Source: Candidatus Pacearchaeota archaeon (GTDB taxonomy: Archaea; Nanobdellota; Nanobdellia; Pacearchaeales; GW2011-AR1). From it: a DNA stretch of 64,000 bases. Within the stretch, counting starts at the first letter, position 1. The number at the start of each line of letters is the position of its first letter. Location of the stretch: assembly GCA_017609205.1 (NCBI GenBank), contig JAFCEL010000001.1, positions 439,224 to 503,223 on the forward strand, read 5' to 3'. This document shows, one piece after another, positions 1 through 64,000 of this stretch. Position numbers and translations under genes: made by a program. The notes beneath the pieces are model-generated. The model saw nothing but the letters and a program-made list of their open reading frames with translations. It was not told the DNA's origin and did not search any database.

Positions 1-10
1 TGCGTTATCC

Positions 11-811
11 TTAGTCTATTTCTTCTACCCACCATTCCAATTCAGGGATTTCTTTATTGATTTCTTTTGCTTTGCAATATCCTTTTGCTAGCAAATAAAA
101 AATCAATCCCAGGCTTTTTTCACTTTTATTATTCCCAATTATCACACAATCAGCTCCTTTTGAAAAATTATTTGTGTCACATATCATTAGAACTTTTTTG
201 TGAACTTTAAGGGTATCGTTTAGTGCATTTTTGTCAATCCAAGAGTCTGTTATAATTGTTAATTCATTCTCGAAGAAATCAGGAAGTTGGATATTTGTTA
301 GGATTCCTGCAGGGTATTTCTTCAAAAAGACCCGTATTCCTGTTAATTCTCCAAATTTCCTTGCTGCTTTCCATCCTGCTTGTCTTTTACAGACTAAGAT
401 GACATCTTCGGGATTAAATTTGGATAAGAATTCAATACCTTCTTTTAATTTTTCATCAATTAAGTTAGTGTTGAATATTGCAAGTCCATCTGCTCTACGT
501 CGGTAAACAAAAGGTCTCATGTCAGGTGTAACAACTTTTGTCCCAAGATAGATTCCTGCCTTGACATATTCATCAAGGGGAAGAAGCATGTCAGTTTTCT
601 TTTTTGCTTTAACTTTTTCCTTTAATTCTTCTGTTTTTGTCTCCTCAACTTTTTCTTTTAATTTAGCAACCTTCTCTAAAATCTTTTTTTTCTTTTCTTC
701 TATTTCTTTAATCTTTTTCTCATCAGTTGATTCTGACTCAGCTTCTTTACTCAGCTTTTCATCTATTTGCTCGTTTTTCTCTTCGGTAGTTTCTTTTTTC
801 TTTTTTGGCAT
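11..811 (-). CDS. rpsB: 30S ribosomal protein S2 (uS2) with ~75-aa Lys/Glu-rich N-terminal extension
   Basis: Core matches archaeal S2 (LLPLDEYVKAGIYLG...ICDTNN...IIGNNKS). The N-terminal KE-rich low-complexity region is free of stops. An alternative internal start is at the Met near 589. Confidence 0.85.
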   Translation of the reverse strand: MPKKKKETTEEKNEQIDEKLSKEAESESTDEKKIKEIEEKKKKILEKVAKLKEKVEETKTEELKEKVKAKKKTDMLLPLDEYVKAGIYLGTKVVTPDMRPFVYRRRADGLAIFNTNLIDEKLKEGIEFLSKFNPEDVILVCKRQAGWKAARKFGELTGIRVFLKKYPAGILTNIQLPDFFENELTIITDSWIDKNALNDTLKVHKKVLMICDTNNFSKGADCVIIGNNKSEKSLGLIFYLLAKGYCKAKEINKEIPELEWWVEEID

Positions 812-883
812 AAGAATTTAGAGAGGAGTTGGTTTTTAAAATTTGTGATAAGAATCTTGAGCGACATAAAAAGGGTTTATTAA

Positions 884-2071
884 TCAATCCTTTGCAGAAT
901 GAGTGATTTCTTTTTCAATTTCAATTAATCTTTTTAGTTTTACTTCTCGTTCGAGTCCATCAATTCCACATTTGAAGAAATCAGCACCAAAACCGACGGC
1001 TAAATCAGCGAGAATGTTCTCTTTTGTTTCTCCGCTTCTGTGAGAGAAGATGATCTTAATTTTATTTTTTTTAGCCAATTCACAAACATCCTTGACATTT
1101 AATAATGAGCCGCACTGGTTAGGTTTTACAATAACACCTTTAATGCTTTTTGTCTCGATTGCTTTTTTTAGTCTTTTTGTATCTGTTACAGTTAAATCAT
1201 CTCCGACGATTAGTTTGTCTGGGAATCTTTTGAATAGTTTTGCAAAGCTTTCAAAATCTTCTTCTTCAAAAGGATCTTCAATATAGAATAAATCAAAGTT
1301 TTTTATCAAATTAGAAAGGTATTCTAATTGTTCTTCTTTTGTTCTTTTTAATGCTGGGTTCTTATAATGATATTTCTTTCTTTTATAAAAACTCGATGAA
1401 GCGATATCTGTTCCAATAGGGACTTTCTCTTTTTTTAATATCTCAAAAACCTCTTTTTCATTAAGACTTGTAATCCATGCGTTTTCATCGTTCTTTTTCT
1501 CATTAAAATTTTTATCTGCTCTTTTTAATTCAATTATTAGGTCCTCTTTTATTTTTTTGTTTTTTTCAAAGGATTTTTTTACTGATTTTAGGTCTGGAAT
1601 TAACAAGAACTCTTGGAAATCTGGTTTTTTTTCAGTCGAAGAATGTTTCCCCCCGCCTATACAGTTCCCAATCAACCTTGGGAGTTTCATTTTTCTAGGT
1701 TCTATAAAATTAATTATCTCCCAGATTTCTCTTTTTTGTTCTGCTGCAATAGCCTTTAGAATTGCGGATTCCAATGCAAAGAGGGTATTGGCACCTATAT
1801 GTCCATCAACGATGTCTTCTATTCTTCTTAGGTCTTTAAAGTTTTCAATGATTTCCTCTGAAAAATAATCGGAGAATTTTTGTAGTGTTTTTATGTCCTC
1901 TTCGAGATTTTTTTTATAGGGTTTTATTTCGTGTCTTCCAGTTGACTTTCCATTAGGAGCAGATGCAGAAAATTCTCCAACATTTGTTTTGATTGTAACA
2001 TAGATTGTTTTTTCTTTGCGAGAATCCTTAATTGACTTGGTAGATACTTTATTTATTACCACCATAAACAA
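884..2071 (-). CDS. eno: enolase
   Basis: SHRSGETKENILADLAVG motif. Typical rpoK-eno-rps2 archaeal cluster. Confidence 0.9.
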   Translation of the reverse strand: MFMVVINKVSTKSIKDSRKEKTIYVTIKTNVGEFSASAPNGKSTGRHEIKPYKKNLEEDIKTLQKFSDYFSEEIIENFKDLRRIEDIVDGHIGANTLFALESAILKAIAAEQKREIWEIINFIEPRKMKLPRLIGNCIGGGKHSSTEKKPDFQEFLLIPDLKSVKKSFEKNKKIKEDLIIELKRADKNFNEKKNDENAWITSLNEKEVFEILKKEKVPIGTDIASSSFYKRKKYHYKNPALKRTKEEQLEYLSNLIKNFDLFYIEDPFEEEDFESFAKLFKRFPDKLIVGDDLTVTDTKRLKKAIETKSIKGVIVKPNQCGSLLNVKDVCELAKKNKIKIIFSHRSGETKENILADLAVGFGADFFKCGIDGLEREVKLKRLIEIEKEITHSAKD

Positions 2072-2259
2072 AAAATGGAGAAGAGTTTAAAATGGTTTTG
2101 TTTGTGCGAGGATAGGTCGTTGGATTTGGTCAGATGATGAATTAAAATTATTGAAAGATGTTTTAGTGGAAAAAACAATAGATGATATATAAAAAAGGGA
2201 TCGAATCTTTTGGTTTTTATTATCTTAATAATGTCTAGAATTAAGGATAAACATTGGAC

Positions 2260-2634
2260 TCACTCTTCTATACTCTCTTCAGAATTTTCCTCTTCTCCTT
2301 CGTCTTCGGGGTTTGCAAGAGCCATAATTTCTCCTTCTCTTGCGATTTCCTCTTCTTCCTCAATTTCTTTCATTTCCTTTTCTTTATCACTTATTCTTTT
2401 CTCAATAGAGCGTTTTAGTTTATCTTCTTTCTTTTTTGGAAATGGTTTTTTAACAGAAATAGGAAGGACGTTTGAATTAAATTCAATTTCTGCAATTTTT
2501 AATGCATCAAATTTTATTTTTTCTAAATCTTCATTTGAAATCTTAATTAGCAATGGAGCATTCATTGCAATTTGTAACGCCCTTGCTCCGATAATTCTCG
2601 CTTGCTCATATCTTGTAAATTCTTGAGGATCCAT
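2260..2634 (-). CDS. rpoK: DNA-directed RNA polymerase subunit K (Rpb6 homolog) with acidic C-terminal tail
   Basis: TRYEQARIIGARALQIAMNAPL motif, with eno-rps2 neighbours. Confidence 0.8.
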   Translation of the reverse strand: MDPQEFTRYEQARIIGARALQIAMNAPLLIKISNEDLEKIKFDALKIAEIEFNSNVLPISVKKPFPKKKEDKLKRSIEKRISDKEKEMKEIEEEEEIAREGEIMALANPEDEGEEENSEESIEE

Positions 2635-2635
2635 T

Positions 2636-2851
2636 TTATCTAAGTGCGATCATCACTTCTATTTTTTTACTTGAAGGGTTGTGTTTAGCCAAGGATTTTA
2701 GAAGACCTTTGCAACAAATAATTTCGTCCTGTTTAATTATCCCATTGTCTCCTTGTTTAGAATATTCATATAATTGGTTCTCTATTGTAACATATTCTTT
2801 TCCGTCTTTCTTGTCTTTTACTTTTTTGATATACATGTGGTAGATTTCCAT
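2636..2851 (-). CDS. hypothetical small protein (71 aa)
   Basis: ORF only. It sits between rrp42 and rpoK where L37ae/RpoP usually lie, but it lacks their C4 zinc ribbon. Confidence 0.3.
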   Translation of the reverse strand: MEIYHMYIKKVKDKKDGKEYVTIENQLYEYSKQGDNGIIKQDEIICCKGLLKSLAKHNPSSKKIEVMIALR

Positions 2852-2852
2852 T

Positions 2853-3662
2853 TTATTCTAAAAATTTTTCAATCTTTTTAAATATATTTTTCCAGGATTT
2901 TTTGACAATTTCCAGAATTTTTTCCATCTCTTCAAAACTTAATGGAGCTGAATTGCCTTTTTGTATTGAAGATATAATTCCGTCTGAAAAACCAATTGTA
3001 ACTCTTGCTTCGCTTAAATCTTCTTCCTCTTGTGTTGGGTCAATTATTATGTTATCTCCAATTTTGTGAGCAGTAATTGCAATAGGAATATTGTCTGATA
3101 GTGGAAGTTTTTTGTCTGTCAGCTCTCCAAAGACTATTTGCTCGTTTTTCTCATCATATTTTGGGAATCGTGCATTTTTAAGAGCGATAATTGCACCGAT
3201 TCCTGCGGCGTCCATTAGATTGCCATCATTATTTATTGAGTAAATATCTATAAAGATTGTCCAAACTTTCTCCCCTTCTTTAATGCATAGTTTCTCAAAG
3301 TCAATAACCTTGCTTTCTCTTATTCCTCTGTCAATAACTCTGCTTAGTTCAATTGCTTCAAATCTTGGAGGACCAGGTTCAAATCTTGGAGAGCTAAGAG
3401 GGGTTAATTCTGCGGTTGTCATTAAGTTTCCTTTATTAGGAGAATCTGCGTAAGGTGTTCCAATTCCCATTTTAATGCCGACGATAACTTCTGTTTTTCC
3501 AATTCGAACCCTGCATGAACCTTCTGCTTTTTTAGATACTCCAACTTCTATTTCAATTTTTCTCAACTCATCAAGTTTTCTTCCATCGAATCTTTTACCC
3601 TGTGCTAAATATTGTTTTATTCTTTCTCCAGTTATTTCTGATGTTGTTTGAAACTTATCCAT
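2853..3662 (-). CDS. rrp42: exosome complex component Rrp42 (RNase PH-like, inactive subunit)
   Basis: RNase PH-fold sequence (RFDGRKLDELRKIEIEVGV) placed after rrp41. Confidence 0.8.
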   Translation of the reverse strand: MDKFQTTSEITGERIKQYLAQGKRFDGRKLDELRKIEIEVGVSKKAEGSCRVRIGKTEVIVGIKMGIGTPYADSPNKGNLMTTAELTPLSSPRFEPGPPRFEAIELSRVIDRGIRESKVIDFEKLCIKEGEKVWTIFIDIYSINNDGNLMDAAGIGAIIALKNARFPKYDEKNEQIVFGELTDKKLPLSDNIPIAITAHKIGDNIIIDPTQEEEDLSEARVTIGFSDGIISSIQKGNSAPLSFEEMEKILEIVKKSWKNIFKKIEKFLE

Positions 3663-4371
3663 TCTTTTTTACCTCCAGACTTTCTTTTAGGGCTTTTTTT
3701 TGAATTTCATAAATTTCTTTGCAAGCTTTTTTTGCCATTTTCATAACTTCCTTTAACTGGGTTGGTGTTATCTTACCATCAAGTTGTATATGAGTAATCT
3801 TTCCGTCAGATATCATTGATATAGGGATATCTGTTGCACCTTCTCCTTCTTCAAAATCTTCTTCTGCTTTATTTAAATCAACAACTAATGTTTTGTCAAG
3901 TTTTCCTAAGGCAACGCTTGAAACCATACCCTTCATTGGAATTCCTGCATGTGCAAGTGCCAAAGCAGCGGCATTAATTCCAGCACATCTTGTTCCAGCA
4001 TCTGCTTGAATTATCTGAATTGTAACATCAATAACCATATTTGGGAAATCTTTAATTAACAAGACTGGTTCGAGTGCCCACTCAATTATTTTGTCAATTT
4101 CCTGACTTCTTCTGTTTTTTCCAGGTCTTGCTCTGTCTGAGACAGAAAAGCTCATTAAGTTATAATTACATCTTAATTGTCCTGTTGAAGGGTCTTGTTG
4201 GTGTTGAGGATGCATTTTTTTAGGTCCATGTACTGCGGCGATTGCGATTGTATCTCCTTGTTTCCACATTGCACTTCCGTCTGCACTTGGAATAACACCT
4301 ACTTTAGCACTAATAGGACGCATTTCATCAAGTTTTCTTCCGTCTGGTCGTTTGAATTCTTTTGCAGCCAT
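3655..4371 (-). CDS. rrp41: exosome complex exonuclease Rrp41
   Basis: RPDGRKLDEMRPISAKVGV and GTRCAGINAAALALAHAGIPM RNase PH motifs. Confidence 0.85.
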   Translation of the reverse strand: MAAKEFKRPDGRKLDEMRPISAKVGVIPSADGSAMWKQGDTIAIAAVHGPKKMHPQHQQDPSTGQLRCNYNLMSFSVSDRARPGKNRRSQEIDKIIEWALEPVLLIKDFPNMVIDVTIQIIQADAGTRCAGINAAALALAHAGIPMKGMVSSVALGKLDKTLVVDLNKAEEDFEEGEGATDIPISMISDGKITHIQLDGKITPTQLKEVMKMAKKACKEIYEIQKKALKESLEVKKNG

Positions 4372-4407
4372 ATTATTCTCCTTCTGTTTTTGAAATTGTT
4401 TTTCTGT

Positions 4408-5091
4408 TCATTTTGTTTTTTCTTTGTTTTGTTCAAACCATTTTTCAACTTCTTCTGTTAATCCAGATAAATAGGATCTCTCTGCAATAAATAATATTGC
4501 TTTTTTTGAGAATAGTTCATCATCAATAGTTTCTCCTTTAATCCAGATAAAACCGTTCTGGCCAACTGTTATGTTGCATCTTGTTTTGTTTTTTATTAAA
4601 TTTATCATACTTCCTTCTCTCCCAATAATTCTTGGGACTTTATGGGGATTTATTTTAACTATCAGTCCTTCGTCGATTTTACCAAGTCCTCGTGATTTTA
4701 AACTCAAATCAATCCCTCTTTTATTTATGCTCCATATTTTAGCAACAACCATGTCTCCAATATCCATAAATTCGTCAAGTCCGTTTTTATTTACGTATCT
4801 TGGAACTTCTGTTAGGGATAAAAAGGCATTTTCAGGTGCATTTATATCAATAACCCATCCATTGAAAGTTATGTTCTCCACCTTACCAATAACTATGTTT
4901 CCTCTTCGGGGTTTATAAACACCTGATAATGGTATTACTTTTATAAGTTTATTGATTTCTTCTGCGAGCCCAAATCTAAGTGCAATAATTCCTTGGTCTG
5001 TTTTTTCTGTTCCTTCTCCAGGTAGGAAATCATCTCCTTTTGCAATTACTTCTCCAGGGATTACTACTTTTCTCTTATTTTCTGTTGCCAT
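4408..5091 (-). CDS. rrp4: exosome RNA-binding subunit Rrp4 (S1 + KH)
   Basis: VIPGEVIA N-terminus with S1/KH-like sequence, sitting between sdo1 and rrp41. Confidence 0.8.
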   Translation of the reverse strand: MATENKRKVVIPGEVIAKGDDFLPGEGTEKTDQGIIALRFGLAEEINKLIKVIPLSGVYKPRRGNIVIGKVENITFNGWVIDINAPENAFLSLTEVPRYVNKNGLDEFMDIGDMVVAKIWSINKRGIDLSLKSRGLGKIDEGLIVKINPHKVPRIIGREGSMINLIKNKTRCNITVGQNGFIWIKGETIDDELFSKKAILFIAERSYLSGLTEEVEKWFEQNKEKTK

Positions 5092-5295
5092 TTAATTAAG
5101 AACCTCCCTGCAAAAATCTTCTGGGTTTAAAATTATACGATAAAGATTCTTTGGGTCTTTTGAAAGCAGATAATTCATTGCTCTTATTACTTTTATGAGG
5201 TTTCTTCTAATAGGAGTCTCACTTTCTTCTATTAACCTTATTATAGTATTATTTAATTCTATTCTTTCATCCGCAAATTCTTCTAAATACATCAT
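5092..5295 (-). CDS. hypothetical small protein (67 aa) inside exosome superoperon
   Basis: ORF only. It lies between sdo1 and rrp4. Confidence 0.3.
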   Translation of the reverse strand: MMYLEEFADERIELNNTIIRLIEESETPIRRNLIKVIRAMNYLLSKDPKNLYRIILNPEDFCREVLN

Positions 5296-5296
5296 T

Positions 5297-5968
5297 TTAT
5301 TCTTTTATTTCTTCTGTTATAGCACTTCCATGCGTGATATTATTTAATTTATCGTAAAAGTCAATTATTATTCCAGATGGAACGTTCACGATGATTTCTA
5401 AACTCCCATCGTCGAGCCAATTTTCGCTTTCCTTATATTGTGATAATATTCCATATGCTTTCCCTGTGTGTACAGCAGGGATGTTTATCTTAATCTTCTT
5501 TGTTTCTAGTTTTATTGGAATAACTTTGCTGACTTCAACAAGAATGTCTTTAATCTGGTTTTCTATTGCAACATTCTTAATATTAATATGTGCTTGCTCA
5601 AGAGCATTTTTAATTCTTTCGGGTGTTAGGGGATTACCTGTTTGAGGATCAACAGCATTTTTAGAGAGAAATTCTACAATCTGTTTGAATTTTTTTTCCT
5701 GTTCTGAGTCGCGATATTCCTTTGTTAATTGCACTTCTCCTTCTTTTACAATCTTCTGGACGATTTCATTGATATCTGTTGTTCCAAATGCTTCTTTCAA
5801 ATCATTTGTTGATGGAACCTGTCCTTTTTTAGAATCAGTGAAGACCTTATCCCCTTCTGCTTCAATAAAGTTAGTTTCTCCTTTTTTGAATTTCAATGCC
5901 TCATCTAAATCAACAATAATCTCAAAATGTTTGCCTGCTCTTTTAATCCTTGCAATCGTATTAACCAT
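5297..5968 (-). CDS. sdo1: SBDS/Sdo1 ribosome maturation protein
   Basis: N-terminus ARIKRAGKHFEIIVDLDEALKFKKGE is typical of SBDS. Its position follows psmA. Confidence 0.8.
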   Translation of the reverse strand: MVNTIARIKRAGKHFEIIVDLDEALKFKKGETNFIEAEGDKVFTDSKKGQVPSTNDLKEAFGTTDINEIVQKIVKEGEVQLTKEYRDSEQEKKFKQIVEFLSKNAVDPQTGNPLTPERIKNALEQAHINIKNVAIENQIKDILVEVSKVIPIKLETKKIKINIPAVHTGKAYGILSQYKESENWLDDGSLEIIVNVPSGIIIDFYDKLNNITHGSAITEEIKE

Positions 5969-6687
5969 TATAATCCTTTAATCTCTTTTCCTTCTAGTCT
6001 TTTAATTTTCATTTCGTTTTTGTTAATATAAGCAAGTTCAAAGTTCTCAATGTTAAAATCTTTTTCTTTAATTTTTTCAAATATCTCGAGAGCAATTTTA
6101 ACACCTTGTTTTATTGTTAAGTCTTTTTTGTATTTTTCTCTTAATATCTCTTTTATTCTTTCATCATCCTCTCCTATTGCATTTGCATAATAGGATTGGT
6201 AATTTCCTGTTACATCGCTTACATATATTGAAGGTTTTCTGTTGTTAATTCCTGCAAGCATCATTGACACTCCAAAAGGTCTTGCACCCCCGTATTGTGT
6301 AAATTGTTGTTTAATGTTGGAGATTTCTTTTATTATCAGTTCAGGTTCTATTGGAGAGTCATATGTGATTTTATTTTGTTGGGCAACGATTTGTGCTCTT
6401 TCAATTAGGACTCTTGCATCAGCTACAATTCCTGCAACACTTGCAATAAGATGTGAGTCAATTTCAGAGATTCTTGATGAAGATTCTTTTATTATTAATT
6501 TATCTCTTATTCTTTTGTCAGCAATAATAAAGACTCCATCAACACATATCATCCCAATACTTGTTGTTCCAAGCCTGACAGTTTTTTCAGCATATTCTAC
6601 TTGTAATAAATGCCCTTCTGGCGAGAACATAGTTGCTGTTCTATCATAACCCATTGCTTGATGCTGTATTTCTGTAGATATATCCAT
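5968..6687 (-). CDS. psmA: proteasome alpha subunit
   Basis: GYDRTATMFSPEGHLLQVEYA motif. Confidence 0.9.
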   Translation of the reverse strand: MDISTEIQHQAMGYDRTATMFSPEGHLLQVEYAEKTVRLGTTSIGMICVDGVFIIADKRIRDKLIIKESSSRISEIDSHLIASVAGIVADARVLIERAQIVAQQNKITYDSPIEPELIIKEISNIKQQFTQYGGARPFGVSMMLAGINNRKPSIYVSDVTGNYQSYYANAIGEDDERIKEILREKYKKDLTIKQGVKIALEIFEKIKEKDFNIENFELAYINKNEMKIKRLEGKEIKGL

Positions 6688-6786
6688 TATATTTAGAGAA
6701 ATTGATAATATTTAATTTTTTTCTCTACTTGATTCAGGACTTAGAATAGGGGTTGATTTAAAAGTTTTTTGGTTACTGTTAATTGT

Positions 6787-7065
6787 CTATTTCTCTTTAT
6801 TTCTTAATCCCTTTAAAGTCCCACTTACTTTTATAACCTCTATTTTTTCAGGCCAAGTACATAATGATGCTCGGATAGAATCAACCATTTCGCGATTAAC
6901 ACAAATGATAGCAGAATTTGCGCTTGATTTTATCCAGCTCAAACCACATTTTGACATCCCAAGAACACCTATAAAATCAAGAATTGCTCTTTCTATTTCT
7001 TTGGTTTTACCTTTTATTAAGAGATATCTTTTTTTCTCACGGGCAGAAGGTTTGAGTGGTTTCAT
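6787..7065 (-). CDS. rnp2: RNase P protein component 2 (Pop5 homolog)
   Basis: MKPLKPSAREKKRYLL N-terminus. Its position upstream of psmA matches the conserved archaeal superoperon. Confidence 0.55.
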   Translation of the reverse strand: MKPLKPSAREKKRYLLIKGKTKEIERAILDFIGVLGMSKCGLSWIKSSANSAIICVNREMVDSIRASLCTWPEKIEVIKVSGTLKGLRNKEK

Positions 7066-7124
7066 ACGATAAAATATATTTTGAAGAATATAAATGTTTT
7101 TAATAAGTTTTTGTTGGGAATGGA

Positions 7125-7400
7125 ATGGAAAAATTAAATGAGAGAAGATTGAAGGATTCTGTTAATGAGCTTTCTTCCTTTTGTTTGGAATGTTATCAGA
7201 ATGGAAGAGGGTCACATCTTTCTTTTGAAGATTCATTGAGGATTATCGAGCTTTTTAGAGATGCCTATATCTCTTCGGGGAATTCTAGCACTCCATCTGC
7301 AGAAGATATACAGCGAGCTTATTTTGCTCACACTCGTGGATGCAGATTCAGGGAAACTATGCATGAAATCTTAACAGGCAAACCTCATCCTTTTTTCTAA
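7125..7400 (+). CDS. hypothetical protein (91 aa, Cys-containing)
   Basis: ORF only. Local GC looks higher than its surroundings. Confidence 0.35.
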   Translation: MEKLNERRLKDSVNELSSFCLECYQNGRGSHLSFEDSLRIIELFRDAYISSGNSSTPSAEDIQRAYFAHTRGCRFRETMHEILTGKPHPFF

Positions 7401-7443
7401 AAACATATTTAAACTGTGTTTAATATTTTAATAAAAAGAAGGA

Positions 7444-8802
7444 TTGATTTATAGAATGAAGATACATACAATTGGAGGTTATAACGAGGTTGGGAAAAAT
7501 ATGACAATAGTTGAAATTGATGATGATGCTATTGTTTTGGATTCTGGATTTTTCATGCCTGCGATTGTTGAGATGCAGGAGGAAGAGAACCAAAAACATC
7601 AGGAATATTCTGAAAAAAAGTTAAGGGCAAATGGAGCACTTCCTGACGATATTCTTGTAGAAAAACTTGGATTGAGAAGTAAGGTAAGAGCAATACTCCT
7701 TGGGCATGCACATCTTGACCATATTGGAGCAATTCCTTACACTTCTTATCGCTATAATGCTCCTGTTGTCGGAACGCCGTTTACAATTTCTGTTCTTAAA
7801 AAAATAATGGATGATGCGAAAATTAGGATCCCAAATAGGGTTTTATCTGTAAATCCTAACTCTTCTTTTATTATCAAGGGAAAGAAGAGGTCTTATAAGG
7901 CAGAATTTGTGAATATTACTCACTCAACACCTCAAACTTCAATGATTGCTATTCATACCCCAGAAGGGATTGTGCTTTATGCAAATGATTTTAAGATTGA
8001 TAATACTCCTGTTCTTGGACTTCCTCCGAATTATACTGCATTAAAGAAAATTGCAAAGCAAGGGGTAAAGGTGATGATAGTGGATTCTCTTTATTCAGGC
8101 GATAATAGAAAAACACCTTCAGAAAAAGTTGCAAGGGCATTAGTTGAGGAGGTTTTGTTAACAATTAAGAATGAGAAAAATGCTGTTTTTGTTTCAACTT
8201 TTTCATCGCATATAGCAAGGATAAAGAGTATAGTAGATTTTTCAAAAAAACTTGGAAGAGATGTTTATGTTATTGGAAGGAGTATGAACAAATATATATC
8301 TTCTGCAAATGAGGTTGGCATCTGTCCTTTTAAGAAAGATATCCAACTTGGAAGTTACAAGAAGAGGGTGGAGTCTATTCTTAGGAAGGTTAGCAAAAAC
8401 AGGCAGAATTCTCTTGTTATATGCACAGGTCACCAAGGAGAACCAGGAAGCATTCTTGATAGATTATCAAGGAAGAAGTTACCTTTTGAGTTTAAGCAAG
8501 GAGATAATGTTATTTTTTCTTCAAAGACAATCCCTGTTCCAGTAAATATTGCAAATAAAGAGAATCTTGATAAGAGATTGAAGAAATCTGGGGTTAGAAT
8601 CTTTGATGATGTTCATGTTTCTGGGCATGGAGGAAGAGAGGATTTGAGAGATATAATTTCAATTATAAATCCTGAGCATATAATACCTTCTCATGGGTCT
8701 ACACAGCAGTTAACACCTTTGCTTGAACTTGCAAAAGAAATGGGTTATCGTGCAGGAACAAATTGCCATCTTCTTCATGATGGTCAATCTATAAAATTAT
8801 AG
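7444..8802 (+). CDS. rnj: RNase J-like metallo-beta-lactamase/beta-CASP ribonuclease
   Basis: LLGHAHLDHIGAIPY MBL motif, and no KH domains. Confidence 0.8.
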   Translation: MIYRMKIHTIGGYNEVGKNMTIVEIDDDAIVLDSGFFMPAIVEMQEEENQKHQEYSEKKLRANGALPDDILVEKLGLRSKVRAILLGHAHLDHIGAIPYTSYRYNAPVVGTPFTISVLKKIMDDAKIRIPNRVLSVNPNSSFIIKGKKRSYKAEFVNITHSTPQTSMIAIHTPEGIVLYANDFKIDNTPVLGLPPNYTALKKIAKQGVKVMIVDSLYSGDNRKTPSEKVARALVEEVLLTIKNEKNAVFVSTFSSHIARIKSIVDFSKKLGRDVYVIGRSMNKYISSANEVGICPFKKDIQLGSYKKRVESILRKVSKNRQNSLVICTGHQGEPGSILDRLSRKKLPFEFKQGDNVIFSSKTIPVPVNIANKENLDKRLKKSGVRIFDDVHVSGHGGREDLRDIISIINPEHIIPSHGSTQQLTPLLELAKEMGYRAGTNCHLLHDGQSIKL

Positions 8803-8806
8803 TAAA

Positions 8807-9337
8807 ATGTATAGGCCAGCTGAGGATTCTTATTTGATGTCAAGTATTTTAAAAAAGGAAATACCAAAATTATTAGACAAGAATTTTGATTTGAAAGTGT
8901 TGGAGATAGGGGCAGGTTCTGGGGTTAATCTTAGGGTATTATCTGATTTAGGTGTCAAAAAAGAGAATATTTATTCTTGTGATATCGCCCCTGATGCTGT
9001 TAATCATTGCAGAGATCTTGGATTCAATTGCATAAAATCTGATCTGTTTGAAAAAATAACTAAAAAGTTTGATGTGATAATTTTTAACCCTCCTTATCTC
9101 CCTGAAGATAAGGCAGAGCCAGAGGATTCTAAGGTTGCAACAACTGGTGGAGAAAAGGGAGGTGAAGTTATTAATAGGTTTTTAAGGCAGGCAAGGAATC
9201 ACTTAGTTATTAATGGAAGGATTTTTTTGATTACAAGTTCCTTGACTAAGGGAATTAATTGGTTGGATTATGAGAAGAGTATATTGGCAAGGAAGAAATT
9301 ATTTTTTGAAGAGCTTTATGTTTGGAGGCTTAAATAG
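8807..9337 (+). CDS. HemK/Mtq2-like N5-glutamine (NPPY) methyltransferase
   Basis: SAM motif VLEIGAGSG and the IIFNPPYLP motif. Confidence 0.6.
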   Translation: MYRPAEDSYLMSSILKKEIPKLLDKNFDLKVLEIGAGSGVNLRVLSDLGVKKENIYSCDIAPDAVNHCRDLGFNCIKSDLFEKITKKFDVIIFNPPYLPEDKAEPEDSKVATTGGEKGGEVINRFLRQARNHLVINGRIFLITSSLTKGINWLDYEKSILARKKLFFEELYVWRLK

Positions 9338-9404
9338 AACCTCTTCTTAAAATTTTATACTTCATTATAATCAATTTTATATACCAAGTCCTTTTTGAAT
9401 TTCT

Positions 9405-10565
9405 ATGGTTAGCTTTGCACACATTTCTGATGTTCATTTAGGAGGATGGAAGCAGCAGCCAATGCAAGATTTGAATTTTAAATCATTTGAGAAAGCAATA
9501 AGCATCTGCATTGAAAAAAAACTTGATTTTGTTATTATCGTCGGAGATTTGTTTGATTCTGCTTATCCTCCGATAGAGATTCTTAAAAAAGCATTTGGGG
9601 TTTTTAGGAAGCTTAGTGAAGCAGGAATCCCTTGTTTCTTAATTGCTGGCTCTCATGATTATTCTGTTTCAGGAAAAACTTTTTTAGATGTTCTGGAAGA
9701 GGCAGGATTTTGCAAGAATATTTTTGATTGTGAGGATAAGGAGGAGAAAATAATCTTAAATCCTTTTATATACAAAAATGTGGCATTGTATGGGTATCCT
9801 GGAAAGAAATCTGGATTGGAGATTAATGATTTAAGGAGGATAAAACTGAATGATTCACCTGGAATGTTTAAGGTTCTTATGCTTCATACAACAATTGATA
9901 AGGCAAAGGGAACACTTCCTATTGACGCTATTGAAACAGAAAAACTTCCAAGAGCAGATTATTATGCTTTAGGGCATTTACATATTGATTTTCAATATCA
10001 GAATTTTGTTTATCCTGGACCAATATTTCCGAATAATTTCCAGGAGTTAGAAGATTTGAACTATGGGAGTTTTTATATTATAGACACTGATTCTACGAAT
10101 CTTCTTCAAAAAATAGAACTCAGAATAAAAGATGTTTGTTCTTTCTCTTTTGATATAAAAAATGCAATGACAGCTACAGAGAAAATAATCTCTGAGCTTG
10201 AACTTTCGGATATAACAGATAAAATTGTTTTATTGAGGCTAGAGGGCGATCTAGAAAATAGTAAGCAGTCAGATATAAAATTTCAAAAGATAGAGGAATT
10301 CGCAAAAAACAGGGGGGCATATTTTGTTTTGAAGAATACTCATAATTTAAAGACAAAAGAGGTTGCATTGGATATTGAAGTTGGAGATTCTGAGAATGTA
10401 GAAGAGGAAACAATAAAAAAGTATTCTGAGGATAATCCATCAGATTTTAATTCATTTATTCCTCAGTTGTTAAATTCGATGTCTTTGGAAAAGCAAGAGG
10501 ACGAAAAAACAGATGATTTTGCGAAAAGAGTTTTAGATGAGGCAAGGAGGGTTTTGAAATTTTAA
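9405..10565 (+). CDS. mre11: DNA double-strand break repair nuclease Mre11
   Basis: Phosphoesterase motifs FAHISDVHLG and GDLFD...GSHD, with rad50 immediately downstream. Confidence 0.85.
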   Translation: MVSFAHISDVHLGGWKQQPMQDLNFKSFEKAISICIEKKLDFVIIVGDLFDSAYPPIEILKKAFGVFRKLSEAGIPCFLIAGSHDYSVSGKTFLDVLEEAGFCKNIFDCEDKEEKIILNPFIYKNVALYGYPGKKSGLEINDLRRIKLNDSPGMFKVLMLHTTIDKAKGTLPIDAIETEKLPRADYYALGHLHIDFQYQNFVYPGPIFPNNFQELEDLNYGSFYIIDTDSTNLLQKIELRIKDVCSFSFDIKNAMTATEKIISELELSDITDKIVLLRLEGDLENSKQSDIKFQKIEEFAKNRGAYFVLKNTHNLKTKEVALDIEVGDSENVEEETIKKYSEDNPSDFNSFIPQLLNSMSLEKQEDEKTDDFAKRVLDEARRVLKF

Positions 10566-12629
10566 ATGAAAATAAAAAAGATACATCTAAAGAACATAAG
10601 AAGTTATGAAGATAATCTAATAGAATTTCCTGAGGGTTCTATACTTCTATCAGGGGATATTGGCTCAGGAAAAACCTCGATACTTCTTGGTATAGAGTTT
10701 GCATTATTTGGATTACAGCCAGGACAAAGAGGACATGCCCTTTTAAAAAACGGAAAATCCCAGGGAGGGGTTATGATAGAGATTGAAATCGATGGAAAAG
10801 AAGTAGTTATTGAGAGGACGCTCAAGAGAGGAAAAACTGTTAATCAGGATTTTTGTTCTATAATTATCGACGGAGTTAAAAAAGAGATTTCTGTTTCAGA
10901 ATTAAAAGATAATATTTTATCTCTGCTCAATTATCCAAAAGAATTCGCGAAGAAACAAAATCTTCTCTATAAATTTACAGTTTATACTCCTCAGGAGGAA
11001 ATGAAACAAATAATTCTTCAAGATTCACAAACCAGATTAAACACTCTAAGACATGTTTTTGGAATTGACAAATATAAAAGAATTCTTGAGAATGTTTCTC
11101 TTGTTGTAACAAAAATAAGAGAAGATAAGAGATTAAATGAAGGGATGGTGCTAAATCTCGAAGAAGATAAAAGGAATCTCTCTGAGAAAAATCACAATCT
11201 TTCTGAGAAGAAGAAGTTTTTATTGGTTTTGGAGGAAGATTTGGATTCAAAGAGACAAAAAAGAAATTCCATTCAACTTGAGAATGAGGCTATTTCAAAA
11301 AAGATAGAAGAGAAAAATAGGTTGCAGCAGGAGATTGAAAAAGCCAAAATAAGGCTTTTAAATAAGAAAGAAACAATCCAAAATAATAATTCTCTTATTC
11401 TAACTCTAAGCGAGGAACTGAAAAAATTAAAACAAGTTTCTTTTGACGAATCTAAAATAAAATCTCTTGAAGGAGAAATTTCTGCAATCAAAAAAGAGAA
11501 GAATGAACTCTCCGACGAAATTCTTAAAATTTCTTCTCAGATATCTTCTCTTACATTCAAGAACGAGGATAATTTTAGTTTGGAAAGGAAGATGTCTAAC
11601 CTTGAGATTTGCCCTACTTGTTTGCAAAATGTAGATGCTATTTATAGAGCAAATATCCTCAATAAGATTCGTTCAGAGGTAGCGGAAAATAATAAGAATA
11701 TCCAAGAATTTGAAAAATCAAAACAAATTCTTCTTGAGAAAATTAAGAAGTTGGATCTTGAAATTTCTGAGAAAGAAAAACAGCTTCAGGAATTAAGAAT
11801 TATTAAGAGTCGCTTAAGTGAGATAAATGAAAAGGAGAACCGGATAGTTTCATTAAGAAAGAATATTGTTTTACTTGAAGAAGATGTAAGAATCTTATCT
11901 GAACAGATCCATTCATTAAAGCAGTCTGTTTTTGAGTTGGAGAAGTTTGATAATTTATTCAGTATAAAACAGAAAGAATTGAATGATGCCCTGAGTGATG
12001 AGAAAAGGGCTGAGATAAAACTTGCAGAATCAAAGAAGGAAATAGAGTTTTTGATTTCTTCTATTGATGAGTTGAAAAAAAGAATCCAACATGCAGAGGA
12101 AATTCAGAATCGGCTTAAATATCTTAGAGAACTTGAAAATTGGCTTACTCAAAAATTTATTCCTGTAGTTTCAATAATTGAAAAAAATGTGATGATTAAA
12201 CTAAAATCTGATTTTTCGAGATTATTTGAGGAGTGGTTTAATATGCTTGTTTCAGATTCTTTTCTTGTTAGACTCAGCGATGATTTCACTCCTATTATTG
12301 AGCAGCAGGACTATGAGATTGATTATGCTTATCTTTCTGGAGGAGAGAGAACAGCAGTTGCTCTGGCTTATCGCCTTGCATTGAATCAGGTTATTAATTC
12401 TATGATGAGCAAGATAAAAACAAAAGATATTGTTATTCTCGACGAGCCTACAGATGGATTTTCAGAACAGCAGTTGGATAAGATGAGGGATGTTCTTCAG
12501 CAATTGAATGTTAGGCAATTGATAATAGTAAGTCATGAGCGGAAAATAGAAGAATTTGTCGAGAATGTAATTAGGATAAGAAAGAAGAATCATATAAGTG
12601 AAGCAGATCAAAACCCAAAAACTTTTTAA
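10566..12629 (+). CDS. rad50: DNA repair ATPase Rad50 (shortened coiled coil)
   Basis: Walker A LLSGDIGSGKTSIL, zinc hook CPTC, signature LSGGERTAVALA and D-loop ILDEPTDG. Confidence 0.85.
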   Translation: MKIKKIHLKNIRSYEDNLIEFPEGSILLSGDIGSGKTSILLGIEFALFGLQPGQRGHALLKNGKSQGGVMIEIEIDGKEVVIERTLKRGKTVNQDFCSIIIDGVKKEISVSELKDNILSLLNYPKEFAKKQNLLYKFTVYTPQEEMKQIILQDSQTRLNTLRHVFGIDKYKRILENVSLVVTKIREDKRLNEGMVLNLEEDKRNLSEKNHNLSEKKKFLLVLEEDLDSKRQKRNSIQLENEAISKKIEEKNRLQQEIEKAKIRLLNKKETIQNNNSLILTLSEELKKLKQVSFDESKIKSLEGEISAIKKEKNELSDEILKISSQISSLTFKNEDNFSLERKMSNLEICPTCLQNVDAIYRANILNKIRSEVAENNKNIQEFEKSKQILLEKIKKLDLEISEKEKQLQELRIIKSRLSEINEKENRIVSLRKNIVLLEEDVRILSEQIHSLKQSVFELEKFDNLFSIKQKELNDALSDEKRAEIKLAESKKEIEFLISSIDELKKRIQHAEEIQNRLKYLRELENWLTQKFIPVVSIIEKNVMIKLKSDFSRLFEEWFNMLVSDSFLVRLSDDFTPIIEQQDYEIDYAYLSGGERTAVALAYRLALNQVINSMMSKIKTKDIVILDEPTDGFSEQQLDKMRDVLQQLNVRQLIIVSHERKIEEFVENVIRIRKKNHISEADQNPKTF

Positions 12630-12692
12630 TATTTGGATTGTGGTTTTTTGTGAGGTGGTGGTTTGAAATCGCCTTAAGATTTCTTAGATAAA

Positions 12693-13784
12693 ATGCCTGT
12701 GGATATTAGAACAAGAAAGTTGGCACAACTTGCAGTAAGGTATTCTGTATTTGTAAAACCAGGAGAGAGAGTAATAATTTCTGGAGGGAGTGAGGCAATT
12801 CCTTTTTTGGTTGAACTTTATAAGGAGATAATTTTGCAAAAAGCACATCCTATTGTGAGGGTTGGTCTTCCAGATGTTTCTGATTTTTTCTATAAATATG
12901 CTACTCAGGAGCAGATTGAAAGATTTCCTGATGAGTGGATGGATACTGTTAAGAAAGCAGATAAATATATAGGAATTGTTTCTGATTTAAATACAAGGGA
13001 GTTGACAAATGCAAACCCAAAGAAGATTTCATCAAGACAGAAAATTGTCCATCCTATTTCAACTTATATTTGTAATGAAAAAGATAGAATTCGTCGCTGT
13101 ACAATTGCTTATCCGGTAGTGGCTCTTGCACAAGAAGCAGAGATGTCTTTAACCGATTACGAGAATTTTGTTTATAGTGCATGCTTGCAGGACTGGAAAA
13201 AACTTGGAAAGCAGATTGATAAAATAAAGACTTTATTTGAAAGAGGAAAAAATGTTCATTTAGTAGGCGAAGGAGTTGATTTGAAATTTTCTATTAAAGG
13301 GAAAAATGCTGTTGCTGATAAGGGCGAAGAGAATATGCCTGGAGGGGAAGTTTTTATGGCTCCTGTGCGTGAAAGTTTAAATGGTTGGATAAGATTTGAG
13401 TATCCTGCAATTGAATCAGGAAAAGAGGTTACAGATATTTTCCTAAGATTTGAAAATGGGAAAGTGGTTGACATGTCTGCTTCAAAGAACGAAGATTTTC
13501 TAAGGGAGATGCTGAATACTGATGAGAATGCCTCGTATGTTGGAGAATTTGGGATTGGTTGCAATCCTAAGATAAATAAATTCACTAAAAATTTGTTATT
13601 TGACGAGAAAATTAATGGAACAATTCATCTTGCTCTTGGACAGGCATATAGAGACAATGGCGGAGGGAATGATTCTGCGATTCATTGGGATATTGTTAAA
13701 GACATGCATAAATCAAAGATAATTCTTGATGGGAAAATAGTGCAGGAAGATGGAAAGTGGAAGATTAGGGGTATTAATTTGTAA
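12693..13784 (+). CDS. M29-family aminopeptidase (AmpS/PepS-like)
   Basis: Overall resemblance to the thermophilic metalloprotease M29 family. Confidence 0.6.
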   Translation: MPVDIRTRKLAQLAVRYSVFVKPGERVIISGGSEAIPFLVELYKEIILQKAHPIVRVGLPDVSDFFYKYATQEQIERFPDEWMDTVKKADKYIGIVSDLNTRELTNANPKKISSRQKIVHPISTYICNEKDRIRRCTIAYPVVALAQEAEMSLTDYENFVYSACLQDWKKLGKQIDKIKTLFERGKNVHLVGEGVDLKFSIKGKNAVADKGEENMPGGEVFMAPVRESLNGWIRFEYPAIESGKEVTDIFLRFENGKVVDMSASKNEDFLREMLNTDENASYVGEFGIGCNPKINKFTKNLLFDEKINGTIHLALGQAYRDNGGGNDSAIHWDIVKDMHKSKIILDGKIVQEDGKWKIRGINL

Positions 13785-14123
13785 TCAAAATTCTGATTCA
13801 ATTTTTAGAAAAAACCCTTTCATTTTAAGATCCCAATAATCAGCATCAACATCAAGTTCCACTCTAAATCTTTTTCCTCCTTTTGTCTGAAGATGAAGCT
13901 TTGTTGGTTCTACATGACCTTTTGAGTTCACGTAAAAACCTTTTGAAGCGAGTTTTCTTTCCCATTCATAAACGAGTCTATGAAGATAAGTCTTAGAAGG
14001 AGTGTCCTTTTCTTTTGAGAGTTTATAGTATTGCACTTTATTTACGTCTTTAACAAGCGAACAACAGCCTCCGAGAAATATAAAACCTGAGAAGATTATT
14101 TCTTTTAACTGCATAGTTTTCAA
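13785..14123 (-). CDS. hypothetical secreted/lipoprotein-like protein
   Basis: N-terminal hydrophobic segment ending in LGGCC (lipobox-like). Confidence 0.4.
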   Translation of the reverse strand: MKTMQLKEIIFSGFIFLGGCCSLVKDVNKVQYYKLSKEKDTPSKTYLHRLVYEWERKLASKGFYVNSKGHVEPTKLHLQTKGGKRFRVELDVDADYWDLKMKGFFLKIESEF

Positions 14124-14225
14124 AAAACCTTTATTTTTTAATATTTTCTATACCAAAAAATTTAAATAATACCTTTTCTCTTAAATTTTAAGTAATTCTT
14201 ATGAATTATTCTAAATATTCTTAAA

Positions 14226-14900
14226 ATGGAACAGGATTTAAAAGATTCGATTTTGAAAACAGGAACGACTATAATTGGAATTGTCTGTAAGGATGGAATT
14301 GTAATGGCTTCTGATAGGCAGAGTACTGCGGGAACAATTGTTTTAAATAAATCTTCTGAGAAAACAAAACAAATTAATGATTATCTTCTTGTTTCAGGTA
14401 CAGGGATGGTGTCAGACATTCAAAGAATAGAGAAGATTATTCCTGCAGAATTAAAATTAAAAGAACTTCGCTCAAGGTTACGTCCAACTGTCAGGCAGGC
14501 AGCAAATCTTCTTTCAACAATTTCTTATTCTGGGATAAGACAGCCTTCTATGATTCCTCAACAGGCTGGATTTTTGTTAGGGGGTTTGAATGATGATGGA
14601 TCTTTTGAGCTTTATTCTATAGAACCTGCAGGAGGGGTTGTAAAGGTTGAAGATTATGATGCTAATTTTGGTTCAGGGATGCCTTATGTTCTAGGGCTTC
14701 TTGAGAGACAATATAAAAAAGGTATATCTGTCAAAGAAGGAATTGAACTTGCAAAAGAAGCACTTAAATCCTCAATGCAAAGAGATGTTGGCTCTGGTTA
14801 TGGGATTGATATTTTTACAATTACTCGGGACGGGATTAAAAAAGTAGTCTCTCAAGAGATTCTCCCTGATTATAAAAATGATGATAGAAAGGAAGAATAG
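14226..14900 (+). CDS. psmB: proteasome beta subunit
   Basis: TGTTIIGIVCKDGIVMASDRQST with an N-terminal propeptide. Confidence 0.85.
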   Translation: MEQDLKDSILKTGTTIIGIVCKDGIVMASDRQSTAGTIVLNKSSEKTKQINDYLLVSGTGMVSDIQRIEKIIPAELKLKELRSRLRPTVRQAANLLSTISYSGIRQPSMIPQQAGFLLGGLNDDGSFELYSIEPAGGVVKVEDYDANFGSGMPYVLGLLERQYKKGISVKEGIELAKEALKSSMQRDVGSGYGIDIFTITRDGIKKVVSQEILPDYKNDDRKEE

Positions 14901-15016
14901 GGATATTGGTATTAAATAATTGTCAGTTATTCGTTTGATTAAAATTAATTGCAAAGAAATAAAAATGCGATTTCAGACAGATACTCCTGCACGAGAGTGC
15001 GTAATTTTAATGAAAA

Positions 15017-16903
15017 ATGGCAGATATTCTTAAATTAATAACAGATAGAATACACAATAAGATAACAGAAGCGAATTTTGAAGCTGCGAATATAGTTCTT
15101 TATACAGACGATGAGAAGTTTTTTAAGGAAGGAGAAAGAAGAATTAAGGAAATTGTTGATGATATAAAAAAGAGAATTGAATTGAGAGCAGATTCAAAGA
15201 TACTTAAAGATAAAGAAGAGGTTGAAAAAGAGATTAGAAAAATAGTTCCTGAAGATGCAGAGGTCACAAATATTCTTTTTGATTATCATAGGAGTATAGT
15301 TGTAATTGAGGCAAAAAAACCAGGACTTGTTATTGGAAAGCAGGGCTCTATTCTTGAGGAGATAAGAAAAACTACTTTATGGACTCCTCAGGTTCAGCGT
15401 TCTCCTGTAATTAAGTCACAAATCACAGAAAATATTCGTGAAGTTCTTTATGCTAATAATAACTATAGAAGGAAATTTTTAAATGAGGTTGGACAGAAAA
15501 TTTACAAGGAGTGGAGTTCTGAAAAATCGGATGGATGGGTTAGATTAACTTTCTTGGGGGGAGCAAGACAGGTTGGAAGAAGTAGTCTATTACTGCAAAC
15601 TCCGAATTCAAGAATTTTAATTGACTGTGGAATTGATGTTGCTTCGCAGGGAGATGAAAGATTCCCTATCTTTAATATTCCTGAATTTGATATTGCACAA
15701 TTAGACGCAGTTATAATTTCTCATGCGCATCTTGATCATGTGGGTTTATTGCCTTATCTGTATAAAATGGGGTACAAAGGACCTGTTTATATGACTCTAC
15801 CGACGAGAGATATTGCTGCATTACTTTCGCTTGATTTTATTGGGGTAGCATATAAGCAAGCAGCACAACCTTTGTTTGATTCAAAGGACATAAAAGAAAT
15901 GGTTAAGCATAGTATTTGTGTGAATTACAATGAAGTTACAGATATTGCTCCTGATGTTAGATTGACTTTTTATAATTCTGGACATGTCCTTGGAGGCTCT
16001 CTTATTCATCTTAATATTGGAAATGGTGCGCATAATCTTGTTTATACAGGAGATTATAAATACTCAAGAACAAGATTATTAGAACCTTGTGTATTCAGTT
16101 TCCCTCGTGTGGAATCCATTGTGACAGAATCAACTTATGGTTCAAAGTTAGATGTTCTTCCTCCAAGAAGGGAAACAGAAGAACAATTCATAAATATGGT
16201 TAAGAATACAATTAATAATGGAGGGAAGGTTTTGCTTCCTGAACTTGGTTTAGGTCATGCACAGGAAACATTGCTTAGGATGGAGGAGGCAATGAGAATG
16301 GGTGAGCTTCCGAAAGTCCCGATTTATATTGATGGAATGATATGGGATATTAATGCAATTCATACAGCTTATCCTGATTTTTTAAGTAATAAAATCAGAA
16401 CCCAAATATTTCAGGATAGAAATCCCTTTGTTTCAGAAATTTTCTCAAGAGTTGGTTCTGCTCAAGAGAGAAAGCAGGTTATTGAAGGAGGACCTTGTAT
16501 AGTCATTGCAACGTCTGGTATGCTTCAGGGAGGGGCTTCTGTAGAATATTTCAAAAATTTTGCAGATAATCCAAAGAATTTAATGATACTCAGCTGTTAT
16601 CAGGGTCCTGGTTCATTGGGTAGACAGTTGCAGGAAGGAGCAAGTAAGGTTGTTGTAGAAGATAATGATGGAAAAAGAGAGTTAGATGTTAGAATGAAGG
16701 TTGTTTTATTTAATGGACTTTCTCCTCATGCAGGAAGAAATGAGATAATGTCTTACTTTAATAATATTAGACCAAAACCAAAGAGGATAATTGTAAATCA
16801 TGGCGAGGTTTCAAAATCACTTGATCTTGCATCTGCATTGTATAAGCTTAATAGGGTTGAAACAAATGTTCCGAGAAATCTTGAAACTTTGAGGTTGAGA
16901 TAG
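15017..16903 (+). CDS. aCPSF1/FttA (KH + MBL + beta-CASP ribonuclease, transcription termination factor)
   Basis: N-terminal KH region, HAHLDHVG MBL motif and beta-CASP C-terminus, ~630 aa. Confidence 0.85.
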   Translation: MADILKLITDRIHNKITEANFEAANIVLYTDDEKFFKEGERRIKEIVDDIKKRIELRADSKILKDKEEVEKEIRKIVPEDAEVTNILFDYHRSIVVIEAKKPGLVIGKQGSILEEIRKTTLWTPQVQRSPVIKSQITENIREVLYANNNYRRKFLNEVGQKIYKEWSSEKSDGWVRLTFLGGARQVGRSSLLLQTPNSRILIDCGIDVASQGDERFPIFNIPEFDIAQLDAVIISHAHLDHVGLLPYLYKMGYKGPVYMTLPTRDIAALLSLDFIGVAYKQAAQPLFDSKDIKEMVKHSICVNYNEVTDIAPDVRLTFYNSGHVLGGSLIHLNIGNGAHNLVYTGDYKYSRTRLLEPCVFSFPRVESIVTESTYGSKLDVLPPRRETEEQFINMVKNTINNGGKVLLPELGLGHAQETLLRMEEAMRMGELPKVPIYIDGMIWDINAIHTAYPDFLSNKIRTQIFQDRNPFVSEIFSRVGSAQERKQVIEGGPCIVIATSGMLQGGASVEYFKNFADNPKNLMILSCYQGPGSLGRQLQEGASKVVVEDNDGKRELDVRMKVVLFNGLSPHAGRNEIMSYFNNIRPKPKRIIVNHGEVSKSLDLASALYKLNRVETNVPRNLETLRLR

Positions 16904-16941
16904 GTAATTAATTTTAAAAACTTGAGAGAGTTCTTATAACT

Positions 16942-17982
16942 ATGGGGTTAGAGGCAAAAAAATTGAAGGTGATTGCTGCATTGATTTTAAGTATGGTTTT
17001 CACACTAATGATAATTCATGCAAGACTTTATGGGACAAGACATTCTTTTGGAAATATTCTTATTAATCTTAATGGCAAGAATGTTACTTTAGAAGAGGCA
17101 GTTAAAGGGGATTATTTAGGAGCTAATTCAGATTTTCCTCCTCCTGGTTTTGAGGTGAATACTACTAATATCAGTTTTGGGCATAATGCTGAGGAGATTT
17201 GGGTTTCTATTAATGGAAGTGAAATGACTTTAGCAGACGCGATAGAGACAGGTCTTTTATGTTCGCTAGCAAATTCGACCACAACTTCTTATTCCTATCC
17301 AAGACCAAACCCAGGACATTATGCTACTGAGATTGAGATGGACATGGGTGACGGTGTTACTTTTAGAACCTTGCAATATGCAATTGATATTGGTTTTTTT
17401 TGTGGGAATTATGAGGGTTATGGATGGAAGACTGGAAATTGGAGTGAATGCTCGGTTTCTTGTGGGGGAGGAATACAGACTAGGGATGTCTGGTGCCAGA
17501 AAGCTGATGGGCAAGTTGTAAGTGATAATTATTGTTCAGGCACAAGACCCGCAACAAATCAGAGTTGTAATACTCAGATGTGCCCTACTGTTTATAATTA
17601 TCCTCAGATTAATCAAAGATATATAGGATATAGTTTTGCTACTCTTTCTAATAGAGAAGTGAATAGTTGTGAGGAATGCAATAGTGATGAAGAATGTTGG
17701 ACAGGAAATTCAGAAACAGGAGAAATAGTTTCTTATTGCCAAAAATGCGATACTTTTGTAAGATTTGGGTCCTGGGTAATGAGCATAGAAGCATCAAAAT
17801 TTTGCGAGAGTAAGGGAAAGGATTTAATTAATTTTACTTTTGATAATGCAGATGTTCTTGGGTGGCAATATCAAGTGGTATTGGGTTGGGGTTGGGGTGG
17901 ATGTGACTCGAATACTTGGTATAATTATGATTGTAACACTAGTGGAATGTGTGAAATAATGACACAAATTACTTGTGGTTAA
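16942..17982 (+). CDS. secreted/membrane-anchored Cys-rich glycoprotein with thrombospondin type-1 repeat and possible C-type-lectin-like C-terminus
   Basis: Signal anchor. WSECSVSCGGGIQTRDVWCQ...CSGTRPATNQSCNTQMCP has the canonical six-Cys TSR layout. There are about 9 N-x-S/T sequons. The C-terminus ends with a ...CDSNTWYNYDCNTSGMCEI pattern. Confidence 0.6.
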   Translation: MGLEAKKLKVIAALILSMVFTLMIIHARLYGTRHSFGNILINLNGKNVTLEEAVKGDYLGANSDFPPPGFEVNTTNISFGHNAEEIWVSINGSEMTLADAIETGLLCSLANSTTTSYSYPRPNPGHYATEIEMDMGDGVTFRTLQYAIDIGFFCGNYEGYGWKTGNWSECSVSCGGGIQTRDVWCQKADGQVVSDNYCSGTRPATNQSCNTQMCPTVYNYPQINQRYIGYSFATLSNREVNSCEECNSDEECWTGNSETGEIVSYCQKCDTFVRFGSWVMSIEASKFCESKGKDLINFTFDNADVLGWQYQVVLGWGWGGCDSNTWYNYDCNTSGMCEIMTQITCG

Positions 17983-18049
17983 AGGGATAAGACATTCTTT
18001 GAAAACATGAATAGTTAGATTTTAAAACTCTTGTTTCTGTTTCTTAATT

Positions 18050-18370
18050 ATGTTTCCGGGATTGAGTCCTAAGAAAATGCAGCAGGTTATGAAGCAGATG
18101 GGAATCTCTCAGGAGGAGATTGATGCTTCTCGTGTAATAATTGAAAAATCCGACGGAAGGATAATTATTGAAACACCCTCTGTTGTAAAGATTAGAATGC
18201 AAGGACAGGAGACCTTCCAGATTACAGGTGAAATTCAGGAGGAGAGAACTGTTTCTAGAGAGGATATAGAAACTATAATGGAGAAAACAGGATGTTCTGA
18301 GGAAGAAGCAAAGAAAACTTTAGAAAAGACAGGGGATTTGGCAGAAGCAATCTTGGAGTTAAGTGATTGA
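18050..18370 (+). CDS. nac: nascent polypeptide-associated complex protein (NAC alpha with UBA)
   Basis: NAC domain plus a C-terminal UBA-like sequence (EEAKKTLEKTGDLAEAI). Confidence 0.8.
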   Translation: MFPGLSPKKMQQVMKQMGISQEEIDASRVIIEKSDGRIIIETPSVVKIRMQGQETFQITGEIQEERTVSREDIETIMEKTGCSEEEAKKTLEKTGDLAEAILELSD

Positions 18371-18428
18371 ATGATAAAATATAAAAACTCTTTTTTCTTA
18401 ATTAATTACACTTCTTAAATGATAAAAG

Positions 18429-18869
18429 ATGGAAGACATAATTCAGGAAAAAATCAGCGCAGACCACTTACTTTATGTTAGTTTGAAATACACCAAGACT
18501 TGTGATGTTATTCTGAATCTTCTTTTAAGATGGAGAAAAATGATTAAAACCAGTATTGAAGCGATTTTGAAACATGCAAAGAAAAAGAAGAAAATAAAGA
18601 GTATTCCTACGAATCCTATTGGGAAGATAGACAAAGTTGAAAAACTATTCAAGAAAGACAAAAATTTCTTAGAAGTCCTTGAATTTTATGAGATGCTTAG
18701 AAAAATAGAGGATTTAAGGAAAGAGAGGGTTGGGGAGTTTAGGAAAAATGTCGCTTTAAAAATATTATACAAAGGAAAAGAAGTTAATATCAATCTTGAG
18801 CAATTGAAGATTTATGCTGATAAGTTAGAAAAATTTATAAGTACAACTAAGCATTTTCTTCTATCGTAA
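18429..18869 (+). CDS. hypothetical protein (146 aa) upstream of minD
   Basis: ORF only. Confidence 0.4.
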   Translation: MEDIIQEKISADHLLYVSLKYTKTCDVILNLLLRWRKMIKTSIEAILKHAKKKKKIKSIPTNPIGKIDKVEKLFKKDKNFLEVLEFYEMLRKIEDLRKERVGEFRKNVALKILYKGKEVNINLEQLKIYADKLEKFISTTKHFLLS

Positions 18870-18883
18870 GCATTCTGCTTAAA

Positions 18884-19651
18884 ATGTCAAAAATAATTGT
18901 AATAACGTCTGGCAAAGGCGGTGTGGGTAAGACCACAACTGCCATAAACTTAGGTGCGGCTATGAATTTTTTTGGAAAAGATGTTCTTGTTATCGACGGA
19001 AATCTCTCAACGCCAAATATTGGAATCCATTTAAATTCTCCTGAAGTTCCAGTAAATCTGAACCATGTTTTAAAGGGAAAATCAGATGTTTTTGAGGCAG
19101 TTTATGAACATGAATCTGGTTTGAAGATAATGCCTTCATCTTTATCAGTGAATGAGTTAAAAAAATGTTCGCCTTCAAAGATAAAAGATTTTAAGAATGA
19201 TTTTAAAAGAATATCTGATTATGTTATTATTGACAGTGCTGCAGGACTTGGAGAAGAGGCTATTTCTGCAATTGAAATTGCTGATGAGATAATTCTTGTC
19301 ACAAATCCAGAAATGCCTGCAATTACAGATGCTTTGAAGACAATAAAAGTTGCAGAAAAGAAAAAGAAATTTGTTAAGGGAGTGATTGTAACAAGAGTTA
19401 AGAGAAATAGGATTGAAATGAAATCTGATAATGTTAAAGAGATGTTAGAGGTCCCTATTATTGGGATGGTTCCTGAGGACCTTTGCATTCCTGATTCCTT
19501 GAATCATAAAGATGCTGTTGTTCATGTTTTCCCGAAGAGCAAGGCGTCACGGGCTTATAAAGAGATAGCGGCGAAAATTGTCGGTGCTGAATATAATTCT
19601 AAGAAAGACAGGCCTAGATTGTGGGAAAGGTTTTTTCAAAGAAAATACTAA
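18884..19651 (+). CDS. minD: MinD/ParA-family P-loop ATPase
   Basis: Deviant Walker A IVITSGKGGVGKTT. Confidence 0.8.
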   Translation: MSKIIVITSGKGGVGKTTTAINLGAAMNFFGKDVLVIDGNLSTPNIGIHLNSPEVPVNLNHVLKGKSDVFEAVYEHESGLKIMPSSLSVNELKKCSPSKIKDFKNDFKRISDYVIIDSAAGLGEEAISAIEIADEIILVTNPEMPAITDALKTIKVAEKKKKFVKGVIVTRVKRNRIEMKSDNVKEMLEVPIIGMVPEDLCIPDSLNHKDAVVHVFPKSKASRAYKEIAAKIVGAEYNSKKDRPRLWERFFQRKY

Positions 19652-19687
19652 TCCCTTTGTAAAATTCTGTGGATTGTAAAGAATTCT

Positions 19688-20029
19688 TTAACTAATTTTT
19701 GTCCCATTACTAATCTCTTTTTCAGGAGATATTAAGACACAAACATTATCTGCAGGATTTCCTGCTGCCAAAAGCATACCCTGACTTTCAATTCCTCTTA
19801 GTTTTCTTGGGGCGAGATTTGCGAGGAGGATTATTTTTTTACCAACTAATTCTTCTTTAGGATAATAAGGTTTAATTCCTGCGCAGATAATTCTTTCACC
19901 TAATTCTCCCACGTCAATCTTTAATTTGAATAATTTATCTGCTCCTTCAATCTCTTCAACTTCTAAAATTTCTGCAACTCGTAAATCAATCTTTTGCCAA
20001 TCTTCAAATGAAATTATATTTTCTGTCAT
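19688..20029 (-). CDS. tRNA-binding domain protein (Trbp111/EMAP-like), equivalent to the MetRS C-terminal domain
   Basis: KIDLRVAEILEVEEIEGADKL...ICAGIKPYY OB-fold tRNA-binding motif. Its start overlaps the MetRS stop by 4 nt (ATGA). Confidence 0.75.
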   Translation of the reverse strand: MTENIISFEDWQKIDLRVAEILEVEEIEGADKLFKLKIDVGELGERIICAGIKPYYPKEELVGKKIILLANLAPRKLRGIESQGMLLAAGNPADNVCVLISPEKEISNGTKIS

Positions 20030-21417
20030 ATTTTCTTAAATAGAATTTTTGATTTTTTAATCTTTTCTGCACTGAAGTGATGTTTAATCTTTTCTGCACT
20101 TTCTGGAATAAATGGCCAGAGCAATTCAGAAATTTTCAAAATCGATTCTTTTAATTCATAAAGAGCTTTTTTATCCTTGGTTTCCCAGATTTTTTTACTT
20201 TGAACATATTCGTTGCATATGTCAATGAAACCAAAGATTTCGTTTAATACCTTATCGAACTCATAGTTATCAAAGAGAATTTCAATTTTTTTTAGATTCA
20301 GCTTTTTTAAGAGGGAATTATCTGTTTTATCTATACCATGTCTTTCAATTAGAGCAGAAACTCTTGAGACGAGATTCCCTAATTTGTCTGCGAGTTCGTT
20401 ATTATGTCTTTCAATTAAAGCTTTTTCTGAGAAATCGCCGTCTTTACCAAAAGAAGTTTCTCTAAATAAGAAATACCTTGCTGAGTCAACCCCTGCGATT
20501 GCTATCAATTCATCAATGTTGATAACTTTCCCTCGTGACTTTGAAATTTTCTCCTTATTGAAAGTCCACCAACCATGCGCAAAAATTTTTTTTGGTAAAT
20601 CAATTCCTGCGGATAATAAAAATGCAGGCCAGTAAACTGCATGAAACCATAAGATGTCTTTTCCAATAAAATGTATGTCTGTTGGCCAGAATTCTTCTTT
20701 TCCCTTTTCTCTAGTAGCGCTATAATAATTGAACAAAGCATCAAACCACACATAACAAACATGTTCTTTGTCAAAAGGTAAAGGAATTCCCCAATCAAAG
20801 CTAGTCCTTGATATACTCAAATCTTTCAACCCTTCCTTGACTCTGTTAATGATTTCTTTTCTTTTGTCTTTTGGGAGAATAAAATCAGGATTTTTTTTAT
20901 AGAGGTCTAAGAGCTTATCTTGGTATTTGGAAAGCCTAAAAAAATAACTCTTTTCTTTTAGTTTTTCGATTTTAGTTTTATGAACAGGACAACACCCTTC
21001 TTCTAGATCTTTTTCTGTATAATATGCTTCACAGGCAGTACAATAAAAACCTTCGTATTCTCCTTTGTAGATATCCCCCTTATTATAAACTTTTTTTAAG
21101 ATATCTATAACAACTTCTTCATGGTCTTTGTCTGTTGTTCTAATAAACCTGTCGTAATCAATATTTAATTTTTTCCAAGCTTCTTTAAATTTAAGAGTCA
21201 GATTGTCTGTGAATTCTTTTGGGTTTTTGTTTTCCTTTTCTGCTGCTTGAGCAATTTTTTTCCCATGATCATCTGTTCCTGTAAGGAAAAATACTCTCTT
21301 GCCTCTTAGCCTATTCCATCTTGCTGATATGTCTGCAGCTAGTGTTGTATATGCATGGCCAATATGAGGTATATCATTTGGGTAGTATATTGGTGTTGTG
21401 ATGTAAAACTTCTCCAT
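20026..21417 (-). CDS. metG: methionyl-tRNA synthetase (catalytic + anticodon-binding core)
   Basis: FYITTPIYYPNDIPHIGHAYTT (HIGH motif) and a zinc knuckle CTAC...CCPVH. Confidence 0.85.
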   Translation of the reverse strand: MEKFYITTPIYYPNDIPHIGHAYTTLAADISARWNRLRGKRVFFLTGTDDHGKKIAQAAEKENKNPKEFTDNLTLKFKEAWKKLNIDYDRFIRTTDKDHEEVVIDILKKVYNKGDIYKGEYEGFYCTACEAYYTEKDLEEGCCPVHKTKIEKLKEKSYFFRLSKYQDKLLDLYKKNPDFILPKDKRKEIINRVKEGLKDLSISRTSFDWGIPLPFDKEHVCYVWFDALFNYYSATREKGKEEFWPTDIHFIGKDILWFHAVYWPAFLLSAGIDLPKKIFAHGWWTFNKEKISKSRGKVINIDELIAIAGVDSARYFLFRETSFGKDGDFSEKALIERHNNELADKLGNLVSRVSALIERHGIDKTDNSLLKKLNLKKIEILFDNYEFDKVLNEIFGFIDICNEYVQSKKIWETKDKKALYELKESILKISELLWPFIPESAEKIKHHFSAEKIKKSKILFKKI

Positions 21418-21468
21418 ATTTTTAGATAAAAATAATATTAATAAACTTAATCATTCTTAATACAAAAA

Positions 21469-21539
21469 GCGCCGTTAGTTTATTGGTAGAATTTTGGCTT
21501 CCCAAGCCAGAGGGGCGGGTTCGATTCCCGCACGGCGCA
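21469..21539 (+). tRNA. tRNA-Gly (anticodon CCC)
   Basis: Hand-folded cloverleaf: acceptor gcgccgt/acggcgc, anticodon loop ttCCCaa, T-loop ttcgatt. Confidence 0.8.
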
Positions 21540-21604
21540 TAATGATTATTTTGCGTATTAATTCTTAGAATTATAAGGGGTTCTTTTTAGTTTGTGATTT
21601 TTAA

Positions 21605-21928
21605 TTATCTATAATCTCTTCTAATATGACTGCACTTTGTGCATTTAAAGAATTTTGTTTCTGCTTCATCACTTGCACGGGTTTGGACTGTCCAGAAATA
21701 TGCTTTTGTATTTCCGCATTTTTGACAATCACTATCAACTATTGGATAAATCTCTGAATCTTTTTCTTTGATAACAGGAATTTCTTTTTTTTCTTCAGTT
21801 TTCTCAGAGCTGATTAGCTTAATTTTCTCTTTTGTAGAGTAATTACATCTGGGGCATCCATAATTTTTGACTTTCATTATAAGGATGGCACCACACTTGG
21901 GACAGAATTGCATTGTGTTTTTTATCAA
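21605..21928 (-). CDS. tfs: transcription factor S (TFS) / RpoM-like
   Basis: N-terminal Zn ribbon and C-terminal TFIIS-type ribbon (CQKCG...QTRASDEAETKFFKCTKC). Confidence 0.8.
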   Translation of the reverse strand: MIKNTMQFCPKCGAILIMKVKNYGCPRCNYSTKEKIKLISSEKTEEKKEIPVIKEKDSEIYPIVDSDCQKCGNTKAYFWTVQTRASDEAETKFFKCTKCSHIRRDYR

Positions 21929-21950
21929 TTCCTCTTTTTAAACTTTTTGA

Positions 21951-22577
21951 TTAATTCTCTTTGCATAAACCTCTTTCTGAAGGAGGTCTTGTTAGCTCGA
22001 AAAAGATTAATTTACCCCATCCAAGGAAAGGAGTTATTTTGAAGATGGCTTTTCCTACTAATTGGTCTTCTCTTATTCTCTTTTCACTTTCTAATTGTCC
22101 CCAATTATTGTCTCCAATCGTCGAGAAAATATATTCTTCACCTTCCTTTTCTATTTTTATAACTCTATGTATCAAAGGGTTTTTTTTACCAGCATCAAAA
22201 ATTATAATATCTCCGACCTTTATCTTTTCAGGATTTGCTTTTATAATGAATAAAATATCCCCTTTGTTAAATCCGCTTAGAAATTTGAAATTGGAAAATT
22301 CTTGCTTTTCTATTCCTAAACCATTATATTTCTTTTCGTGTCTTTCCCACCATGAGTTATAATTGGAAAATATATCTCCTTTATGATACATGCTGCATGA
22401 CTCTACAATTGCCATTGGAAGAGAACTTCCTGTTACCAAACTTAATCCAGGGAGAAAAATCAGTTTTACGAATATAAAAAGAAAAATTATCGAGAAAAGC
22501 CATCCTTTTAGACTCTGGTCCTCCCATAAGAGATGCCAAAATTTTCTCCAATATCTCTTTATGTAATTCTTTTTCAT
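21951..22577 (-). CDS. signal peptidase I (Sec11-type)
   Basis: N-terminal TM and the SCSMYH region, analogous to the SGSMEP catalytic Ser motif. Confidence 0.6.
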   Translation of the reverse strand: MKKNYIKRYWRKFWHLLWEDQSLKGWLFSIIFLFIFVKLIFLPGLSLVTGSSLPMAIVESCSMYHKGDIFSNYNSWWERHEKKYNGLGIEKQEFSNFKFLSGFNKGDILFIIKANPEKIKVGDIIIFDAGKKNPLIHRVIKIEKEGEEYIFSTIGDNNWGQLESEKRIREDQLVGKAIFKITPFLGWGKLIFFELTRPPSERGLCKEN

Positions 22578-22668
22578 GAAGTGCTTAATTATTGAGGGTA
22601 TTTAAGATTTTTCAGTAGCGTGGCTCTGGATTTAGATTCTCAAAGTGAATCGCATCCTTAATGTGCTT

Positions 22669-22827
22669 TCATTTCCAGATGAGATGTATAATTGTTGCTG
22701 CAACAGTACCAACAATAAGTGCTGCTAATATTTTTTCTACTATTCCTAAATTTATTATTCCTGATATGCCTCCTGCTAGTGCACCGACAACGCCTCCTAT
22801 GACAGCACTTTTTTTATTAAATTTCAT
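22669..22827 (-). CDS. small glycine-zipper membrane protein (52 aa; below the ORF-track cutoff)
   Basis: Hand translation gives MKFNKKSAVIGGVVGALAGGISGIINLGIVEKILAALIVGTVAATIIHLIWK. Confidence 0.3.
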   Translation of the reverse strand: MKFNKKSAVIGGVVGALAGGISGIINLGIVEKILAALIVGTVAATIIHLIWK

Positions 22828-22957
22828 AGTTTTTAACCTCTAATTATGACTTAAGTTGATTTATATTTATAATTCTTGTGACTGGAGTCGATTGAGCATA
22901 ATGTATGGGCTTTTATTATTGCTTAATTATTATATTTGTGCAAGCCGCTATAAGCGA

Positions 22958-22970
22958 AATATTTATATAG
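22958..22970 (+). promoter_or_regulatory. putative TATA box (atttatata) ~27 nt upstream of ATG 22992 (leaderless)
   Basis: TTTATATA-like element at the expected archaeal spacing. Confidence 0.35.
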
Positions 22971-22991
22971 TGTATATTGCGTGTATATACA

Positions 22992-23345
22992 ATGGCGGAT
23001 ATATTTGATAATACTATCTTATGCAAAAAATGCAATAAGAAGATGAATTCTGCAAATATAGAAAAGAATGGTTTTTTATTAAGAGCAGTTGTATGTCCGA
23101 AATGTAATTCAAAAATAGTTCACCCCCTTGATGAAGAGAGATATAGTCGTTTTATGAGTTTGAAGAATAAAGAATTTAAAGTAAAGATGCGTCTTGTTGG
23201 AAATAGTTATGCTGTTTCAATTCCAAAAGAGATAGTGTCTTTTATGAATGCACAAAAGAAGATGATGGATGATATGGTGAGATTATGTTTTGAAGACCTT
23301 GGAAGATTGAGTTTAAATTTTATGGAGATGAAGAAGGTAAAATGA
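22992..23345 (+). CDS. Zn-ribbon + AbrB/MazE-like swapped-hairpin domain protein
   Basis: CKKCNKK...CPKCNSK ribbon followed by [19 protein letters not shown] (AbrB/SpoVT-like). Its stop overlaps the cdc48 start (ATGA). The ATG at 22992 is preferred over the TTG at 22977. Confidence 0.5.
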
Positions 23346-25630
23346 AGGATAAGAAAATAAGGTTAAAAGTTGTTGAGGCACAACAGGATGATGCTTACAA
23401 AGGTATTGCTAGAATTGATAATAGGGTTATGAGGGAATTAGGTATCAAGAGGGGAGATGCTATTTTGATTAAAGGAAATCGTGAGACAGTTGCAATTGCA
23501 GATAGAGCTTATCCTGCTGATGTTGGAGAAGGAATAATAAGAATAGACGGGATTACAAGAAGAAATGCAAAAGCCGGAATTGGGGATGTTGTAACTGTGG
23601 AAAAGGCAAATATTAAGGAAGCAAGGAAAGTTACAATTGCACCAGTTCAGAAAGGAATTATGGTGCAGGGGGACCCCGTAGGATTAAGAAACGGTTTGTT
23701 GGGAAGGACTCTTGTTAGAGGGGATGTTGTTGTTCTTGGAGGTGTGCAAAGAAGGAGAGATATAATGTCTGATTTTGGTGATTTAGATGATATTTTTGGT
23801 GATTTGTTTGGAGGAATGGGTTTTGGGAATCTTGGCGGAGGAGTTACACAGATAAGGTTTGTAGTAGTTTCTTCAAATCCTTCTGGTCCTGTCCAGATTA
23901 CTGAGAATACAGATGTTGTTCTTAATCCAAAAGCAGTTGATGTTAGTGAAGATAAAATCCCTGAAATTACTTATGAAGATATTGGAGGATTGTCTGAGGA
24001 AATCAAGAAAATTCGTGAGATGGTTGAGATTCCTTTGAAGCATCCGGAGATATTTCAGAAGTTGGGAATAGAACCTCCAAAAGGAGTTTTACTTCATGGT
24101 CCTCCTGGAACAGGTAAGACACTTTTAGCAAAAGCAGTTGCGAATGAATCAGAGGCAAATTTCATTCTATTAAATGGTCCTGAGATAATGTCTAAATTTT
24201 ATGGAGAGTCAGAAAAGAAAATTCGTGATGTTTTTGAAGATGCAGAAAAGAATGCTCCTTCTATTATTTTTATCGACGAGATTGATTCAATTGCCCCTAA
24301 AAGAGAAGATGTTGGAGGGGAGGTTGAGAGGAGGGTTGTGTCACAGATTCTTACAATGATGGATGGCTTGAAAGCAAGAGGAAAAGTGATTGTTATTGGT
24401 GCGACAAATCGTGTTAATGCTCTTGATCCTGCATTAAGAAGACCAGGGAGATTTGATAGAGAGGTTTCCATTAATGTTCCTGATAAGCAAGGGAGAAGAA
24501 CAATATTGGGAATTCATACAAGGGGAATGCCTCTAAAGAATGTGAATCTTGATGAAATTGCTGGATTAACACATGGTTTTGTCGGTGCTGATTTAGAATC
24601 TCTTGCTAAGGAAGCTGCGATGAATGTTTTGAGAAAATATCTTCCTCATATGAAGCTTGATGAGAGCGAGCAAATTCCTCATGATGTTTTAGAAAAGCTT
24701 GTGATAAGACATAGTGATTTTTTAGATGCTTTGAAAGTTGTTAGACCTTCTGCAATGAGGGAAGTTCTTGTTGAAACACCTAATGTTAGTTGGGATGATG
24801 TAGGAGGTTTAAATGATATTAAACAGGATTTGAAAGAAGCAGTTGAATGGCCTTTGAAAAATCCCGAGTGTTTTAAGAGAATGGGTATTCGTCCTTCAAG
24901 AGGAATTTTGCTTTACGGTCCTCCTGGAACAGGTAAGACACTTTTAGCAAAAGCAGTAGCTAAAGAATCAGAGGCAAATTTCATTCAGATTAAAGGACCT
25001 TCATTGTTGAGTATGTGGGTTGGAAAGTCAGAGGAGGGTGTGAGGAAGATTTTTGAAAGAGCAAGACAGGTGGCACCTTGCATAATCTTTTTTGATGAAA
25101 TTGATTCTCTTGGAGGTAAGAGAGGAGTAGAGACAGGGACTAAAGTTACAGAGAGAGTTTTGAATCAGATACTCGCTGAGATGGATGGACTTGAAGATTT
25201 GAATGATATTTTAATCATTGGAGCAACTAATCGTCCTGATATGCTCGATTCTGCTTTGTTAAGGCCTGGGAGATTTGATAAGATACTTTTAGTTAATACT
25301 CCAACTGAAGAAGGCAGAAGAAGGATTCTGGAAGTTCACACAAAGAACATGCCTCTTGCTAAAGGAATTAATCTTGCAGATTTGGCTAAAAAGACTAATG
25401 GTTATACTGGGGCTGACTTAGAAGCACTTACAAGAGAAGCTGCAATGCTTGCTTTGAGAGAAGATATGAATTGTAAAGAAGTCAAGAAAAAACATTTTGA
25501 TGAGGCATTGAAGAAAATTAAACCAAGTGTGACAAAACAGACAATTGATGTCTACAAAAAAATAGAGGAGAGCTTTTTGAAATCAGCGAAAGCAGCACTT
25601 CCTACAGGGGGAAATAGTTATTTTGGGTAG
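23342..25630 (+). CDS. cdc48: Cdc48/VCP-like AAA+ ATPase (two AAA domains)
   Basis: Two [15 protein letters not shown] Walker A motifs, two DEID Walker B motifs and a double-psi barrel N-domain. Confidence 0.9.
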
Positions 25631-25654
25631 TAAACAAACAATTTATGAGGGTTT

Positions 25655-26038
25655 ATGAAAGGAAAAATCTATATTGCAGAAGATAATGAGGGGATAAGAA
25701 AACTTCTTGGTGAGCTTTTCTCAACTTTTCTTCCAGAATACTCTATAGAGCTATTTTCAGATGGTTTAACCCTTCAATCCAGATTAGAAAGTTCTTTAGG
25801 AAATTCAGAAGATTATCCTAAGTTAATTATTACTGATAATAATGTTCCTCAGAGGGATTTAGGGTTGAAATTAGCAAAACAATATTCTTCAGAGGCAGGT
25901 ATACCAGTAATAATAATGTCTAGCTCTTCTATTGAGAAAGAGTCAAAAGATGCAGGGGCATATGGTTTTATTCAGAAGCCATTTAAGATTTTTCAATTTG
26001 TCGAATTAGCAGAAACTGCTTTGAGTTCTAAAGGGTAG
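25655..26038 (+). CDS. stand-alone response-regulator receiver (CheY-like)
   Basis: IAEDNE acidic pocket, LIITDNNVP phospho-Asp region and a conserved K near FIQKPF. Confidence 0.6.
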   Translation: MKGKIYIAEDNEGIRKLLGELFSTFLPEYSIELFSDGLTLQSRLESSLGNSEDYPKLIITDNNVPQRDLGLKLAKQYSSEAGIPVIIMSSSSIEKESKDAGAYGFIQKPFKIFQFVELAETALSSKG

Positions 26039-26906
26039 TTACTTTTGTGCCTTCTTGGTCAAGTAGTAATGTATGCTCTGCTTGTGATACTTTTGAACCT
26101 TTTTTTTCTATAAGTTGAGCAAAATTATGCAAGTTTCCGTTTTCTTCTAATTGTTTTAGTGCAAATAATGCGCGAGTTCCAAATTTTTTAACAATCCACC
26201 TTGAGCAGAAGGGAAGTGTGTGATAGTTTTCAATAATATATCTTAGAATTTCACGAGCAGTTGGGTTGCGGATATTTTTCTCAGAAGTAATAACATAAAT
26301 CTCAGATGGTTTTCCGTCGTGAACTTTGCCAGAACCTGTTGTTGCGAATGGCTCAATTGCATACAGGCCTTTTTCTAATGTATTATTTAATTTATTCCCT
26401 ATATTAGGGATTGTTATCCCTGCATGCAGATTGTATTTCCCTATTGAATGTCCTGATAAGTTTATTATTGGAGAAAAACCAAAATTTTCAATTGTATTTT
26501 GAATAGTAGTTCCAATTTTATTAAGGTTTGTTCCTTGTTTGAAGGCTTCTATAGCATTCTTTAATGCTTGTTCAGATGCTTGAATTAGTTTTTTGTTTTC
26601 GTCTGAGTTTTCTAAATCGATTGAAAAGGCATGATCAGAAATCCATCCATCTACGTGAACACCAAAGTCAATCTTCAGCAAGCCATGTGCTTTTGTTTCA
26701 TCATTGTGTGAAGGTGTAAAATGTGCAGCAATTTCATTTATGCTAAGATTAACAGGAAATGCTGGTTTGCCCCCAAGTTCAATGATTTTGTTCTCAATCT
26801 TTTCTGCGATATCTAAGAGAGGAACACCTTTTTTTAACTGAGGTTTGATATACTCTCTTACCTGTGATGCAATTTTTCCTGCAAGAATAACTTTTTGTCT
26901 TTCCAT
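26028..26906 (-). CDS. map: methionine aminopeptidase (type 2, archaeal)
   Basis: Pita-bread fold with AHFTP motif, 292 aa. Confidence 0.85.
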   Translation of the reverse strand: MERQKVILAGKIASQVREYIKPQLKKGVPLLDIAEKIENKIIELGGKPAFPVNLSINEIAAHFTPSHNDETKAHGLLKIDFGVHVDGWISDHAFSIDLENSDENKKLIQASEQALKNAIEAFKQGTNLNKIGTTIQNTIENFGFSPIINLSGHSIGKYNLHAGITIPNIGNKLNNTLEKGLYAIEPFATTGSGKVHDGKPSEIYVITSEKNIRNPTAREILRYIIENYHTLPFCSRWIVKKFGTRALFALKQLEENGNLHNFAQLIEKKGSKVSQAEHTLLLDQEGTKVTTL

Positions 26907-27014
26907 AGAACAAGATATATTAGTTGTTTTATAAAATTTTATAGGTTTTTTCTTGATTATAATTAGTTTTTGGAGAGCTCTTATTAAGGATATTCATAAC
27001 TTTTATAAGTTCTT

Positions 27015-27215
27015 TTGATATTGAGAAATATGGGAAGAATATGGTTTTTTTGGATTCTGATAGGGATAATATTCTGTGTTGGAGTTTTTCTTTTATCAGC
27101 CGGGATGACAGGTTTGGTTATTTTAAATATGGGTAATCCTGTATTTTCTTTTATTGGGCCTATTCTTTTACTTTTTGCATTGATAATAGTCTTTTTTTTA
27201 ATCAAGAAGTTTTAA
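27015..27215 (+). CDS. small two-TM membrane protein (66 aa)
   Basis: Strongly hydrophobic ORF. It is preferred over the antisense Lys-rich ORF. Confidence 0.3.
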   Translation: MILRNMGRIWFFWILIGIIFCVGVFLLSAGMTGLVILNMGNPVFSFIGPILLLFALIIVFFLIKKF

Positions 27216-27715
27216 TGAATCTTGTTTGGTTCTTTATTGATATTCTTTTCTTTTAATCTTCTATTCTTTGGTATAAAGTTTGTAATTTTTTCTTCACTTG
27301 CTTTGCCACATCCTAAGAAATCATTTTTGTATTTCATTATCATGAATCCTTTTTTTGGGATTTTAATATTTAATTCGTTTCCTTTCATCCATAAATCAAA
27401 TTGCTCGTCGTTAAGTTCAAATATATTCTTTGTGATTTGGTTTTTTAACAATTGCACTCCCTCAATACTCAGACGCATTTCACCTGCAATGAATTTTCCG
27501 AAGTAAATCCCAACTCTTTCTAGGGGGATTGTTCTCTCAAGTTCTTGTATTTCTTTCTCATTGAGGTTTCCTTGAAATAAGAACAATCTTTCCTGTCCTC
27601 GCATAGAGATTATGCCTTTTACTTTTGTTATCCCGAATTGTTTATTAAGTTGCGAGATTATTCTTTCTTTTTCTTTTTGCGATATAATCTTCAAGCGCGG
27701 ATTTCTAATAGTCAT
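27212..27715 (-). CDS. hypothetical protein; possibly the detached C-terminal (RNA-binding) module of the upstream NSUN methyltransferase
   Basis: Overlaps the upstream NSUN catalytic ORF's stop by 4 nt (ATGA). No catalytic motifs. Confidence 0.45.
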   Translation of the reverse strand: MTIRNPRLKIISQKEKERIISQLNKQFGITKVKGIISMRGQERLFLFQGNLNEKEIQELERTIPLERVGIYFGKFIAGEMRLSIEGVQLLKNQITKNIFELNDEQFDLWMKGNELNIKIPKKGFMIMKYKNDFLGCGKASEEKITNFIPKNRRLKEKNINKEPNKIH

Positions 27716-28692
27716 TTTATTTTTGTAAATTTCGCAATGAAAAATCCTTCGGTATTAGTGTCCTGTGGATATATTCTTGCGCATTTTTTTACTTCATTTG
27801 AAAATTCTTCGTTTTCCCAGGCAGTTATTCCTTCTCGGGATTTTATGGGAATATTTATTTTTTCTAATTTTATTTTATTTTCAAACTCTTTTAGGATAGA
27901 GTCAACAACCCCTTCATTTTCCTCTGGTGCATGCGTGCAAGTTGAGTAAATCAGAGTTCCTTTTGGTTTTAAAATTTCTAATGCAGATGCAATCAGCGCT
28001 TTTTGTATTTTTGGGAGATTCTTTATGGTTTTTATGTTCCACATTTTGTACGTCTTTAATGAGCTTCGTAGAGTTCCTTCACCAGAACAAGGTGCGTCAA
28101 CAAGAATCTTGTCCACTTTAATTTTGGGGGTGTATTTTGCTAATCTTTTGCAAAGAGCAATTCCGTCTTTTCTTGAGATTATTGTGTTGACTGCCCCACA
28201 TCTTTCTAAATTTGAAGCTAGAATTTTGAGTCGCCCCATTGAAACTTCATTTGCAATAATTGTTCCTGTTCCTCTCATCTCCGAAGACAATTGTGTTGTT
28301 TTACTTCCTGGCGCAGCACATAAATCTAAGATAAATTCATTTTCTCTTGGTTCAAGTGCAATTACCGGTAACATGCTTGCGAGTTCTTGTATATAATAAT
28401 ACCCTAAGATATGTTCTACTGCTCTTCCAAGTTCACCAGGTTCTAGTTCACTTTCAATGATCATGGCTTCTGGATATTTTTTCCAAGGTTGTTTAATCTT
28501 CCATCCTTTATCTTCTAGTTTTTTCTTTAACTCACTTGGAGATATTTTTATTTTATTACAGCGAATTGATTTTATGGGTGGTGTTTTGAGGGTATTTAGA
28601 TAATTCTGAAAATCTTTTTTCTCTGGCAAAAGTTTTTTCATACGTTCTAAGAAAAGAGGTTTTGGTTCTGGAGTTTTTCTGGTTGATATCAT
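27712..28692 (-). CDS. NOL1/NOP2/Sun-family RNA cytosine-C5 methyltransferase
   Basis: DLCAAPGSKTTQL SAM motif, DAPCSGEG (motif IV Cys) and TCTHAPEENE (motif VI Cys). Confidence 0.8.
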   Translation of the reverse strand: MISTRKTPEPKPLFLERMKKLLPEKKDFQNYLNTLKTPPIKSIRCNKIKISPSELKKKLEDKGWKIKQPWKKYPEAMIIESELEPGELGRAVEHILGYYYIQELASMLPVIALEPRENEFILDLCAAPGSKTTQLSSEMRGTGTIIANEVSMGRLKILASNLERCGAVNTIISRKDGIALCKRLAKYTPKIKVDKILVDAPCSGEGTLRSSLKTYKMWNIKTIKNLPKIQKALIASALEILKPKGTLIYSTCTHAPEENEGVVDSILKEFENKIKLEKINIPIKSREGITAWENEEFSNEVKKCARIYPQDTNTEGFFIAKFTKIK

Positions 28693-31157
28693 TTAAGCCA
28701 CTTTCCTAAATTTTCTTGTTTTTTTCCTTCTATGATTTCCCTTATATCGATTCTAAAAATCTGGAAGATGTTTTCAACTGCAGGAAGGATTTGTCTTTTT
28801 AGATAATAATCTATATCATATTCTCCTTTTTCATTTGGAAGTTTAACTTTTTCGCGCACAAGTTTTTTCTTTTCTTTTGTTTCAGCTATGTAATATTCAA
28901 TGAGGTTTCCTTGGCCAATTGGGATTTTTTTCTCCTGCATTTTTTTTGCTGCAATTACATGGGGAGAAATTGCAATATACTCAGAGATAGGCTTTTTCAA
29001 TTGCGTTCGGATAATGAGTTCTTTTTTTTCAATTTTTCTTTCTTTTAGTTTTTTGATAATCTTCTTTAAATATTCCAATGCTCTCTTTTCTTCGCCATGT
29101 TCTAAGATTTGTTTAATTATTTTGTTCTGCAAGTCCCTTGAAAGTTTGCACCAATCACGGCGGACTGTTTCAAAACCACGGATTTTTAATTTCCCTTTGT
29201 CGTCGATAAGAGCATACTTTTTTTTAGCTCCACTAATTCCTGCACGTGTCGTCACCCAAAGTCCGCGCTTGTAGAAATCTTCAAGTTCAAGATGCATAAT
29301 TCCTGGAAGTTCAGAGTTAAGTTTATTGAGCAGTTTTTTAATCTCTTGTTTTGATTTCCCTCCCCTTAAGAAAGCAATTGAATCTGTATCGCCATAGATA
29401 ACTTCATAACCTTTTGATTTAATTTTTTCTATTGTTTCTTTATTGAATTTTCTAACTAAGGCAAGAATAGAGGCAGAAGATTCTATAGAGTAATATCTTG
29501 CTCCAAAAAAACCAATATATCCATGCACTGATGCTGATAAAATCTTGAAGGCATTGCTCCTTGCTTTTGTAATAGGATTAGGATTTTTTTTGAATTCTGC
29601 TTTGAATTTTTTTCTCATTTCAAAGATTTCGTTTAATAATTCAGGAAGAAATCCTCTTTCTTTTGAGAAATAGAATTTATGCTTTTTTCCATTTAATGTT
29701 ATTTCAGGAGATTCAAAACAGTTCTTTTCTTTTTTTTCAAGTAAGGTTCCTTTTGAAATATTATGTGTAATTATTATGCTCGTATGCATGGATGTGAAGT
29801 CAAACATTACTATGTCCTCGTAAAGTCCGGGTGTCGGTTCAAAAACAAACGCTCCTTTTACACTCTCACTTTTTTTTCTTTCAGAAATTTCGTTATATGT
29901 TGGTCTTTTTTCAGGGATTTCATTAAATCTTTCTAAATTATGTAAAATGTATGATTCGACTTGCTTTGATAATCCATAACGGGAAATATCAAATACTGGT
30001 TCCTGAATGATTTTTGTAAATTCTTGCAAATCAGGCCAGAATTTTTTAAACAATTTTTCGACAAGTACTGAATCTTGTAGATTGTATTCATAATAATCAC
30101 TCCAGTTTTCTCCAATTTCTGAAGAGTGTTTTATCTTAAATTCTTTTTTTGAATCGTCTAAAAATTCTTTTGCAACTTCATCGAGGGATAATGTTTCTGA
30201 TTGCATATATTGTGAATATATTGTTCTGATAAATCTTAATAAATCGATATGAACTATGCCTTTGATTTTTCCTGTTAGCATATTTCCGCGGGAGAATTTT
30301 GGAGGACTCCCGTCGATGCCAAGTTTAAGTTTAACTTTATGTTTTTCTGCTCTCGCTTTGAGATAAGGCAAATCAAATCCGTCAGAGAAATAACCCACGA
30401 GGAAATCCGGAGAAATTTTTTTTACATATTCACAGAATTTTTCCAATAATTCAGCTTCGTCTTTAACGTATTCAACATAATGTGGTTTTTTTGAACTCTT
30501 CTTCCAAGTAATTACTTTTTGAAATCTCTCTCCTACGAGGGAAATCATTAAAATTTCTCCTTCACCAATCTTTAAGGAATCGGTTTCGATATCATATGCC
30601 AGAACTTTTGGTTTGAAGGACCTTCTGATTTTTTTGGCATCTTTTAGTTTTATGCATATATCGACTTCAAGAGAAGAGTCAATTCCTCCGAATTCTAGGG
30701 AGTTGTTTAGCATATCTCCTTCAATTTCGTACCACTGGAGTGGAAGAATTTTTCTCTCAATTATATAATGGGTTATATAACCGATGTCATATCCTCTTCT
30801 TTTTTCAATCTCTTTAAAGCCCAGTCTATCAGCTATATCGTGTAAATCTTTATAGTTAGTTGCAAAAATTTTTAATGCTTTTACTTCTTTTCCTAAGAAT
30901 TTTTTAGTATGTAATTCAACTTTCTCAACTTTTGTTTTGCGTCCTTTTGAGTTTAACTCTATTTTGTTTATTTTTTCTATAATCTTGTTTATCTTTTGTT
31001 TTGATAACTCTTTTTTTAGAATCGCCCAAAGATAGACTTCACACGAATCAATAACGCAAACGCTTTTCCCTTTGTCGTCGCGACCAATTATTTTCGCATA
31101 ATTTCTCCCTTGAAAATCAAAATAATCATAATCCACTGGGATGAATTTAGTTTTCAT
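28689..31157 (-). CDS. polB: DNA polymerase family B
   Basis: Exo I YDIETD and Pol C YGDTDS motifs, 822 aa, no intein. Confidence 0.9.
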   Translation of the reverse strand: MKTKFIPVDYDYFDFQGRNYAKIIGRDDKGKSVCVIDSCEVYLWAILKKELSKQKINKIIEKINKIELNSKGRKTKVEKVELHTKKFLGKEVKALKIFATNYKDLHDIADRLGFKEIEKRRGYDIGYITHYIIERKILPLQWYEIEGDMLNNSLEFGGIDSSLEVDICIKLKDAKKIRRSFKPKVLAYDIETDSLKIGEGEILMISLVGERFQKVITWKKSSKKPHYVEYVKDEAELLEKFCEYVKKISPDFLVGYFSDGFDLPYLKARAEKHKVKLKLGIDGSPPKFSRGNMLTGKIKGIVHIDLLRFIRTIYSQYMQSETLSLDEVAKEFLDDSKKEFKIKHSSEIGENWSDYYEYNLQDSVLVEKLFKKFWPDLQEFTKIIQEPVFDISRYGLSKQVESYILHNLERFNEIPEKRPTYNEISERKKSESVKGAFVFEPTPGLYEDIVMFDFTSMHTSIIITHNISKGTLLEKKEKNCFESPEITLNGKKHKFYFSKERGFLPELLNEIFEMRKKFKAEFKKNPNPITKARSNAFKILSASVHGYIGFFGARYYSIESSASILALVRKFNKETIEKIKSKGYEVIYGDTDSIAFLRGGKSKQEIKKLLNKLNSELPGIMHLELEDFYKRGLWVTTRAGISGAKKKYALIDDKGKLKIRGFETVRRDWCKLSRDLQNKIIKQILEHGEEKRALEYLKKIIKKLKERKIEKKELIIRTQLKKPISEYIAISPHVIAAKKMQEKKIPIGQGNLIEYYIAETKEKKKLVREKVKLPNEKGEYDIDYYLKRQILPAVENIFQIFRIDIREIIEGKKQENLGKWLK

Positions 31158-31210
31158 AAAGAAGATAGTTATTTCAGTTATTTAAAATTTAGTAATTTGA
31201 AATAGTAAAC

Positions 31211-31220
31211 TTTATATATT
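31211..31220 (+). promoter_or_regulatory. putative TATA box (tttatatatt) ~25 nt upstream of ATG 31240
   Basis: TTTATATA-like element. The gene is divergent from polB. Confidence 0.35.
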
Positions 31221-31239
31221 ACTCTGAAGGGGTAAATAT

Positions 31240-31647
31240 ATGAGAGAAAAATATATTCCCTCTGGAGAAGGTTATTGGTATATTGCAGGAGATCCATCTA
31301 AAGGATTTTATGGGCTTCCTTCTGAGGTAGAAAAGGAAAGAGAGGGAAAATGGAAGGAAAGATTCTTTTTAGAGGAGGCAGAAAGAAAAGGAAGGGTTGT
31401 TAAAGCATTGAAGTTAATTCGAGAATCTGGTGCAAGAGATATTTGTTATAAAGTTTCTTTTTTAGAGAGATTGGGGTTTAGTAAGATTAATGTCAGAAAC
31501 AGCAGGATAAGTCTTAGAGAAGCTGTTAATTCTTATCCTCAGAATATTAATAGAATGTATGAAAGAGTTATTAGAGAATTAAGGGAAATTGTTAGAAATC
31601 CTAGTAGAAATTCCAAGTTAGCTGAGAGATTAGATTCTTTCCAATAA
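31240..31647 (+). CDS. hypothetical Arg/Glu-rich protein (135 aa)
   Basis: ORF only. Confidence 0.4.
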   Translation: MREKYIPSGEGYWYIAGDPSKGFYGLPSEVEKEREGKWKERFFLEEAERKGRVVKALKLIRESGARDICYKVSFLERLGFSKINVRNSRISLREAVNSYPQNINRMYERVIRELREIVRNPSRNSKLAERLDSFQ

Positions 31648-31674
31648 TTATTTATACTTCTTTGTCCTCGGTAT

Positions 31675-32718
31675 TTGATGGGTTTGAATATTAGCGAGAT
31701 AATTCCTAGAAAGGAAATAGCAATATCTGATTTGAAAGGAAAAGTAATTTGTGTAGATGCTTTTAACACTTTTTATCAGTTTCTTTCTACAATTCGTCAA
31801 CCAGATGGGACACCTCTTAAAGATAGTCGAAATAGGGTTACGAGCCATCTTTCTGGTATTTTTTATCGAAATATTAATTTATTAAGCGAAGGTTTGAAAT
31901 TAGTTTATGTTCTTGATGGAGAAGCTCCTGCACTTAAGGCAAAGACTCATAAGAAGAGACAAGATGTTAGAGAATCTGCAGAAGAAAAATACCTTGAGGC
32001 TAGGCAGCGTGAAGATATTACCCTGATGAAAAGATATAGCAGTCAATTATTAAGGCTTGATGATGAGATGATTAAAGAAAGCAAGGAGCTTTTGAGAGCA
32101 ATGGGGATTCCAGTTATTCAAGCTCCGAGTGAGGGAGAAGCAGAAGCAGCTTATCTTTGTAGAATAAAAGAAGATGTTTATGCAAGTGCAAGCCAAGATT
32201 ACGATAGTTTATTGTTTGGTGCTCAGAGGTTGGTTAGGAATCTTACTTTGTCCCGACGGAGAAAGACTTATTCGGGATTTGTTGAAACAAAGCCTGAATT
32301 GATTGAACTTGAGAAGGTTTTGAATTATCTTGAAATAAATCTTGACCAGCTTATTTGCCTTGGAATTCTTGTGGGAACTGATTATAATCCAAGGGGAATT
32401 CCTGGGATAGGTCCGAAAAAGGCACTCGATCTGGTAAAGAAATACAAACAACCTGTTTTTATTTTTAAAAATGTTGAGGAACAACTTATGAATCTTCCAG
32501 AGGAAGATCAGTTTGATTGGAAGGAAATTTTTGAAATTTTTCATAGTCCAGATGTTTCTGATGAAGAATTTGAGTTTGGAAAGATAGATGAGGATAAGAT
32601 AAGGAAAATTCTGGTTGAGGAGCATGATTTTTCAAAGGAGCGGGTTGAAAAGCAGATAAAACGCCTTATAGGGGTAAAAGAGTTATCAAAACAAAAGGAT
32701 CTTAAGAAATGGTTTTGA
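31675..32718 (+). CDS. fen: flap endonuclease FEN-1
   Basis: N-terminus MGLNISEIIP...VDAFNTFYQFL, the LVYVLDGEAPALK region and a C-terminal PCNA-interaction region. Confidence 0.9.
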   Translation: MMGLNISEIIPRKEIAISDLKGKVICVDAFNTFYQFLSTIRQPDGTPLKDSRNRVTSHLSGIFYRNINLLSEGLKLVYVLDGEAPALKAKTHKKRQDVRESAEEKYLEARQREDITLMKRYSSQLLRLDDEMIKESKELLRAMGIPVIQAPSEGEAEAAYLCRIKEDVYASASQDYDSLLFGAQRLVRNLTLSRRRKTYSGFVETKPELIELEKVLNYLEINLDQLICLGILVGTDYNPRGIPGIGPKKALDLVKKYKQPVFIFKNVEEQLMNLPEEDQFDWKEIFEIFHSPDVSDEEFEFGKIDEDKIRKILVEEHDFSKERVEKQIKRLIGVKELSKQKDLKKWF

Positions 32719-32740
32719 TTGAAAAGATTTTAAATGTTTC

Positions 32741-33535
32741 TTGTTTTTAATTGTTATGAAGCCCCCGAAATCTTTTGATTTTCTAGGAAATATTGCTATT
32801 ATTAAATTTCCAAGGGATTTCAAACAATCTGAGAAAAAGAAATATGCTCGGGAATTGATGGGTCGGAATAAATCGATGAAAACAGTTCTTGAAAAAGAAG
32901 GGAAGATTAAAGGACGTTTGAGAAAACCTACAACGAAATGGCTTGCAGGAGAAAAAACAAAAGAGGTTTTATACAGAGAAAATAATTGTGTTTTTAGGTT
33001 TAATGTTGATACAACTTATTTCTCTCCTAGGTTAAGTAATGAAAGAAAAGAAATCGCTTCTAAAATAAAAAAAGGCGAAAAGGTCTTGGTTATGTTTGCA
33101 GGTGTTGCCCCTTTTCCTATTGTTATTGCTAAGAATTCTAAGGCAGGGAAAATTTATGCGAATGAAATTAATCGAGGAGCAAATAAATATGCTAAATTAA
33201 ATATTGAGTTAAATAAACTTGGTGATAAGATTATATTGATTCCAGGGGATATAAAAAAAGTTGTTGATAGGTTGGATGAGAAATTTGATGTTATTGTTAT
33301 GCCCCGTCCTCAATTAAAAGATCCTTTCTTAGAACAGGCATTCAAACTTTCAAAAAAAGGAACAAGAGTTTTTTATTATGATTTCTCTGGGGTTGATGAG
33401 ATTGGAAATGTTGTTGAGAAGATTAAAAGGGAAGCCTTATGTGCGGGAAAGAGAATTAAAATTTTAAAGATAAAAAAGGCTGGTGAGATTGCTCCTTATA
33501 AAATTAGGGTAAGAGTTGATTTTAAGGTTTTATGA
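32741..33535 (+). CDS. Trm5/Taw2 (Met-10+) family tRNA methyltransferase
   Basis: [13 protein letters not shown]-terminus and SAM motif [11 protein letters not shown]. Confidence 0.65.
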
Positions 33536-33727
33536 TAATAGGTGATCCCTGCTTTCTTGAGAATTTAATATTTTTCCTTTTGTTCTGCAAATTGGCAGTT
33601 CTTCTAATTCCCATCTTATTATATATTTATTTTCATAAGGACAATCTTTTCTACAGATTAATAGTCCCTCTCTATCTATTCTTACTTTCCCACTAATGTA
33701 TTCTTTGCAATAAATCTCTTTACCCAT
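33530..33727 (-). CDS. small 4-Cys protein (65 aa), possible Zn-binding
   Basis: C-x17-C-x3-C-x17-C spacing. It lies immediately downstream of the HerA-like gene. Confidence 0.3.
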   Translation of the reverse strand: MGKEIYCKEYISGKVRIDREGLLICRKDCPYENKYIIRWELEELPICRTKGKILNSQESRDHLLS

Positions 33728-33737
33728 GAATTATTTC

Positions 33738-35042
33738 TTAAAATTCTTTTTTAAAGCTTACTGCACTTGGAGCCTCTCCACCATGCCATGTAAATCGCGG
33801 ACGAATTTGCACAGGATATATCCTTTCTGAATTGTCATCGAGGATTATTGCAGATCCTTTAGAATGCGGGAGTTCATCCATGTATTTTTTTATACTGTCG
33901 AGGAGATAGCTTTGCATAATATAGCTAAGAGCTTCTAAGTCTGGTTTTGATGTAACCCGGTGGGAAATTACTAAGTCAGATTGAGTCATGACATCTCTAT
34001 GAATTTGTCCTGGTTGTTGAGTTGCAAGAACAAGAGAAATTCCTGGTTGTCTTCCTTCTCTCAGCAATTGAATGAGTGCGTCTGTTGCAGGAGTTTTTTG
34101 GTTAAGGGGAAGGAATTCATGTGCTTCATCTATAAATAGCCAGACAAGAGGATTTTCTTTTTTTTCAGAAGAATAAGTGTAATCTAATCCTCTCGAGACA
34201 GATTGGATCTCTTCTTTTTTTCTTGCTTCCATTCGCTGATTAAAGATTCTTCTTGAGACAAGGCTTATAACAAGTGCGCGGACATTAAATGCTCCTATAG
34301 AATTATAGACACTTAAGTCAAGAACTGTTGTTGTTCCTGCATTTATTAAATCCTTTACTTCTGTTGGTTTTTGCTCTTGTCCCGCAAATATGCCCCATGT
34401 ATCTGCTGCTTCAAAGAGTCCTATTGCCGCATCTTTACTTTCTTGAGGTGCTCTTGAGTCTTCGTCGATTTTTCTGATAATCTCTTTTATTGTAAATTTC
34501 CCTTCTTCTTTTAACTTAGATATTATTCTTTCTATTAGAACTGAAACAGAGTCTATTCTGCCTAAACCAAATGTTATTATCCAGTCTTCAGGGTCTAATT
34601 CAGTTACGTCTAATGCGAACTTTTCCTCTACTGAAATACCTTTTTCTATATACTTCTCAAAATGCCCAAAAGGGACAAAAACTTTTATTGGGAGATTTTT
34701 TGATTCAAGATTCCAGTTTTGTAATAAATCTTTATCCTTTTCATTTGGGAATTTCATTGTCCAATAGATTCCCATTGTATCAAATATCAAAGAAGCGATA
34801 TTCTGGCTGACCTCTTTTGGAAGACTTGATATTCCTTCTGTGAGAACTCCAAGTGTATATGATTTTCCAGAACCTCTTTTTCCTGCAACGAGGATTACAT
34901 GACTTTTTGCAACATCGACAAATATCTTATTACTTAAGGAAGTATGCTGCCCCATTTTTACATAACTTTTTCCTATAAAAACAGCACCCTCTTTTATTTT
35001 TTCTCTTGGTTTGTCTCTTCCAATAATTATATCATAACTCAT
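33738..35042 (-). CDS. HerA/FtsK-superfamily (DUF87-like) ATPase
   Basis: Walker A VAGKRGSGKSYTLG and Walker B WLFIDEAHEFLP. Confidence 0.65.
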   Translation of the reverse strand: MSYDIIIGRDKPREKIKEGAVFIGKSYVKMGQHTSLSNKIFVDVAKSHVILVAGKRGSGKSYTLGVLTEGISSLPKEVSQNIASLIFDTMGIYWTMKFPNEKDKDLLQNWNLESKNLPIKVFVPFGHFEKYIEKGISVEEKFALDVTELDPEDWIITFGLGRIDSVSVLIERIISKLKEEGKFTIKEIIRKIDEDSRAPQESKDAAIGLFEAADTWGIFAGQEQKPTEVKDLINAGTTTVLDLSVYNSIGAFNVRALVISLVSRRIFNQRMEARKKEEIQSVSRGLDYTYSSEKKENPLVWLFIDEAHEFLPLNQKTPATDALIQLLREGRQPGISLVLATQQPGQIHRDVMTQSDLVISHRVTSKPDLEALSYIMQSYLLDSIKKYMDELPHSKGSAIILDDNSERIYPVQIRPRFTWHGGEAPSAVSFKKEF

Positions 35043-35117
35043 TAAAGAATATATTGAATAATATTTTTAATTGTTTGTATACAAAAGGTTTTTAAAATGA
35101 TTCTTCTATAATTCTTA

Positions 35118-36092
35118 ATGGCTGAGGAAAATGAAGAGAAGTCTTCTAACGAGAATACAGGGAGTCTTGATGATTCTGAAAGAGGATTTTTAGATATGGT
35201 TAGGGAGAACCCTTTTATTGCTGCAACTATTATTCTGGGTTTGGTTGTGTTTATTTTGATGTTTAATGTCTTTATTGGCACTGGAGGAGTGATTAGTGGA
35301 AATGTTGTTTCTGAGGGTAAGGTTACTGATAATCTTAATGATTTTATAATGGCTCAAACAGGGGGGCAAGCAGAGATTGTTCGAGTGGATGATTTTAATG
35401 ATCATCTTTATGAAGCTATTATAAAATTTCAGGGAAGAGAGATACCTCTTTATGTGACTAAGGATGGAGAGTATCTTGTTCAAGGTTTGACTGCTCTAAG
35501 TGTTCAAGAAGAAGATTCTTCATCACAGGATGTTCCTAAATCAGATAAGCCTGTTATTGAGTTATTTGTTATGACTCACTGCCCTTATGGAACCCAAGCT
35601 GAAAAAGGATTAATTCCAGTAATCAAAGCATTAGGAGACAAAATTGATGCTAAAATAAGATTTGTCCATTATTTTATGCACGAACCTGAAGAGAATGAAA
35701 CACCTAGACAAGTATGTATTAGGGAAGAGCAATCAGAAAAATATCTTGATTATTTAGAATGCTTTTTAGAGGACGGTGATTCAGCAAGGTGTATAATTAA
35801 GACAGGAATTGATCAGAACAAGTTAACAACTTGTATTAATACTAATGCAGATAGGTATTATGAAGAAGATTCTCAATTAAGCAAAGGTTATGGGGTAAGA
35901 GGAAGCCCGACACTTGTTATTAATGGGCAGATAACAAGTAGTGGAAGAGATTCTCAAAGTTTCCTTAACACAATTTGTTCTGCATTTAATGAATCTCCTG
36001 AAGAATGCGGATTAAAATTGTCAAGTTCCTCACCATCTCCAGGATTTGGTTATTCTACAACTGGTTCTTCAACTAGTGCTCAGTGTGGATAA
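35118..36092 (+). CDS. membrane-anchored thioredoxin-fold (DsbA-like) protein with single-Cys CPYG motif
   Basis: N-terminal TM segment and a VMTHCPYGTQ active-site-like motif. Confidence 0.45.
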   Translation: MAEENEEKSSNENTGSLDDSERGFLDMVRENPFIAATIILGLVVFILMFNVFIGTGGVISGNVVSEGKVTDNLNDFIMAQTGGQAEIVRVDDFNDHLYEAIIKFQGREIPLYVTKDGEYLVQGLTALSVQEEDSSSQDVPKSDKPVIELFVMTHCPYGTQAEKGLIPVIKALGDKIDAKIRFVHYFMHEPEENETPRQVCIREEQSEKYLDYLECFLEDGDSARCIIKTGIDQNKLTTCINTNADRYYEEDSQLSKGYGVRGSPTLVINGQITSSGRDSQSFLNTICSAFNESPEECGLKLSSSSPSPGFGYSTTGSSTSAQCG

Positions 36093-36105
36093 ACTTTATA
36101 GATAA

Positions 36106-37296
36106 TTATCTTTTTTCTAGATACTCAATTTCTTCTTCATTTAATTTGAGTTCTCTTTGAATTTTTGGATTTGATTTTATGATGGTCCTTATTATTGGAA
36201 ATTCTCTCATTGCACGCTTTTCACCAATATGGACATATCTTGCATATTTTTGGGCGATTGATTTTTGCTTTGCTTTTTTTTGGTTACTTAGCCATATCTT
36301 GAGGATTCTATCTGGTTTTTTGTATCTAATGAAATTTTTGTTTGGTTCTTTTTTTGATGCAGAAATTGCGTAGCTCAGAAAAATATTCTGGTAGACGAGG
36401 AATCTCCAGTATTGTTTTTTATAAATTCGTCCTTTGAATAAATCTGCTTTGCTTAATGCAGAATATGCTTTAAAGAGAGCCTCGCCATGATATTCTTTTG
36501 AAATATTTTCTTCAATCCATAACGAGACTTCATCGAGGGGCATGTCGACTGAATTGTATAAATTAAGTATTTCTTTTGTAGGAGATTCTTTGAAAATTTT
36601 TTTTAATGCATTGAAGATATCAATTTCTTTCTCTCTTTCTGTTAATTCTAGAACTGATGGATCGCGCATTCTTGCTACTGATTGTAAATCATTTATTGCT
36701 GCACGAATATCTCCTTTTGCACGGAATGCAATACTTTGTAAAAGGTTGTAATTCAGAAATAGGTTTTCTTTTCTTAATATTTCAGTCATTATTTCGACTA
36801 TTGTTTTTGGGGTTATTTTTCCAAGTCCAATCATTTCTGCTTTTTTTCTAAGAGGTGCAAGTTTTTTGCTCCATGCATCATTTGCGGTGATTATTATTGG
36901 GTAAGAAGCAATTTCAATAAGTCGCAAAAGCTCTTTGATTCCTCCAAAGTCATAATAACCGCTTATCCCATCTGCCTCGTCAATTAAAATTACTTTCTCT
37001 TCTTTTTTTAATGATTGTTGTTGCACTGCTGGTTTTAGAATCTCCTGCAGTTTTGCTTTATTTCTAAAATCAGAAGCATTTAGTTCAAACATTTCTGAGT
37101 TTGTTTCATTTGCAATAATATGTGCGAGAGTTGTTTTTCCTGTTCCAGCAGGGCCATAGAGCATAATTGCTTTTTTTCTTCTTTTATTCTTTTTATCTGC
37201 GAAATTACGAAGGAAAAGTAGGACTTTTCTAAGTGCTTCTTCCTGTCCTTTAAATTCTGAAAATCTTTTTGGCCTATATTTTTCTGTCCACGGCAT
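36106..37296 (-). CDS. rfcL: replication factor C large subunit
   Basis: WTEKYRPKRFSEFKGQ N-terminus and Walker A GPAGTGKTT. Confidence 0.85.
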   Translation of the reverse strand: MPWTEKYRPKRFSEFKGQEEALRKVLLFLRNFADKKNKRRKKAIMLYGPAGTGKTTLAHIIANETNSEMFELNASDFRNKAKLQEILKPAVQQQSLKKEEKVILIDEADGISGYYDFGGIKELLRLIEIASYPIIITANDAWSKKLAPLRKKAEMIGLGKITPKTIVEIMTEILRKENLFLNYNLLQSIAFRAKGDIRAAINDLQSVARMRDPSVLELTEREKEIDIFNALKKIFKESPTKEILNLYNSVDMPLDEVSLWIEENISKEYHGEALFKAYSALSKADLFKGRIYKKQYWRFLVYQNIFLSYAISASKKEPNKNFIRYKKPDRILKIWLSNQKKAKQKSIAQKYARYVHIGEKRAMREFPIIRTIIKSNPKIQRELKLNEEEIEYLEKR

Positions 37297-37362
37297 TTGA
37301 TTTATTCTCCTAATTTTATAGGTAATTTCTATGATTGTATGGTAAAATTCTAATTTTATTTT

Positions 37363-38331
37363 TTAATCTTTACCTAAACCAGCGAGGACAAAACTTGCTA
37401 ATAGGGCCTGAAGTTGTATAAAAGGGTCACTGCCTTCTACGATTCGAAATTCTGCCTCTCCTGTTTTTTCTGTGAGTTTGACTTTTATCTCTGGTTCAAT
37501 TGGAAGATTCCAAATTTCTTTTTGAATCGATTTTATAACCTCTTGTCCTGAGATACTTTGTCTGAGCATTGTTTCGAGCAATTTCTCTCTTGATTTCTGA
37601 AAGTCTCCTGAGAGAGCGTATTCAAGGACAATCTTTATGTCTTTTGGTTTTGCCCCTGAGATTATTGTTGATAAGAGATTAGGTGTTATATTCGGGGAGA
37701 CTGATGCGGTTGATTGAAGGATGTTAATTGCCCGACGGCAATCACCTTCACTACATTCATAAATTATCTCAAATGATTCAGGGTTTATTACAAGATTTTC
37801 TGTTTCGATTATTCTTTGTATAACTTTTGATATGTCTCTTTTTTCTAATAGTTTGAATCTGAATATAGCGCAACGGGATTGGATTGGGTCGATGATTTTT
37901 GAGGAATAATTGCATGATAGAATAAACCTGCATGTTGCAGAATAATTTTCCATGGTTCTTCGAAGTGCTTGTTGTGCCTCAGGTGTAAGAGCATCTGCTT
38001 CATCTAGAAAAATAATCTTAAATGGCACAGGACCGAGTGATTTTGTTCTTGCAAAATTTTTTACTTTTTCTCTTATTATGTTTATTCCTCTTTCGTCAGA
38101 AGCGTTTAGTTCAAGGTAATTTTCTTTCCAGTTTTGTTTAAATAATTCTTTGACTATTATTAATGCTAGAGTAGATTTTCCTGTTCCAGCAGGGCCTGCA
38201 AAGAGCAAATGAGGGATGTTTAATGTTTTCACAAGGGATTCAACTCTTTTTACAACTTCTTCTTGTCCGACTAATTCAGTAAATGTCGCAGGACGATATT
38301 TTTCTGTCCAGATTTCACTGACCATATTCAA
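37363..38331 (-). CDS. rfcS: replication factor C small subunit
   Basis: IWTEKYRP, GPAGTGKST, DEAD and SRC motifs. No intein. Confidence 0.9.
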   Translation of the reverse strand: MNMVSEIWTEKYRPATFTELVGQEEVVKRVESLVKTLNIPHLLFAGPAGTGKSTLALIIVKELFKQNWKENYLELNASDERGINIIREKVKNFARTKSLGPVPFKIIFLDEADALTPEAQQALRRTMENYSATCRFILSCNYSSKIIDPIQSRCAIFRFKLLEKRDISKVIQRIIETENLVINPESFEIIYECSEGDCRRAINILQSTASVSPNITPNLLSTIISGAKPKDIKIVLEYALSGDFQKSREKLLETMLRQSISGQEVIKSIQKEIWNLPIEPEIKVKLTEKTGEAEFRIVEGSDPFIQLQALLASFVLAGLGKD

Positions 38332-38372
38332 AATAAAAGCATTTTGTTTATAAGGATTGTTGTTATTAAGAA

Positions 38373-38723
38373 TTATTTAATCACTTCTTCTATTGCATCA
38401 ATAATTGTTCCTCTTTTCCCCTGAATTATCTTTTCTATCCTCTTTCTAGTTGTTTCTTGTTCTTGATATAGTTCTTTAAGTTTTCGATAAGCCCTTTTCC
38501 ATTTTCTGATTTTTTCCTCTAGTTCTCTCTTTTCATCTATAAGTTTTTCTTTTAATAGTTCATAATTCTCTTCAACTTCTGAGAAATCTGTTATCCCTGA
38601 GTCTAGAATCTGATCTCCTGTTAATACTAATCTTTCTATTTCACTTCTGATGATATTTCTTTTTGAATCATTTCTATAATATTCCCTAAATAATTCGTAA
38701 ATAGAATCTAAATAACTCCTCAT
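38373..38723 (-). CDS. hypothetical coiled-coil protein (116 aa)
   Basis: ORF only. Confidence 0.4.
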   Translation of the reverse strand: MRSYLDSIYELFREYYRNDSKRNIIRSEIERLVLTGDQILDSGITDFSEVEENYELLKEKLIDEKRELEEKIRKWKRAYRKLKELYQEQETTRKRIEKIIQGKRGTIIDAIEEVIK

Positions 38724-38823
38724 GTTTATTCTAATTAGAAATTCTTTTTATTAATTTTTATACTTAAGTATATATTAATCCTAACACTAATCAACTCTTT
38801 CTGTAACTCGCAAGAATTAAATT

Positions 38824-38901
38824 TTATTTGCTTCTTGCTCTTCTTTGTTTTCTCTTACGCTTTTCTTTCTTTAGTTTTTTTCGTTGCCATTTCCATCTCA
38901 T
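38824..38901 (-). CDS. rpl41e: ribosomal protein eL41 (25 aa). An in-frame upstream ATG at 38940 would give 38 aa.
   Basis: Hand translation MRWKWQRKKLKKEKRKRKQRRARSK aligns with eukaryotic eL41, including the terminal RARSK. It lies in a ~110-nt polypurine (coding-strand) tract. Confidence 0.55.
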   Translation of the reverse strand: MRWKWQRKKLKKEKRKRKQRRARSK

Positions 38902-38971
38902 CTGGCGCTTTTTTTTCCATCTACGACTTGAACGTTTCATACTTTGATGAAGAAAAATTTTGTTTAAAAAG

Positions 38972-39625
38972 TTATCTACTCTTTTCAACACCGATCTTTT
39001 TACAGTATTTTTCAATAGGGCATTTAGAGCACCAAGGAGAAATTGGCTGGCAGATGCTTTTTCCGAAGAGAACAAAGATACCGTTGAACTCATTCCAGTA
39101 TTCTTTTGGTAGAATCTTTTCAAGTTCTTTTTCAGTTTGCTTTGGTGTTTTTGTTTTAATCCATCCAAGCCTATTTGGAATCCTATGGCAATGGGTGTCG
39201 ATTGGTAGGACTGATTTCCCAAATGCAAATGCAAGAACTATGTTTGCTGTTTTAGGTCCTACTCCTTTTATTGAAAGTAAGTCCTTTTTGTTATTAGGAA
39301 CTTTTGAGTTGAATCTTTTGATTAATTCATTAGAAACGTGTTTGAGTGTTTTTGCCTTTTTTTTATAATGCCCTGAAGAGAAAATTATTTTTTCTAGTTT
39401 TGCCTTTGGCAATTTAACGATTTTTTCAGGAGTGTCTGCAATTGCGAAGAGTTTCTTAGAGATTTTCTCAGTCTGTTCATCTTTTGCACGAAGAGAAAGA
39501 AGACACGAAATCAGGATTTTAAATGCTTCTGGTTTTTTTCGCATTCTGTTGAGTGTTGTTCTTTTTCTATAATCAAATTGTTTTTCGAGGATATGCATTA
39601 TTTTAGAAATATTTTTTCTGTTCAT
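38972..39625 (-). CDS. nth: endonuclease III (HhH-GPD, Fe-S)
   Basis: HhH region and C-terminal C-x6-C-x2-C-x5-C cluster. Confidence 0.85.
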   Translation of the reverse strand: MNRKNISKIMHILEKQFDYRKRTTLNRMRKKPEAFKILISCLLSLRAKDEQTEKISKKLFAIADTPEKIVKLPKAKLEKIIFSSGHYKKKAKTLKHVSNELIKRFNSKVPNNKKDLLSIKGVGPKTANIVLAFAFGKSVLPIDTHCHRIPNRLGWIKTKTPKQTEKELEKILPKEYWNEFNGIFVLFGKSICQPISPWCSKCPIEKYCKKIGVEKSR

Positions 39626-39656
39626 TTTGATTTTAAAATTGTTTTTTTCGTGCTTA

Positions 39657-39914
39657 CGCCCCGACCGAGATTCGAACTCGGGTCACCGCCTGTCTCTAAC
39701 TGAAAAGAGTGGTTGCGTTGAGACGCTTAGACTTCCTCTCTCATCGAGATTTCATCACCTCTCTTTTTTTTCTTGAGAGTTATATGAAAAGAAGATTTTC
39801 AATTCATCTCAAGACTTATTTGCATTGAATAGGAATTCTTTTGAATGTCCTATTCAAGATTATCTTGTTGCGATTTTGAGAGGGCGGCATTCTTGGCCTC
39901 TGAACTATCGGGGC
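39657..39914 (-). tRNA. tRNA-Glu (anticodon CTC) with ~185-nt intron (39692..39876) at the canonical 37/38 position
   Basis: The 5' exon gccccgatagttcagaggccaagaatgccgccctctca and the 3' exon aggcggtgacccgagttcgaatctcggtcggggcg are near-identical to the intact tRNA-Glu(TTC) at 63462. The anticodon stem pairs ccgcc/ggcgg. Confidence 0.65.
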
Positions 39915-40020
39915 TGAATATGAGGTGATCTATTATTATTTGAATCTGAAGTAGATGAGATTCTTTAAGTGAACCATCTACTAAAGAAATCTACTCAAAA
40001 TTATTTATAAATTTAACTTA

Positions 40021-40281
40021 TCAAATCAAGAAAACTTTGTCATTGGGTCTAACTTTCTCAGGAACTTTTATTCCTATGTGGTCTCCTGCCTTTGCTTTTT
40101 TGACAGGTTTTCTTTCTATTTGTATTTCATTGACATCAACTTCAAAGTCAGTTGTATGTCCTTTTATTCTCACCCTATCACCTACACTAAGTTCGTCTGA
40201 AAGCTTTATTGCAGCCACACCCACATGACTAAAGTAGCTGGAAACAACTCCAATCTGTTTCCCGGGTATTTTTTCTTCCAT
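40021..40281 (-). CDS. EF-Tu domain-2-like beta-barrel small protein
   Basis: 86-aa ORF read as an EF-Tu domain-2-like fold. It is embedded between tRNA genes. Confidence 0.45.
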   Translation of the reverse strand: MEEKIPGKQIGVVSSYFSHVGVAAIKLSDELSVGDRVRIKGHTTDFEVDVNEIQIERKPVKKAKAGDHIGIKVPEKVRPNDKVFLI

Positions 40282-40320
40282 TGAATTTAGTATGTTTTTA
40301 ATGTATTTAAATTTTTTTAA

Positions 40321-40393
40321 TAGCCTCGCCAGGATTCGAACCTGGGTCGCCGGAGCCAGAATCCGACATACTTGACCGCTGTACTACGAGGCT
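40321..40393 (-). tRNA. tRNA-Gln (anticodon CTG)
   Basis: Hand-folded: acceptor agcctcg/cgaggct with A1-U72 and discriminator A (archaeal Gln-like), anticodon loop ttCTGgc, T-loop ttcgaat. Confidence 0.8.
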
Positions 40394-40443
40394 TTTTTTC
40401 AATTAATAGAAATCTTTTTATATATCTTTTTATTGAACTAATC

Positions 40444-40791
40444 ATGGCAATAGGGGTGACAATACTTATTATTACATCACTTATAGCAGCGATATGGATA
40501 ATTATTGAAATAAAGAGGTTAAAGCATAAACTCTTTGCGATTTTTTTAATCTTCTTAGTTTTATTCGGTTATTTTAGTTTTGCGTTTGTTCTAAAAAATC
40601 AGGATTTGGATTTGAAAACTGTTCCCGGATTAATTAAAGCGGGTGAAATCTATTTTTCATGGCTTGGTTCTGTTTTGGGCAATATGAAATCTCTTACAAG
40701 TTATGCTATCAAACAGGATTGGGGTATTAATGAGAGTGAAGTTTCTAGAATACATGAAGAAGAGATTAATGAATCAAAATTCTTAAAATGA
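40444..40791 (+). CDS. small multi-TM membrane protein (paralog A). Start trimmed to avoid the tRNA.
   Basis: Hydrophobic N-terminus. The C-terminal motif GEIYFSWLGSVLGNMKSLTSYAIKQDW is shared with the next ORF. Confidence 0.45.
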   Translation: MAIGVTILIITSLIAAIWIIIEIKRLKHKLFAIFLIFLVLFGYFSFAFVLKNQDLDLKTVPGLIKAGEIYFSWLGSVLGNMKSLTSYAIKQDWGINESEVSRIHEEEINESKFLK

Positions 40792-40979
40792 AATTTATTC
40801 TTTGTTTGATGATGTTTCTTATTGCTGGAGCTTTGTTTATAATAAGCAATAATTCTCTTTATGTTTTTCAGGATAAAGGTGCAGATATCTTTTGTGAAAA
40901 ATATTTTTATTGGCTTGGGAATCTTTTTTCAAATTTGAAAACCATAACAGGACAGGTTGTTAATATGAAATGGTTTTAG
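40788..40979 (+). CDS. small membrane protein (paralog B)
   Basis: EKYFYWLGNLFSNLKTITGQVVNMKW is homologous to the paralog A tail. ATGA overlap. Confidence 0.4.
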   Translation: MKFILCLMMFLIAGALFIISNNSLYVFQDKGADIFCEKYFYWLGNLFSNLKTITGQVVNMKWF

Positions 40980-41012
40980 ATAATTTTAAAAACTAGGAAC
41001 TTCTTTAAGTAT

Positions 41013-41276
41013 ATGAGTGTAAAAAGAAAGAGGAGAGTGAAAAAGAAAGTTAATACACCAAGTAGCAGTCTCTTTAAAAGGAAGAATATTTTAATGAACA
41101 AATTCTTTTTCTTTTTGATACTCTTTTCAATTTCGATTGTTCTTTATTATTCTACTGATATTGAGTTTTATAATAACCTTTTTTATATGGCTTCTTTGGT
41201 TTTTGGTTCTTTAAGTTTGGCTATTCTAATTGTCTTTTTGACTCTATTTTTTCTGAAATTAATGAAAGAGAAATAA
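41013..41276 (+). CDS. small membrane protein (87 aa) with basic N-terminus
   Basis: Two hydrophobic segments. Confidence 0.4.
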   Translation: MSVKRKRRVKKKVNTPSSSLFKRKNILMNKFFFFLILFSISIVLYYSTDIEFYNNLFYMASLVFGSLSLAILIVFLTLFFLKLMKEK

Positions 41277-41306
41277 TTTTAAGGGGTTTTTTATTTATTT
41301 TCTAAT

Positions 41307-41412
41307 GCCTCAGTAGCTCAGTGGTAGAGTATCACCTTGGTAAATCTTGATGTCTTAGATTGTTCAAGATTCAAAAAGGTGGGGGTCCCGAGTTCAAATC
41401 TCGGCTGAGGCT
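41307..41412 (+). tRNA. tRNA-Thr (anticodon GGT) with 34-nt intron (41343..41376)
   Basis: Acceptor gcctcag/ctgaggc and anticodon stem tcacc/ggtgg. The intron after position 37 contains an inverted repeat (aatcttga...tcaagatt). T-loop ttcaaat. Confidence 0.75.
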
Positions 41413-41433
41413 TTTAAGAAATTTAAGAAAATT

Positions 41434-43077
41434 TTAGTTCAGTTTATCAAAGATTTTTTCTATTGCAATCTCAAGCAATGCTACAGGAGTTCTTATCTTC
41501 CAATTTTTAAGAATTTTTGGGTGAACTTCTCCAAAGGAACCTATTGATTGGTCGTCGAGATATATTTCTGCTACTCTTCCTTCGATAAAATAACTCGGGA
41601 ATTTATAGGGTTCTTTTATTTCAATATCTATACCCAACATCTTAAAGAGATAGTCTACAATTTGTTTTAAATCTGTAAAATTCCCAGGAGTGATTGCTAT
41701 TGAGAGATTTTCTTTTTCAGTTATGTCATCTTCATTTAAACCAAATACTGTGCCTATTTCAAAAATTCTCTGAGGATATTCTGAATCTTTATTCTCTGAG
41801 AAGATTCTCAGTAGAATGTGTGCAAGATTTTTTCTTAGAATAGAATATTCTGTTTTTGATTCTTCTACTTCTATTAAATCCTTTTCTTGTTTTCCATTTA
41901 GGCCCATTTTCATCATACTCTCTTTTGTGGTTAAATGATAACTCGATGTTTCAATCATTCCAAGCCCAGTAAGAATTTCTGAAATCTTTCTTTTAATTAT
42001 TTCTTCTTTTGATTCTTCTCCTATTGTTGCTACATTTGGGATTTCAGGGTCGAAATTCTCATACCCATATGCGATAGCGAGGTCCTCTATTAAATCAATT
42101 TCATGAAGAATATCTGTTCTCCAGGGAGGGATTTCGACTATTTCCTTCTTGTAATTATAACCCATTTTCTCGAGAAGTTTCCCTGCTTGTCTCGAAGTCA
42201 GTTCAATTCCAAGAATCTTTTTTGCATTTTCCAGAGAGAGCTTCATTTTTTCAGAGGTCATATCTGGCGTTCGCTCTTTTTTAGAATATTTTATATCCAT
42301 CTGATAGATTTTTCCTCCCATATCTGCAAGAGTTGTTACGATAATATTTATGCATTTTTTTAATAGATTAAAATCAAATCCTGAACATTCAATAAAAACA
42401 TCTTTGGTTTTTTCATTTATCTTTCCTGTTAACTGTGAGTTTATTATTGGGGGCATACTCATTATTTGTTTTTTGTCGTCGATAAAGATGGGAAATTTTG
42501 TTTTTCCTGCTAGAAGATGGGCGTATTTTCTTCCAGTTGGATGTCTCTGGAGAATTTGAAATCCAGACATTTCTTTTTCAGATTCGAGAGGAACGAATTT
42601 TATTTTATCAGGCTCCATTGCTTTGTAGGTGATTGGAAGTTTTATTTTTTCAAGAGGGTAGATTCCTATTCCGAATTTTTTTCTTTTTCTTCCGAGAGTA
42701 AGATGAAGTTTTTCTTGTATATCAATTATTTCTTTTATTTTCTCATCATCAAATTTTAATTTTCTGACAATTGCGCATGCAGTATAGGGACGGATATTTT
42801 TTACAGAAGAATCAATTATTATTTTGTAATCTTTTTCAGGAGGATTAATTTTGTATTTTTTCATACCTGTTTTTTTCCCTATAAACGATAGGAAGCTTCT
42901 TTTAAACCCTTGGTAAGAAAGAAGGTCGGGACGATTTGGAAAAATCTCAAGTTCAATTTCTCTATCGTTGAACTCTTCTAAGGTAGTTCCGAACATTGCG
43001 ATTTTATTCTGCATTCTCTCGTCGAGTTTTCCGATTTCTTTTTCAAAAAGTTTTCGTGGAATTTTTATGTTTGCCAT
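41434..43077 (-). CDS. pheT: phenylalanyl-tRNA synthetase beta subunit (archaeal type)
   Basis: 547 aa with B3/B4 and B5-like regions, sitting next to pheS. Confidence 0.85.
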   Translation of the reverse strand: MANIKIPRKLFEKEIGKLDERMQNKIAMFGTTLEEFNDREIELEIFPNRPDLLSYQGFKRSFLSFIGKKTGMKKYKINPPEKDYKIIIDSSVKNIRPYTACAIVRKLKFDDEKIKEIIDIQEKLHLTLGRKRKKFGIGIYPLEKIKLPITYKAMEPDKIKFVPLESEKEMSGFQILQRHPTGRKYAHLLAGKTKFPIFIDDKKQIMSMPPIINSQLTGKINEKTKDVFIECSGFDFNLLKKCINIIVTTLADMGGKIYQMDIKYSKKERTPDMTSEKMKLSLENAKKILGIELTSRQAGKLLEKMGYNYKKEIVEIPPWRTDILHEIDLIEDLAIAYGYENFDPEIPNVATIGEESKEEIIKRKISEILTGLGMIETSSYHLTTKESMMKMGLNGKQEKDLIEVEESKTEYSILRKNLAHILLRIFSENKDSEYPQRIFEIGTVFGLNEDDITEKENLSIAITPGNFTDLKQIVDYLFKMLGIDIEIKEPYKFPSYFIEGRVAEIYLDDQSIGSFGEVHPKILKNWKIRTPVALLEIAIEKIFDKLN

Positions 43078-43100
43078 TAAGACTCCTGTGGTTTGTTTTT

Positions 43101-44612
43101 TTATTTTATTAAAAATTTAATTTTTCTTAATTGAGTGAGGTCATTTTTATATAAATCTCTGATATCTTTTATATCAAATAATTTCATTAGCATTCTTCCA
43201 AATCCAGGTCCCCATGCAAGAACTGGTATTGATTTTCCTAGTAAGGGTTCTGTAACTTCTGGACGAAACATTCCTGCTGCAAGATATTCTACCCATTCTT
43301 TTCTTTCTTCATCCCAGACATCACCTTCGACACTTGGTTCTGTATAGGGAAAATAAGCAGGCCGGAATCTTATTTTTTCAAAGCCCATTTTCTTTGCAAA
43401 TTGTTTTAGATAACCTAACAAATTTCTGAAATTAGCGTTTTCATCGACAACAATCCCGTCAGTTTGAAGAAGTTCGAATCCGTGGTTCCAATCAACTGTT
43501 TCATTCCTGAAATTTATTCCTATTGAGAAGAACTTTGCAGGTAAGTCTTTGTCTTTTAATTTAGCGAGTGTTTGTGCAGATAGGCATGTAGTATGAGTTC
43601 TTAGGACGAGTTTTCTTGCTTCATCTTCGTTCCACTTGTATCCCCATCCCTTACTTCCTCTTGTTCCTTGTTCATGCGCCTTTTTTACAGAATCAACTAT
43701 TTTCTTATCAGGAAGTTTTCCTTTTTTGTTAATAAAGAACGTATCGTGAATTTCTCTGACAGGGTGGTCTTGTGCTGTAAATAAAGCATCAAAATTCCAG
43801 AAAGAATTTTGAACAAGGGTTCCTGTCATTTCTTTAAAACCCATCTCAAGCCAGACTTTCCTTCCATAATCAATTGCTTGATTAACAAAATGCCTTTTAC
43901 CGCCATAGATTGCAGGAACTTGTGAAGTTATATCATATCTACGGAATTTTTTACCTCTCCATAATTTTTCATCTTTAAGAATCTCGGGTGTAATTTGCTC
44001 AAGTAGATTCATGTTTTTTAATTTTGATTCTACTATTTTTCTGCCTATTTCTGTTAATTTTATCTCAGTAGTTTTTTTAGGTTTTATTTCTACGATGTTT
44101 TTTCTTTTTTGAAGATTTTTTAGTGCATACATCTGCTCAGATGTTAGTTCTTCATATTTTATGGGAAGAATCTCAAGTAGGATTTCTTCTAGCATCTTTT
44201 TTGAAATTTCTTCCTTGCTTGCGTTTAAAATAAGGTTTCCTCTTTTGAGTTCTACCATTGCTTTGTGTTTCAGAACTCCTATTGAAACCTTAAATTCATC
44301 GTTTGATAATCCACTTTCTTTTTTGGCCTTATCTAAGGAGACTATTCTTTTCTCGTTTAGAAGATTAAGAAGTCTCCTTTCTGGTAAACCCTTTTTCTTG
44401 TAGAGTGCTCCATTAACCCCGACATTTACTATATTTTCTTTTTTTGAAATAAGTTCTATTATCTTTTTGTTTTTTAAATATTCAAGTGAGCGTTTGACAG
44501 ATGTTTTATCGAGGTTTGTTTTTTTACATATATTATTGACATCTTCTTCTAAATAGGGAATTATCTTTCTTTCATTAGGACTTAGAGATTCTATAATTCT
44601 TTTTATATCCAT
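43101..44612 (-). CDS. pheS: phenylalanyl-tRNA synthetase alpha subunit
   Basis: Class II motifs FRPAYFPYTEPSVE and GPGFGRMLM. Confidence 0.9.
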   Translation of the reverse strand: MDIKRIIESLSPNERKIIPYLEEDVNNICKKTNLDKTSVKRSLEYLKNKKIIELISKKENIVNVGVNGALYKKKGLPERRLLNLLNEKRIVSLDKAKKESGLSNDEFKVSIGVLKHKAMVELKRGNLILNASKEEISKKMLEEILLEILPIKYEELTSEQMYALKNLQKRKNIVEIKPKKTTEIKLTEIGRKIVESKLKNMNLLEQITPEILKDEKLWRGKKFRRYDITSQVPAIYGGKRHFVNQAIDYGRKVWLEMGFKEMTGTLVQNSFWNFDALFTAQDHPVREIHDTFFINKKGKLPDKKIVDSVKKAHEQGTRGSKGWGYKWNEDEARKLVLRTHTTCLSAQTLAKLKDKDLPAKFFSIGINFRNETVDWNHGFELLQTDGIVVDENANFRNLLGYLKQFAKKMGFEKIRFRPAYFPYTEPSVEGDVWDEERKEWVEYLAAGMFRPEVTEPLLGKSIPVLAWGPGFGRMLMKLFDIKDIRDLYKNDLTQLRKIKFLIK

Positions 44613-44633
44613 TTTAATTTTAAGAGACTTTAG

Positions 44634-45089
44634 TTAAAAAAGGTTTATGTTTTTTGTCATCCATGTAGGCATTCCGAGAATTAGACCGAGAGATTTTAAG
44701 TCATAGATATTTCTTTTGTTTTCTCCTACAAAACTCATTTTTAGTTTGTTTTTATTACATATTTTTATGTTTTGTCTAATTCTTGCTAAGATTTCTGCTT
44801 TGGTTTTTCCCTGAGAGTTAATTATTTCATCGAGATTTATACCAATTCCAATGTTTCTCTTTTTTGCAATTTTTGCGAGGACAGAGTTAAATCCTGAATT
44901 TCTTTGCTTCTGAAAGTCTTTTCTTTTTTCCTGGTTTATAACAAGAATGTCTATGTTTAATTTTTCTAGAACTTTTCTGTTAACTTCATCATTATCTCCT
45001 GAGAAGATTATTTTCTTGTCTTTGTTATCATTTACTTTTTTTCGGATTCTCTCAAAATTCTTTTCGTTAATAAATAATATATCTTTCAT
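44634..45089 (-). CDS. rnp3: RNase P protein component 3 (Rpp30-like), N-terminally short
   Basis: The C-terminal pattern ...DLKSLGLILGM resembles Rpp30 PHP-fold ends. Confidence 0.45.
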   Translation of the reverse strand: MKDILFINEKNFERIRKKVNDNKDKKIIFSGDNDEVNRKVLEKLNIDILVINQEKRKDFQKQRNSGFNSVLAKIAKKRNIGIGINLDEIINSQGKTKAEILARIRQNIKICNKNKLKMSFVGENKRNIYDLKSLGLILGMPTWMTKNINLF

Positions 45090-45788
45090 CTATCCAGAAA
45101 TGGTTGTTCCCTTAAATTTTTTTCCTTTTAGTAGATTATCAAAATTATTTATGTTTTTTCCAAGAATATATGTGGTTATTTTATTATTCATTATTATTTT
45201 TGATGCAGTATGATCAAGAATAAAATGCATTCCTGGTTTGAATTTTATTTTATTAATGATTTTATTGAATTCCTTCCAGGTTATATGGGGGATTAATTTT
45301 GCATTTTTATATCGGAGGGGATTCTTATTGAAAAGTCCGTCGACATTTGTTAGGTTGATGAGGTCTGTTTTGAATTCTTTTGCAATTTCTGCAGCAGTTG
45401 AATCTGAGGTCTGATGGGCTTTATATTCTAATGCTCCACAAAAGACAATATCCTGTTTTTTGAGATAAGTTTTTATTTCCTTTTTTTTATGGGGAATTCC
45501 TTCTTCTGGGTTCATGCTAAAAAGATAGGACATAAATCTCGCGTTTGTTCGTGTTGCAGCAATTCCTGCTAAACTTTGTAGCTTGTGTTTTGCATTTAAA
45601 GAACTAAGCGCTGAGATATACTTTCTTGCAAGACTTCCCCCGCCACATACTATTACAAATTTATAATTTTTCGTGTTTTTTATTACTACTCTTTTAAATT
45701 TTGATAAAAAATCAATTTGCACTTCATTAGGAATTATTAGACTTCCTCCAAGAGAGACAACTACCACCTTCTTTTTCATATATTTCAA
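45090..45788 (-). CDS. pyrH: uridylate (UMP) kinase
   Basis: VVVSLGGSLI and VIVCGGGSLAR amino-acid-kinase motifs. Confidence 0.85.
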   Translation of the reverse strand: MKYMKKKVVVVSLGGSLIIPNEVQIDFLSKFKRVVIKNTKNYKFVIVCGGGSLARKYISALSSLNAKHKLQSLAGIAATRTNARFMSYLFSMNPEEGIPHKKKEIKTYLKKQDIVFCGALEYKAHQTSDSTAAEIAKEFKTDLINLTNVDGLFNKNPLRYKNAKLIPHITWKEFNKIINKIKFKPGMHFILDHTASKIIMNNKITTYILGKNINNFDNLLKGKKFKGTTISG

Positions 45789-45843
45789 AGAGGATTTGGT
45801 TTTTATATTTTGCCTGAGAAGTTATTGATTGAATAAATCAGAA

Positions 45844-46125
45844 TTATTTGATTGTGAATAATTTATTATCTTTTACATTGAAAATATCAAGGCGAACGCC
45901 AGCATCTAACCATCCATGGGCATAGTTAAGTGCCGCAAAAGCATTTACAAAATCCTTTTTATCTTTGAAGTATTTTGCATCTGATAAATAATTCTCAACC
46001 ATGTTAAAAATCTCTTTAGCATATTTTGATTTCTTTTTAATAACCGACTTCTTTGAAATATTAAGGGCTTTTTCTGTTATTGAAAAGTATTTTCTTAGTT
46101 TCTCAGAAGTTATCTTGTTATGCAT
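45844..46125 (-). CDS. small conserved archaeal protein (DUF357-like)
   Basis: Weak resemblance only. Confidence 0.3.
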   Translation of the reverse strand: MHNKITSEKLRKYFSITEKALNISKKSVIKKKSKYAKEIFNMVENYLSDAKYFKDKKDFVNAFAALNYAHGWLDAGVRLDIFNVKDNKLFTIK

Positions 46126-46762
46126 TTTTAGACATTCTCGAGGGATTTCTTAATGGAGGATATCTCATTTTTTCTATTATAAATTTTGTGGGAATTACAC
46201 TTGATATTATTGCTGAGAGAATAATCCTTCCTATTGCGACGCGGTAGATCCCTTCATGAATTGGAATCTTTGATTTATTTGAGAATTCTTCTAATATTTC
46301 TTTTATTTCGTCTTCTCTTAATCTTATACTTGTTGGCTTAGTTCCCATAGCTCCCTTAACAATTATTCTCTCGTCTGGTCCTGGGCATTCTATAACCCTT
46401 ACTGCATTATCTCTCATTAAAATATTAAGTTTTTTCAAATCAATTGAGGCTTCTGATGGGGTAGGTCTTATATATCTTAATCTTTCTGGGAGTTGAGGTT
46501 CTGGAATGTTTAAATCACCTTTTTGTATTGGTTTTTTCTTAAAAATTTGCTGAGGGATTATTCCTCTTGAAATAGGTCTTGTAAATTTTTTTCTTAAAAT
46601 TACTTTGTTTTGGAGGGGAATATTTTGTTTAGGGATTATTTGACTTTGAGTTTCTTGATGTTTGATAGGATAATTCATTTTTTTTAAGTAATTCATTAAG
46701 ATAGCTTCTGTAAATTTTAATAAGAAATATCTTTTAAACTCAGAAGATGCTTTTTGAAGCAT
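46118..46762 (-). CDS. hypothetical protein (214 aa)
   Basis: ORF only. Confidence 0.4.
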   Translation of the reverse strand: MLQKASSEFKRYFLLKFTEAILMNYLKKMNYPIKHQETQSQIIPKQNIPLQNKVILRKKFTRPISRGIIPQQIFKKKPIQKGDLNIPEPQLPERLRYIRPTPSEASIDLKKLNILMRDNAVRVIECPGPDERIIVKGAMGTKPTSIRLREDEIKEILEEFSNKSKIPIHEGIYRVAIGRIILSAIISSVIPTKFIIEKMRYPPLRNPSRMSKNA

Positions 46763-46770
46763 TTTTCTTC

Positions 46771-47346
46771 TTAAACAGGCTTAAAATTTTGGGGTTTTGA
46801 TGAGATAGATTTTTGATATTGTAAGTCTTCTCTTTGGGGGGGTTGGTTTGGGAAAGGGGGTCTTTGGGTTTCATATTGTTGTCTTGGTTGGGCCTGTTGT
46901 TGTCTAGGAGGTTCATGAAGTAATGAGATTCCTCTTGCGATTGTTCTGTTCTGTTCAAGGATATTATCAACTTTCTCTAGTAATCTTTTATCTGCAATCC
47001 CTCCTTGTGGTATGCCTCCTTTTTCTGCTAATGTTTTAGCAGATACTTCAAATAAGTTTAGTAATTCTGATATCTGATTTGACAAGACATCTAATTTTAG
47101 AACCATGTTCGTCATTACTTTTTGCAAACCCACGAAATTCTCAACAAGAGTTTTCTCTATATTAAGTGATTTATTGGTTGTATTAGAGGATTTCTTAGGC
47201 AAGTTTTTTATTTCTGTTTTTTTATTTCCTGTTTGATTATTTGGTGTTTTATTTTTAAGGAGAGGATTTTCTTTTAGAGATTTTACAGTTTTCTTTTTTT
47301 GGGTTGTCTCTGCAATTCCCTCTTTTTTTATGACTCGTTTAGGCAT
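46771..47346 (-). CDS. hypothetical protein with P/Q-rich C-terminus
   Basis: ORF only. Confidence 0.35.
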   Translation of the reverse strand: MPKRVIKKEGIAETTQKKKTVKSLKENPLLKNKTPNNQTGNKKTEIKNLPKKSSNTTNKSLNIEKTLVENFVGLQKVMTNMVLKLDVLSNQISELLNLFEVSAKTLAEKGGIPQGGIADKRLLEKVDNILEQNRTIARGISLLHEPPRQQQAQPRQQYETQRPPFPNQPPQREDLQYQKSISSKPQNFKPV

Positions 47347-47376
47347 AACTTATGAATGTTTGGATATTTATAAATT

Positions 47377-49875
47377 TTAGTAAATGTCTAGTTTTTCACT
47401 TTTCTCTATTTCTTCTTGTGATTTGAACTCTGGTTCTTCTTCTTTTTTATTTTCCTTGGTGAATTCCTTTTTTGATTCTTCATTGTTTTCTAATATATTA
47501 TCTGCTTTTTGAGTAAATTTTTCTCTTAGTTGATTGTCTTTTGGTTTTTCTTCGGATTTTTTTTCATATTCTTCTTTGATATGTTCTTTTTTAGTAGAAC
47601 TCTTCTCGAGTTCTGCGATATACTCTGATATTTCTTGTGCTACATCTGCATTAACGCTTATACTATCTATTCTTTTACTGACGAGAAATTTAACCATTTC
47701 TTTTTTGCTTGCTGCCTGTCCACATATACTTGTCTGCACCTTATTTCTTCTGCATACTCTAATCACGAATTCCATTTGATACAGGATTGATGGGTGCATT
47801 TCATCATATAAATATTGAACCTTTTCGTTACCTCTATCAATTGCTAACATATATTGTGTAAGGTCATTTGTTCCAAAGGATATAAAGTCTATACCTTCTT
47901 CGCACAGATTTTTTATTATTTGGATTGCTGCAGGGGTTTCGATCATCACACCTATTTTAGCTTCTTTGAACTCAATTTCTTTTAGAATCTTTTTAACTTC
48001 CTTAATTTCCTCTACGAGAATTACTTGTGGAAGAAGAATCCCTATTTTTTTTCCTGTTTGCGAAATTTTTTTTAGAGCATTTAATTCAGCTTTCAGGATT
48101 TCAGGATTCTTCAGGCTGTATCTTATTCCATGCATGCCAAGCATAGGGTTTGCTTCAACTTCTTTTGGAGAGCCTTCAAGATTTCGGTATTCATCACTTC
48201 TTATGTCTGATGTTCTTACCCAGATTTCTTCAAAATATTTTGCAATGCCTGAAACTCCTTTAAAGATTATTTGTTCATAGTCAGATATCTTTTTTTGCTT
48301 TAGAAAATACTCGGGATGCTTTCCGGATTCTGCAATTATTCCTTCTATTCTTGTTAATCCTACTTTCTTTATTCCTGTTCTTGATGCTCTCTCTGCAAAA
48401 CTTGGCAAATCAACAATTACTTTTATTTCTGTATTTGTTTTTACTTTTATTGGTTTAATTTCTTTTTTTTGTGTTTCTGCAATTTTTCCCTTGTATATTT
48501 TCCCATTATAACCGTCGACAGTTATAATTTCCCCTTCTTTTAATTTTGTTGTTGCCTCTTGTGTTCCAACCACACAAGGGATTCCCATTTCCCTTGAAAC
48601 TATTGCTGCGTGAGCAGTCAGGCCTCCTTCATCAGTCACAATTGCAGAAGATTTCTGCATTGTTACCACCATATCAGGATTTGTCATCTTTGTTACAAGG
48701 ATATCTCCTTTTCCAACCTTCTGCAGGTCCTTTAATTCCTCTACAATTCTTATTTTTCCTGAGGCTATTCCTGGAGATGCTGCAAGTCCTGTTAGAATGA
48801 CTTCTCCTTCAAGCTCTTCAGATTTTATTTCTATTCTTTTTTCTATTGTGGTTATTGGTCTTGTTTGGACAATATAGATATCTTCTCCTTCAATTGCAAA
48901 CTCAATATCCTGTGGTTTTTGATAATGTTCCTCTAATATGGTTGCATATTCTACTAGCCTGTAAATTTCGTCTGGCTTTAAGACTTGTTTTTTAGATATT
49001 TCTTCTTTAAGTTTGATAATTTGTTTTTTTCCTGCTGAATTTCTTGTAATTGCTATTTTTTTATCAGCGATTTTTGTTTCTATTATCTTATTTTTTGAGA
49101 TAATATATTTGTCAGGAGTTATTTTTCCTGAAACAATTCCTTCCCCTAGCCCCCATACAGCTTCGATAATTGTATTTTCATTTTTATAGGAAGGGTCTTT
49201 TGAAAATATTACGCCTGATTTATCAGAATCAACCATCTTCTGCACTACAACAGCTAGACTAACTTTGCTATGATCAAATCCTTTCTTGTTTCTGTAGTAA
49301 GTTGCTCTTGATGTGTAGAGTGAAGCAAAACATTTTTTTATGTGTTCTAATAATTCCTTGTTCCCTTTTATGTTTAGATAACTATCTTGTTGTCCTGCAA
49401 AACTCGCATCTTCAAGGTCTTCTGCTGTTGCTGAACTCCTCACAGCGACAAAGATTGGTTCTGACGAGTTTTTCAAAATGTCAAGTGCAGAACCCTTTGC
49501 ATTTTCAATTCCCCTTGTATCAAGGCTCTCGTAAGATTCAATTATCTCTTCCTCCATTTCTTTTGGAAATTTAGAATTAACTATCATCTTTCTTATTTTT
49601 CCTGTAACTTCATCTAATTCTTTTGTTTTTTCATAATTAATTGTGCTTAGAAGTTTGCTTATTTCTTCTTTTAATCCTGCTTTTTTTATGAAATAATCAT
49701 AAGCTTGGGCAGTAACAACAAATCCGGGAGGAACTGGAATTTTAAGATTATAAATTTCTGCGAGATTTGCACCTTTTCCTCCTGCAATTTTTCCAGAATC
49801 TTTATTTAATTCAGAGAACCATTTTACAAAATCAACCCCTTCTTTTTCTTTCATAGGTAATAAAATCAAAGCCAA
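47377..49875 (-). CDS. ppsA: phosphoenolpyruvate synthase / PEP-utilising enzyme with ~80-aa Lys/Glu-rich C-terminal tail
   Basis: GGLTAHAAIVSREMGIPCVVG (phospho-His domain) and FISFGTNDLTQY (PEP-utilisers C-terminal signature). Confidence 0.85.
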   Translation of the reverse strand: MALILLPMKEKEGVDFVKWFSELNKDSGKIAGGKGANLAEIYNLKIPVPPGFVVTAQAYDYFIKKAGLKEEISKLLSTINYEKTKELDEVTGKIRKMIVNSKFPKEMEEEIIESYESLDTRGIENAKGSALDILKNSSEPIFVAVRSSATAEDLEDASFAGQQDSYLNIKGNKELLEHIKKCFASLYTSRATYYRNKKGFDHSKVSLAVVVQKMVDSDKSGVIFSKDPSYKNENTIIEAVWGLGEGIVSGKITPDKYIISKNKIIETKIADKKIAITRNSAGKKQIIKLKEEISKKQVLKPDEIYRLVEYATILEEHYQKPQDIEFAIEGEDIYIVQTRPITTIEKRIEIKSEELEGEVILTGLAASPGIASGKIRIVEELKDLQKVGKGDILVTKMTNPDMVVTMQKSSAIVTDEGGLTAHAAIVSREMGIPCVVGTQEATTKLKEGEIITVDGYNGKIYKGKIAETQKKEIKPIKVKTNTEIKVIVDLPSFAERASRTGIKKVGLTRIEGIIAESGKHPEYFLKQKKISDYEQIIFKGVSGIAKYFEEIWVRTSDIRSDEYRNLEGSPKEVEANPMLGMHGIRYSLKNPEILKAELNALKKISQTGKKIGILLPQVILVEEIKEVKKILKEIEFKEAKIGVMIETPAAIQIIKNLCEEGIDFISFGTNDLTQYMLAIDRGNEKVQYLYDEMHPSILYQMEFVIRVCRRNKVQTSICGQAASKKEMVKFLVSKRIDSISVNADVAQEISEYIAELEKSSTKKEHIKEEYEKKSEEKPKDNQLREKFTQKADNILENNEESKKEFTKENKKEEEPEFKSQEEIEKSEKLDIY

Positions 49876-49888
49876 TTAATAAAGGTTT

Positions 49889-50059
49889 TTATTCAATTAT
49901 AGCTTCGCCAGGACAGGATTCTGCAACTTCCTTGGCACAAGGGGTGTTTTTTTGAGAGATTACTTTTGCTTTTCCATTCTCATCCATTTCAAAAACATCT
50001 GGGCACATTGAGACACACATCCCACAGCCAAGACATTTTTCCTTGTCTATTTTTACCAT
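49889..50059 (-). CDS. fdx: 4Fe-4S ferredoxin (56 aa; below the ORF-track cutoff)
   Basis: Hand translation MVKIDKEKCLGCGMCVSMCPDVFEMDENGKAKVISQKNTPCAKEVAESCPGEAIIE carries a C-x2-C-x2-C...CP motif. Confidence 0.6.
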   Translation of the reverse strand: MVKIDKEKCLGCGMCVSMCPDVFEMDENGKAKVISQKNTPCAKEVAESCPGEAIIE

Positions 50060-50099
50060 TTTTTTCTTATTCAGTTAAGTTTATAAATTTCTCTGTAGT

Positions 50100-50657
50100 T
50101 TGTTTAATATGTTGTTATGGTTATTGCTTGGAGTTGCTGGTTTTATTCTCTTGGTGATTTTCTATTATTATAATAAATTCGCGGTTTTGTCAAATAGGAT
50201 TGATAATTCTCTTTCACAGATTAATGTTCAATTAAAAAGGCGTGCCGACTTAATTCCCAATTTAGTGGAATCTGTCAAAGGTTTTATGAAGCATGAGAGA
50301 GCAGCAATTAAGGCAGTTACTGATGCTAGGAAGACTTTAGTTGGTGCAAGGGATATTGTTGGAAAAGTAAAAGCAGATAATGTTCTAGAAAATGCTTTAA
50401 GTAGGCTTTTTGCAATTGCAGAGGGTTATCCTGATTTAAAAGCGAATACAAACTTCTTGGAGCTTCAAAGGGAATTATCATCTACAGAAGATAGGATTGC
50501 TTATGCTCGTCAGTTTTATAATGATTCTATCTTGAGTTATAATAACCTATGTACAACTTTTCCTGGGAGATTCTTCTCTAAGTTATTTCACAGGCAATTA
50601 AAGGACTATCTAGAGATTACTGAAAAGGAGAAGAAACTTGTGAAAGTTGAATTTTAA
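50100..50657 (+). CDS. lemA: LemA family protein
   Basis: N-terminal TM followed by ...NRIDNSLSQINVQLKRRADLIPNLVE.... Confidence 0.8.
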   Translation: MFNMLLWLLLGVAGFILLVIFYYYNKFAVLSNRIDNSLSQINVQLKRRADLIPNLVESVKGFMKHERAAIKAVTDARKTLVGARDIVGKVKADNVLENALSRLFAIAEGYPDLKANTNFLELQRELSSTEDRIAYARQFYNDSILSYNNLCTTFPGRFFSKLFHRQLKDYLEITEKEKKLVKVEF

Positions 50658-50748
50658 AATCTACTTTTTGCACCCATAAAATATTTAAACTATGAGACTT
50701 TATTTTTCTGAATGAATGAAAGGAGATTAGTTATTTTTTTATTGCAAA

Positions 50749-50988
50749 ATGATTCCTTTTGACATTAAGCATTATATAAATCCTCTTCATGTTTATTGTA
50801 GATTAAGGGATGTTGGTTTTAGCAAGAAAAGTGCTTGTTCTTTCTGTCGCTTTTATGAAAAAAATATCTTCAATGGCAATGGTGGCTCTCGTTTGTCAAA
50901 AGCGATTTCTTATTCTAGAGAAGTTCCCTCAAAACTCTTAAAAAGTCTTAGGTCTTTGTCTGATGATGCAGAGGATAGATTTTCGTGA
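50749..50988 (+). CDS. hypothetical small Cys-containing ORF between lemA and htpX
   Basis: ORF only. Its end overlaps the predicted htpX start. Confidence 0.25.
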   Translation: MIPFDIKHYINPLHVYCRLRDVGFSKKSACSFCRFYEKNIFNGNGGSRLSKAISYSREVPSKLLKSLRSLSDDAEDRFS

Positions 50989-51841
50989 TCAGATATCCAA
51001 AAATAAGCGAAATTCTTTTCTTCTTATAATTATTATATTTGCTATTTTTGTTTTATTTGGTTATGTAATCTCATTTGCATTTGACCCTGGTTGGTTTTTT
51101 GTTATAATGATTATTTCAATCATTTTCTCTTTGAGTTATATTTTGATTAGTTATTATAAATCTGATAAAATAGCTATTATGTCTGTTAGAGCGAAGAGAG
51201 CATCGAGGGAAAAATATAAGCAGTATTATGATCTTGTTGAAGGGTTGACTATTGCGTCTGGTTTGCCTATGCCAAAACTTTATGTAATGAATTCATCACA
51301 GATTAATGCTTTTGCTTCTGGGAGAAATCCTGAGAATGCAGTTGTATGTGTAACGACAGGTGCACTGGAGAAATTAGAGAAAAGAGAACTTGAAGGAGTT
51401 TTGGCACATGAGCTTGGGCATATAAGAAATTATGATATTCGCTATATGACTTTGGTGACTGTTATGGTAGGGATGATTGCAATAGTTTCTGAGATTTTCT
51501 TGAGGAGTTTGTGGTTTAGAAGTGGAGATAATGATAACAGAAACGGAATTTTTATTCTGATTGGAATTGCTATGGCCATTCTTGCTCCAATTGCTGTTTA
51601 TTTTGTGCAAATGGCTATCTCTCGTAAAAGAGAATATAGCGCTGATGCAACTGCTGTTAAATTCACAAGGTATCCGAATGGTTTAATAAAGGCATTGAAA
51701 AAAATTAAAGATGAGCATTCTCCTCCAGAGAAAAAAGTCAGCAAAGCACTCGCGCCTTTATTCTTTTCAAACCCTCTGAAGAATCTAGCATCAACCCATC
51801 CTCCGATTGAAAAAAGGATTGAAGCTTTAGAGAGAATGTGA
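50963..51841 (+). CDS. htpX: HtpX-like M48 zinc metalloprotease
   Basis: HEXXH motif VLAHELGHIRNYD with TM segments. It is paired with lemA. Confidence 0.8.
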   Translation: MMQRIDFRDQISKNKRNSFLLIIIIFAIFVLFGYVISFAFDPGWFFVIMIISIIFSLSYILISYYKSDKIAIMSVRAKRASREKYKQYYDLVEGLTIASGLPMPKLYVMNSSQINAFASGRNPENAVVCVTTGALEKLEKRELEGVLAHELGHIRNYDIRYMTLVTVMVGMIAIVSEIFLRSLWFRSGDNDNRNGIFILIGIAMAILAPIAVYFVQMAISRKREYSADATAVKFTRYPNGLIKALKKIKDEHSPPEKKVSKALAPLFFSNPLKNLASTHPPIEKRIEALERM

Positions 51842-51872
51842 AATTTTAAAAACTCTTTTTATTTATGATTTA

Positions 51873-52721
51873 ATGAGCGTTATTAGAGGAGGGCTACTTG
51901 TTATTGCGAGTGTTTTGATTTTTATCGGCTTTTTATTGATGAACAGTTTGCTTGTTGTGAGCAATTCTCTTGAATATAAAAATATCCAGAATGAATTAGT
52001 TCCTGTTGTTATAGATTTTATTGGTGAGCGAGTTAATCTATCTAATGTTGTTGATGCAAAGTTTCCTTTGATGAAAGAATATTGCGAGAACAATTCTGAA
52101 TTTGTTTTTAATGAAAAAGAGTTTACTTTTGAGGTTTCATGTGATTCAATTGAGCAAGGTTCTGAAGCAATTATTGAGGAGATTATAAGAGACTTTGTTG
52201 ATGATATTTATTATAGGGATTATGATTGTGGATTTATAGATTGCTTTAACAATGGAGAGGATATTCCTTATTTTTTAATCTCAGAAAACACGAAAAATTA
52301 TTTTGAGAATAAATTTTACTTTATCCTATCTTTGCTGTTTGTAATGGCGGTGATTATGTTTTTTCTTATTGAGAATAAAACTAATTTTCCTATTCTTCTT
52401 GGTTCTCTTTTGATTGTATCCTCTTTTCCTTTTATGAAGCTTAATAATTTAATCTCTTTTTTTGCAGAGAAGTCTTTTCTTAATTTCTTTACTTTTCTTT
52501 TTACAGAATCTTATTCTGTAGCAATTAAGGTTTTAATCTTTGGAGTTTTTTTATTACTCTTAGGAATTGTTTTAAAATTCTTTAAGATAGGATTCTGGGT
52601 TTCTGATTTTATCTCGAGATTTTCTAAAAGACAGAGAAGGGGAAGTGCACCCAACCCAAATGGTTCAAACAAAACAGAAAAATTATCCTCAAGAAAGATA
52701 TCAAGTACGTCTGGTAAGTAA
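51873..52721 (+). CDS. hypothetical multi-TM membrane protein
   Basis: N-terminal TM, a Cys-containing extracytoplasmic region, C-terminal TMs and a basic tail. Confidence 0.45.
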   Translation: MSVIRGGLLVIASVLIFIGFLLMNSLLVVSNSLEYKNIQNELVPVVIDFIGERVNLSNVVDAKFPLMKEYCENNSEFVFNEKEFTFEVSCDSIEQGSEAIIEEIIRDFVDDIYYRDYDCGFIDCFNNGEDIPYFLISENTKNYFENKFYFILSLLFVMAVIMFFLIENKTNFPILLGSLLIVSSFPFMKLNNLISFFAEKSFLNFFTFLFTESYSVAIKVLIFGVFLLLLGIVLKFFKIGFWVSDFISRFSKRQRRGSAPNPNGSNKTEKLSSRKISSTSGK

Positions 52722-52729
52722 TCTTGTAT

Positions 52730-53041
52730 TTAGCCGATATTTGGTTGTTCACAAGTAATTTCATTTCCTTTTTCTCCTCGAGGATCCTCCCAGTTCTGTG
52801 GATGGTTAACTGAAAAGCCTGTCGCTTTTATTTTCGCTATTTTATTGCCTTGACAATAGATTTCATAGTCTTCACAATAAATCTCTCCAGACTCTGTTTT
52901 ATTGCAGATTGCTTTTGTATAAGAGTAATTCATCTCCCTCTCAATTGTTCGTCCTGTTAGAACTTGTTTTGAAAAGTAAAATACCCCTATGCTTACTAAG
53001 ATAAGCAGGCCTAAAATAAAAAGACTTTTTTTAGTATTCAT
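52730..53041 (-). CDS. small secreted Cys-rich protein
   Basis: Start MNTKKSLFILGLLILVSIGV. The mature part has 6 Cys. Confidence 0.4.
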   Translation of the reverse strand: MNTKKSLFILGLLILVSIGVFYFSKQVLTGRTIEREMNYSYTKAICNKTESGEIYCEDYEIYCQGNKIAKIKATGFSVNHPQNWEDPRGEKGNEITCEQPNIG

Positions 53042-53090
53042 TTTCTTTAAGTTTACAAAAGTATAAAAAGTTTCTTCATAGACTTTTTTT

Positions 53091-53927
53091 ATGAAAAACA
53101 AATGTATTGTTCTCTTTTCTGGTGGGTTGGATAGCCGTCTTGCTGTGAAAATTATGCAGGAGAGAGGGTTTGAAGTAGAGGCTTTGCATTTTAATCTTCC
53201 TTTTGGTTGTGGTTGTTGTGATTTCGGATGTAATTTTAATTTTACTCAAAAATCAGATGTGAAATTTAGCATTCTTGATTGTACACATGGGAAATTATTG
53301 AAGGAATATTTAGGGGTTTTGAAGGGGGGAAAGCATGGACGTGGAGCAGGATTTAATCCCTGTATTGATTGTAAGATTTTTATGTTTAAAAAAGCCAAGG
53401 AGTATGCTAATAAAAGAGGGATAGATATTATTGCAACGGGAGAAGTTCTAGGGCAAAGGCCAATGAGCCAGACGCCCAGAGCGATGAAGATTATTGATAA
53501 GGAAATAGGGTTTGAATTAACACGCCCTTTGATTGAACTTGGTATTTGTGGGAGAAATAGAAAAAAACAGATAGAATTAGCAGAGAAATATGGAATAAAA
53601 TATCCTACTCCTGCAGGAGGTTGTTTACTTTGTGAAAAACAGCTTAAAAAGAGATTTGAGATTCTTATAAAAAATGATTTAATCAATGAAATAACCTTGC
53701 CTCTGGTAAATATTGGCAGGCATTTTTTTAAAGATAATTGTTGGTTTGTCGTTGGGAGGGATAAGAGTGAGAATAAGATAATAGAGAAATTTGAAAACTG
53801 TATTAAGTCAGGAAAAGGAAAACCTGCTGTTTATTATTTCAAGAAGGAAGGAGAGATATTTGCAAAGGAATTACAAGAAGATTATAAGAAAGGAGGGAAA
53901 AAGAAATTTAGTAATGAGAAAATATAA
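53091..53927 (+). CDS. ThiI-like PP-loop ATPase lacking the THUMP domain (tRNA sulfurtransferase-like)
   Basis: SGGLDS PP-loop, EALHF, NPCIDCKIFMFKKA and GEVLGQRPMSQT...TRPL motifs. Confidence 0.65.
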   Translation: MKNKCIVLFSGGLDSRLAVKIMQERGFEVEALHFNLPFGCGCCDFGCNFNFTQKSDVKFSILDCTHGKLLKEYLGVLKGGKHGRGAGFNPCIDCKIFMFKKAKEYANKRGIDIIATGEVLGQRPMSQTPRAMKIIDKEIGFELTRPLIELGICGRNRKKQIELAEKYGIKYPTPAGGCLLCEKQLKKRFEILIKNDLINEITLPLVNIGRHFFKDNCWFVVGRDKSENKIIEKFENCIKSGKGKPAVYYFKKEGEIFAKELQEDYKKGGKKKFSNEKI

Positions 53928-54495
53928 AATGTGCTATAAATGTCAATTAAAACCTGTTTATGAATTTACTAATAAGCGAAGAGTTTGCAAGACCTGTTAT
54001 ATTCGGTGGTTTGAGAAAAAAGTTCTTTATACAATCAGAAAATTTAATCTTCTGAAGAAAGGGGATATTGTTGGATATTCTCAGAAGAATGATTTCCGTT
54101 CTGTTGTTCTTGAGGCTATTTTAAAGATGCTGGCAAAGAATGGCAGGATTGAAGTTATGAAGCTGGATTCTTCTTTGGTTCATAAAAAGGAAGGTGGATT
54201 GAAAATCACGAAACTTGCAGTGCCTTCTACAACAGATTTAGAATCTTATCAGGTTGTTTCTGAGATTCTTTATGGAGATATTGAAAATCTTAATAGATTA
54301 AAGCCTCTTGATAAAAAGACTATTAAACCTCTTTATTTGTTTCTTGATAAGGAAGTTGAACTTTATGCTAATTTAAGAGGTTTGGATTTTAAGAGATATA
54401 AGAAGCAAAAGGATAAGGTTTCTAGTTTTATTGATGAGCTTGAGAAAAGTCATCCTGAAATTAAGAGAAGCATAATCAATGGATTGTTTGAATAA
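53914..54495 (+). CDS. TtuA/Ncs6-like protein with N-terminal Zn ribbon and degenerate PP-loop
   Basis: CYKCQ...CKTCY ribbon, then KKGDIVGYSQKNDFRS where SGGKDS is expected. Overlaps the preceding ORF by 14 nt. Confidence 0.4.
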   Translation: MRKYKMCYKCQLKPVYEFTNKRRVCKTCYIRWFEKKVLYTIRKFNLLKKGDIVGYSQKNDFRSVVLEAILKMLAKNGRIEVMKLDSSLVHKKEGGLKITKLAVPSTTDLESYQVVSEILYGDIENLNRLKPLDKKTIKPLYLFLDKEVELYANLRGLDFKRYKKQKDKVSSFIDELEKSHPEIKRSIINGLFE

Positions 54496-56490
54496 CTAAT
54501 TTCCACCTTCAATTCTTTTTAGGAAATTACTAATGAATTTTTTATTTCCTTCTCTATCTTTTATTTCTTTGATAGTATAAACAGTCAAGTCTTCTTCGCC
54601 GTGTTTTTCCAATTTAATATTTGCAGGAACTTTTTCTTTTATTTTTTCACTTAGCATGATTTTTTTATCTGACATTGATGCTATTTTTTTTGAGTTTGTT
54701 ATCAAAGTTCCCATACTCATAAATTTGAGTGAATCTTTTTCTTGCTGGGCGATTATTGTTCCGTAATTAATGGATATCCCAAAGTCTATCTTTTGCTTAA
54801 ATAATTTATTGTGCTCTTTGAGAATATCTTCTATTTGTTGGGAGAATTTTATAGCTTTTTCCTCGTTTTTGAATGTTTTTGTTATTGACGGAATGAATAA
54901 GAAGAACATGAAGTTGTTACTTTCGTAAATATAAATTTTATTTTCTTCTGCGAGATTTACTATCTTTTGTAGTGTTTCTTCTGTTTGATCTTTTTTTGAC
55001 TCTATTTCTTTTAAGTTTTTGATGTTGAGGCACACGAGGTTTATTGTTTGTTTGTTTCCTTTTATTGAAAGAGACAATTCTGCTTTGTTTCTTGTTTTTA
55101 ATAGAGATTCTTTTCTTAGAGCTATTTTTGGTTTTACTTGTTCTTTTTTTCGAGTAATATAAGCAAAGAAAGTTTTGTTATAACCCTTTCTGAAAATAAT
55201 GAATGCGAAAAATCCTAGGACTGCTATAAGAAATATCCACGATATCGGATGTTGAATTACTTTTACCATTCCTGAAGATGGTTCTCTAATTCCTACTGCT
55301 TTACCTGTCAGAAGAACCCCTTCTTTAACTTGGCTTTCTCCTTCTGTTATTATCTCAACAGTGTATTTTCCATCTGGAGCAGTAAGAATGTATTTTATTT
55401 CTTCGTCTATTCCCAAGTCTACACTTATATTAAATGTTGAATTTTCTATTTTTATTAGTACAGTGTCGTTGTAGGGAACATTCCCAATATTTGTTATTGT
55501 TAGGGTTTTGTTGATTATTTCTGTTTTGACATCTGCTTTTTGAACTATTTCAAAGGATGATTCTGCAGTAAGATTATTAGAGCCTGCAGTTATGGTCCAT
55601 TCTGCTGGTGGCTCTTTATAGAGTATAGGAATCTCGAGGTATTCGTCTGTAGGAATCTCTGATTTTTTGATTACTGACCCTTGATTGTTTGTTATAGTTA
55701 TCAGTGAAGTTGAGGGGATTTTTTCTCCTGTTTGGTCATGTAGGATTGTTTTTATCTTTGCATTTGTTCCGGGTTCTATTGTCTTATTTTCTAATAATAT
55801 CTCAAGACTCGTTGGAACTTGAGTTATTTTTATGTTATAATTTGCAAATCCTTCATTAGTTATTTCACCCTTTAGATCTTTTTCAAAGACGTCTATTTTT
55901 ACTAAATACTGATCTGCTTTTGTTTCTTTTGGCATAGAGAAGGTTATGTATCCGTAGCCATTATTTACTAATTCAATAATATTGAGATTTTCTGTAAGAT
56001 TTCCTCCTTCAATAGAAACATTCACGAACCCCTCTACGAGTTGATTGTTCTCTTTAATTGCCTCAAATTCAATTGCTATTTCTTCTTCAGGTGCGAATTC
56101 TTTTTGCTCTGTTTTTAGATTTATTTTTATATTGTCAGAGATTTTGAATTCATCAGTTAGCTTTGTTTCTTCTCCAAGGGTTGCCTTGATTTTACATGTT
56201 CCTGTTGAGCGTCCTAGAAATTCTTTTTTTAAGGGGATTGAGGGCTCTCTTGAAATTTCTTCGCCTGAGGATAGGATAATATTTTCAAAATAAGCAAGTG
56301 TTTCTTTGCCATTACAGATTAAGTTTATCTCTAGAGATTCACTAATAGCTTCAAGAGTTTTTACTTTTATTGGAAGTATTATTCTGTCTCCAAGATTGTA
56401 AATGTTGTCTGGTTGTTTAACTATAATTATCTCTGCAGATGCGAAAGAAATCATTGATAAGAGTATTAGTATAGTTAATATCTTCCTCAT
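54496..56490 (-). CDS. surface (glyco)protein: signal peptide, large beta-rich ectodomain, single TM, ~230-aa cytoplasmic tail with degenerate nucleotidyl-cyclase-like pattern
   Basis: Signal MRKILTILILLSMISFASA, many N-x-S/T sequons and TM ISWIFLIAVLGFFAFIIF. The tail pattern KIDFGISINYGTIIA...MGTLITNSKKIAS is read as class III cyclase-like. Confidence 0.55.
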   Translation of the reverse strand: MRKILTILILLSMISFASAEIIIVKQPDNIYNLGDRIILPIKVKTLEAISESLEINLICNGKETLAYFENIILSSGEEISREPSIPLKKEFLGRSTGTCKIKATLGEETKLTDEFKISDNIKINLKTEQKEFAPEEEIAIEFEAIKENNQLVEGFVNVSIEGGNLTENLNIIELVNNGYGYITFSMPKETKADQYLVKIDVFEKDLKGEITNEGFANYNIKITQVPTSLEILLENKTIEPGTNAKIKTILHDQTGEKIPSTSLITITNNQGSVIKKSEIPTDEYLEIPILYKEPPAEWTITAGSNNLTAESSFEIVQKADVKTEIINKTLTITNIGNVPYNDTVLIKIENSTFNISVDLGIDEEIKYILTAPDGKYTVEIITEGESQVKEGVLLTGKAVGIREPSSGMVKVIQHPISWIFLIAVLGFFAFIIFRKGYNKTFFAYITRKKEQVKPKIALRKESLLKTRNKAELSLSIKGNKQTINLVCLNIKNLKEIESKKDQTEETLQKIVNLAEENKIYIYESNNFMFFLFIPSITKTFKNEEKAIKFSQQIEDILKEHNKLFKQKIDFGISINYGTIIAQQEKDSLKFMSMGTLITNSKKIASMSDKKIMLSEKIKEKVPANIKLEKHGEEDLTVYTIKEIKDREGNKKFISNFLKRIEGGN

Positions 56491-56547
56491 TTGTTTATGA
56501 TGTAATTTATATTTATAAATATTTGTTAGGAATGTTTAAAAATATGT

Positions 56548-57705
56548 ATGCTTTTATTGACTATGACAAAAAAAATGAAGGTGACGCCTTATGATGTTAG
56601 AGGTAAGGTTAATTATGATAAACTTATTAATGAGTTTGGAGTAAAAAAATTAAGTGAAGGTGATTTGAAAAGAATTGAGAGGCTTGCAGGAGAATTACAT
56701 CCTTATTTAAGGAGGGGAATTTTTTTTGCGCATCGTGATTTGAAAAGAGTTCTTGACGAATATGAGAAAGGGAACAAGTTTTTTCTTTATACAGGGATTG
56801 GGCCATCTGGACCTATTCATCTTGGACATATTGGGACATGGAGATTGGTTAAATGGCTGCAGGATAGGTTTGATACTGACTTGTGGTTTCAGTTTACAGA
56901 TGATGAGAAATTTCTTTATGGGAATAAGGGGTTTAAGGAGATTAGAAGATGGACAAAAGAGAATATGATTGATATAATTGCATTGGGGTTTAATCCAAAG
57001 AAAACACATTTTTTGGTTGATACTCTTCATGCAGGGATAATGTATCCGGAAGCAATTAAGGTTGCTAAGAAGATAACTTTCTCGACGATAAAAGCATCTT
57101 TTGGATTTAATGATTCAAATAACATTGGAAGTATTTTTTATACTGCTATGCAAACGGTTCCTATTTTTCTTCCAAATATCTTAAGAAACGAAAACAGGCC
57201 TTGTCTGATTCCTCTTGGAGTTGATCAGGATCCTCATTTTAGAATCTCAAGAGATGTAGTTGAAAAATTAGGGCATAAAAAACCTGCTATTTTACATGCA
57301 AAATTTATGCCTGCGTTAAGAGGGCCTGAGGGCAAAATGAGCAGTAGCTTGACTAATAGCGCAATTTTAATGACTGATTCTCCTAAAGAAGTTGAAAGAA
57401 AAATTAAAAAATATGCTTTTTCAGGGGGGCAGAAGACAATTGCAGAACATAGACAAAAAGGCGGAAACCCTGATATTGATGTTAGTTTTCAGTGGTTGAG
57501 ATATTTTGAGGAAGATGATGAGAGATTAAATCAGATAAGAGAAGATTATAAGTCTGGGAGATTGCTAACAAGTGAACTCAAGGAAATTTTAATTAAGAAA
57601 ATAAATGCTTTTTTAAAAGTACATCAGGAGAGAAGAAAAAAAGCAAAAGATAAAATCAATGATTTTTTGTTTAAAACTAGATCTCTCTATAAAATTGATG
57701 TTTAA
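56548..57705 (+). CDS. trpS: tryptophanyl-tRNA synthetase
   Basis: YTGIGPSGPIHLGHIGTWRLVKWLQD (HIGH) and KMSSS motifs. Confidence 0.8.
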   Translation: MLLLTMTKKMKVTPYDVRGKVNYDKLINEFGVKKLSEGDLKRIERLAGELHPYLRRGIFFAHRDLKRVLDEYEKGNKFFLYTGIGPSGPIHLGHIGTWRLVKWLQDRFDTDLWFQFTDDEKFLYGNKGFKEIRRWTKENMIDIIALGFNPKKTHFLVDTLHAGIMYPEAIKVAKKITFSTIKASFGFNDSNNIGSIFYTAMQTVPIFLPNILRNENRPCLIPLGVDQDPHFRISRDVVEKLGHKKPAILHAKFMPALRGPEGKMSSSLTNSAILMTDSPKEVERKIKKYAFSGGQKTIAEHRQKGGNPDIDVSFQWLRYFEEDDERLNQIREDYKSGRLLTSELKEILIKKINAFLKVHQERRKKAKDKINDFLFKTRSLYKIDV

Positions 57706-58231
57706 ATCCTCGGGAATCTATTGGTTGAAGTCTATTGGGGTCTATTTTCAGTTTCCCTTGTTTTAATTTTCTTATTAGACTTTTTTTGTAAAAGTGGGTT
57801 TGCCCGAAATTATAATATTCCCATTCTCCTCTTAGCAAGCCTTTTGCTATTATTAAGCTTTCATGCCATTCTTTAATCTCTTCTTTTTTTGGGTGTAGGA
57901 TTCTTCTTAAGTTCTCTCTATTTTTTGTTGTATTGTCAAAACAGCTATATTGATTGGGATGCAATAAGACTTCTTTAAGTGAGCCTTCACCATTATACTT
58001 TCTTCCATCATTTAGTCTATTAAATGGAGTAATTCCAGCAAATATCTTCTCTCTTGGTTCGCAACCGCTTGTTTCTCCGTAAATCATCATTGCTAATAAG
58101 ATATCTTCTGATTTTTGTTCTAGAATCTTTCTTTCAGATATACCGTAACTTGATTCTGGAAGAAGCAGTCTGCTAACTAAATCTGCTCCTGCCATTCCTG
58201 TAATTTTTAAAAATTGTCTTCGATTCATCAT
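57677..58231 (-). CDS. Tat-signal secreted cell-wall hydrolase (SleB/CwlJ Hydrolase_2-like)
   Basis: N-terminus MMNRRQFLKITGMAGA (twin-arginine). ILLAMMIYGETSG...ITPFNRL...HPNQYSCFD resembles the SleB family. Confidence 0.5.
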   Translation of the reverse strand: MMNRRQFLKITGMAGADLVSRLLLPESSYGISERKILEQKSEDILLAMMIYGETSGCEPREKIFAGITPFNRLNDGRKYNGEGSLKEVLLHPNQYSCFDNTTKNRENLRRILHPKKEEIKEWHESLIIAKGLLRGEWEYYNFGQTHFYKKSLIRKLKQGKLKIDPNRLQPIDSRGFKHQFYREI

Positions 58232-58325
58232 TTTAAAAGCAATTAATTTTGATATTAATCTTATAAATTAGAAGCAAATATTCTCTGATAACTAATTTTA
58301 TAAACCTTTTGTTCTTATTTCGCTT

Positions 58326-60023
58326 ATGAAGATCTTATTACTTCATGTTGATTATATTAGGTTCAAACCCTTGAAGAAAGCATTGAGGAGTGTTGGCGAA
58401 CTTTCTGAAAAAGAGAAGAAGGGCAATAAAGTTGAGGATGCTCTGGTAGTTCTGACTGCTGTTGAGAAAGGCGACAGTGATGTTAAGAAAATCGTTGAAG
58501 AGTTTGTTAAGAATGTAAAAGATGTTGCTAAACAGGTTGGTGTAAAAAATGTTGTTCTTTACCCCTATGTTCATTTATCTCCGGTTCCCTCTACTCCTGA
58601 GCTTGCTATAAAGGTTCTAGATGAAGCAGAGAAGAAATTAAAAAAAGACTTTAAGATTGCTCGGGCTCCGTTTGGTTATTATAAAGAATTTGAGATGAAG
58701 GTTAAAGGACATCCGCTGAGTGAATTGAGTAGAGAAATAACTGCCAGGGAAGAATCAGAAAAGTATGATTATAAGCAATTACTTAGAGAGATTTCAAAGA
58801 CTAAACTGGATACTTCTAAACTAAAGGATAATGATCATAGGATTCTCGGACAGCAGATGGATTTGTTTAGTTTTTCAGAGGTTGCACCAGGAATGGTTTT
58901 TTGGCATAATAATGGATTAATAATTTATAATGAGCTTATTCGGTTCTGGAGAGAGGTTCATAGGGAAGCAGGGTATCAGGAGATAAAAACACCTCAGATT
59001 TTGGACAAGAAATTATGGCAGATTTCTGGACATTGGGAAAAATACAAGGAAAATATTTTTTTAACAGAATATGAAAAAAGGGTTTTTGCTGTGAAGCCAA
59101 TGAATTGCCCTGGAGGAATGTTAATTTTTAAACATAAGCCAAAAAGTTATAAAGACCTTCCATTGAGAGCTGGTGAATTGGGAGTTGTTCATAGACAAGA
59201 ACTCTCGGGTGTTTTAGGAGGTCTTTTTAGGGTGATTCAATTTACACAGGATGATGCACATATTTATTGCACAGAAAAACAGATGGAGGAGGAACTTATT
59301 AGAATAATTGAGTTGGCAATTTTCTTTTATGAGAAGTTTAGTTTGGAGATAGACCATATTGAACTCTCAACTAGACCGGAAAGGAGAATTGGCGACGAGA
59401 AAATGTGGGATCTTGCTGAAAAAACTCTTGAGAAAGTTCTAAGGCAAAAAAAAGTTAATTTTGTAATTAATGAGGGAGATGGGGCTTTTTATGGACCTAA
59501 GATTGATTTTCATGTTAAGGATTCTCTTGGAAGAACATGGCAGTGTGCTACAGTGCAGTTAGATTTTGCAATGCCAGAGAGGTTTGGCCTGGAATATACG
59601 GATAAAGATAATAAAAAGAAAAGGCCTGTAATGATACATCGAACGATTTATGGTTCTCTTGAAAGATTTATTGGGATTTTAATTGAGCATACAAAAGGTA
59701 GATTACCGACATGGATTGCACCTATTCAGGTTCGGGTTTTGAGTTTTACAGATAAGAATATTAGTTATGGAAAAAAGGTTGTTGAAGAATTGAAAGAGAA
59801 AATTCCAAATCTGAGAATTGAAGATGATTTCAGAAGCACAACAGTTCAATCAAAGGTTAAAGATGCTGAATTAATGAGGGTCCCATATATAATTGTTGTT
59901 GGTGATAAAGAAGAGAAAGAGAAAAATCTTGCTGTTAGGATTAGAGGGGATAAGAAAATTGAGAAATTCACAGTGGATAGTTTTGCTAAGAAATTGTCAA
60001 AGGAAATTGAGGAAAGAGAATGA
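58326..60023 (+). CDS. thrS: threonyl-tRNA synthetase (archaeal type with N-terminal editing domain)
   Basis: Class II motifs FRVIQFTQDDAHIYC and HRTIYGSLERFIGILIEH, plus a C-terminal anticodon-binding domain. Confidence 0.85.
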   Translation: MKILLLHVDYIRFKPLKKALRSVGELSEKEKKGNKVEDALVVLTAVEKGDSDVKKIVEEFVKNVKDVAKQVGVKNVVLYPYVHLSPVPSTPELAIKVLDEAEKKLKKDFKIARAPFGYYKEFEMKVKGHPLSELSREITAREESEKYDYKQLLREISKTKLDTSKLKDNDHRILGQQMDLFSFSEVAPGMVFWHNNGLIIYNELIRFWREVHREAGYQEIKTPQILDKKLWQISGHWEKYKENIFLTEYEKRVFAVKPMNCPGGMLIFKHKPKSYKDLPLRAGELGVVHRQELSGVLGGLFRVIQFTQDDAHIYCTEKQMEEELIRIIELAIFFYEKFSLEIDHIELSTRPERRIGDEKMWDLAEKTLEKVLRQKKVNFVINEGDGAFYGPKIDFHVKDSLGRTWQCATVQLDFAMPERFGLEYTDKDNKKKRPVMIHRTIYGSLERFIGILIEHTKGRLPTWIAPIQVRVLSFTDKNISYGKKVVEELKEKIPNLRIEDDFRSTTVQSKVKDAELMRVPYIIVVGDKEEKEKNLAVRIRGDKKIEKFTVDSFAKKLSKEIEERE

Positions 60024-60263
60024 ACTGATGAATTTAAGGAATTTATTAAAAAATATCCTTCAGCGTTTTTATGTTCTGCTTTTTTTTCAATTGATAAAAA
60101 AGGAAATGATAATAAACAGCATTTTGATTATTTTATTGGGGATAAAATTATTTCTTTTCAGCTTGAAGACAACTTCAAAAAGATTGAGCTTGAGAACTTT
60201 GGGGGGCAGGTTCCTAAAAAAGTAAATGAGAAAATTGATTTTGATTTTAAGATTCTTGAGAGA

Positions 60264-60500
60264 ATGATTGTTGATAAAATGCAGGAGGAGAATATAAGGA
60301 AGGATATACAGAAGATTTTATGGTCTCTGCAGAGATTGGATGAGGGTGATTTTCTTATTGGCACAATTTTTATCTCGGGTCTAGGGATGGTTAGAGTTAA
60401 AATTAATCTAAAGGATAATAAATTAGTTGATTTTGAAAAGAAGAGCTTGTTTGATATTGTTAAGGTTTTTAAAAATAGCAAGGAGAACTCTCAGAATTAG
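60264..60500 (+). CDS. hypothetical protein. The reading frame stays open upstream to the thrS stop at 60021.
   Basis: ORF begins at its first ATG. See the finding on the 60021..60500 open frame. Confidence 0.35.
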   Translation: MIVDKMQEENIRKDIQKILWSLQRLDEGDFLIGTIFISGLGMVRVKINLKDNKLVDFEKKSLFDIVKVFKNSKENSQN

Positions 60501-60505
60501 TTAGT

Positions 60506-61111
60506 TTAATCTTTAATTTTCTCAGCGATAAATTCAATGCTTCTCTTTGGTTCTATTCTCTTTATAATTTTAAACCCTTCTTTCTTAAATAAATCGTGAA
60601 TCTCTTTTTCGTCAAAGAGATAATAATATCTTCTCTCTTTGTTTTTCCAACGAATGAACTTTTCTTTTGAGGCGTTTTTGAATTGCTTTGAGTTTTTATT
60701 ATAAACAGTAACATAAACTTTTGCTTTTGATTTTAAAACACGATAAAGTTCTTTTACTGCTTTTTCTCTATCTTGCTTTTTAGGTATGCAATGAAGCGAA
60801 GAAGTGCAAATAGCAGCGTCAAAGTATTCATCCTTGAAGGGAAGTTTTGTCATATCCGATATAATGAATTTTGCAGAGATGTTTTTGTTTTTTGCCCTCT
60901 TTTTTGCAAACTCAATCATTTTTTCTGAGAAGTCTATTAGATACATCTGTCCATTTTTTATTTTTATTAAATGTCGTCCTGCTCCACTTCCTAAATCTAG
61001 AATTTTCCCTTGTTGTTCTTTAAGAAAATCTGTTACTCTTTTTATTGGATTATTTTTTAGTTTATACCATTCATTTGCTAAATTATTCCAGACTTTTTTT
61101 TGACATCTCAT
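60506..61111 (-). CDS. class I SAM-dependent methyltransferase (possibly Trm9-like)
   Basis: ILDLGSGAGRH SAM motif. Divergent from elp3. Confidence 0.6.
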   Translation of the reverse strand: MRCQKKVWNNLANEWYKLKNNPIKRVTDFLKEQQGKILDLGSGAGRHLIKIKNGQMYLIDFSEKMIEFAKKRAKNKNISAKFIISDMTKLPFKDEYFDAAICTSSLHCIPKKQDREKAVKELYRVLKSKAKVYVTVYNKNSKQFKNASKEKFIRWKNKERRYYYLFDEKEIHDLFKKEGFKIIKRIEPKRSIEFIAEKIKD

Positions 61112-61143
61112 TTATTAAGAAAAGAATTTAAGGTTAAATTTGT

Positions 61144-62511
61144 TTGGATTTTATGGACAAGCCACGTAAAGGAGAGATTCGCAAACCCACAAGGACTTTA
61201 TCTGGGATTACACCTGTTGCTGTGATGTTGCCTCCGCGAAAATGTAACCATGGGATGTGTGTTTATTGTCCGTCGATGGATGTTCCCCAGAGTTATACTC
61301 CTCGAAGTCCTGTTGTAATGAGGGCTAAGAGAGTTGGCTATGATTCTTATAAACAGGTTTGTGCAAGAATAAAATCTTTTCAGGTTATGAATCATCCTAC
61401 AGATAAAATTGAGATTATAATTATGGGAGGGACTTTTTTAGAATATCCTGAGAAATTTAAGAATGAGTTTGTTAAAGGAATCTACGACGGGCTTAATGGA
61501 AAAAAATCAAAAACATTGAAACAAGCACAAAAAATGAATGAGACTGCGAAGCATAGATGTGTGGCGTTTTGTATTGAAACTCGCCCTGATGTTTGTGTGG
61601 AGTTCATCGAGCAGATGAGAAATTGGGGTGTGACGAGAGTTGAATTGGGAGTTCAAATTCCTGACGATAAAATTTATAAGAAAGTTAAAAGGGGGCATTC
61701 AGTAAGGGATGTTATTAATGCTACGAGAGTTCTGAAGAATGCTGGTTTTAAAGTTGGCTATCACATTATGTTCGGGCTTCCAGGAAGTAGTTTAAAAAAA
61801 GATTACAAACTGTTCAAACGACTTTTCTCTTTGAGTAGTTTTCGTCCTGACCAATTGAAGCTTTATCCTTGCCAAGTAATGCCAAATTCTGAGATTGAGA
61901 ACTGGTATTGGAAAGGAAAATATAAACCTTATACTAAACAGGAAACTAAGAAAATTTTGATTGCAGTTTTGAAAATAATTCCGCGTTATTGTAGGGTGAT
62001 GAGAATTATGAGAGAAATTCCACCGCAATATATTATTGCAGGAACTCAGAGAATTGATTTGCGTAAGGAGATTGAGAGTGAACTGAGGGAGAAGAATTTA
62101 AAATTAAAGGAGATAAGATATAGGGAGATAGGATTTGCGATTAATCGTGGAGAAGTAGATAATAATTTGAGATTAAAGATAACAAAATATCGGGCATCTG
62201 AGGGTACAGAGTATTTTTTAGAGGTGGTAAACAGCGACGATATTTTATTTGGATTATGCCGGTTAAGAATTTTTCATAAGAATGCAATTATTAGGGAGCT
62301 TCATGTATATGGACCTGCGTTAAGATTAGGGCAAGAAGGAATTATTTCGCAGCATCGTGGTCTTGGAAAATGGCTTATGGGAGAAGCAGAAAAAATTGCG
62401 CAAAAGAAAGGTGTGAAGGAATTAAAAATTATTTCTGGGATTGGGGTAAGAGAATATTACAAAAAGTTGGGATATAGGTTAGACAAAACTTATATGGTCA
62501 AATCCTTATAA
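61144..62511 (+). CDS. elp3: Elp3-like radical SAM + GNAT tRNA uridine-34 modification enzyme
   Basis: Radical SAM cluster CNHGMCVYCP and C-terminal GNAT region. Confidence 0.85.
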   Translation: MDFMDKPRKGEIRKPTRTLSGITPVAVMLPPRKCNHGMCVYCPSMDVPQSYTPRSPVVMRAKRVGYDSYKQVCARIKSFQVMNHPTDKIEIIIMGGTFLEYPEKFKNEFVKGIYDGLNGKKSKTLKQAQKMNETAKHRCVAFCIETRPDVCVEFIEQMRNWGVTRVELGVQIPDDKIYKKVKRGHSVRDVINATRVLKNAGFKVGYHIMFGLPGSSLKKDYKLFKRLFSLSSFRPDQLKLYPCQVMPNSEIENWYWKGKYKPYTKQETKKILIAVLKIIPRYCRVMRIMREIPPQYIIAGTQRIDLRKEIESELREKNLKLKEIRYREIGFAINRGEVDNNLRLKITKYRASEGTEYFLEVVNSDDILFGLCRLRIFHKNAIIRELHVYGPALRLGQEGIISQHRGLGKWLMGEAEKIAQKKGVKELKIISGIGVREYYKKLGYRLDKTYMVKSL

Positions 62512-63322
62512 CACCTGCCTGCCAATCTTTCAAAATTTTTCTTGCTGTTTTATCGGAATCAATCAGTCCTTTTTTTTTCAAAAAGTTCCATTTTTTTCCT
62601 AGCTCGTTTAGGATTTTTTCAGCGTCGGCTTTTGCTTCTGTTTTATAATGTTCTTCTAAGACATCTGGATAGTCTTTTATTAATTTTGCAATCACCATTT
62701 CAGGATCTTTGACTTGCGAATATGAGCGTCCTCCAACGATGGTGTGCTGGGCAATTTTCTCTTTTTCTATATTTGAATATTCTTCATTAGGAATTACCCC
62801 TGGAGTATCTAATAAGATTATTTCATTAGTTAATCTTATTTTTTGAATTCCTTTTGTGAAACCTGCATCTGCTCCTACACCTGCTTTTGATTTTCCGACT
62901 AGCAGATTTATGAGGGAACTTTTTCCTGTGTTGGGGTATCCGATTACTCCAATAGTGATTTTATCGTTAGAAGGTTTTATTTTTTTTGAGACTATTTTTA
63001 TCTTGTCCCTTAGCTTTTTTATGTTTTTTTTGGTTTTGCATGATACATTAATGCTCTGAGGTATTTTTGATGAGGTTTTTTTTGTAAGGTCGGACTTATT
63101 TAAAACATAAATTATTTTTTTCTTTTTTCTTTTTATTTTTTTTTCAAGTTCAATATTTCTTGTTTCTCTTACAAATCTTGCATCAAGAACTTCGAGAATG
63201 ATATCTGAATCTTCGATTATTTTTTCAACTAGTGAAGGATATTTTTCTTTTTGTTTTCTTAGCTTTGGAGATTTTGTTGCTCTTTTAGTTTTTCGTGAAG
63301 AAAAGATATATTTCGCTCTCAT
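62498..63322 (-). CDS. circularly permuted ribosome-biogenesis GTPase (RbgA/YlqF/Nog2 family)
   Basis: Order G4 NKSDL, then G1 GYPNTGKSSLIN, then G3 DTPG, with N-terminal DIILEVLDAR. Confidence 0.75.
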   Translation of the reverse strand: MRAKYIFSSRKTKRATKSPKLRKQKEKYPSLVEKIIEDSDIILEVLDARFVRETRNIELEKKIKRKKKKIIYVLNKSDLTKKTSSKIPQSINVSCKTKKNIKKLRDKIKIVSKKIKPSNDKITIGVIGYPNTGKSSLINLLVGKSKAGVGADAGFTKGIQKIRLTNEIILLDTPGVIPNEEYSNIEKEKIAQHTIVGGRSYSQVKDPEMVIAKLIKDYPDVLEEHYKTEAKADAEKILNELGKKWNFLKKKGLIDSDKTARKILKDWQAGVIRI

Positions 63323-63424
63323 AGAATCAGTAAGATGTATAAGTTTATGAACTTTTGGATAGTTAGTTTTAAAAATGAATTTATGTAATTATTCTTAAGT
63401 CGATAGCTTAGTTGAGGGTTTGTT

Positions 63425-63434
63425 AGATATATAG
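63425..63434 (+). promoter_or_regulatory. putative TATA box (agatatatag) ~30 nt upstream of tRNA-Glu
   Basis: TATA-like element at archaeal promoter spacing. Confidence 0.35.
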
Positions 63435-63461
63435 AATCTGACGTGGATTATCTCATATTCA

Positions 63462-63561
63462 GCCCCGATAGTTCAGAGGCCAAGAATGCTGCCCTTTCAG
63501 GAACTTGTTTTCAACTCTTCGGAGAAAGGCAGTGACCCGAGTTCGAATCTCGGTCGGGGCG
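63462..63561 (+). tRNA. tRNA-Glu (anticodon TTC) with 27-nt intron (63500..63526)
   Basis: Acceptor gccccga/tcggggc and anticodon stem ctgcc/ggcag. The intron follows position 37. T-loop ttcgaat. Confidence 0.75.
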
Positions 63562-63665
63562 TATTTTATTCTGGACATATGAAAAATCAGGACATTAAAT
63601 TCTTCATTTTTTTGATATTTTTGAATTAGAAAACTTTAATAATTGTATTGGTTGTTTAGTGTTAA

Positions 63666-63689
63666 GAGCCTGTAGCTCAGCCTGGTTAG
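63666..63689 (+). repeat. 24-nt perfect direct copy of the 5' end of the downstream tRNA gene (gagcctgtagctcagcctggttag)
   Basis: Identical to 63736..63759. The following sequence cannot complete a cloverleaf. Confidence 0.7.
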
Positions 63690-63735
63690 GCTGGAATCAG
63701 AAGATTCCGCTAAAACCCGTCTGGCTACTTGCAAT

Positions 63736-63853
63736 GAGCCTGTAGCTCAGCCTGGTTAGAGCACCAGTCTTATACGACGGTAGTTCATTAGAGCTATTGC
63801 TTATTCCTGTCTAGGAAAGCTGGGGGTCCGCGGTTCAAATCCGCGCAGGCTCA
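63736..63853 (+). tRNA. tRNA-Ile (anticodon TAT) with ~43-nt intron (63775..63817)
   Basis: Acceptor gagcctg/caggctc, D-stem gctc/gagc and anticodon stem ccagt/gctgg. The loop reads ctTATa plus intron. T-arm cgcgg-ttcaaat-ccgcg. Confidence 0.55.
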
Positions 63854-63893
63854 TTATAATTAATCTTAAATAATCTGTCTCTTTTGATAAGTT

Positions 63894-64000
63894 ATGTTAA
63901 TTGGACTTGTTGGAAAGCCTTCATGTGGAAAATCAACTTTTTTCAAAGCAGCTACTTTAGCAGATGTTCTTATTGCGGCATATCCTTTTGCAACTATAAA
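63894..64000 (+). CDS. Obg/YchF-like GTP-binding protein, 5' fragment (runs off window)
   Basis: MLIGLVGKPSCGKSTFFKAATLADVLIAAYPFATI contains G1 GKPSCGKST. Confidence 0.6.
   Translation, partial: MLIGLVGKPSCGKSTFFKAATLADVLIAAYPFATI

Follow-up and report, generated by a model that had tools for sequence, protein, structure and literature searches.

The minus strand of the window (the whole 64,000-nt stretch of DNA analysed, 33% GC) very probably carries at 38824–38940 a DPANN archaeal gene for the ribosomal protein eL41, with its own TATA promoter and a 38-aa product of the small subunit; the ribosomal location and the rRNA contacts of this product are predicted by homology with ribosomes of known structure. 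The protein has been renamed eS32 because it is a component of the small subunit (PMC11724365). The gene reads ATG AAA CGT TCA AGT CGT AGA TGG ... AGA AGC AAA TAA, with 38 codons at 38827–38940 and the TAA stop at 38824–38826, and its ORF translates as MKRSSRRWKKKRQMRWKWQRKKLKKEKRKRKQRRARSK. A second in-frame ATG at 38901 divides the translation into MKRSSRRWKKKRQ (codons 1–13, 38902–38940, minus strand), a conserved archaeal N-terminal extension that is under purifying selection, and MRWKWQRKKLKKEKRKRKQRRARSK (codons 14–38, 38827–38901, minus strand), a basic helix core in common with the 25-aa eukaryotic eL41. Lysine (13) and arginine (11) make up 24 of the 38 residues (63% K/R). The assignment rests on PDB matches over residues 1–34, on 109 homologues, several of which are named L41e, on selection, and on the uniqueness of the ORF in the window. 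A preliminary description of this DNA had proposed an eL41 gene on this strand, and the PDB matches, homologues, profile searches and shuffles described below bear this out. The 25-aa product proposed with it did not hold: selection, the TATA box and the N-terminal extension resolved in the Pyrococcus abyssi cryo-EM structure point to 38 aa from the ATG at 38940.

Family identity was assessed against the PDB with the single sequence and with a profile. The 38-mer retrieved by phmmer 13 sequences at E ≤ 10, every one of them an eL41, L41e or eS32 chain. The best E-value was about 1e-3, a modest figure as expected for a query of 38 residues, and the best matches, aligned over residues 1–34, were 6sw9 (30S initiation complexes of P. 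abyssi), 9fny (Pyrococcus, 'eS32'), and 6skf and 6tmf (T. kodakarensis). A profile built from 14 DPANN sequences, with no Thermococcales member, matched archaeal chains over its positions 1–34 with E = 2.6e-8 to 1.9e-7; all 19 of its matches at E ≤ 1 were eL41/eS32, and the 25-aa eukaryotic eL41 chains aligned to its positions 14–38. On the HMM check proposed earlier, the DPANN profile matched only eL41/eS32 in the PDB, and neither the 38-aa nor the 25-aa form had a match in Pfam-A or NCBIfam by hmmscan, even at E ≤ 10. The missing matches are likely due to the composition, bias and speed filters of HMMER, which act here on a query that is 63% K/R.

The contribution of composition was estimated by shuffling. 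The local alignment score against Pyrococcus/Thermococcus eL41 was 118 (BLOSUM62), compared with a mean of 56.9 (SD 7.5, maximum 100) for composition-preserving shuffles of the peptide (z = 8.2), and none of 20,000 shuffles matched the observed score against Pyrococcus eL41. Against the eukaryotic 25-mer quoted in the preliminary description, the same test gave z = 4.9–5.5. By phmmer, profile and shuffles alike, the similarity to eL41/eS32 chains placed on ribosomes exceeds what a basic composition gives.

Homologues were abundant in protein databases. A word-indexed search of 5.8 billion proteins, for which the query was the 38-mer plus four in-frame upstream codons, yielded 109 homologues with the common core MKRSSRRWKKK[GR]QMRWKWQRK; JGI names about 20 of them 'large subunit ribosomal protein L41e', and NCBI names two 'LSU ribosomal protein L41E'. 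An exhaustive search of 1.84 billion representatives with the 38-mer produced 53 matches at E ≤ 0.001, and in each the alignment begins at residue 1 of the query. Relatives are encoded in at least 523 species-representative genomes, and the best 80 of these at least 523 genomes are almost all labelled Pacearchaeota, Woesearchaeota or Nanoarchaeota (also Nanoarchaeia), which places the window in a DPANN archaeon of this group. The features of the archaeal architecture are present, namely a length of 38 aa, a conserved N-terminal stretch of 13 residues and an invariant R15, and the locus behaves as a conserved protein-coding gene of vertical inheritance across the lineage with respect to its occurrence (at least 523 species genomes), pN/pS, promoter, and synteny with RFCS/RFCL and nth. 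A few records with unexpected titles, 'uncultured Methanosarcinales archaeon' (L046 and L067) and 'bacterium isolate CTOTU11692' (L051), also carry a DPANN-type eL41, and L051 has the DPANN nth–eL41–RFCS synteny as well; these labels are probably taxonomic mislabels, or the contigs are mis-binned. An AlphaFold2 model computed from 14 sequences showed a single helix over residues 3–37 with a pLDDT of 90. This predicted helix is consistent with eL41 and is not discriminating for an isolated basic peptide, and the model misses the extended conformation that the N-terminal peptide has on the ribosome.

Within the window, the ORF stands alone. The six frames contain 308 ATG ORFs of 25 aa or more, and no other has a K+R fraction of at least 0.5 in its last 38 residues. 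When a family profile HMM made of relatives only, with the window's sequence excluded, and run with filters off was compared with 1704 stop-to-stop segments of the window, the eL41 segment scored E = 6e-15 and the next best 0.22. The gene had been described as lying in a polypurine tract of about 110 nt. Its 117 nt are indeed purine-rich (79%, compared with a strand mean of 52% and an SD of 10%); 'polypurine' is a loose term for a stretch in which uninterrupted purines reach 13 nt at most, and the bias arises because the 13 Lys and 11 Arg codons are mostly AAA, AAG and AGA. We therefore rejected the tract as a feature in its own right. At both gathering and E-value thresholds, Rfam detected no RNA family overlapping 38824–38976, and a structured-RNA reading of the tract is thus unsupported by Rfam. 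As to whether similar ORFs occur in other purine tracts, as the preliminary description had considered, two stretches of the minus strand, 585–809 and 2283–2444, reach the purine content of the eL41 gene, about 80% over 117 nt, and neither yields a K/R-rich ORF end.

The closest structurally characterised counterparts are those of Thermococcales. The 3.2 Å cryo-EM structure from P. abyssi gave eL41 a length of 37 residues, 'in contrast with previous annotations' (Coureux et al. 2020, PMC7005279). Its N-terminal extension, residues 1–14, is buried between helices h27, h44 and h45 of 16S rRNA near the P site, a 20-residue helix follows the extension, and R15 contacts ac4C1479 (PMC7005279). Thermococcales eL41 (6sw9 chain 0, 9fny and 6skf chain Bk) measures 36–37 aa, compared with 38 aa in the window. 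The two are collinear over residues 1–34, with 21/34 identities (56% in another comparison) that include all three Trp and R15, and both carry MKR..R.WKKK in the extension and begin the helix with MRWKW. Residue by residue, P. abyssi and the window share M1, K2, R3, R6, W8, K9, K10, K11, M14, R15, W16, K17 and W18. The differences comprise SS instead of RP at positions 4–5, Q13 in place of R, Q19 in place of I, and the C-terminal tail, which is ...RRARSK and eukaryote-like in the window and ...KKERG.. in Thermococcales (the last 2–3 residues not displayed). The hosts differ too: the window comes from a mesophilic-type, low-GC (33%) DPANN archaeon, unlike Thermococcales.

The comparison with eukaryotes concerns the second part of the protein. 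Residues 14–38 of the window align without gaps to the whole length of eukaryotic eL41 (RPL41, 25 aa; yeast and human chains 3j6x and 7pzy; bridge eB14). The near residue-for-residue match claimed earlier comes to 14/25 identities with the quoted eukaryotic sequence, or 19/25 when K and R are equated, with M-R-x-K-W at the start and R-A-R-S-K at the end. Most eukaryotic eL41 proteins are without the 13–14-residue N-terminal extension; those of Giardia (7pwf), Plasmodium (3j79) and Toxoplasma (5xxu) are longer, at 37–41 aa. The C-terminal ends vary among archaea: in the sequences compared (38827–38841 of the minus strand and database entries P0001–P0051), Pacearchaeota-type proteins end in ...RARSK and eukaryotic ones in ...RARSK or ...RQRSK, while other DPANN proteins end in ...RKMAAA or ...RLRALK and those of Thermococcales in ...KKER.... 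The DPANN form unites the archaeal N-terminal extension with a eukaryote-typical ...RARSK tail that is absent from Thermococcales. A reading in which this form is near the ancestral full-length eL41, the eukaryotic 25-mer having arisen by a shift of initiation to Met14, strikes us as unlikely; in a stronger version of it, DPANN cells may make both a 38-aa and a 25-aa isoform. Small basic peptides that bind the same h44/h45 pocket of the small subunit are known from other systems, bS22 in Actinobacteria and mS38 in mitochondria (PMC7005279). Neither appears among the PDB matches of the 38-mer or of the DPANN profile, and both are functional analogues of eL41 only.

The choice between the two in-frame ATG codons was based on an alignment of 81 copies, the window and 80 species-representative genomes. 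Met1 is ATG in 81/81 copies, most of which have an in-frame stop 0–8 codons upstream and no alternative start between. In the homologues fetched, the conserved core always starts with MKRSSRRWKKK, and the parts upstream of it, in proteins called at 47–73 aa, are unrelated to each other, which indicates over-extension of the start codon by gene callers. M1, K2, R3, R6, W8, K9 and K10 are invariant even when the Thermococcales sequence is included. The same alignment shows Ser4 and Ser5 to be invariant while their codons switch between TCN and AGY; Arg3, Arg6 and Arg7 alternate between AGR and CGN, and Lys and Gln codons vary at the third position. The pN/pS ratio was 0.165 for codons 2–13, 0.043 for codons 14–21 and 0.15 overall in the eL41 frame. 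Of the other five frames, three gave 2.1–2.9, a fourth 1.0 and the fifth 0.40. These values are approximate because synonymous sites are saturated (pS about 0.9–1.0). As judged from the alignment, codons 2–13 are under purifying selection at the protein level, and residues 1–13 are the most conserved part of the protein.

The evidence consequently favours the 38-mer from the ATG at 38940, rather than the 25-mer from 38901, as the main product, on grounds of conservation and homology. A 25-aa protein of eukaryotic type, started at 38901 and preceded by 13 codons that would be an untranslated leader, is very unlikely, although Met14 is invariant in the 81 copies and in Thermococcales and aligns with Met1 of the 25-aa eukaryotic eL41, and the older archaeal PDB models 4v4n and 5jb3 hold the 25-aa part only. 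Codons 2–13 conserve the protein while the codons vary (Ser TCN to AGY, Arg AGR to CGN, pN/pS 0.165), a freedom unlike the behaviour of an untranslated leader; the TATA box 23–31 nt upstream of Met1 leaves no room for a leader before it; and the P. abyssi map has density for residues 1–14, which corrected earlier short annotations (PMC7005279). Since Met14, the equivalent of eukaryotic Met1, is invariant, together with R15, W16, K17 and W18, minor internal initiation could still accompany synthesis of the 38-mer. The preliminary description had noted that the ATG at 38940 would add 13 basic residues. The codon is in frame and the number of residues is correct, but the addition does not look optional, given an extension that is conserved and, on the alignment, under selection.

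Upstream of Met1, a TATA-box-like element, TTTTTAAA, lies at 38963–38970 on the minus strand, –30 to –23 from the A of the ATG at 38940 and directly after the nth stop. An alignment of 79 loci shows a conserved TATA-like box, with the consensus cTTTAWAAA, at –31 to –23. Just 5' of the box, a purine-rich stretch at 38971–38976 (minus strand), which overlaps the nth stop TAA at 38972–38974, is tentatively regarded as BRE-like; across loci, a weak A-enrichment at –36 to –32 may likewise be BRE-like. No Shine–Dalgarno-like signal was found upstream of eL41 in the 79 aligned loci. The usual archaeal spacing between the TATA box and the transcription start is about 26–27 nt. With the box at –31 to –23, this spacing implies that the eL41 mRNA is probably leaderless or near-leaderless and starts at or just before Met1. 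Among the long ATG ORFs of the window, TTTAWA boxes peak sharply at –29 to –27 and start between –30 and –26 in 15/49; leaderless mRNAs are suggested to be common in the source genome. Downstream of the eL41 stop, we found no clear terminator signal: runs of at least four T occur in 41/81 downstream regions, compared with 37% of random windows.

The gene order on the minus strand of the window is nth (endonuclease III; 38972–39625), eL41, a 116-aa ORF (38373–38723), RFCS (37363–38331) and RFCL (36106–37296). The nth stop is 31 nt upstream of the ATG at 38940; the 32 nt given in the preliminary description thus belongs to the longer start. In the other 80 loci (L004–L083), the RFC small subunit gene is downstream on the same strand in 54/80, usually followed by the RFC large subunit gene, and nth is upstream on the same strand in 25/80. 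A conserved tiny basic ORF in syntenic relatives, which the preliminary description had suggested looking for, was found; the aligned copies number 81, the window's among them. Among the 54/80 DPANN loci with eL41 directly upstream of RFC, gaps between the two genes are as short as 48–80 nt, and this position might reflect co-regulation of ribosome and replication in reduced genomes. For the 116-aa ORF between eL41 and RFCS, tblastn found nothing comparable in the other 80 loci, and no Pfam match is recorded. A close relative of the window protein illustrates the variation of the neighbourhood: entry P0044, named 'LSU ribosomal protein L41E', from Candidatus Pacearchaeota archaeon CG1_02_32_21 (MNVX01000002.1), has 38 aa and is 84% identical, with the RFC small and large subunit genes downstream. 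Its upstream gene is a glycosyltransferase and not nth, and no 116-aa ORF lies between eL41 and RFCS.

Several tRNA genes elsewhere in the window contain introns. A tRNA-Glu(CUC) at 39657–39914 (minus strand) has a 185-nt intron in the anticodon loop, in which a C-box-like GTGATGA occurs. It was found only by the intron mode of ARAGORN and was missed by default ARAGORN and by Rfam at both thresholds. Three further intron-containing tRNAs on the plus strand, at 41307–41412, 63462–63561 and 63735–63854, are a Leu-CAA with a 32-nt intron and two genes assigned to Ser by ARAGORN, whose introns measure 27 and 43 nt; all three were detected by Rfam and by ARAGORN -i and not by default ARAGORN. Two of these three introns were reported at non-canonical positions.

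Two explanations other than an eL41 gene have to be weighed. The tight and conserved association of the gene with RFCS/RFCL and nth instead of with ribosomal operons, and the absence of any matching curated family model in the hmmscan of Pfam-A and NCBIfam could be taken to mean that the locus encodes a conserved basic micropeptide that resembles eL41 and is non-ribosomal, perhaps nucleic-acid-binding and tied to the RFC clamp loader or to repair by nth. We regard this as extremely unlikely, given that 21/34 residues, including the three Trp, R15 and MRWKW, are identical to Thermococcales eL41 resolved on the ribosome, far beyond what composition explains, and that every PDB match is eL41/eS32. 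Small ribosomal protein genes are, moreover, often scattered in archaeal genomes, which also counts against a non-ribosomal peptide.

Alternatively, the stretch could be no separate gene at all but an ORF that arose by chance in a purine-rich intergenic spacer, or else the C-terminal part of a 136-aa ORF at 38824–39234. The ORFs of at least 39 aa listed as overlapping eL41 are the 136-aa ORF (minus strand), a 177-aa ORF (plus strand) and a 39-aa ORF (plus strand) only, as the preliminary description had said of overlapping artefactual ORFs. The 136-aa ORF is an in-frame over-extension of eL41 that starts with TTG at 39234 and overlaps nth in another frame. It is true that a mechanical ORF list contains it, that two other stretches of the window are equally purine-rich, and that the gene was skipped in the gene calls of two contigs. 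Yet at least 523 species genomes have conserved the ORF, the eL41 frame is the only one under purifying selection, relatives have in-frame stops 0–8 codons upstream of Met1, the 136-aa extension overlaps nth in another frame with upstream parts of database proteins that are mutually unrelated, and no other ORF in the window resembles eL41. Both the chance origin and the 136-aa reading are extremely improbable and effectively refuted. In-frame stops in relatives, selection in the eL41 frame and the unrelated upstream parts led us to reject the 136-aa in-frame ORF and the 177-aa opposite-strand ORF as artefacts.

With the eL41/eS32 reading preferred, the following course of events can be proposed for the locus. 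A TATA-type promoter of its own, directly after the nth stop, would drive eL41, giving a leaderless or near-leaderless mRNA whose 5' end would lie at or just before the ATG at 38940. Its translation would produce an extremely basic peptide of 38 residues, which, by homology with the structures from P. abyssi and Thermococcus, is expected to sit in the small ribosomal subunit. Residues 1–14 would be buried, in extended form, in the cavity formed by h27, h44 and h45 of 16S rRNA next to the P site. From residue 15 to about residue 35, a single helix would run along h44/h45 where the two subunits meet, in the position of the eukaryotic bridge eB14, and R15 would be the counterpart of the P. abyssi R15 that contacts ac4C1479.

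The annotation status of the gene was followed through related records. Two JGI contigs, Ga0366832_1002914 and Ga0366833_1003073, both shorter than the window, encode an identical nth protein and leave the interval from nth to the 116-aa ORF free of gene calls; the eL41 stretch of Ga0366832_1002914 was read and is identical to that of the window. Orthologues with up to 87% identity in local alignments are already named L41e by JGI, and the 84%-identical one is named L41E by NCBI. The gene had been called unannotated, which agrees with its absence from the gene calls of the two contigs, but close orthologues elsewhere do carry the name. The accompanying statement that eL41 is routinely missed in annotations is supported by the literature: L41e 'was missed in many genomes', and its evolution was not reconstructed earlier because the protein was missed (Yutin et al. 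2012, PMC3353972). Many database entries for eL41 (P0001–P0122) are over-extended to 47–156 aa with unrelated N-termini. One of 70 aa (P0006) is called 'thiamine pyrophosphate-dependent acetolactate synthase large subunit-like protein' by JGI, an evident misannotation.

The eL41 family, its 37–38-aa archaeal form (structure, 2020) and DPANN orthologues named in public records are already known; the locus is an ordinary gene and no new kind of system, and its value lies in a correction of annotation. As one of the smallest cellular proteins, eL41/eS32 is skipped by gene callers or over-extended to 47–156 aa with spurious N-termini, and a missed or over-extended eL41 distorts matrices of ribosomal-protein presence and absence, and with them completeness estimates for MAGs and reconstructions of the evolution of archaeal and eukaryotic ribosomes. 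Further copies can be sought by the signature MKRSSRRWKKK-x-QMRWKWQRK, preceded at about 25 nt by a TATA box and followed in most cases by RFC. What is gained is that DPANN archaea widely carry, and strongly conserve, the 38-aa archaeal form with its putatively P-site-proximal N-terminal extension.

Follow-up and report, generated by a model that had tools for sequence, protein, structure and literature searches.

The 64,000-nt window (the whole stretch of DNA that was analysed) carries on its minus strand a tRNA-Glu(CUC) gene that is interrupted by a long intron. The gene and its exons are laid out as follows.

39657..39914, minus strand: tRNA-Glu(CUC) gene including its intron, a 258-nt precursor body with CCA not encoded (ARAGORN -i and direct reading)
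39877..39914, minus strand: 5′ exon, 38 nt, tRNA positions 1–37, last base A37 (cloverleaf of the spliced RNA)
39878..39880, minus strand: anticodon CUC (positions 34–36)
39657..39691, minus strand: 3′ exon, 35 nt, tRNA positions 38–73 (ARAGORN with introns allowed, exon comparison)
39931..39940, minus strand: putative promoter, an A/T-rich TATA-like box AATAATAATA, 17–26 nt upstream of the mature 5′ end, proposed from its sequence only

With introns allowed, ARAGORN reports tRNA-Glu c[39657,39914] (ctc) i(39,185), which is exactly the gene, with its intron of about 185 nt, that the first-pass annotation had read from the letters and had proposed to check with this program. The intron-permitting run is needed for detection, as the gene is missed both by ARAGORN in default mode and by the Rfam tRNA model at its gathering threshold. 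ARAGORN folds the spliced 73-mer into the normal cloverleaf of a tRNA-Glu(ctc), its anticodon loop properly formed. The two exons follow each other on the same strand with 185 nt between them, which is not the arrangement of a split (trans-spliced) tRNA gene.

A paralogous gene for the other glutamate isoacceptor lies elsewhere in the window and served as comparator.

63462..63561, plus strand: tRNA-Glu(UUC) (matched by the Rfam tRNA model at 53.3 bits, the anticodon loop holding a 29-nt insertion)
63500..63526, plus strand: 27-nt intron of tRNA-Glu(UUC), at the same 37/38 site

The CUC exons had been described as an almost exact match to this paralogue outside the anticodon arm, and after splicing the two tRNAs are indeed identical at 70 of 73 positions, differing in the wobble base 34 and in one compensatory anticodon-stem pair, 29:41. 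The paralogue itself had been called intact, which is incorrect given its own 27-nt intron. Within a genome the CUC and UUC 3′ exons are near-identical, and the 10 nt immediately upstream of the CUC gene (CTCATATTCA) are the same as those upstream of the UUC gene. The 5′ exon of the CUC gene is identical to that of many DPANN tRNA-Glu(CUC) genes, and because its matches are confined to Woesearchaeota, Pacearchaeota and Nanoarchaeota MAGs, the host is a DPANN archaeon of the Woesearchaeales/Pacearchaeales type, in agreement with the lineage suggested at first reading.

The intron and the two strands that could define its splice sites are located as follows.

39692..39876, minus strand: intron, 185 nt, at the canonical 37/38 site (ARAGORN with introns allowed, exon comparison)
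39879..39882, minus strand: C32–U35, 5′ strand of the central 4-bp helix of the bulge-helix-bulge (BHB), pairing with AGAG at 39697..39694
39694..39697, minus strand: AGAG, 3′ strand of the BHB central helix, intron n-5..n-2, followed by the bulge A-C|A38

The ARAGORN call i(39,185), in which exon 1 ends at A37, bears out the earlier placement of the insertion at the canonical 37/38 site, though the A that flanks the intron on either side permits an equivalent 38/39 placement. C32–U35 and AGAG form four Watson–Crick pairs between two 3-nt bulges, C36 A37|A and A C|A38, and the outer helix of this BHB is the anticodon stem. Failure of the junctions to form such a motif had been named as grounds for discarding the gene; helix and bulges can both form, and the gene stands. 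Folding the precursor under the BHB constraint gives -57.3 kcal/mol against -59.3 kcal/mol for the minimum free energy (MFE) structure, a difference of only 2 kcal/mol. The unconstrained MFE fold shifts the central helix by one register because CUCUC and GAGAG are repetitive. In the window the inner helix h′ is weak, with three pairs (A-U, A-U, U-G) that open into a multibranch loop.

Comparison with relatives, which had also been suggested at the outset, shows that the arrangement recurs. The same exon-intron organization with a 4/4-pair central BHB helix is found in 114 of 115 distinct related pre-tRNAs, a degree of conservation far beyond chance. Among complete genes, 21 of 22 for tRNA-Glu(CUC) carry an intron (41–179 nt), as do 11 of 32 for tRNA-Glu(UUC). 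The related introns are between 41 and 229 nt long (median 114), and the reported range for archaeal tRNA introns is 11–129 nt with a median of 12–25 nt (PMC4090602). No ORF is present in the 185-nt insert. The locus is thus a real tRNA-Glu(CUC) gene with a BHB-capable intron at 37/38. We infer that its precursor is spliced, and that the excised intron may circularize and be stable.

The first-pass annotation had suspected a structured RNA in the intron. This expectation holds, though the RNA that is conserved lies in the last third of the intron, on its 3′ side, which had not been singled out.

39705..39769, minus strand: Y-shaped domain (Y-domain), a 65-nt three-way junction with P1 AAGAGA/CUCUUU, P2 GGU/ACC and arms A and B (covariance model R1, covariation)
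39730..39756, minus strand: arm A, with P3 (GAU/GUC), a purine-rich internal loop, a UCUC/GAGA stem and the pentaloop GAUGA (apex 39749..39737)
39715..39726, minus strand: arm B, a GCG/CGC stem with hexaloop UCUCAA, the same as tRNA positions 33–38 (stem covariation)

In general form the Y-domain consists of a closing helix, an 11-bp arm capped by G-N-N-G-A and a 3–4-bp arm with a UCUNAA loop. Model R1 scores the copy in the window at 80.4 bits (E 3e-22), the sole significant match there at E<=0.1. The MFE fold of the isolated domain coincides with the comparative structure, and is only modestly more stable than that of shuffled sequences (z = -1.9). Introns down to 68 nt consist of the Y-domain alone; overall, 7 to 147 nt separate the domain from the 5′ splice site and 18 to 107 nt from the 3′ splice site.

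The helices are also supported by covariation. In an alignment of 87 sequences, 89.7% of cells are paired, compared with about 46% when the partners are slid, and double changes occur in 12 of 19 pairs; none of 500 shuffles reached the observed values. Mutual information peaks only at the predicted pairs, and a search of the same signal for loop-loop or other tertiary covariation returned the predicted helices alone. The search pattern behind the large metagenome set prescribed GGTGA, some of arm A, TCTR and the loop of arm B (TCTMAA), leaving the arm B stem unspecified; invariance at the fixed positions is partly by construction, and the unbiased support is that of 21 exon-anchored genome introns. 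Although the pattern permitted all four combinations at the closing pair of arm A, the 105 sequences have C-G there 82 times and U-A 23 times, and never a mismatch; the loop consensus of this arm is G-N-N-G-A. The arm B stem covaries freely (GCA/UGC 82, GCG/CGC 17, ACA/UGU 2, GUG/CAC 1, GUA/UAC 1). Its loop is UCUCAA in 87 and UCUAAA in 18 of the 105 pattern-selected sequences, these being the sole forms that the pattern allowed, while the exon-anchored introns, whose loop was not preselected, also show UCUUAA, UCUUA and UCUU, with variation centred on the equivalent of tRNA position 36. In deep variants (L004, L010, L029, L036, L056) every helix has been rewritten, and both loops and the 11-nt arm length are kept.

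The Y-domain is found in the same intron of more than 100 related archaea. When genomes and metagenomes of Woesearchaeota, Pacearchaeota and Nanoarchaeota were searched with R1, one copy was found per tRNA-Glu(CUC) intron and no copy elsewhere in the 440 kb and 537 kb (about 1 Mb) covered; viral contigs likewise gave no matches. In a motif scan that did not depend on the exons, all 109 recognizable 5′ exons among the at least 120 matches listed were CUC, and the 15–54-nt introns of the UUC paralogues are without the domain. Taken together, the comparisons indicate that the Y-domain is under purifying selection and specific to tRNA-Glu(CUC) introns. It is dispensable, since two relatives (L008, L032) have lost the domain and a third (L040) the whole intron. 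In one locus (L139), possibly an assembly chimera, a Y-domain and 3′ exon are present with no 5′ exon within 532 nt. An 86-aa ORF resembling EF-Tu domain 2 was seen upstream, near the tRNA-Glu(CUC) gene; a link between this ORF and the intron or domain was dismissed, as it also adjoins CUC genes that are intronless or lack the domain. A search of the intron against Rfam 15 at E<=10 gave best scores of 11–17 bits against gathering thresholds of 38–110 (E >= 1.7), all to unrelated families, and that of a minimal-intron relative gave the tRNA match only. Full-text literature searches found no description of the Y-domain.

The 5′ part of the intron is different in character, being occupied by two hairpins.

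39825..39858, minus strand: hairpin 1, a perfect stem of 10–11 bp with a 13-nt loop, CTTGAATAGGA/TCCTATTCAA (MFE folds)
39772..39813, minus strand: hairpin 2, a CUUGAGA/UCUCAAG stem plus an inner stem (MFE folds)

These correspond to the two perfect inverted repeats to which the first reading of the DNA had drawn attention. Both are present and both form hairpins in the MFE structure, but they belong to the part of the intron that is not conserved. Hairpin 1 has no second copy in the window or in 177 related loci, and hairpin 2 is common only to the closest relative, L157 (84% identity over intron positions 62–184). We considered a pairing of the arm B loop with UUGAGA of hairpin 2 and rejected it, the complement being found in only 4 of 105 introns and not conserved. 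The 5′ 110 nt of the intron are a fast-evolving, lineage-specific segment. An origin of this segment from a repeat or mobile element was not upheld, as no further copies were found in the window, the 177 loci or viral contigs.

The same evidence bears on whether the whole insert could be the relic of an insertion, or of a mobile or integrated element, that has left a pseudogene or an unspliced locus. Archaeal integrating viruses do use tRNA-Glu genes as att sites (PMC4090602), and some features of the intron are of the kind that an att duplication might leave, in that arm B repeats UCUCAA of the anticodon loop and the 3′ strand of P1 resembles CCCUCUC; the tails of some relatives also hold tandem copies of the 3′ BHB strand. 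We nevertheless judge a disrupted gene to be very improbable. Both exons are undamaged and have co-evolved with the UUC paralogue, and 114 of 115 relatives retain the BHB. The insert has no ORF, occurs once in the window and once in every locus, and was not found in viral contigs. The helices of the Y-domain moreover show compensatory substitutions, which argues for selection on the RNA.

A second possibility is that the intron encodes a box C/D sRNA, as in tRNA-Trp, with GUGAUGA acting as box C and the RNA guiding 2′-O-methylation of tRNA. The motif pointed out in the first-pass annotation is present, as GGUGAUGA, the tRNA-Trp intron provides a precedent (PMC4090602), and GA-rich stretches of the intron are complementary to the anticodon loop. 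The motif is not a conserved box, however. Of 115 related introns only 8 have RUGAUGA and 15 have CUGA, and in none does a box C precede a box D at least 25 nt downstream; in the window, GGUGAUGA supplies the 5′ strands of two Y-domain helices. The GA of GGUGAY forms Watson–Crick G-C and A-U pairs at the base of P3 and not the sheared pairs of a K-turn; the neighbouring P3 pairs covary (U-G, U-A, C-G), and deep variants rewrite P3 as GGUUU/AAACC or GAGGUU/AACCUC. Where a C/D guide takes about 9–12 nt, only the 6-mers UGAGAG and GAGAGG complement the anticodon loop, and these lie inside the helices of the Y-domain itself and are broken in CUU/AAG variants with no compensating change in the tRNA. 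As no snoRNA or sRNA family of Rfam was hit at a meaningful score either, the C/D reading is effectively refuted.

Other known classes and motifs fared similarly. For an H/ACA sRNA, no ACA/ANA follows P1 or P3 and there is no tandem G.A, the internal loop of the Y-domain varying from 2x2 to 5x5 and often closing into pairs; C/D sRNA, H/ACA sRNA, K-turn and K-loop were all rejected, given the box statistics and the Watson–Crick covariation. A hammerhead-like CGAUGAG...GAAGUC was set aside because its GAUGA belongs to a hairpin loop instead of a junction strand. A mini-ORF, AUG AGA GAG GAA GUC UAA, behind the Shine-Dalgarno (SD)-like GAGGUGAU is not conserved in relatives, where the loop variants GGUGA, GACGA and GAGGA abolish its AUG and the stop is changed to UAC or UAU. 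Mimicry of an SD sequence by GAGGUGAUC, a perfect complement of the 16S rRNA 3′ end, was likewise rejected, as it is limited to one subclade and replaced in deeper variants.

The resemblance of arm B to its host tRNA raises the question of whether the arm serves as an anticodon-loop mimic that recruits, titrates or decoys a protein reading the Glu anticodon loop, the candidates being a non-discriminating GluRS, an enzyme that modifies position 34 and an anticodon nuclease. Host tRNA positions 33–38 are repeated exactly by the loop, both in the window and in most relatives; in the exon-anchored introns its variation centres on the equivalent of position 36, and the Y-domain accompanies only the C34 isoacceptor. 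This similarity was noticed post hoc, and the geometry differs, with a 6-nt loop on a 3–4-bp stem as opposed to the 7-nt loop on 5 bp of a tRNA; the loop variants UCUAAA, UCUUA and UCUU also exist. As an explanation in its own right we hold mimicry to be improbable.

More weight has to be given to a role in cis only, in which the Y-domain is a folding scaffold that merely lets a long intron of low-complexity, CU/GA-rich sequence fold so as to keep the anticodon loop in the BHB register that the endonuclease needs, and has neither a specific partner nor a role after excision. Where the intron is minimal, P1 runs straight on from the BHB as its inner helix h′, and the CUCUC anticodon loop can slip register, so that a clamp would help. 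The domain is also dispensable where introns are short or absent (L008, L032, L040). GNRA-like loops are often kept purely for folding stability. A scaffold is less easily reconciled with the remaining members. Most of them have 20–150 nt of unrelated hairpins between the Y-domain and one or both splice sites, across which the domain cannot impose a fixed BHB geometry; the UUC paralogues manage with introns of 15–54 nt and no Y-domain; and a UCUNAA loop and an exact 11-nt arm held constant while helices are rewritten exceed what folding stability needs. We regard a purely structural role in cis as possible, if on the whole doubtful.

The reading that we prefer, with a probability of roughly 0.55, is a functional tRNA-Glu(CUC) gene in whose spliced BHB intron an autonomous functional RNA module is nested. 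Autonomy is suggested by the combination of purifying selection, specificity to CUC introns and tolerance of variable insertions toward both splice sites. The precursor would be transcribed from its own promoter, and pairing of C32–U35 with AGAG near the 3′ end of the intron would create the 4-bp helix and its two 3-nt bulges. Following the known archaeal pathway, splicing endonuclease would cut both bulges and an RtcB-type ligase would join the exons and probably circularize the intron. In the module, the P1/P2 closing helix would stack on the arm of about 11 bp with its GNRA-like G-N-N-G-A pentaloop, the side hairpin presenting UCUNAA. Its most likely use would be as a docking platform on which a protein or RNA partner reads the two invariant loops, acting on the precursor or as the excised (circular) intron; any function in trans is inferred. 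A bolder version, put forward tentatively, is that the Y-domain stands for a new class of functional RNA hosted by the tRNA introns of archaea, and that splicing sets it free throughout the Woesearchaeales/Pacearchaeales as a stable RNA or RNP, probably a circle, with its loops as recognition sites. One possibility under this bolder version is that arm B engages an anticodon-reading enzyme by mimicry of the Glu anticodon loop.

Among known systems, tRNA-Trp introns contain a C/D sRNA and survive excision as stable circles (PMC4090602, PMC3326292). The tRNA-Trp(CCA) introns of Haloferax, Pyrococcus and Sulfolobus resemble the intron described here in having a BHB at the canonical position, a length far beyond the usual 12–25 nt, restriction to a single tRNA species, conservation over a large clade and a discrete structured RNA that is separable from the splice motif. 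They differ in that here the tRNA is Glu CUC and the host a DPANN archaeon, with no conserved C/D boxes, K-turn or guide complementarity and with a three-way junction that carries two invariant hairpin loops. The Y-domain therefore parallels the tRNA-Trp C/D sRNA but is not homologous to it. In Nanoarchaeum equitans, tRNA-Glu is split into two 5′ halves (CUC and UUC) and one shared 3′ half, joined at 37/38. The pair of tRNAs, the phylum-level lineage and the break point are the same as here, a helix of the intervening sequence adjoins a BHB that is cut by the endonuclease (as we suppose for our intron), and the near-identical CUC and UUC 3′ exons give the same result as the shared half. Unlike in N. 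equitans, the halves are contiguous and separated by a 185-nt intron, splicing would be in cis, and a conserved Y-shaped domain takes the place of a simple GC-rich duplex. With ordinary archaeal hBHBh′ introns the intron shares the 37/38 site, the 4-bp central helix, the two 3-nt bulges and the pairing of anticodon and intron, but at 185 nt, and up to 229 nt in related introns, it exceeds their 11–129 nt (PMC4090602). It also departs from them in its h′, which in the window amounts to merely three weak pairs leading into a multibranch loop. The tricRNAs of metazoans are tRNA introns released as stable circles by a BHB-type endonuclease and RtcB ligase. They too are structured tRNA introns, with a circular fate that we would expect here as well, but they are eukaryotic and share no sequence or structure similarity with the Y-domain.

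The tRNA introns of archaea are as a rule taken for short spacers that have no function; the one accepted exception, to our knowledge, is the C/D guide RNA of tRNA-Trp. The Y-domain would add a different structured RNA, linked to a single isoacceptor, tRNA-Glu(CUC), throughout a vast and little understood radiation of archaea. The intron site at 37/38 and the tRNA concerned both match the split tRNA of N. equitans, and such genes would offer concrete intermediates for an origin of split genes from introns, as has been hypothesized. Introns of 100–230 nt exceed the reported 11–129 nt and are missed by default tRNA finders, which may contribute to the 'missing' tRNAs in DPANN annotations. If our reading is correct, the Y-domain would join the tRNA-Trp C/D sRNA as just the second case of a functional RNA inside a tRNA intron of archaea, and since its structure and loop sequences show clear selection, tRNA introns may be a more general home of functional RNAs.

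Joined and folded, the flanks of the insertion in the tRNA-Glu(CUC) gene give a 73-nt RNA with a standard cloverleaf and the anticodon CUC. ARAGORN agrees once introns are allowed, calling tRNA-Glu c[39657,39914] (ctc) i(39,185), which is exactly the span proposed by the first-pass annotation; the gene was not detected in the default bacterial mode and was missed by the Rfam tRNA model at its gathering threshold. The window has a G+C content of 31-36% and its proteins include archaeal replication factor C subunits and both phenylalanyl-tRNA synthetase subunits. At least four of its six tRNA genes contain introns:

39914..39657, minus strand: tRNA-Glu(CUC) gene, read directly as GCCCCGAUAGUUCAGAGGCCAAGAAUGCCGCCCUCUCA, a 185-nt intron and AGGCGGUGACCCGAGUUCGAAUCUCGGUCGGGGCG
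63462..63561, plus strand: tRNA-Glu(UUC) paralogue, with its own 27-nt bulge-helix-bulge (BHB) intron at 37/38 (63500..63526)
63736-63853, plus strand: intron-containing tRNA that looks like tRNA-Ile(UAU) (Rfam 56.1 bits, 44-nt insertion, anticodon loop CU-UAU-A)
41307-41412, plus strand: intron-containing tRNA, Thr(GGU) by Rfam alignment (54.4 bits, 36-nt insertion)

ARAGORN -i miscalls the third of these as Ser(tga) and calls the fourth Leu(caa), so that for the latter its placing of the intron cannot be relied on. For AUA, most archaea use a modified CAU anticodon rather than UAU.

BHB folding had been suggested as a check on the tRNA-Glu(CUC) junctions, and they can form the motif. C32 U33 C34 U35 make four Watson-Crick pairs with A-G-A-G at intron positions n-5..n-2 (39697..39694), the flanking bulges are C36 A37|A and A C|A38, and the outer helix is the anticodon stem. 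At -57.3 kcal/mol, the BHB-constrained fold lies 2 kcal/mol above the unconstrained optimum (-59.3 kcal/mol), in which the same central helix is shifted by one register because CUCUC/GAGAG is repetitive. The inner BHB helix, h′, has only weak pairs in the window (A-U, A-U, U-G) and gives way to a multibranch loop. Among 115 distinct related precursors, 114 keep all four pairs of the central helix, and the final six intron bases are almost always RGAGNN. The precursor is predicted from these folds to be spliceable by its BHB motif, and in the features tested the intron fits the canonical BHB class of tRNA introns and stands out by its length alone: 185 nt in the window and up to 229 nt in relatives, compared with the 11-129 nt reported for archaea (PMC4090602).

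The comparison with orthologous tRNAs that the first-pass annotation had called for came from a 5′-exon scan of one genome per species, accepting either anticodon, which returned 57 loci labelled Woesearchaeota, Pacearchaeota, Nanoarchaeota or 'archaeon' MAGs, with L051 a Candidatus ainarchaeum. These labels place the host among DPANN archaea of the Woesearchaeales/Pacearchaeales type. In the same set, introns of 41-179 nt interrupt 21 of the 22 complete tRNA-Glu(CUC) genes, so that a long intron is the normal state of this gene in the lineage; of 32 complete tRNA-Glu(UUC) genes just 11 are interrupted, mostly by 15-54 nt. Within the window, the two spliced tRNAs differ at 3 of 73 positions, namely at wobble base 34 and in pair 29:41, where the change is compensatory, which bears out the near-exact exon match noted earlier. 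The UUC gene itself is not intact, as had been assumed: Rfam alignment shows a 29-nt anticodon-loop insertion, and the gene carries the 27-nt intron at 37/38. This intron ends in GGAGAA, as do most CUC introns, and the 10-nt 5′ leader CTCATATTCA and first two trailer bases (TA) are identical between the genes. Such sequence identity suggests that exons and flanks are in concerted evolution while the introns differ completely.

When the CUC introns were lined up, their 5′ parts proved unrelated and a segment of ~65 nt near the 3′ end, the Y-domain, recurred. In single-sequence folding, a dozen members and the window segment taken by itself converge on one three-way junction:

39769..39705, minus strand: Y-domain in the window, AAGAGAGGUGAUGAAAUCUCGAUGAGAGAGGAAGUCUAAGCGUCUCAACGCAACCACUCUU within the 65-nt model match
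closing helix, minus strand: P1 AAGAGA/CUCUUU and P2 GGU/ACC
arm A, minus strand: P3 GAU/GUC, an internal loop, a UCUC/GAGA stem and a GAUGA cap, the 5′ strand unbroken from the closing helix
arm B, minus strand: short side hairpin GCG-UCUCAA-CGC

An additional 110 nt separate the 5′ splice site of the window intron from P1 and contain the two perfect inverted repeats (39858..39825 and 39813..39772) reported previously, which are real and form hairpins in the predicted fold. No second copy of the 110 nt was found in the window or in any locus examined, and hairpin 2 is common only to the nearest relative, L157 (183-nt intron). The hairpins are therefore fast-evolving filler, and the conserved part of the intron is the segment containing GUGAUGA.

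Covariation supports the fold. In an 87-sequence alignment, 89.7% of cells are paired, compared with ~46% when partners are slid; double substitutions occur at 12 of 19 pairs, and none of 500 shuffles reaches the observed values. Mutual information peaks at predicted pairs only. Among the metagenome matches listed, the arm A closing pair is C-G in 82 and U-A in 23 and nothing else, under a search pattern that permitted all four Y/R combinations. The arm B stem, left unspecified in the pattern, is always complementary or wobble in these matches (GCA/UGC 82, GCG/CGC 17, ACA/UGU 2, GUG/CAC 1, GUA/UAC 1, two wobble). Both results are free of retrieval bias.

The Y-domain is also tightly confined. 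An exon-independent scan of a metagenome collection, using a degenerate motif taken from the domain only, gave at least 120 matches. All 120 listed lie in tRNA introns (116 with a recognisable 3′ exon under a relaxed expression, 4 ending at contig ends), and among them the anticodon is CUC in 109 of 109 recognisable 5′ exons. With a covariance model built from the 87-sequence alignment (R1), the window scores 80.4 bits (E 3e-22), 14 genome-derived CUC introns have one match each (E <= 1.4e-8) and two more match weakly; there is no other significant match across 440 kb, and 100 metagenome loci (537 kb) give exactly 100 matches. A repeat, or the mobile-element relic raised as a possibility by the first-pass annotation, is rejected, as the domain has no other copies in these loci and none of 2.9 million viral contigs carries its motif.

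In deep variants (L004, L010/11, L029, L036, L046, L056) the sequence of P1, P2 and P3 is wholly replaced (e.g. GGUUU/AAACC, GAGGUU/AACCUC). Kept in these are the three-way topology, the arm A length of 10-11 nt per strand, a G-N-N-G-A pentaloop (GAUGA, GGUGA, GACGA, GUUGA), GNRA-like with one extra base, and the arm B loop UCU(C/A/U)A(A). The internal loop in arm A does not constitute a motif: it is GAAA/AGGAA in the window and closes into pairs in others. A more speculative reading of arm B is as an anticodon-loop mimic, built on the match of its loop to tRNA positions 33-38, in which position 36 is free. The spacing between domain and splice site is 7-147 nt on the 5′ side and 18-107 nt on the 3′ side. 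The shortest introns (68 nt, e.g. L113 and L098) are approximately the domain alone, with P1 doubling as the inner BHB helix. This last arrangement, and domain loss in genes with a short intron or none, favour the main rival explanation, in which the domain would serve in cis only, clamping the fold of a slippery CU/GA-rich BHB; this rival explains the loop conservation and tolerated insertions less well. One tRNA-Glu(CUC) gene (L040) is intronless, and two others (L008, L032) have a 41-44-nt intron resembling the UUC introns of L014 and L033 and devoid of the domain; the Y-domain was therefore lost or never gained in some Woesearchaeota.

Several known RNA classes were considered and rejected. 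The GUGAUGA motif reported at first pass is present inside the conserved domain but does not act as box C: 8 of 115 introns contain RUGAUGA and 15 of 115 contain CUGA, never in C-then-D order, and the GA of GGUGAY forms G-C and A-U pairs rather than sheared ones, with neighbouring pairs covarying. As for a guide function, complementarity to the tRNA is limited to hexamers within helices of the domain itself, which CUU/AAG variants have lost. An H/ACA RNA is excluded by the lack of an ACA box and pocket, a hammerhead by GAUGA being a loop, and a coding sequence by the 5-codon ORF of the window not being conserved. In one large subclade, the P1/P2/P3 5′ strand (window 39752-39760, minus strand, and relatives) reads GAGGUGAU(C), perfectly complementary to the 3′ end of 16S rRNA (GAUCACCUC); the strand it pairs with within the domain, GGUC...ACCUCU, resembles an anti-Shine-Dalgarno sequence, split by arm B. 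The resemblance is probably coincidental, since deeper variants are without it.

A neighbouring gene was also weighed as a partner:

40021-40281, minus strand: 86-aa ORF, EF-Tu-domain-2-like (weak Pfam match, E 1.3e-4; PDB EF-Tu, E 0.64)

It is embedded in a tRNA cluster, between tRNA-Gln(CUG) (40393..40321) and tRNA-Glu(CUC), and in 54 of 92 loci, domain-less ones among them, a homologue of 55-81% identity directly precedes tRNA-Glu(CUC). The product is predicted to be a highly conserved small beta-barrel protein. As a dedicated Y-domain partner it was discarded, being syntenic with CUC genes with or without the domain.

Some introns are further elaborated. The tails of four (L073, L161, L164, L169) hold 2-3 tandem units of a small hairpin plus (U)UAGAGAA/GGAGAA between domain and 3′ splice site, each unit a duplicated 3′ BHB strand, suggesting growth by duplication of the 3′ splice-site region. 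Two loci (L115, L174) combine the Y-domain intron at 37/38 with a second ~35-nt insertion in the D-loop/D-stem (GGCCAA|AUUCUAUAUUGGAGUAAAAUCUAAGUAGAAGGCUA|UGGAU), presumably a non-canonical second intron. A 1205-nt metagenome contig (L139, Ga0...) has a complete Y-domain (619-683, minus strand) and a tRNA-Glu 3′ exon, with no 5′ exon in the 532 nt upstream, a stretch of different, more G+C-rich composition; it may represent the 3′ half of a split tRNA-Glu gene, led by the domain, or else an assembly chimera. The Y-domain intron shares its tRNA and its 37/38 site with the split tRNA-Glu of Nanoarchaeum equitans, which is made from two 5′ halves and a common 3′ half (PMC4090602). The window CUC and UUC genes keep near-identical exons and an identical 5′ leader.

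No Rfam 15 family matches the Y-domain and a full-text literature search found no description of it; the domain appears undescribed so far, whereas the gene and its splicing type are ordinary. Archaeal tRNA splicing starts with endonuclease cuts in both BHB bulges, after which an RtcB-type ligase seals the exons together and closes the intron into a circle; most circles are short-lived, though the tRNA-Trp intron with its nested C/D sRNA is a stable functional circle (PMC4090602, PMC3326292). The Y-domain resembles the latter as an intron-nested RNA but is not a C/D RNA by any membership test. The tRNA-Glu(CUC) intron would be processed likewise, with both bulges cut, exons ligated and intron circularised, and the Y-domain may act on the precursor or as the excised intron. 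With moderate confidence, we interpret the Y-domain as an autonomous module in which both invariant loops would be recognition sites for a protein or RNA partner, because loop sequence and arm length outlast the rewriting of every helix, the domain tolerates varying distances to both splice sites, and it is strictly tied to the C34 isoacceptor.

Follow-up and report, generated by a model that had tools for sequence, protein, structure and literature searches.

Two adjacent genes of a nanoarchaeal genome, ORF1 and ORF2, very probably encode a thiolase-type enzyme and a protein derived from the NcsA/TtuA family, respectively. The second protein has almost certainly lost its catalytic activity, and purifying selection acts on its gene no less strongly than on ORF1. 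The favoured reading, for which the balance stands about even, is that the two genes form a co-expressed pair descended from an operon of two tRNA thiolases, with ORF2 reduced to an accessory role. The pair lies in a 64-kb stretch of DNA, here called the window, and its features are collected in Table 1.

In textbook accounts, thiolation of archaeal tRNA at U34 or U54 needs only a single NcsA/TtuA enzyme, and the design that joins an active enzyme to a dead relative (Ctu1/Ctu2) is a eukaryotic invention. ORF2 would be a minimal, dead NcsA kept under strong selection across a large DPANN group. It appears to define the smallest part of the TtuA/NcsA fold worth keeping, presumably a tRNA-binding scaffold, and its existence poses the question whether the reduced-genome archaea that carry it make s2U34 at all and, if they do, by what route.

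Table 1. Positions of genes and motifs in the window; ORF2 residue numbers refer to the 188-aa form.
Feature	Position	Strand	Remarks
ORF1	53091..53927	+	278 aa; ThiI/TtuI-type PP-loop ATP pyrophosphatase with C-terminal NFACT-R_2; predicted tRNA thiouridine synthase
ORF1 PP-loop SGGLDS, residues 10-15	53118..53135	+	ATP-binding signature
ORF1 Cys-rich loop CGCCDFGC (C40, C42, C43, C47)	53208..53231	+	
ORF1 CxxC (C91, C94)	53361..53372	+	putative [4Fe-4S] ligands
ORF1 RPL (145-147) and GRxRxxQ motif (GRNRKKQ, 154-160)	53523..53570	+	
ORF1 second CxxC (C178, C181)	53622..53633	+	C178, putative third cluster ligand
ORF1 C-terminal alpha/beta domain, NFACT-R_2/DUF814-like	53703..53924	+	predicted RNA-binding; Pfam PF18297
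Junction TAA-A-ATG	53925..53931	+	ORF1 stop, 1-nt spacer, ORF2 start
ORF2	53929..54495	+	188 aa; miniaturised NcsA/TtuA-derived protein, predicted to be catalytically dead
ORF2 N-terminal C4 Zn ribbon (C2, C5, C20, C23), PVYEFTNKRK knuckle	53932..53997	+	followed by a basic helix
ORF2 degenerate PP-loop KNDFRS (K53-S58) vs SGGKDS	54085..54102	+	by alignment to TtuA PH0300 and P0339
ORF2 STTDLES, GHNLDDE remnant	54226..54246	+	D103 nearly invariant
ORF2 IKPLYLFLDKEVELYA motif	54322..54369	+	common to canonical NcsA/TtuA
ORF2 ELEKSHPEIK, C-terminal helical motif	54436..54465	+	common to NcsA/TtuA
C3, convergent gene abutting the ORF2 stop	54496..56490	-	664 aa; syntenic slot marker, not claimed as part of the system

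ORF1, a ThiI-type enzyme with a predicted NFACT-R_2 domain

The ThiI domain of ORF1 is recognised by a Pfam scan (E 5.9e-14), and the same family is found in all of its relatives (89/89). The preliminary description had reported an intact ThiI PP-loop domain, and each of the motifs on which it relied, SGGLDS, NPCIDCK (residues 89-95) and RPL, was located. Within the PP-loop, S10, G12, L13, D14, S15 and R16 are invariant and G11 occurs in 87/89 relatives; further along the chain, R145, G154, R155, R157 and Q160 are invariant, with P146 and L147 present in 88/89. The four cysteines C91, C94, C178 and C181 are likewise invariant (89/89), and each cysteine of the CGCCDFGC loop is present in 76-79 of the 89 relatives. 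The AF2 model of the protein is confident (pLDDT 93.8), the region of the Cys-rich loop being modelled less confidently (block 41-50, mean pLDDT 70), and its Foldseek matches include MnmA, ThiI, QueC and LarE.

Neither a THUMP nor a rhodanese domain of ORF1 was matched in Pfam or NCBIfam, and all 278 aa are accounted for. The earlier statement that the enzyme lacks a THUMP RNA-binding domain is correct, but it overlooked the predicted NFACT-R_2 domain, so that ORF1 is not devoid of a putative RNA-binding module. In ORF1 itself this domain (PF18297) is detected at E 0.016, under the Pfam cut-off; it reaches E<=0.01 in 25/89 close relatives, the best value being 3.7e-8, and precomputed PF18297 annotation is carried by several homologs, including the genes of loci L084 and L085.

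PP-loop proteins that combine ThiI with DUF814 have been predicted to act as an alternative tRNA 4-thiouridine synthase, and GRxRxxQ, situated in an elaborated loop of the active site, is their signature (Burroughs & Aravind 2014, PMC4075521). Because it carries both the predicted NFACT-R_2 domain and the GRxRxxQ motif, ORF1 is placed in this family by its sequence. Members share with it a ThiI-type PP-loop, a CxxC with an internal Cys, GRxRxxQ, a C-terminal NFACT-R_2 and the lack of THUMP and rhodanese domains. The family is, however, mostly bacterial, with a few representatives in Thaumarchaeota, whereas the lineage of ORF1 is Nanoarchaeota; its only conserved neighbour is TusA, whereas that of ORF1 is an NcsA-derived gene. 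No TusA annotation appears near ORF1 homologs in the precomputed Pfam calls for L084, L085 and L093-L095; the ORF-cluster maps show no recurrent cluster resembling TusA, and in the window the Pfam scan covered some of the small ORFs. What is conserved beside ORF1 on its own strand is the NcsA-like gene. The searched literature holds no experimental work on ThiI+DUF814 (ThiI+NFACT-R) enzymes.

A second point of comparison is provided by the [4Fe-4S]-dependent archaeal TtuI/ThiI enzymes of M. maripaludis and P. furiosus, which carry a CXXC+C motif (PMC9825150). ORF1 resembles them in its PP-loop catalytic domain and in a similarly spaced CXXC+C, the distance from C94 to C178 being 84 residues and that from C268 to C348 of MmTtuI being 80, and cluster-dependent sulfur insertion by ORF1 may be expected from this likeness. 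Unlike archaeal TtuI, ORF1 has neither NFLD nor THUMP, and it possesses a fourth invariant Cys (C181) and an extra Cys-rich loop.

With its PP-loop, RPL and CxxC plus C(xxC) complete, ORF1 would still be an active enzyme. On the pattern of archaeal TtuI, a [4Fe-4S] cluster would be bound by C91, C94 and C178; the target would be a uridine of tRNA, most likely U8, which the protein would adenylate and whose oxygen it would exchange for sulfur, and NFACT-R_2 may stand in for THUMP in tRNA binding. This marks out the ThiI+NFACT-R enzyme as the foremost candidate for a thiolase in the ORF1/ORF2 lineage.

ORF2, a degenerate member of the NcsA/TtuA family

The start of ORF2 is most likely ATG 53929, one nucleotide past the ORF1 stop, because the sequence M-C-x-x-C opens every member of a 104-sequence ORF2 alignment (M1, C2 and C5 invariant), the database gene call for ORF2 itself (P0001, 188 aa) begins there, and the 1-nt spacer TAA-A-ATG is found again in about 22 species-level GTDB loci. 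A 14-nt overlap of the two genes, as first described, depends on an alternative upstream ATG at 53914, which would lengthen ORF2 to 193 aa; the arrangement is probably a 1-nt gap instead.

Single-sequence matches of ORF2 are weak (NCBIfam TtuA, 5.4e-7; PDB NcsA, 6e-4; TIGR00269, 20.2 bits with a cut-off of 62.75), the protein falls under every Pfam threshold, and PF01171 is matched at E<=0.1 by 0/104 family members in a Pfam scan. For naming ORF2, the single-sequence Pfam scan thus yielded nothing meaningful, and structure and profile comparison were needed. The AF2 model (pLDDT 91.8) matches TtuA/NcsA in Foldseek with E 4e-11 to 2e-9 and TMq 0.73-0.77, and hhalign aligns the ORF2 profile with a canonical DPANN NcsA (P0339) at a probability of 99.9 and E 4e-32. 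The similarity of the modelled structure and that of the profile are each decisive for the predicted TtuA/NcsA relationship, which had been proposed from the sequence and is confirmed by both methods.

With NcsA/TtuA (TIGR00269, PF01171; PDB 6scy, 5mkq, 5b4f), ORF2 has in common its fold, an N-terminal Zn ribbon and the motifs KPLY...E..LYA and LE..P..K. The ribbon cysteines C2, C5, C20 and C23, together with Y11, F13 and N15, are invariant in the 104 sequences, the ribbon signature recurs in P0339, and residues 1-45 have a pI of about 10. Invariant positions are also found in the IKPLYLFLDKEVELYA motif (D140, E142, Y146) and in ELEKSHPEIK (E172, H175, E177).

The losses are equally consistent. 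NcsA/TtuA proteins have about 305 aa, as against 188 in ORF2, and their PP-loop, Fe-S cysteines and C-terminal Zn finger are absent from it. In the alignment to P0339, a deletion of ~75 residues spans the CxxC Fe-S ligands; the loop with the third Fe-S cysteine is deleted as well, and so is the Zn finger at the C-terminus. ORF2 contains four cysteines, all in the ribbon, so that none is left for a [4Fe-4S] cluster, and its C-terminal end comes after the ExxHPExK helix region with no C-terminal ribbon. Across the family, SGGxDS, the mid CxxC and the C-terminal ribbon are absent in 120/120 listed members, all 120 of which retain the N-terminal ribbon; the three lost elements are present in 119/119 canonical Nanoarchaeota NcsA homologs. 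Both observations of the preliminary description, a CxxC...CxxC ribbon (C2/C5/C20/C23) and the replacement of SGGKDS, therefore hold, the alignment to PH0300 putting KNDFRS at the PP-loop. Since neither a PP-loop nor any Fe-S cysteine remains, ORF2 is almost certainly dead as an enzyme, in agreement with its suspected inactivity.

Probable origin of ORF2 in the NcsA slot

The gene C3, for which no Pfam match was found, is present in 69/81 ORF2 loci, window included. Its homolog adjoins a canonical NcsA gene in L085, L084, L083 and L081. In L085 and L084, a ThiI-NFACT-R gene is followed 9 nt downstream by canonical NcsA, after which, in L085, comes the C3 homolog on the minus strand. The slot filled by ORF2 in the window is thus the slot of a fully canonical NcsA in more distant Nanoarchaeota. 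As ORF2 lies between the same ThiI-NFACT-R gene and C3 as canonical NcsA does, it is probably the positional, degenerated descendant of NcsA. ORF2 had initially been regarded as a paralog of ORF1; it would instead come from NcsA, the second and originally active thiolase of the same operon (L084, L085).

In a neighbour-joining tree of degenerate and canonical forms, all degenerate forms fall into one cluster. Since long-branch attraction and the deletions that these forms share could mimic it, this clustering was not taken as a sign that they arose once. Canonical Nanoarchaeota NcsA homologs form two groups, one of which occurs in other contexts (L086, L087), and diverged 'MINI' forms in L088-L090 do not adjoin ORF1. 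The change from thiolase to pseudoenzyme may be followed through canonical, ~180-aa degenerate and smaller ribbon-less forms in or flanking one syntenic region.

Selection on ORF2

A loss of catalytic elements on this scale could mark a functionless relic of NcsA, decaying in the course of DPANN genome reduction, and the variable size of the family (159-270 aa), the loop insertions that it tolerates and its absence from some lineages are consistent with such decay. We consider this highly improbable. The ORF2 reading frame is intact in 81/81 ORF2 loci (80 GTDB species loci and the window), and the 104-sequence alignment contains 16 invariant columns and 36 more with >=90% conservation. The dN of ORF2 matches that of ORF1 and is lower than that of TrpRS; dN/dS is 0.30 for ORF2, 0.29 for ORF1 and 0.39 for TrpRS, values used only to compare neighbouring genes because, in these genomes with their high AT content, dS comes close to saturation. 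Purifying selection on ORF2 is as strong as on ORF1, and the confidently predicted fold also argues against decay.

The abutting of the two ORFs in different frames might suggest that a sequencing or assembly frameshift had split one longer gene, a concern raised at the outset. The same two-ORF layout in >100 independent assemblies refutes it, as do the separate families and separate, individually confident folds of the two proteins, the complete Zn ribbon at M1 of ORF2, and the occurrence of each gene alone. The probability of such an artefact is practically nil.

Pairing of ORF1 and ORF2

The pair is conserved across a wide range of loci, and translation of its two genes appears to be coupled. 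A check of co-occurrence in relatives, suggested in the preliminary description, showed that wherever the two genes occur together they are co-oriented, ORF1 preceding ORF2 (110/110 loci), and in many of these the spacing is a 1-nt gap or an overlap of 4-28 nt. A degenerate NcsA-like gene lies downstream of ORF1 in 56/64 informative ORF1 loci. The two genes are still paired in L095, though other neighbours differ, and are inverted as one unit in L056. A mirror-tree comparison of the two families gives a modest co-evolution signal (partial r 0.355, permutation p 0.001).

The tight junction, invariant order, frequent downstream partner and co-evolution signal would all be expected of an obligate two-component thiolase, as originally proposed, in which a catalytic ORF1 and an inactive RNA-binding or scaffold ORF2 combine into a stable heteromer, each being non-functional by itself. 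Such a system is not established, because each gene also occurs alone, and it is judged unlikely. ORF1 is missing from the slot in 25/74 informative ORF2 loci (one clade of 13 and about 12 scattered cases), where the conserved ORF2 residues are unchanged, and in at least 6 loci ORF1 runs straight into C3 with ORF2 absent. No ORF1-ORF2 gene fusion was found in 175 loci. ORF1 already has its predicted NFACT-R_2, and proteins of the ThiI+DUF814 family are predicted to work unaided. The two proteins also come from different PP-loop families, so that no homodimer-like interface would be anticipated.

Adjacency itself says little, because neighbours with no relation to the pair stay in place just as often as ORF2-like genes do: among 20 loci, C3 is kept in 18/20, an ORF2-like gene in 17/20 and TrpRS in 16/20. 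Adjacency frequency was therefore dropped as decisive functional evidence.

The reading of a co-expressed pair with an accessory ORF2 accommodates both the coupling and the separability of the genes. ORF2 keeps the N-terminal Zn ribbon with the basic helix behind it, a Rossmann core of reduced size and the helical motifs near the C-terminus, and may function as a non-catalytic tRNA-binding or scaffold pseudoenzyme. It would be translated with ORF1 and would most likely serve as an accessory tRNA-handling factor for thiolation, separable from ORF1 and not an obligate subunit of it. Functional cooperation between the two proteins is proposed tentatively, its chances lying somewhat below even; against it stand the predicted RNA-binding domain that ORF1 itself possesses and the lack of such a partner in the bacterial relatives.

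Comparison with Ctu2 and other thiolation genes

Eukaryotic Ctu2, which has been modelled on the NcsA homodimer interface and is thought to help orient tRNA (PMC10067955), offers a known parallel. Like ORF2, Ctu2/Ncs2 is a dead NcsA relative that has lost the Fe-S cysteines and kept Zn-finger elements. The two nevertheless have independent origins. Ctu2 retains both Zn fingers, is about 500 aa long and has extra disordered regions, whereas ORF2 has 188 aa and the N-terminal finger only; the partner of Ctu2 is active and comes from Ctu2's own family, whereas the only conserved neighbour enzyme of ORF2 belongs to another PP-loop family.

By analogy, ORF2 could heterodimerise with a TtuA/NcsA paralog that is catalytically intact and lies at another place in the genome. 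It would orient tRNA for this paralog, and its adjacency to ORF1 would be no more than inherited gene order. The precedent of Ctu2 as a dead Ctu1/NcsA relative without Fe-S cysteines but with Zn fingers (PMC10067955) speaks for this, as do the retention of ORF2 where ORF1 is absent and the group of canonical Nanoarchaeota NcsA genes that sits in other contexts. It is nonetheless quite unlikely. Apart from ORF1, an SGGxDS search of the whole 64-kb window found no canonical NcsA or second PP-loop gene, canonical NcsA is absent from all 160 ORF2 or ORF1 loci, and the slot in which the canonical gene would lie is filled by ORF2. The match lists for ORF2, ORF1 and canonical NcsA have no contig apparent in common, although this is weak evidence, drawn from the best 120 of thousands of matches each. 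Pfam CTU2 is not among the 25 best-represented of the 46 families matched at E<=0.1 by the 104 ORF2 members.

Other components of thiolation pathways were also sought. The whole 64-kb window contains no SAMP/TtuB-like small proteins ending in GG, and a Pfam scan of ten selected window ORFs revealed no cysteine desulfurase.

Repurposing of ORF2 as a specificity subunit is very unlikely as well. It would go on recognising the substrates of NcsA (Lys, Glu and Gln tRNAs, ~U34) and present them to ORF1 as the catalytic subunit, and the heteromer of two different PP-loop families would replace the lost NcsA activity; if true, archaea would have evolved independently an equivalent of Ctu1-Ctu2 in which the catalytic partner is non-homologous. 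Under the favoured reading of an accessory factor, too, ORF2 offers a small, tractable model for the role of Ctu2. Its family, for which Pfam has no model, comprises 786 representative clusters; members that bear a name in the sources are called 'hypothetical' or, occasionally, mislabelled as 'TilS'.

The ORF1-ORF2 gene pair

ORF1, encoding a ThiI-type PP-loop protein, and the downstream NcsA/TtuA-like ORF2 lie on the same strand in different frames. The window has a GC content of 33%; RFC, FEN1, HerA and an archaeal-type TrpRS are among its other genes, which have archaeal housekeeping functions. For both ORFs, all close homologs belong to Nanoarchaeota MAGs that carry a Woesearchaeota or Pacearchaeota label. 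A 14-nt overlap between the two, as given in the preliminary description, requires ATG 53914 as the ORF2 start, and three observations favour ATG 53929 instead. All 104 aligned ORF2 sequences begin with M-C-x-x-C (M1, C2 and C5 invariant), the public gene call for the exact protein (P0001) is 188 aa long, and about 22 species-level loci have the same TAA-A-ATG junction, in which 1 nt separates stop and start. Coupling of the pair is therefore tight, probably without overlap.

At the junction, one or two unrelated genes have repeatedly been inserted (GDPD, DUF2238, NUDIX and small ORF clusters c20 and c30 among them), with pair order and strand undisturbed (relatives' loci L014, L015, L016, L026, L027, L031, L043, L047, L077 and L093-L095). 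A small minus-strand ORF, with a hydrophobic segment at the N-terminus of its product, shares 11 nt with the start of ORF1 and has a homolog (cluster c23) at the same place in L001.

Coordinates of the features discussed (window positions unless a relative's locus is named)
Feature	Position	Strand	Length
ORF1	53091-53927	+	278 aa
ORF1 Cys-rich loop	53208-53231	+	residues 40-47
ORF2	53929-54495	+	188 aa
Membrane protein C2	51873-52721
C3	54496-56490	-	664 aa
ORF overlapping ORF1 start	52730-53101	-	123 aa
Thrombospondin-repeat protein	16942-17982	+	346 aa
TAT-signal protein	57677-58231	-	184 aa
Repeated element in P0015	L097:1507-1601 and 1846-1940		95 nt
Ribbon-less NcsA-like form	L090:4001-4480

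ORF1 belongs to an uncharacterised ThiI family

ORF1 carries all three motifs originally ascribed to it, SGGLDS, NPCIDCK and RPL. Pfam and NCBIfam assign its N-terminal ~200 residues to the ThiI/MnmA/QueC PP-loop group, ThiI being the top-scoring member, and its confident AF2 model (pLDDT 93.8) matches MnmA, ThiI, QueC and LarE at generic fold level only. No THUMP domain was found, as first noted, but a predicted RNA-binding module is present: the C-terminal ~75 residues match NFACT-R_2 (PF18297), weakly in ORF1 itself (E 0.016) and more clearly in its relatives (25/89 at E<=0.01, best 3.7e-8). Invariant in 89/89 relatives are S10, G12, L13, D14, S15 and R16 of the PP-loop, C91 and C94, R145 of RPL, G154, R155, R157 and Q160 of G154-R-x-R-x-x-Q160, and C178 and C181; G11 is kept in 87/89, and P146 and L147 in 88/89.

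Burroughs & Aravind (2014) predicted ThiI+DUF814 proteins to be an alternative s4U8 synthase (PMC4075521). ORF1 shares with these proteins GRxRxxQ, CxxC plus an internal Cys, and a DUF814 fusion without THUMP or rhodanese, and is a member of this described yet uncharacterised family, for which a full-text literature search found no later experimental work. In arrangement and spacing, CxxC+C is similar to that of M. maripaludis TtuI, in which a catalytic [4Fe-4S] cluster is bound by these cysteines (PMC9825150); by analogy, ORF1 may hold such a cluster.

Apart from the four invariant active-site cysteines, a loop of lower model confidence, CGCCDFGC (C40, C42, C43 and C47, each kept in 76-79/89 relatives), might bind a second metal or serve as a persulfide relay.

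ORF2 is a degenerate TtuA/NcsA

Single-sequence searches matched ORF2 only weakly to TtuA/NcsA. Across 104 aligned members, no single Pfam family was matched consistently and no PP-loop-related family in any member. The confident AF2 model built on this alignment (pLDDT 91.8, pTM 0.87) has TtuA/NcsA entries as all of its best structural matches (E 4e-11 to 2e-9, TMq 0.73-0.77), and TilS comes next. An exhaustive profile search over 1.84 billion representatives delineated a small family (786 matches at E<=1e-3, 98 at E<=1e-30), and its matches include P0339, a 313-aa canonical NcsA/TtuA of a related MAG. The two align as profiles with a probability of 99.9 (E 4e-32) and have a distinctive N-terminus in common, PV(Y/W)xFTNKRKLCKxCF..YFEKKV.YTIRKF. 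Together with the structural matches, this alignment upholds the proposed kinship to the TtuA family.

Relative to P0339, SGGKDS is replaced (by KNDFRS, as previously read), ~75 residues with the CxxC Fe-S ligands and the loop of the third Fe-S cysteine are deleted, and the C-terminal Zn finger is absent. ORF2 retains the anticipated CxxC...CxxC Zn ribbon, which holds its only four cysteines, the basic helix after it (residues 1-45, pI about 10), STTDLES as a remnant of GHNLDDE, and the motifs KPLYLFLD.E..LYA and E..HPE.K. In a motif census, the PP-loop, mid CxxC and C-terminal ribbon were missing from 120/120 listed ORF2-family members, all with the N-terminal ribbon, and present in 119/119 canonical Nanoarchaeota homologs. 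With these losses ORF2, a miniaturised TtuA/NcsA, is almost certainly catalytically dead, in agreement with the inactivity first suspected. The family is unannotated, and a literature search found no publication on it.

ORF2 is intact in 81/81 ORF2 loci examined (80 GTDB species loci and the window), with 16 invariant alignment columns and 36 more at least 90% conserved. Median dN/dS is 0.30 for ORF2, 0.29 for ORF1, 0.38 for C3 and 0.39 for TrpRS, values that are comparative only with dS near saturation. As far as sequence can tell, ORF2 is still functional.

Some homologs carry inserts. In P0015, an in-frame element occurs twice (95% identical), at two loop positions where other homologs have variable insertions; its exact core is absent from the other 174 loci. 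P0024 and P0324 have similar peptide inserts, and large inserts are also present in P0026, P0043, P0085 and P0115. The element resembles a small repeated insertion that surface loops can tolerate.

Probable descent in place from canonical NcsA

Gene order is strongly syntenic in the 80 GTDB species loci: LemA, HtpX, C2, [ORF1], ORF2, C3 (about 660 aa, minus strand), TrpRS. In sampled canonical NcsA contexts, the same slot holds the intact enzyme. The order in L085 is a ThiI-NFACT-R gene (43% identity to ORF1), a canonical 306-aa NcsA 9 nt downstream and, directly after it, a minus-strand C3 homolog of full length. The ThiI-NFACT-R-NcsA junction is the same in L084, and in L081 and L083, too, canonical NcsA has a C3-like gene downstream. 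No locus examined held canonical and degenerate copies together. ORF2 had been proposed as a paralog of ORF1; the slot evidence of L084 and L085 points instead to descent in place from the NcsA of an ancestral thiI(NFACT-R)-ncsA operon, which is the simplest reading. The degeneration series continues with more diverged 'MINI' forms (about 160 aa), some of which lack the ribbon cysteines.

Ribbon cysteines are lost in the degenerate NcsA-like proteins P0361, P0366, P0367, P0380 and P0383 (one locus is tabulated). Many database gene calls start at a conserved internal Met (profile position 41), which suggests true ribbon-less variants or systematic start miscalling.

Does ORF2 act with ORF1?

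The two genes were initially suggested to form a two-component tRNA thiolation system, and gene order, junction and distance correlation are in its favour. ORF1 comes first, co-oriented, in 110/110 loci holding both. It lies upstream of ORF2 in 49/74 informative loci, with gaps mostly of -4 to +3 nt; from the ORF1 side, a degenerate NcsA-like gene follows in 3/3 long contigs and 56/64 informative metagenome loci, 34 of these genes adjoining ORF1, many with 4-28 nt overlaps. The pair persists among different neighbours in L095 and is inverted as a block in L056. ORF1-ORF2 pairwise distances correlate beyond the effect of C2 and C3 (partial r 0.355, permutation p 0.001).

Against such a system, each gene occurs at this locus without the other. 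The slot lacks ORF1 in 25 loci (one clade of 13 and about 12 scattered), where ORF2 conserved residues are unchanged, and MINI forms also occur away from ORF1. Eight loci with ample downstream sequence have no ORF2-like match, at least six running from ORF1 straight into C3. No ORF1-ORF2 fusions were seen in the loci examined, and ORF1 has its own predicted RNA-binding domain. Synteny in the lineage is also high in general, since in 20 loci C3 (18) and TrpRS (16) are retained as often as ORF2 (17).

In the most likely mechanism, ORF1 carries out the thiolation: a tRNA uridine, probably U8, would be adenylated at its PP-loop, a cluster would deliver the sulfur, and NFACT-R_2 would bind the tRNA. 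ORF2, predicted to be incapable of PP-loop-type ATP binding or of holding a cluster, keeps the Zn ribbon, basic helix and helical scaffold of a tRNA thiolase. It may act without catalysis, as a tRNA-binding protein or scaffold; expressed together with ORF1, it would probably assist it, yet be separable from it. The main alternative is that ORF2, like Ctu2, pairs with a canonical TtuA/NcsA whose gene lies elsewhere (PMC10067955). ORF2 adds a new and minimal example to a known theme, in which a relative of a tRNA-modifying enzyme is inactive (as in Ctu2/Ncs2), and it arose independently in DPANN archaea.

Neighbouring genes

C3, with an N-terminal hydrophobic segment and no match in a Pfam scan, converges on ORF2, with no base between it and the ORF2 stop codon. 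Across Nanoarchaeota it is kept beside ORF2 or canonical NcsA (69/81 ORF2 loci, window counted, plus L081 and L083-L085), and its distances co-vary strongly with those of C2 (partial r 0.66). Relatives of the protein with a twin-arginine (TAT) signal recur in the synteny block (cluster c11), and the corresponding part of L094 carries a 227-aa Hydrolase_2 (SleB-type cell-wall hydrolase) gene; if the two are homologous, an episymbiont may secrete the TAT protein as a lytic enzyme. Elsewhere in the window, one protein has a thrombospondin type 1 repeat match (TSP1_ADAMTS, E 8e-14); such an animal-type adhesion domain is unexpected in a DPANN archaeon.

Follow-up and report, generated by a model that had tools for sequence, protein, structure and literature searches.

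A SleB/CwlJ-like hydrolase with a twin-arginine-type leader at a conserved locus of DPANN archaea

A DPANN archaeal genome carries, between thrS and trpS, a gene for a SleB/CwlJ-like cell wall hydrolase. We favor, with moderate confidence, the explanation that it encodes an exported peptidoglycan-cleaving enzyme that targets bacterial murein and descends from an old bacterial acquisition. The gene lies in a 64-kb window, the whole 64,000-nucleotide stretch of DNA that we analyzed, which contains the following features.

57677..58231, minus strand: complete hydrolase ORF, 184 aa plus stop; a pre-protein in which a predicted signal peptide precedes one Hydrolase_2 (SleB/CwlJ-like) domain
58142..58231, minus strand: predicted signal peptide, residues 1-30 (MMNRRQFLKITGMAGADLVSRLLLPESSYG); TAT_signal 22.1 bits, pLDDT 53-58
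58205..58222, minus strand: twin-arginine motif RRQFLK, residues 4-9, read off the sequence
57680..58141, minus strand: predicted mature catalytic domain, residues 31-184; 154 aa, 18.3 kDa, pI 9.5
58073..58075, minus strand: Glu53 codon in the Y-G-E motif, aligned to the Glu of the SleB GE motif
58232..58325, no strand: divergent intergenic region between the hydrolase gene and thrS, 94 bp, AT-rich
58326..60023, plus strand: thrS, archaeal threonyl-tRNA synthetase that includes the archaea-specific editing domain, conserved divergent neighbor of the hydrolase
56548..57705, plus strand: trpS, archaeal-type tryptophanyl-tRNA synthetase, conserved convergent neighbor of the hydrolase
54496..56490, minus strand: 664-aa membrane protein, function not assigned, fourth member of the conserved gene block

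The product of the hydrolase gene begins MMNRRQFLK, the mature protein holds two cysteines (positions 57 and 97), and the 3' end of the gene overlaps that of trpS by 29 nt. On the other side, the 94-bp spacer is presumed to be the promoter region of both divergent genes. On the minus strand it contains a TTTATAAG element that precedes the ATG of the hydrolase by about 30 nt; in a genome of 67% A+T such a match comes cheaply, and the element can do no more than suggest a promoter. The 664-aa protein has a signal peptide, a long outside region, one transmembrane helix and a cytoplasmic tail. By eye that C-terminal tail could pass for a degenerate cyclase domain, a candidate we dropped after finding no PDB or Pfam match.

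Profile and fold evidence, not the single-sequence Pfam score, place the protein in the SleB/CwlJ family. The original prediction had recognized a Hydrolase_2-like domain and proposed a PF07486 search as a check. With the single sequence, that search gave 16.8 bits (E=0.011) against a gathering score of 27, a match that alone would not count. The family carries the assignment instead. An exhaustive profile search gathered 771 cluster representatives, and 93 of 115 relatives matched PF07486 (best E=1.8e-19). The family profile also matched SleB catalytic-domain structures (4FET, E=5.8e-9; 4F55, E=2.3e-8) with the GE catalytic motif aligned. An AlphaFold model built from the 115-sequence alignment reached a pLDDT of 89.8 and has the SleB catalytic-domain fold, SleB being its only match in a PDB fold search (probability 1.00, TM 0.63-0.74 normalized to target). 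Smaller inputs gave little: phmmer with the single sequence returned only chance PDB matches (a BIR protein, a guanylate cyclase), a 5-sequence family profile matched nothing in the PDB, and a 5-sequence AlphaFold model was poor (pLDDT 59.5). The 115-sequence alignment cured both the model and the PDB profile search. As judged from these profiles and the predicted model, homology to SleB/CwlJ is firm at the family level. One protein-cluster entry among the relatives is named 'cell wall hydrolase [Nanoarchaeota archaeon]'.

The fold is shared with phage enzymes, and the archaeal protein has it as a single domain. Foldseek matched the model to more than 40 phage 'SleB cell wall hydrolase' models (probability 1.00, E down to 3.9e-6) from phages of Gram-negative, non-sporulating hosts. 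PHROG endolysin family 938 was matched by 9 of the 18 closest relatives; the hydrolase itself had no PHROG match. A Pfam search of its domain content recovered only TAT_signal and Hydrolase_2 regions, both sub-threshold, and no cell-wall-binding domain, and a LysM domain occurs in just one of 115 relatives. It is not SleB proper, scoring 15.8 bits on the NCBIfam equivalog TIGR02869, whose cut-off is 236.5.

E53, E61 and R72 are invariant in all 115 members, and aligning the family profile with SleB structures sets E53, in its YGE motif, on the Glu of the SleB GE motif. That Glu is reportedly the catalytic glutamate, according to SleB structure papers from 2012, and we take Glu53 to be its counterpart. 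Cys57 and Cys97 are conserved together in 87 of 115 sequences, and the window also contains a DsbA-like gene; our analysis counted the pair of observations as support for export.

The gene belongs to an archaeal chromosome. Exosome, proteasome, PolB, RFC and intron-bearing tRNA genes surround it, and the contig is that of a Woese-/Pacearchaeota-like DPANN archaeon. GC content and codon usage, which the original prediction had listed among its checks, are native. A 99%-identical copy with the same neighbors sits on an independent JGI contig, Ga0366832_1002914 of sample 3300033148, and 23 of 25 GTDB loci come from DPANN MAGs. Of the 38 loci with adequate flanks, drawn from many DPANN assemblies, 29 share the order ThrRS / hydrolase / TrpRS / 664-aa membrane protein. 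Hydrolase distances correlate with those of ThrRS (rho 0.57) and of the 664-aa protein (rho 0.45). Such conserved order indicates that the gene has been held anciently and vertically, and that it is neither contamination nor a prophage nor a recent transfer. A viral or prophage origin was set aside on the chromosomal synteny and on searches of IMG/VR viral contigs and GenBank phages, which returned no sequence relatives.

A non-archaeal source for this DNA, be it bacterial DNA binned by mistake, an assembly chimera or the endolysin of an integrated virus or prophage, is so improbable that we regard it as effectively refuted. The family does have a bacterial or phage origin, and our search recovered two CPR-bacterial homologues. 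Against this, the gene is flanked by archaeal thrS and trpS, and archaeal core genes fill the window around it. The arrangement is repeated on the independent contig and, across different studies, in dozens of DPANN assemblies; the composition of the gene is native, and the searches of IMG/VR and GenBank phages gave no sequence relative. The genuine archaeal setting that had been predicted is thus borne out by flanks, independent copy and synteny alike.

The leader resembles a twin-arginine signal peptide. Residues 3-9 (N-R-R-Q-F-L-K) fit the Tat consensus S/T-R-R-x-F-L-K at the border of the n- and h-regions. The Pfam TAT_signal score falls 0.6 bits under its cut-off of 22.7, and the NCBIfam Tat-signal model did not report the leader. 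Its h-region is weak, the least hydrophobic of the orthologue set, and includes Asp17 (D17) and Arg21 (R21). Leaders of homologues end in a small-aromatic-G/A pattern, and signal peptidase I probably cuts after S28-Y29-G30, S-Y-G being acceptable at positions -3 to -1. The RR motif is strongly enriched in the family, occurring in 12 of 27 homologues and in 7 of 1055 other ORFs (Fisher p=1.6e-16). Syntenic orthologues have N-termini of RR, Sec or lipobox type, all of which, as read from the sequences, point to an extracytoplasmic location.

The protein had been predicted to be Tat-exported; its twin-arginine-type leader (RRQFLK) is real, but it is only from the RR motif that we infer passage through Tat, and the weak h-region and sub-threshold TAT_signal score temper that step. 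It is possible, though doubtful, that the protein instead leaves through Sec or as a membrane-tethered form, with the RR motif a relic of the bacterial donor that has no targeting role. Orthologues at the same locus with ordinary hydrophobic Sec-type or lipobox N-termini and no RR fit this alternative, as do the scatter of RR-bearing members across a neighbor-joining tree and the narrow TAT_signal shortfall. So does a search with E. coli and B. subtilis queries, which turned up TatA or TatC neither in the window nor across 648 kb of related loci, a sample too small and biased to decide; our literature search likewise found nothing on Tat in Woese-/Pacearchaeota. Yet many orthologues only 35-60% identical retain the full S/T-RRxFLK consensus, which argues for selection on the motif, and the weakly hydrophobic, charge-bearing h-region of the hydrolase would make a poor Sec signal, following a general principle (PMC5539426).

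A murein-cleaving enzyme of bacterial descent would draw these features together. A bacterial gene would have been acquired long ago and then passed down vertically, keeping its fixed place between thrS and trpS. Its pre-protein, with a twin-arginine-type signal peptide, would use Tat to cross the membrane where TatA/TatC are encoded in the genome, and Sec where they are not. Cleavage after S-Y-G30 would release a basic 18-kDa single-domain enzyme. Like the lytic transglycosylase SleB, this enzyme would act on the MurNAc-GlcNAc bond of murein, with Glu53 of YGE as general acid. Having no wall-binding module, it would work where peptidoglycan is exposed. It might attack the walls of bacteria in contact with the archaeon, whether hosts or prey and monoderm CPR bacteria among them, or wall debris from which amino sugars and amino acids could be drawn.

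What the enzyme does for the archaeon admits several readings. The proposed part in interaction or predation is plausible and agrees with what has been published on DPANN, but debris scavenging fits equally well. The further suggestion of a pseudomurein target found no support: our literature search tied DPANN to pseudomurein nowhere, the known substrates of the fold are murein, and we set that substrate aside. A role as a weapon sits awkwardly with a gene stably syntenic beside housekeeping genes, unlike the patchy, plasmid-biased archaeal peptidoglycan hydrolases (PMC12352652). According to PMC11291902, all cultivated DPANN have archaeal hosts and none bacterial ones; our analysis counted this against a bacterial target.

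The enzyme might also serve its owner's own envelope, cleaving or remodeling an endogenous glycan as the cell grows, divides or assembles surface structures, a housekeeping task and not an anti-bacterial one. The glycan could be a murein-like or other GlcNAc-containing polymer, or the glycans of surface proteins. We judge this unlikely. It would account for a site fixed between two aminoacyl-tRNA synthetase genes across many divergent genomes and for co-divergence with the neighbors, which suggest a core gene sooner than a weapon in an arms race and contrast with the patchy distribution described in PMC12352652. It would also account for the conserved 664-aa envelope protein that always lies close by. 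However, the window contains no murein or pseudomurein synthesis genes, our literature search turned up no report of such polymers in DPANN, and all characterized or annotated relatives act on bacterial peptidoglycan. An obligate need for bacterial wall material would also explain core-like conservation.

Several known systems come close to the hydrolase. SleB/CwlJ of Bacillus (PF07486; 4FET, 4F55) have the same catalytic-domain fold, with the GE motif aligned, and by analogy we presume that the hydrolase cuts the MurNAc-GlcNAc bond by the same lytic-transglycosylase chemistry. The hydrolase and SleB proper are nevertheless not orthologues: identity is about 12-14%, the N-terminal PG_binding_1 domain, spore context and YpeB partner are absent, and an RR-type leader is present. 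Where SleB reads AFTAV in the profile alignment, the hydrolase has a QYSCF(N/D) motif with a conserved Cys that also occurs in a Rhizobium 'cell wall hydrolase'. Phage SleB-like hydrolases and endolysins (phrog_938, phrog_15649) also share the fold, as in Pseudomonas phage pf16, Cronobacter phage GAP31 and Delftia phage PhiW-14, and close relatives of the hydrolase match these PHROG families. Such phage enzymes act on ordinary vegetative murein, so the fold is not limited to spore cortex. The archaeal enzyme differs from phage endolysins in being chromosomal, syntenic and vertically inherited, in its predicted secretion signal and in having no sequence relative in the viral collections searched.

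Peptidoglycan-cleaving enzymes are already known from archaea, and the hydrolase adds a member to them. Woldo and Danwoldo of Halogranum salarium are modular archaeal peptidoglycan hydrolases (Strock et al. 2025, PMC12352652); enzymes of this class kill bacteria, are prominent in Nanoarchaeota and in some cases have Tat leaders. Like them, the hydrolase is archaeal, of bacterial origin, apparently exported and presumably aimed at bacterial murein. They join M23 or glucosaminidase domains to PG_binding_1 and are patchy and plasmid-enriched (PMC12352652), whereas the hydrolase is stably syntenic and a single Hydrolase_2 domain, lacking the pairing of catalytic and wall-binding domains that defines the class. 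It therefore falls outside the design of that survey, and PF07486 was not found in the accessible part of the supplements of PMC12352652. Our literature search found no published description of the family to which the hydrolase belongs.

Woese-/Pacearchaeota also carry giant GH23 murein-like lytic transglycosylases of up to 3,000 aa (Castelle et al. 2021, PMC8204110; Vigneron et al. 2022, PMC9723730). These come from the same lineages, presumably act on the same substrate and bond, and have prompted the same ecological suggestions of bacterial hosts, predation and scavenging. Their SLT/GH23 fold is goose-lysozyme-like and unrelated, while the hydrolase has 184 aa and the SleB fold. The cwh genes of ladybird beetles offer a parallel in transfer: they encode Hydrolase_2 proteins acquired from bacteria, and a recombinant product limits bacterial growth (PMC7807722). 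There too the same Pfam family moved into a murein-free lineage and was inherited vertically, partly with a signal peptide; the recipient is a eukaryote, the role is immune, and the published tree nests the genes within Proteobacteria (PMC7807722). What is new here is the conserved gene order around the hydrolase at its fixed thrS-trpS site, and a single-domain family that the published survey was not designed to capture now joins the recently recognized archaeal peptidoglycan hydrolases.

Woese-/Pacearchaeota are among the most abundant uncultured archaea of groundwater and sediments. The hydrolase is small, conserved, predicted to be exported, easy to express and encoded at one fixed locus, which makes it a practical handle on their hosts and food sources; its substrate range on sacculi of candidate partners could indicate which bacteria those partners are. 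Synteny and vertical inheritance in Woese-/Pacearchaeota-like archaea show that the gene was not picked up sporadically, and such conservation suggests that the lineage as a whole has a use for bacterial wall material. More tentatively, the hydrolase may be a lineage-wide vertical core gene of Woese-/Pacearchaeota-type DPANN, part of a thrS/hydrolase/trpS/envelope-protein block and not an occasional weapon. A less likely variant of this idea places an undiscovered murein-like polymer in these archaea themselves. If the core-gene reading is true, handling of bacterial-type peptidoglycan would be basic to the life of a large archaeal radiation, whose members might, for instance, be obliged to attach to bacterial hosts, possibly CPR, or to feed on murein.

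The window encodes a divergent but genuine member of the Hydrolase_2 family (Pfam PF07486) with its active-site signature intact.

57677-58231, minus strand: hydrolase ORF, 184 aa, N-terminus MMNRRQFLKITGMAGADLVSRLLLPESSYGISERK

The coordinates and twin-arginine motif of the original prediction are exact in the ORF listing, where N-R-R-Q-F-L-K at residues 3-9 agrees with the Tat consensus. Its domain assignment is not significant for this sequence by itself: PF07486 scored 16.8 bits (E=0.011; cut-off 27), and the NCBIfam SleB match was very weak (15.8 vs 236.5 bits). The domain stands instead on the family profile and the fold. A word-indexed protein search returned five relatives, one named 'cell wall hydrolase [Nanoarchaeota archaeon]' by NCBI, and an exhaustive search with a profile of these sequences retrieved 771 cluster representatives at E<=1e-3 and 228 at E<=1e-10. 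PF07486 is matched individually by 93 of 115 aligned members (best 1.8e-19). The 115-sequence profile matches the SleB catalytic-domain crystal structures 4FET (5.8e-9) and 4F55 (2.3e-8), placing the family's 'mifGEarnc...NR' opposite SleB 'AVYGESRGE...NR' and aligning the C-terminal '...H.F' strand. All 115 sequences have E53 (the GE glutamate), E61 and R72; near-invariant positions are N71, Q94, Y95, C97, F98, P114, P165, H178 and F180.

Structure prediction points to the same fold. AlphaFold on the 115-sequence alignment gave a confident model (pLDDT 89.8, pTM 0.81; low confidence at residues 1-30 only), for which three SleB chains were the sole meaningful Foldseek matches in the PDB (prob 1.00, target-normalised TM 0.63-0.74), all others having E>3. 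Among predicted viral structures, over 40 phage proteins that carry a SleB-like cell wall hydrolase annotation match the model, many from phages of Gram-negative, non-sporulating hosts, and 9 of the 18 closest relatives match PHROG endolysin family 938. The protein shares the GE motif with SleB, but the lack of a PG-binding domain and its failure against the equivalog model mean that it is no SleB orthologue.

The gene lies in genuinely archaeal flanks, as originally predicted. The window encodes exosome subunits, proteasome alpha, SBDS, family-B DNA polymerase, CDC48, Rad50/Mre11-like proteins, FttA/aCPSF1, FEN1, RFC large and small subunits and RNase P p30, together with archaeal PheRS alpha and beta, MetRS, and the two synthetases flanking the hydrolase, TrpRS and a ThrRS with the archaea-specific editing domain. 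Rfam found five tRNAs, three of which, 100-118 nt long, escaped ARAGORN:

41307-41412, plus strand: long tRNA gene
63462-63561, plus strand: long tRNA gene
63736-63853, plus strand: long tRNA gene

These three presumably contain introns, and intron-bearing tRNAs are typical of archaea. GC is ~0.33 throughout the window, and against 51 other genes the hydrolase is indistinct in GC (0.330, z=-0.03), GC3 (0.243, z=-0.32) and codon usage (z=-0.52). An independent 32.5-kb JGI contig carries a 99%-identical protein with the same neighbours.

The hydrolase occupies a fixed place in a conserved gene block. ORF clustering across loci recovered a recurrent order of ThrRS(-), hydrolase(+), TrpRS(-) and a 664-aa membrane protein(+).

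54496-56490, minus strand: 664-aa protein with signal peptide, long extracellular region, TM helix at ~413-435 and ~225-aa cytoplasmic tail

This protein, without a match in Pfam or the PDB, has trpS and the hydrolase as neighbours in 15 or more DPANN genomes; by eye, its tail may resemble a degenerate class III cyclase-homology domain. Of the 38 loci flanked by 1.5 kb or more on each side, 29 have the archaeal ThrRS upstream or TrpRS downstream within 3 kb. TrpRS is downstream in 32/48 loci with enough downstream sequence and ThrRS upstream in 27/59 with enough upstream sequence, counts that are not all independent, since certain contigs appear among both the GTDB and the metagenome loci. In the window, trpS (+) and the hydrolase gene (-) overlap by 29 nt at their 3' ends (57677-57705); in related genomes they lie a few bases apart or overlap.

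Distribution, synteny, co-divergence and phylogeny, taken together, indicate a single old acquisition followed by vertical inheritance. Scanning one genome per GTDB species yielded 25 loci, 23 in MAGs from many studies labelled Woesearchaeota, Pacearchaeota, Nanoarchaeota, Nanoarchaeia or 'archaeon' and two in Patescibacteria; metagenomes, largely groundwater, added 70. Genomes carrying the block are deeply diverged (median pairwise identity: ThrRS 63%, TrpRS 42%, hydrolase 37%, 664-aa protein 29%). Divergence of the hydrolase correlates with that of ThrRS (rho 0.57, p=5e-5) and that of the 664-aa protein (rho 0.45, p=7e-6), with no clear correlation for TrpRS (rho 0.12), whose sequence set may include paralogues. 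A crude neighbour-joining tree without bootstraps, rooted on a Rhizobium domain, places CPR-type sequences outside all syntenic archaeal ones. Recent transfer, prophage carriage and contamination are at odds with these combined results. IMG/VR viral contigs and GenBank phages yielded no relatives, and the plasmid search found only a Rhizobium 'cell wall hydrolase' at 22% identity.

That protein (L097; 621 aa, Rhizobium phaseoli conjugative plasmid pRphaN831c, 41768-43633) is the nearest match among plasmids of cultured bacteria, and its C-terminal Hydrolase_2 domain has the QQFSCWN...DPN motif in common with the DPANN family. Three CPR-type homologues (L025, L093, L094; 397-398 aa) carry an additional ~265-aa region before the domain.

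The hydrolase domain is predicted to lie outside the cell under all three N-terminal types seen in syntenic orthologues: a clear Tat consensus (NRRQFLK, SRREFLKY, TRRQFLKT, RRRKFLKN), a hydrophobic leader or anchor of Sec type lacking RR, or a lipobox-like ...L(A/V)GC. Lipobox-like sequences (for example ...AALVAGCD, ...MLAGSCE, ...GLVGCD) replace the RR motif at loci L009, L006, L017, L081, L084, L090 and L007, which suggests lipid-anchored versions in some DPANN genomes. In a first sample, RR leaders occurred in 12/27 homologues vs 7/1055 other ORFs (Fisher p=1.6e-16), and most of those 7 are short, spurious ORFs. The window leader scored 22.1 bits with TAT_signal, just under the gathering cut-off of 22.7. 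Its h-region includes D17 and R21 and has the lowest hydrophobicity in the set. As a Sec signal it would perform poorly, making Tat the more natural route. However, no TatA or TatC was found in the window or in 648 kb of related loci, a sample too small and biased to decide, and the literature searches returned nothing on Tat in Woese-/Pacearchaeota lineages; the Tat export originally proposed is thus an inference.

Since homologue leaders end in small-aromatic-G/A (SYG, AFG, VFG, VYA, SFG), fitting signal peptidase I, cleavage would follow G30. The predicted mature product (154 aa, 18.3 kDa, pI 9.5) has exactly two cysteines, Cys57 and Cys97, jointly present in 87/115 sequences and possibly disulfide-bonded. 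A further window gene suggests extracytoplasmic disulfide formation:

35118-36092, plus strand: 324-aa protein with C-terminal DsbA-like thioredoxin domain

Elsewhere in the window, a 346-aa protein (16942-17982, plus strand) carries a thrombospondin type-1 repeat (Pfam TSP1_ADAMTS E=8e-14; TSP_1 E=5.7e-6), a eukaryote-type adhesion module unusual in an archaeal genome.

Archaeal peptidoglycan hydrolases are a kind already known. Strock et al. 2025 (PMC12352652) found modular ones in ~5% of archaeal genomes, with Nanoarchaeota prominent; a signal peptide is present in 32%, of the Tat type in 35% of these, and killing of bacteria was shown for two haloarchaeal enzymes. That survey required a wall-binding domain, so the present family falls outside it; the parts of its supplements consulted contained no mention of PF07486. 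Giant GH23 transglycosylase proteins in Woese-/Pacearchaeota prompted proposals of bacterial hosts or predation (Castelle et al. 2021, PMC8204110; Vigneron et al. 2022, PMC9723730), with similar remarks in PMC10936187. Neither the Castelle supplements nor full-text literature searches mention SleB/Hydrolase_2 in DPANN. The transfer of Hydrolase_2 genes to ladybird beetles (PMC7807722) offers a eukaryotic parallel. Some family members already bear the automatic NCBI annotation 'cell wall hydrolase'; in the literature searched, however, there seems to be no description of this small SleB-type family or of its fixed place in the chromosome.

SleB is established as a lytic transglycosylase (restated in PMC7807722). 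Homology to SleB and phage SleB-like lysins makes the MurNAc-GlcNAc bond of murein the hydrolase's most likely target, with Glu53 serving as acid catalyst, and, having no wall-binding module, it would act on accessible peptidoglycan. It may open a local breach in the wall of a host or prey bacterium, consistent with the originally proposed interaction or predation factor, or it may digest wall debris to obtain amino sugars and amino acids, a role proposed for Pacearchaeota in PMC11537232. The present data favour neither, and core-like conservation fits either if the lineage depends on bacteria. The same conservation is compatible with action on an endogenous polymer of the archaeon, for which there is room, although we found no positive support for it. 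Murein cleavage remains our preferred reading, and the original interpretation is supported overall, with caveats on domain score, Tat and role. The further reading that murein processing is a lineage-wide core trait of Woese-/Pacearchaeota-type archaea is one that we consider tentative and rather unlikely.
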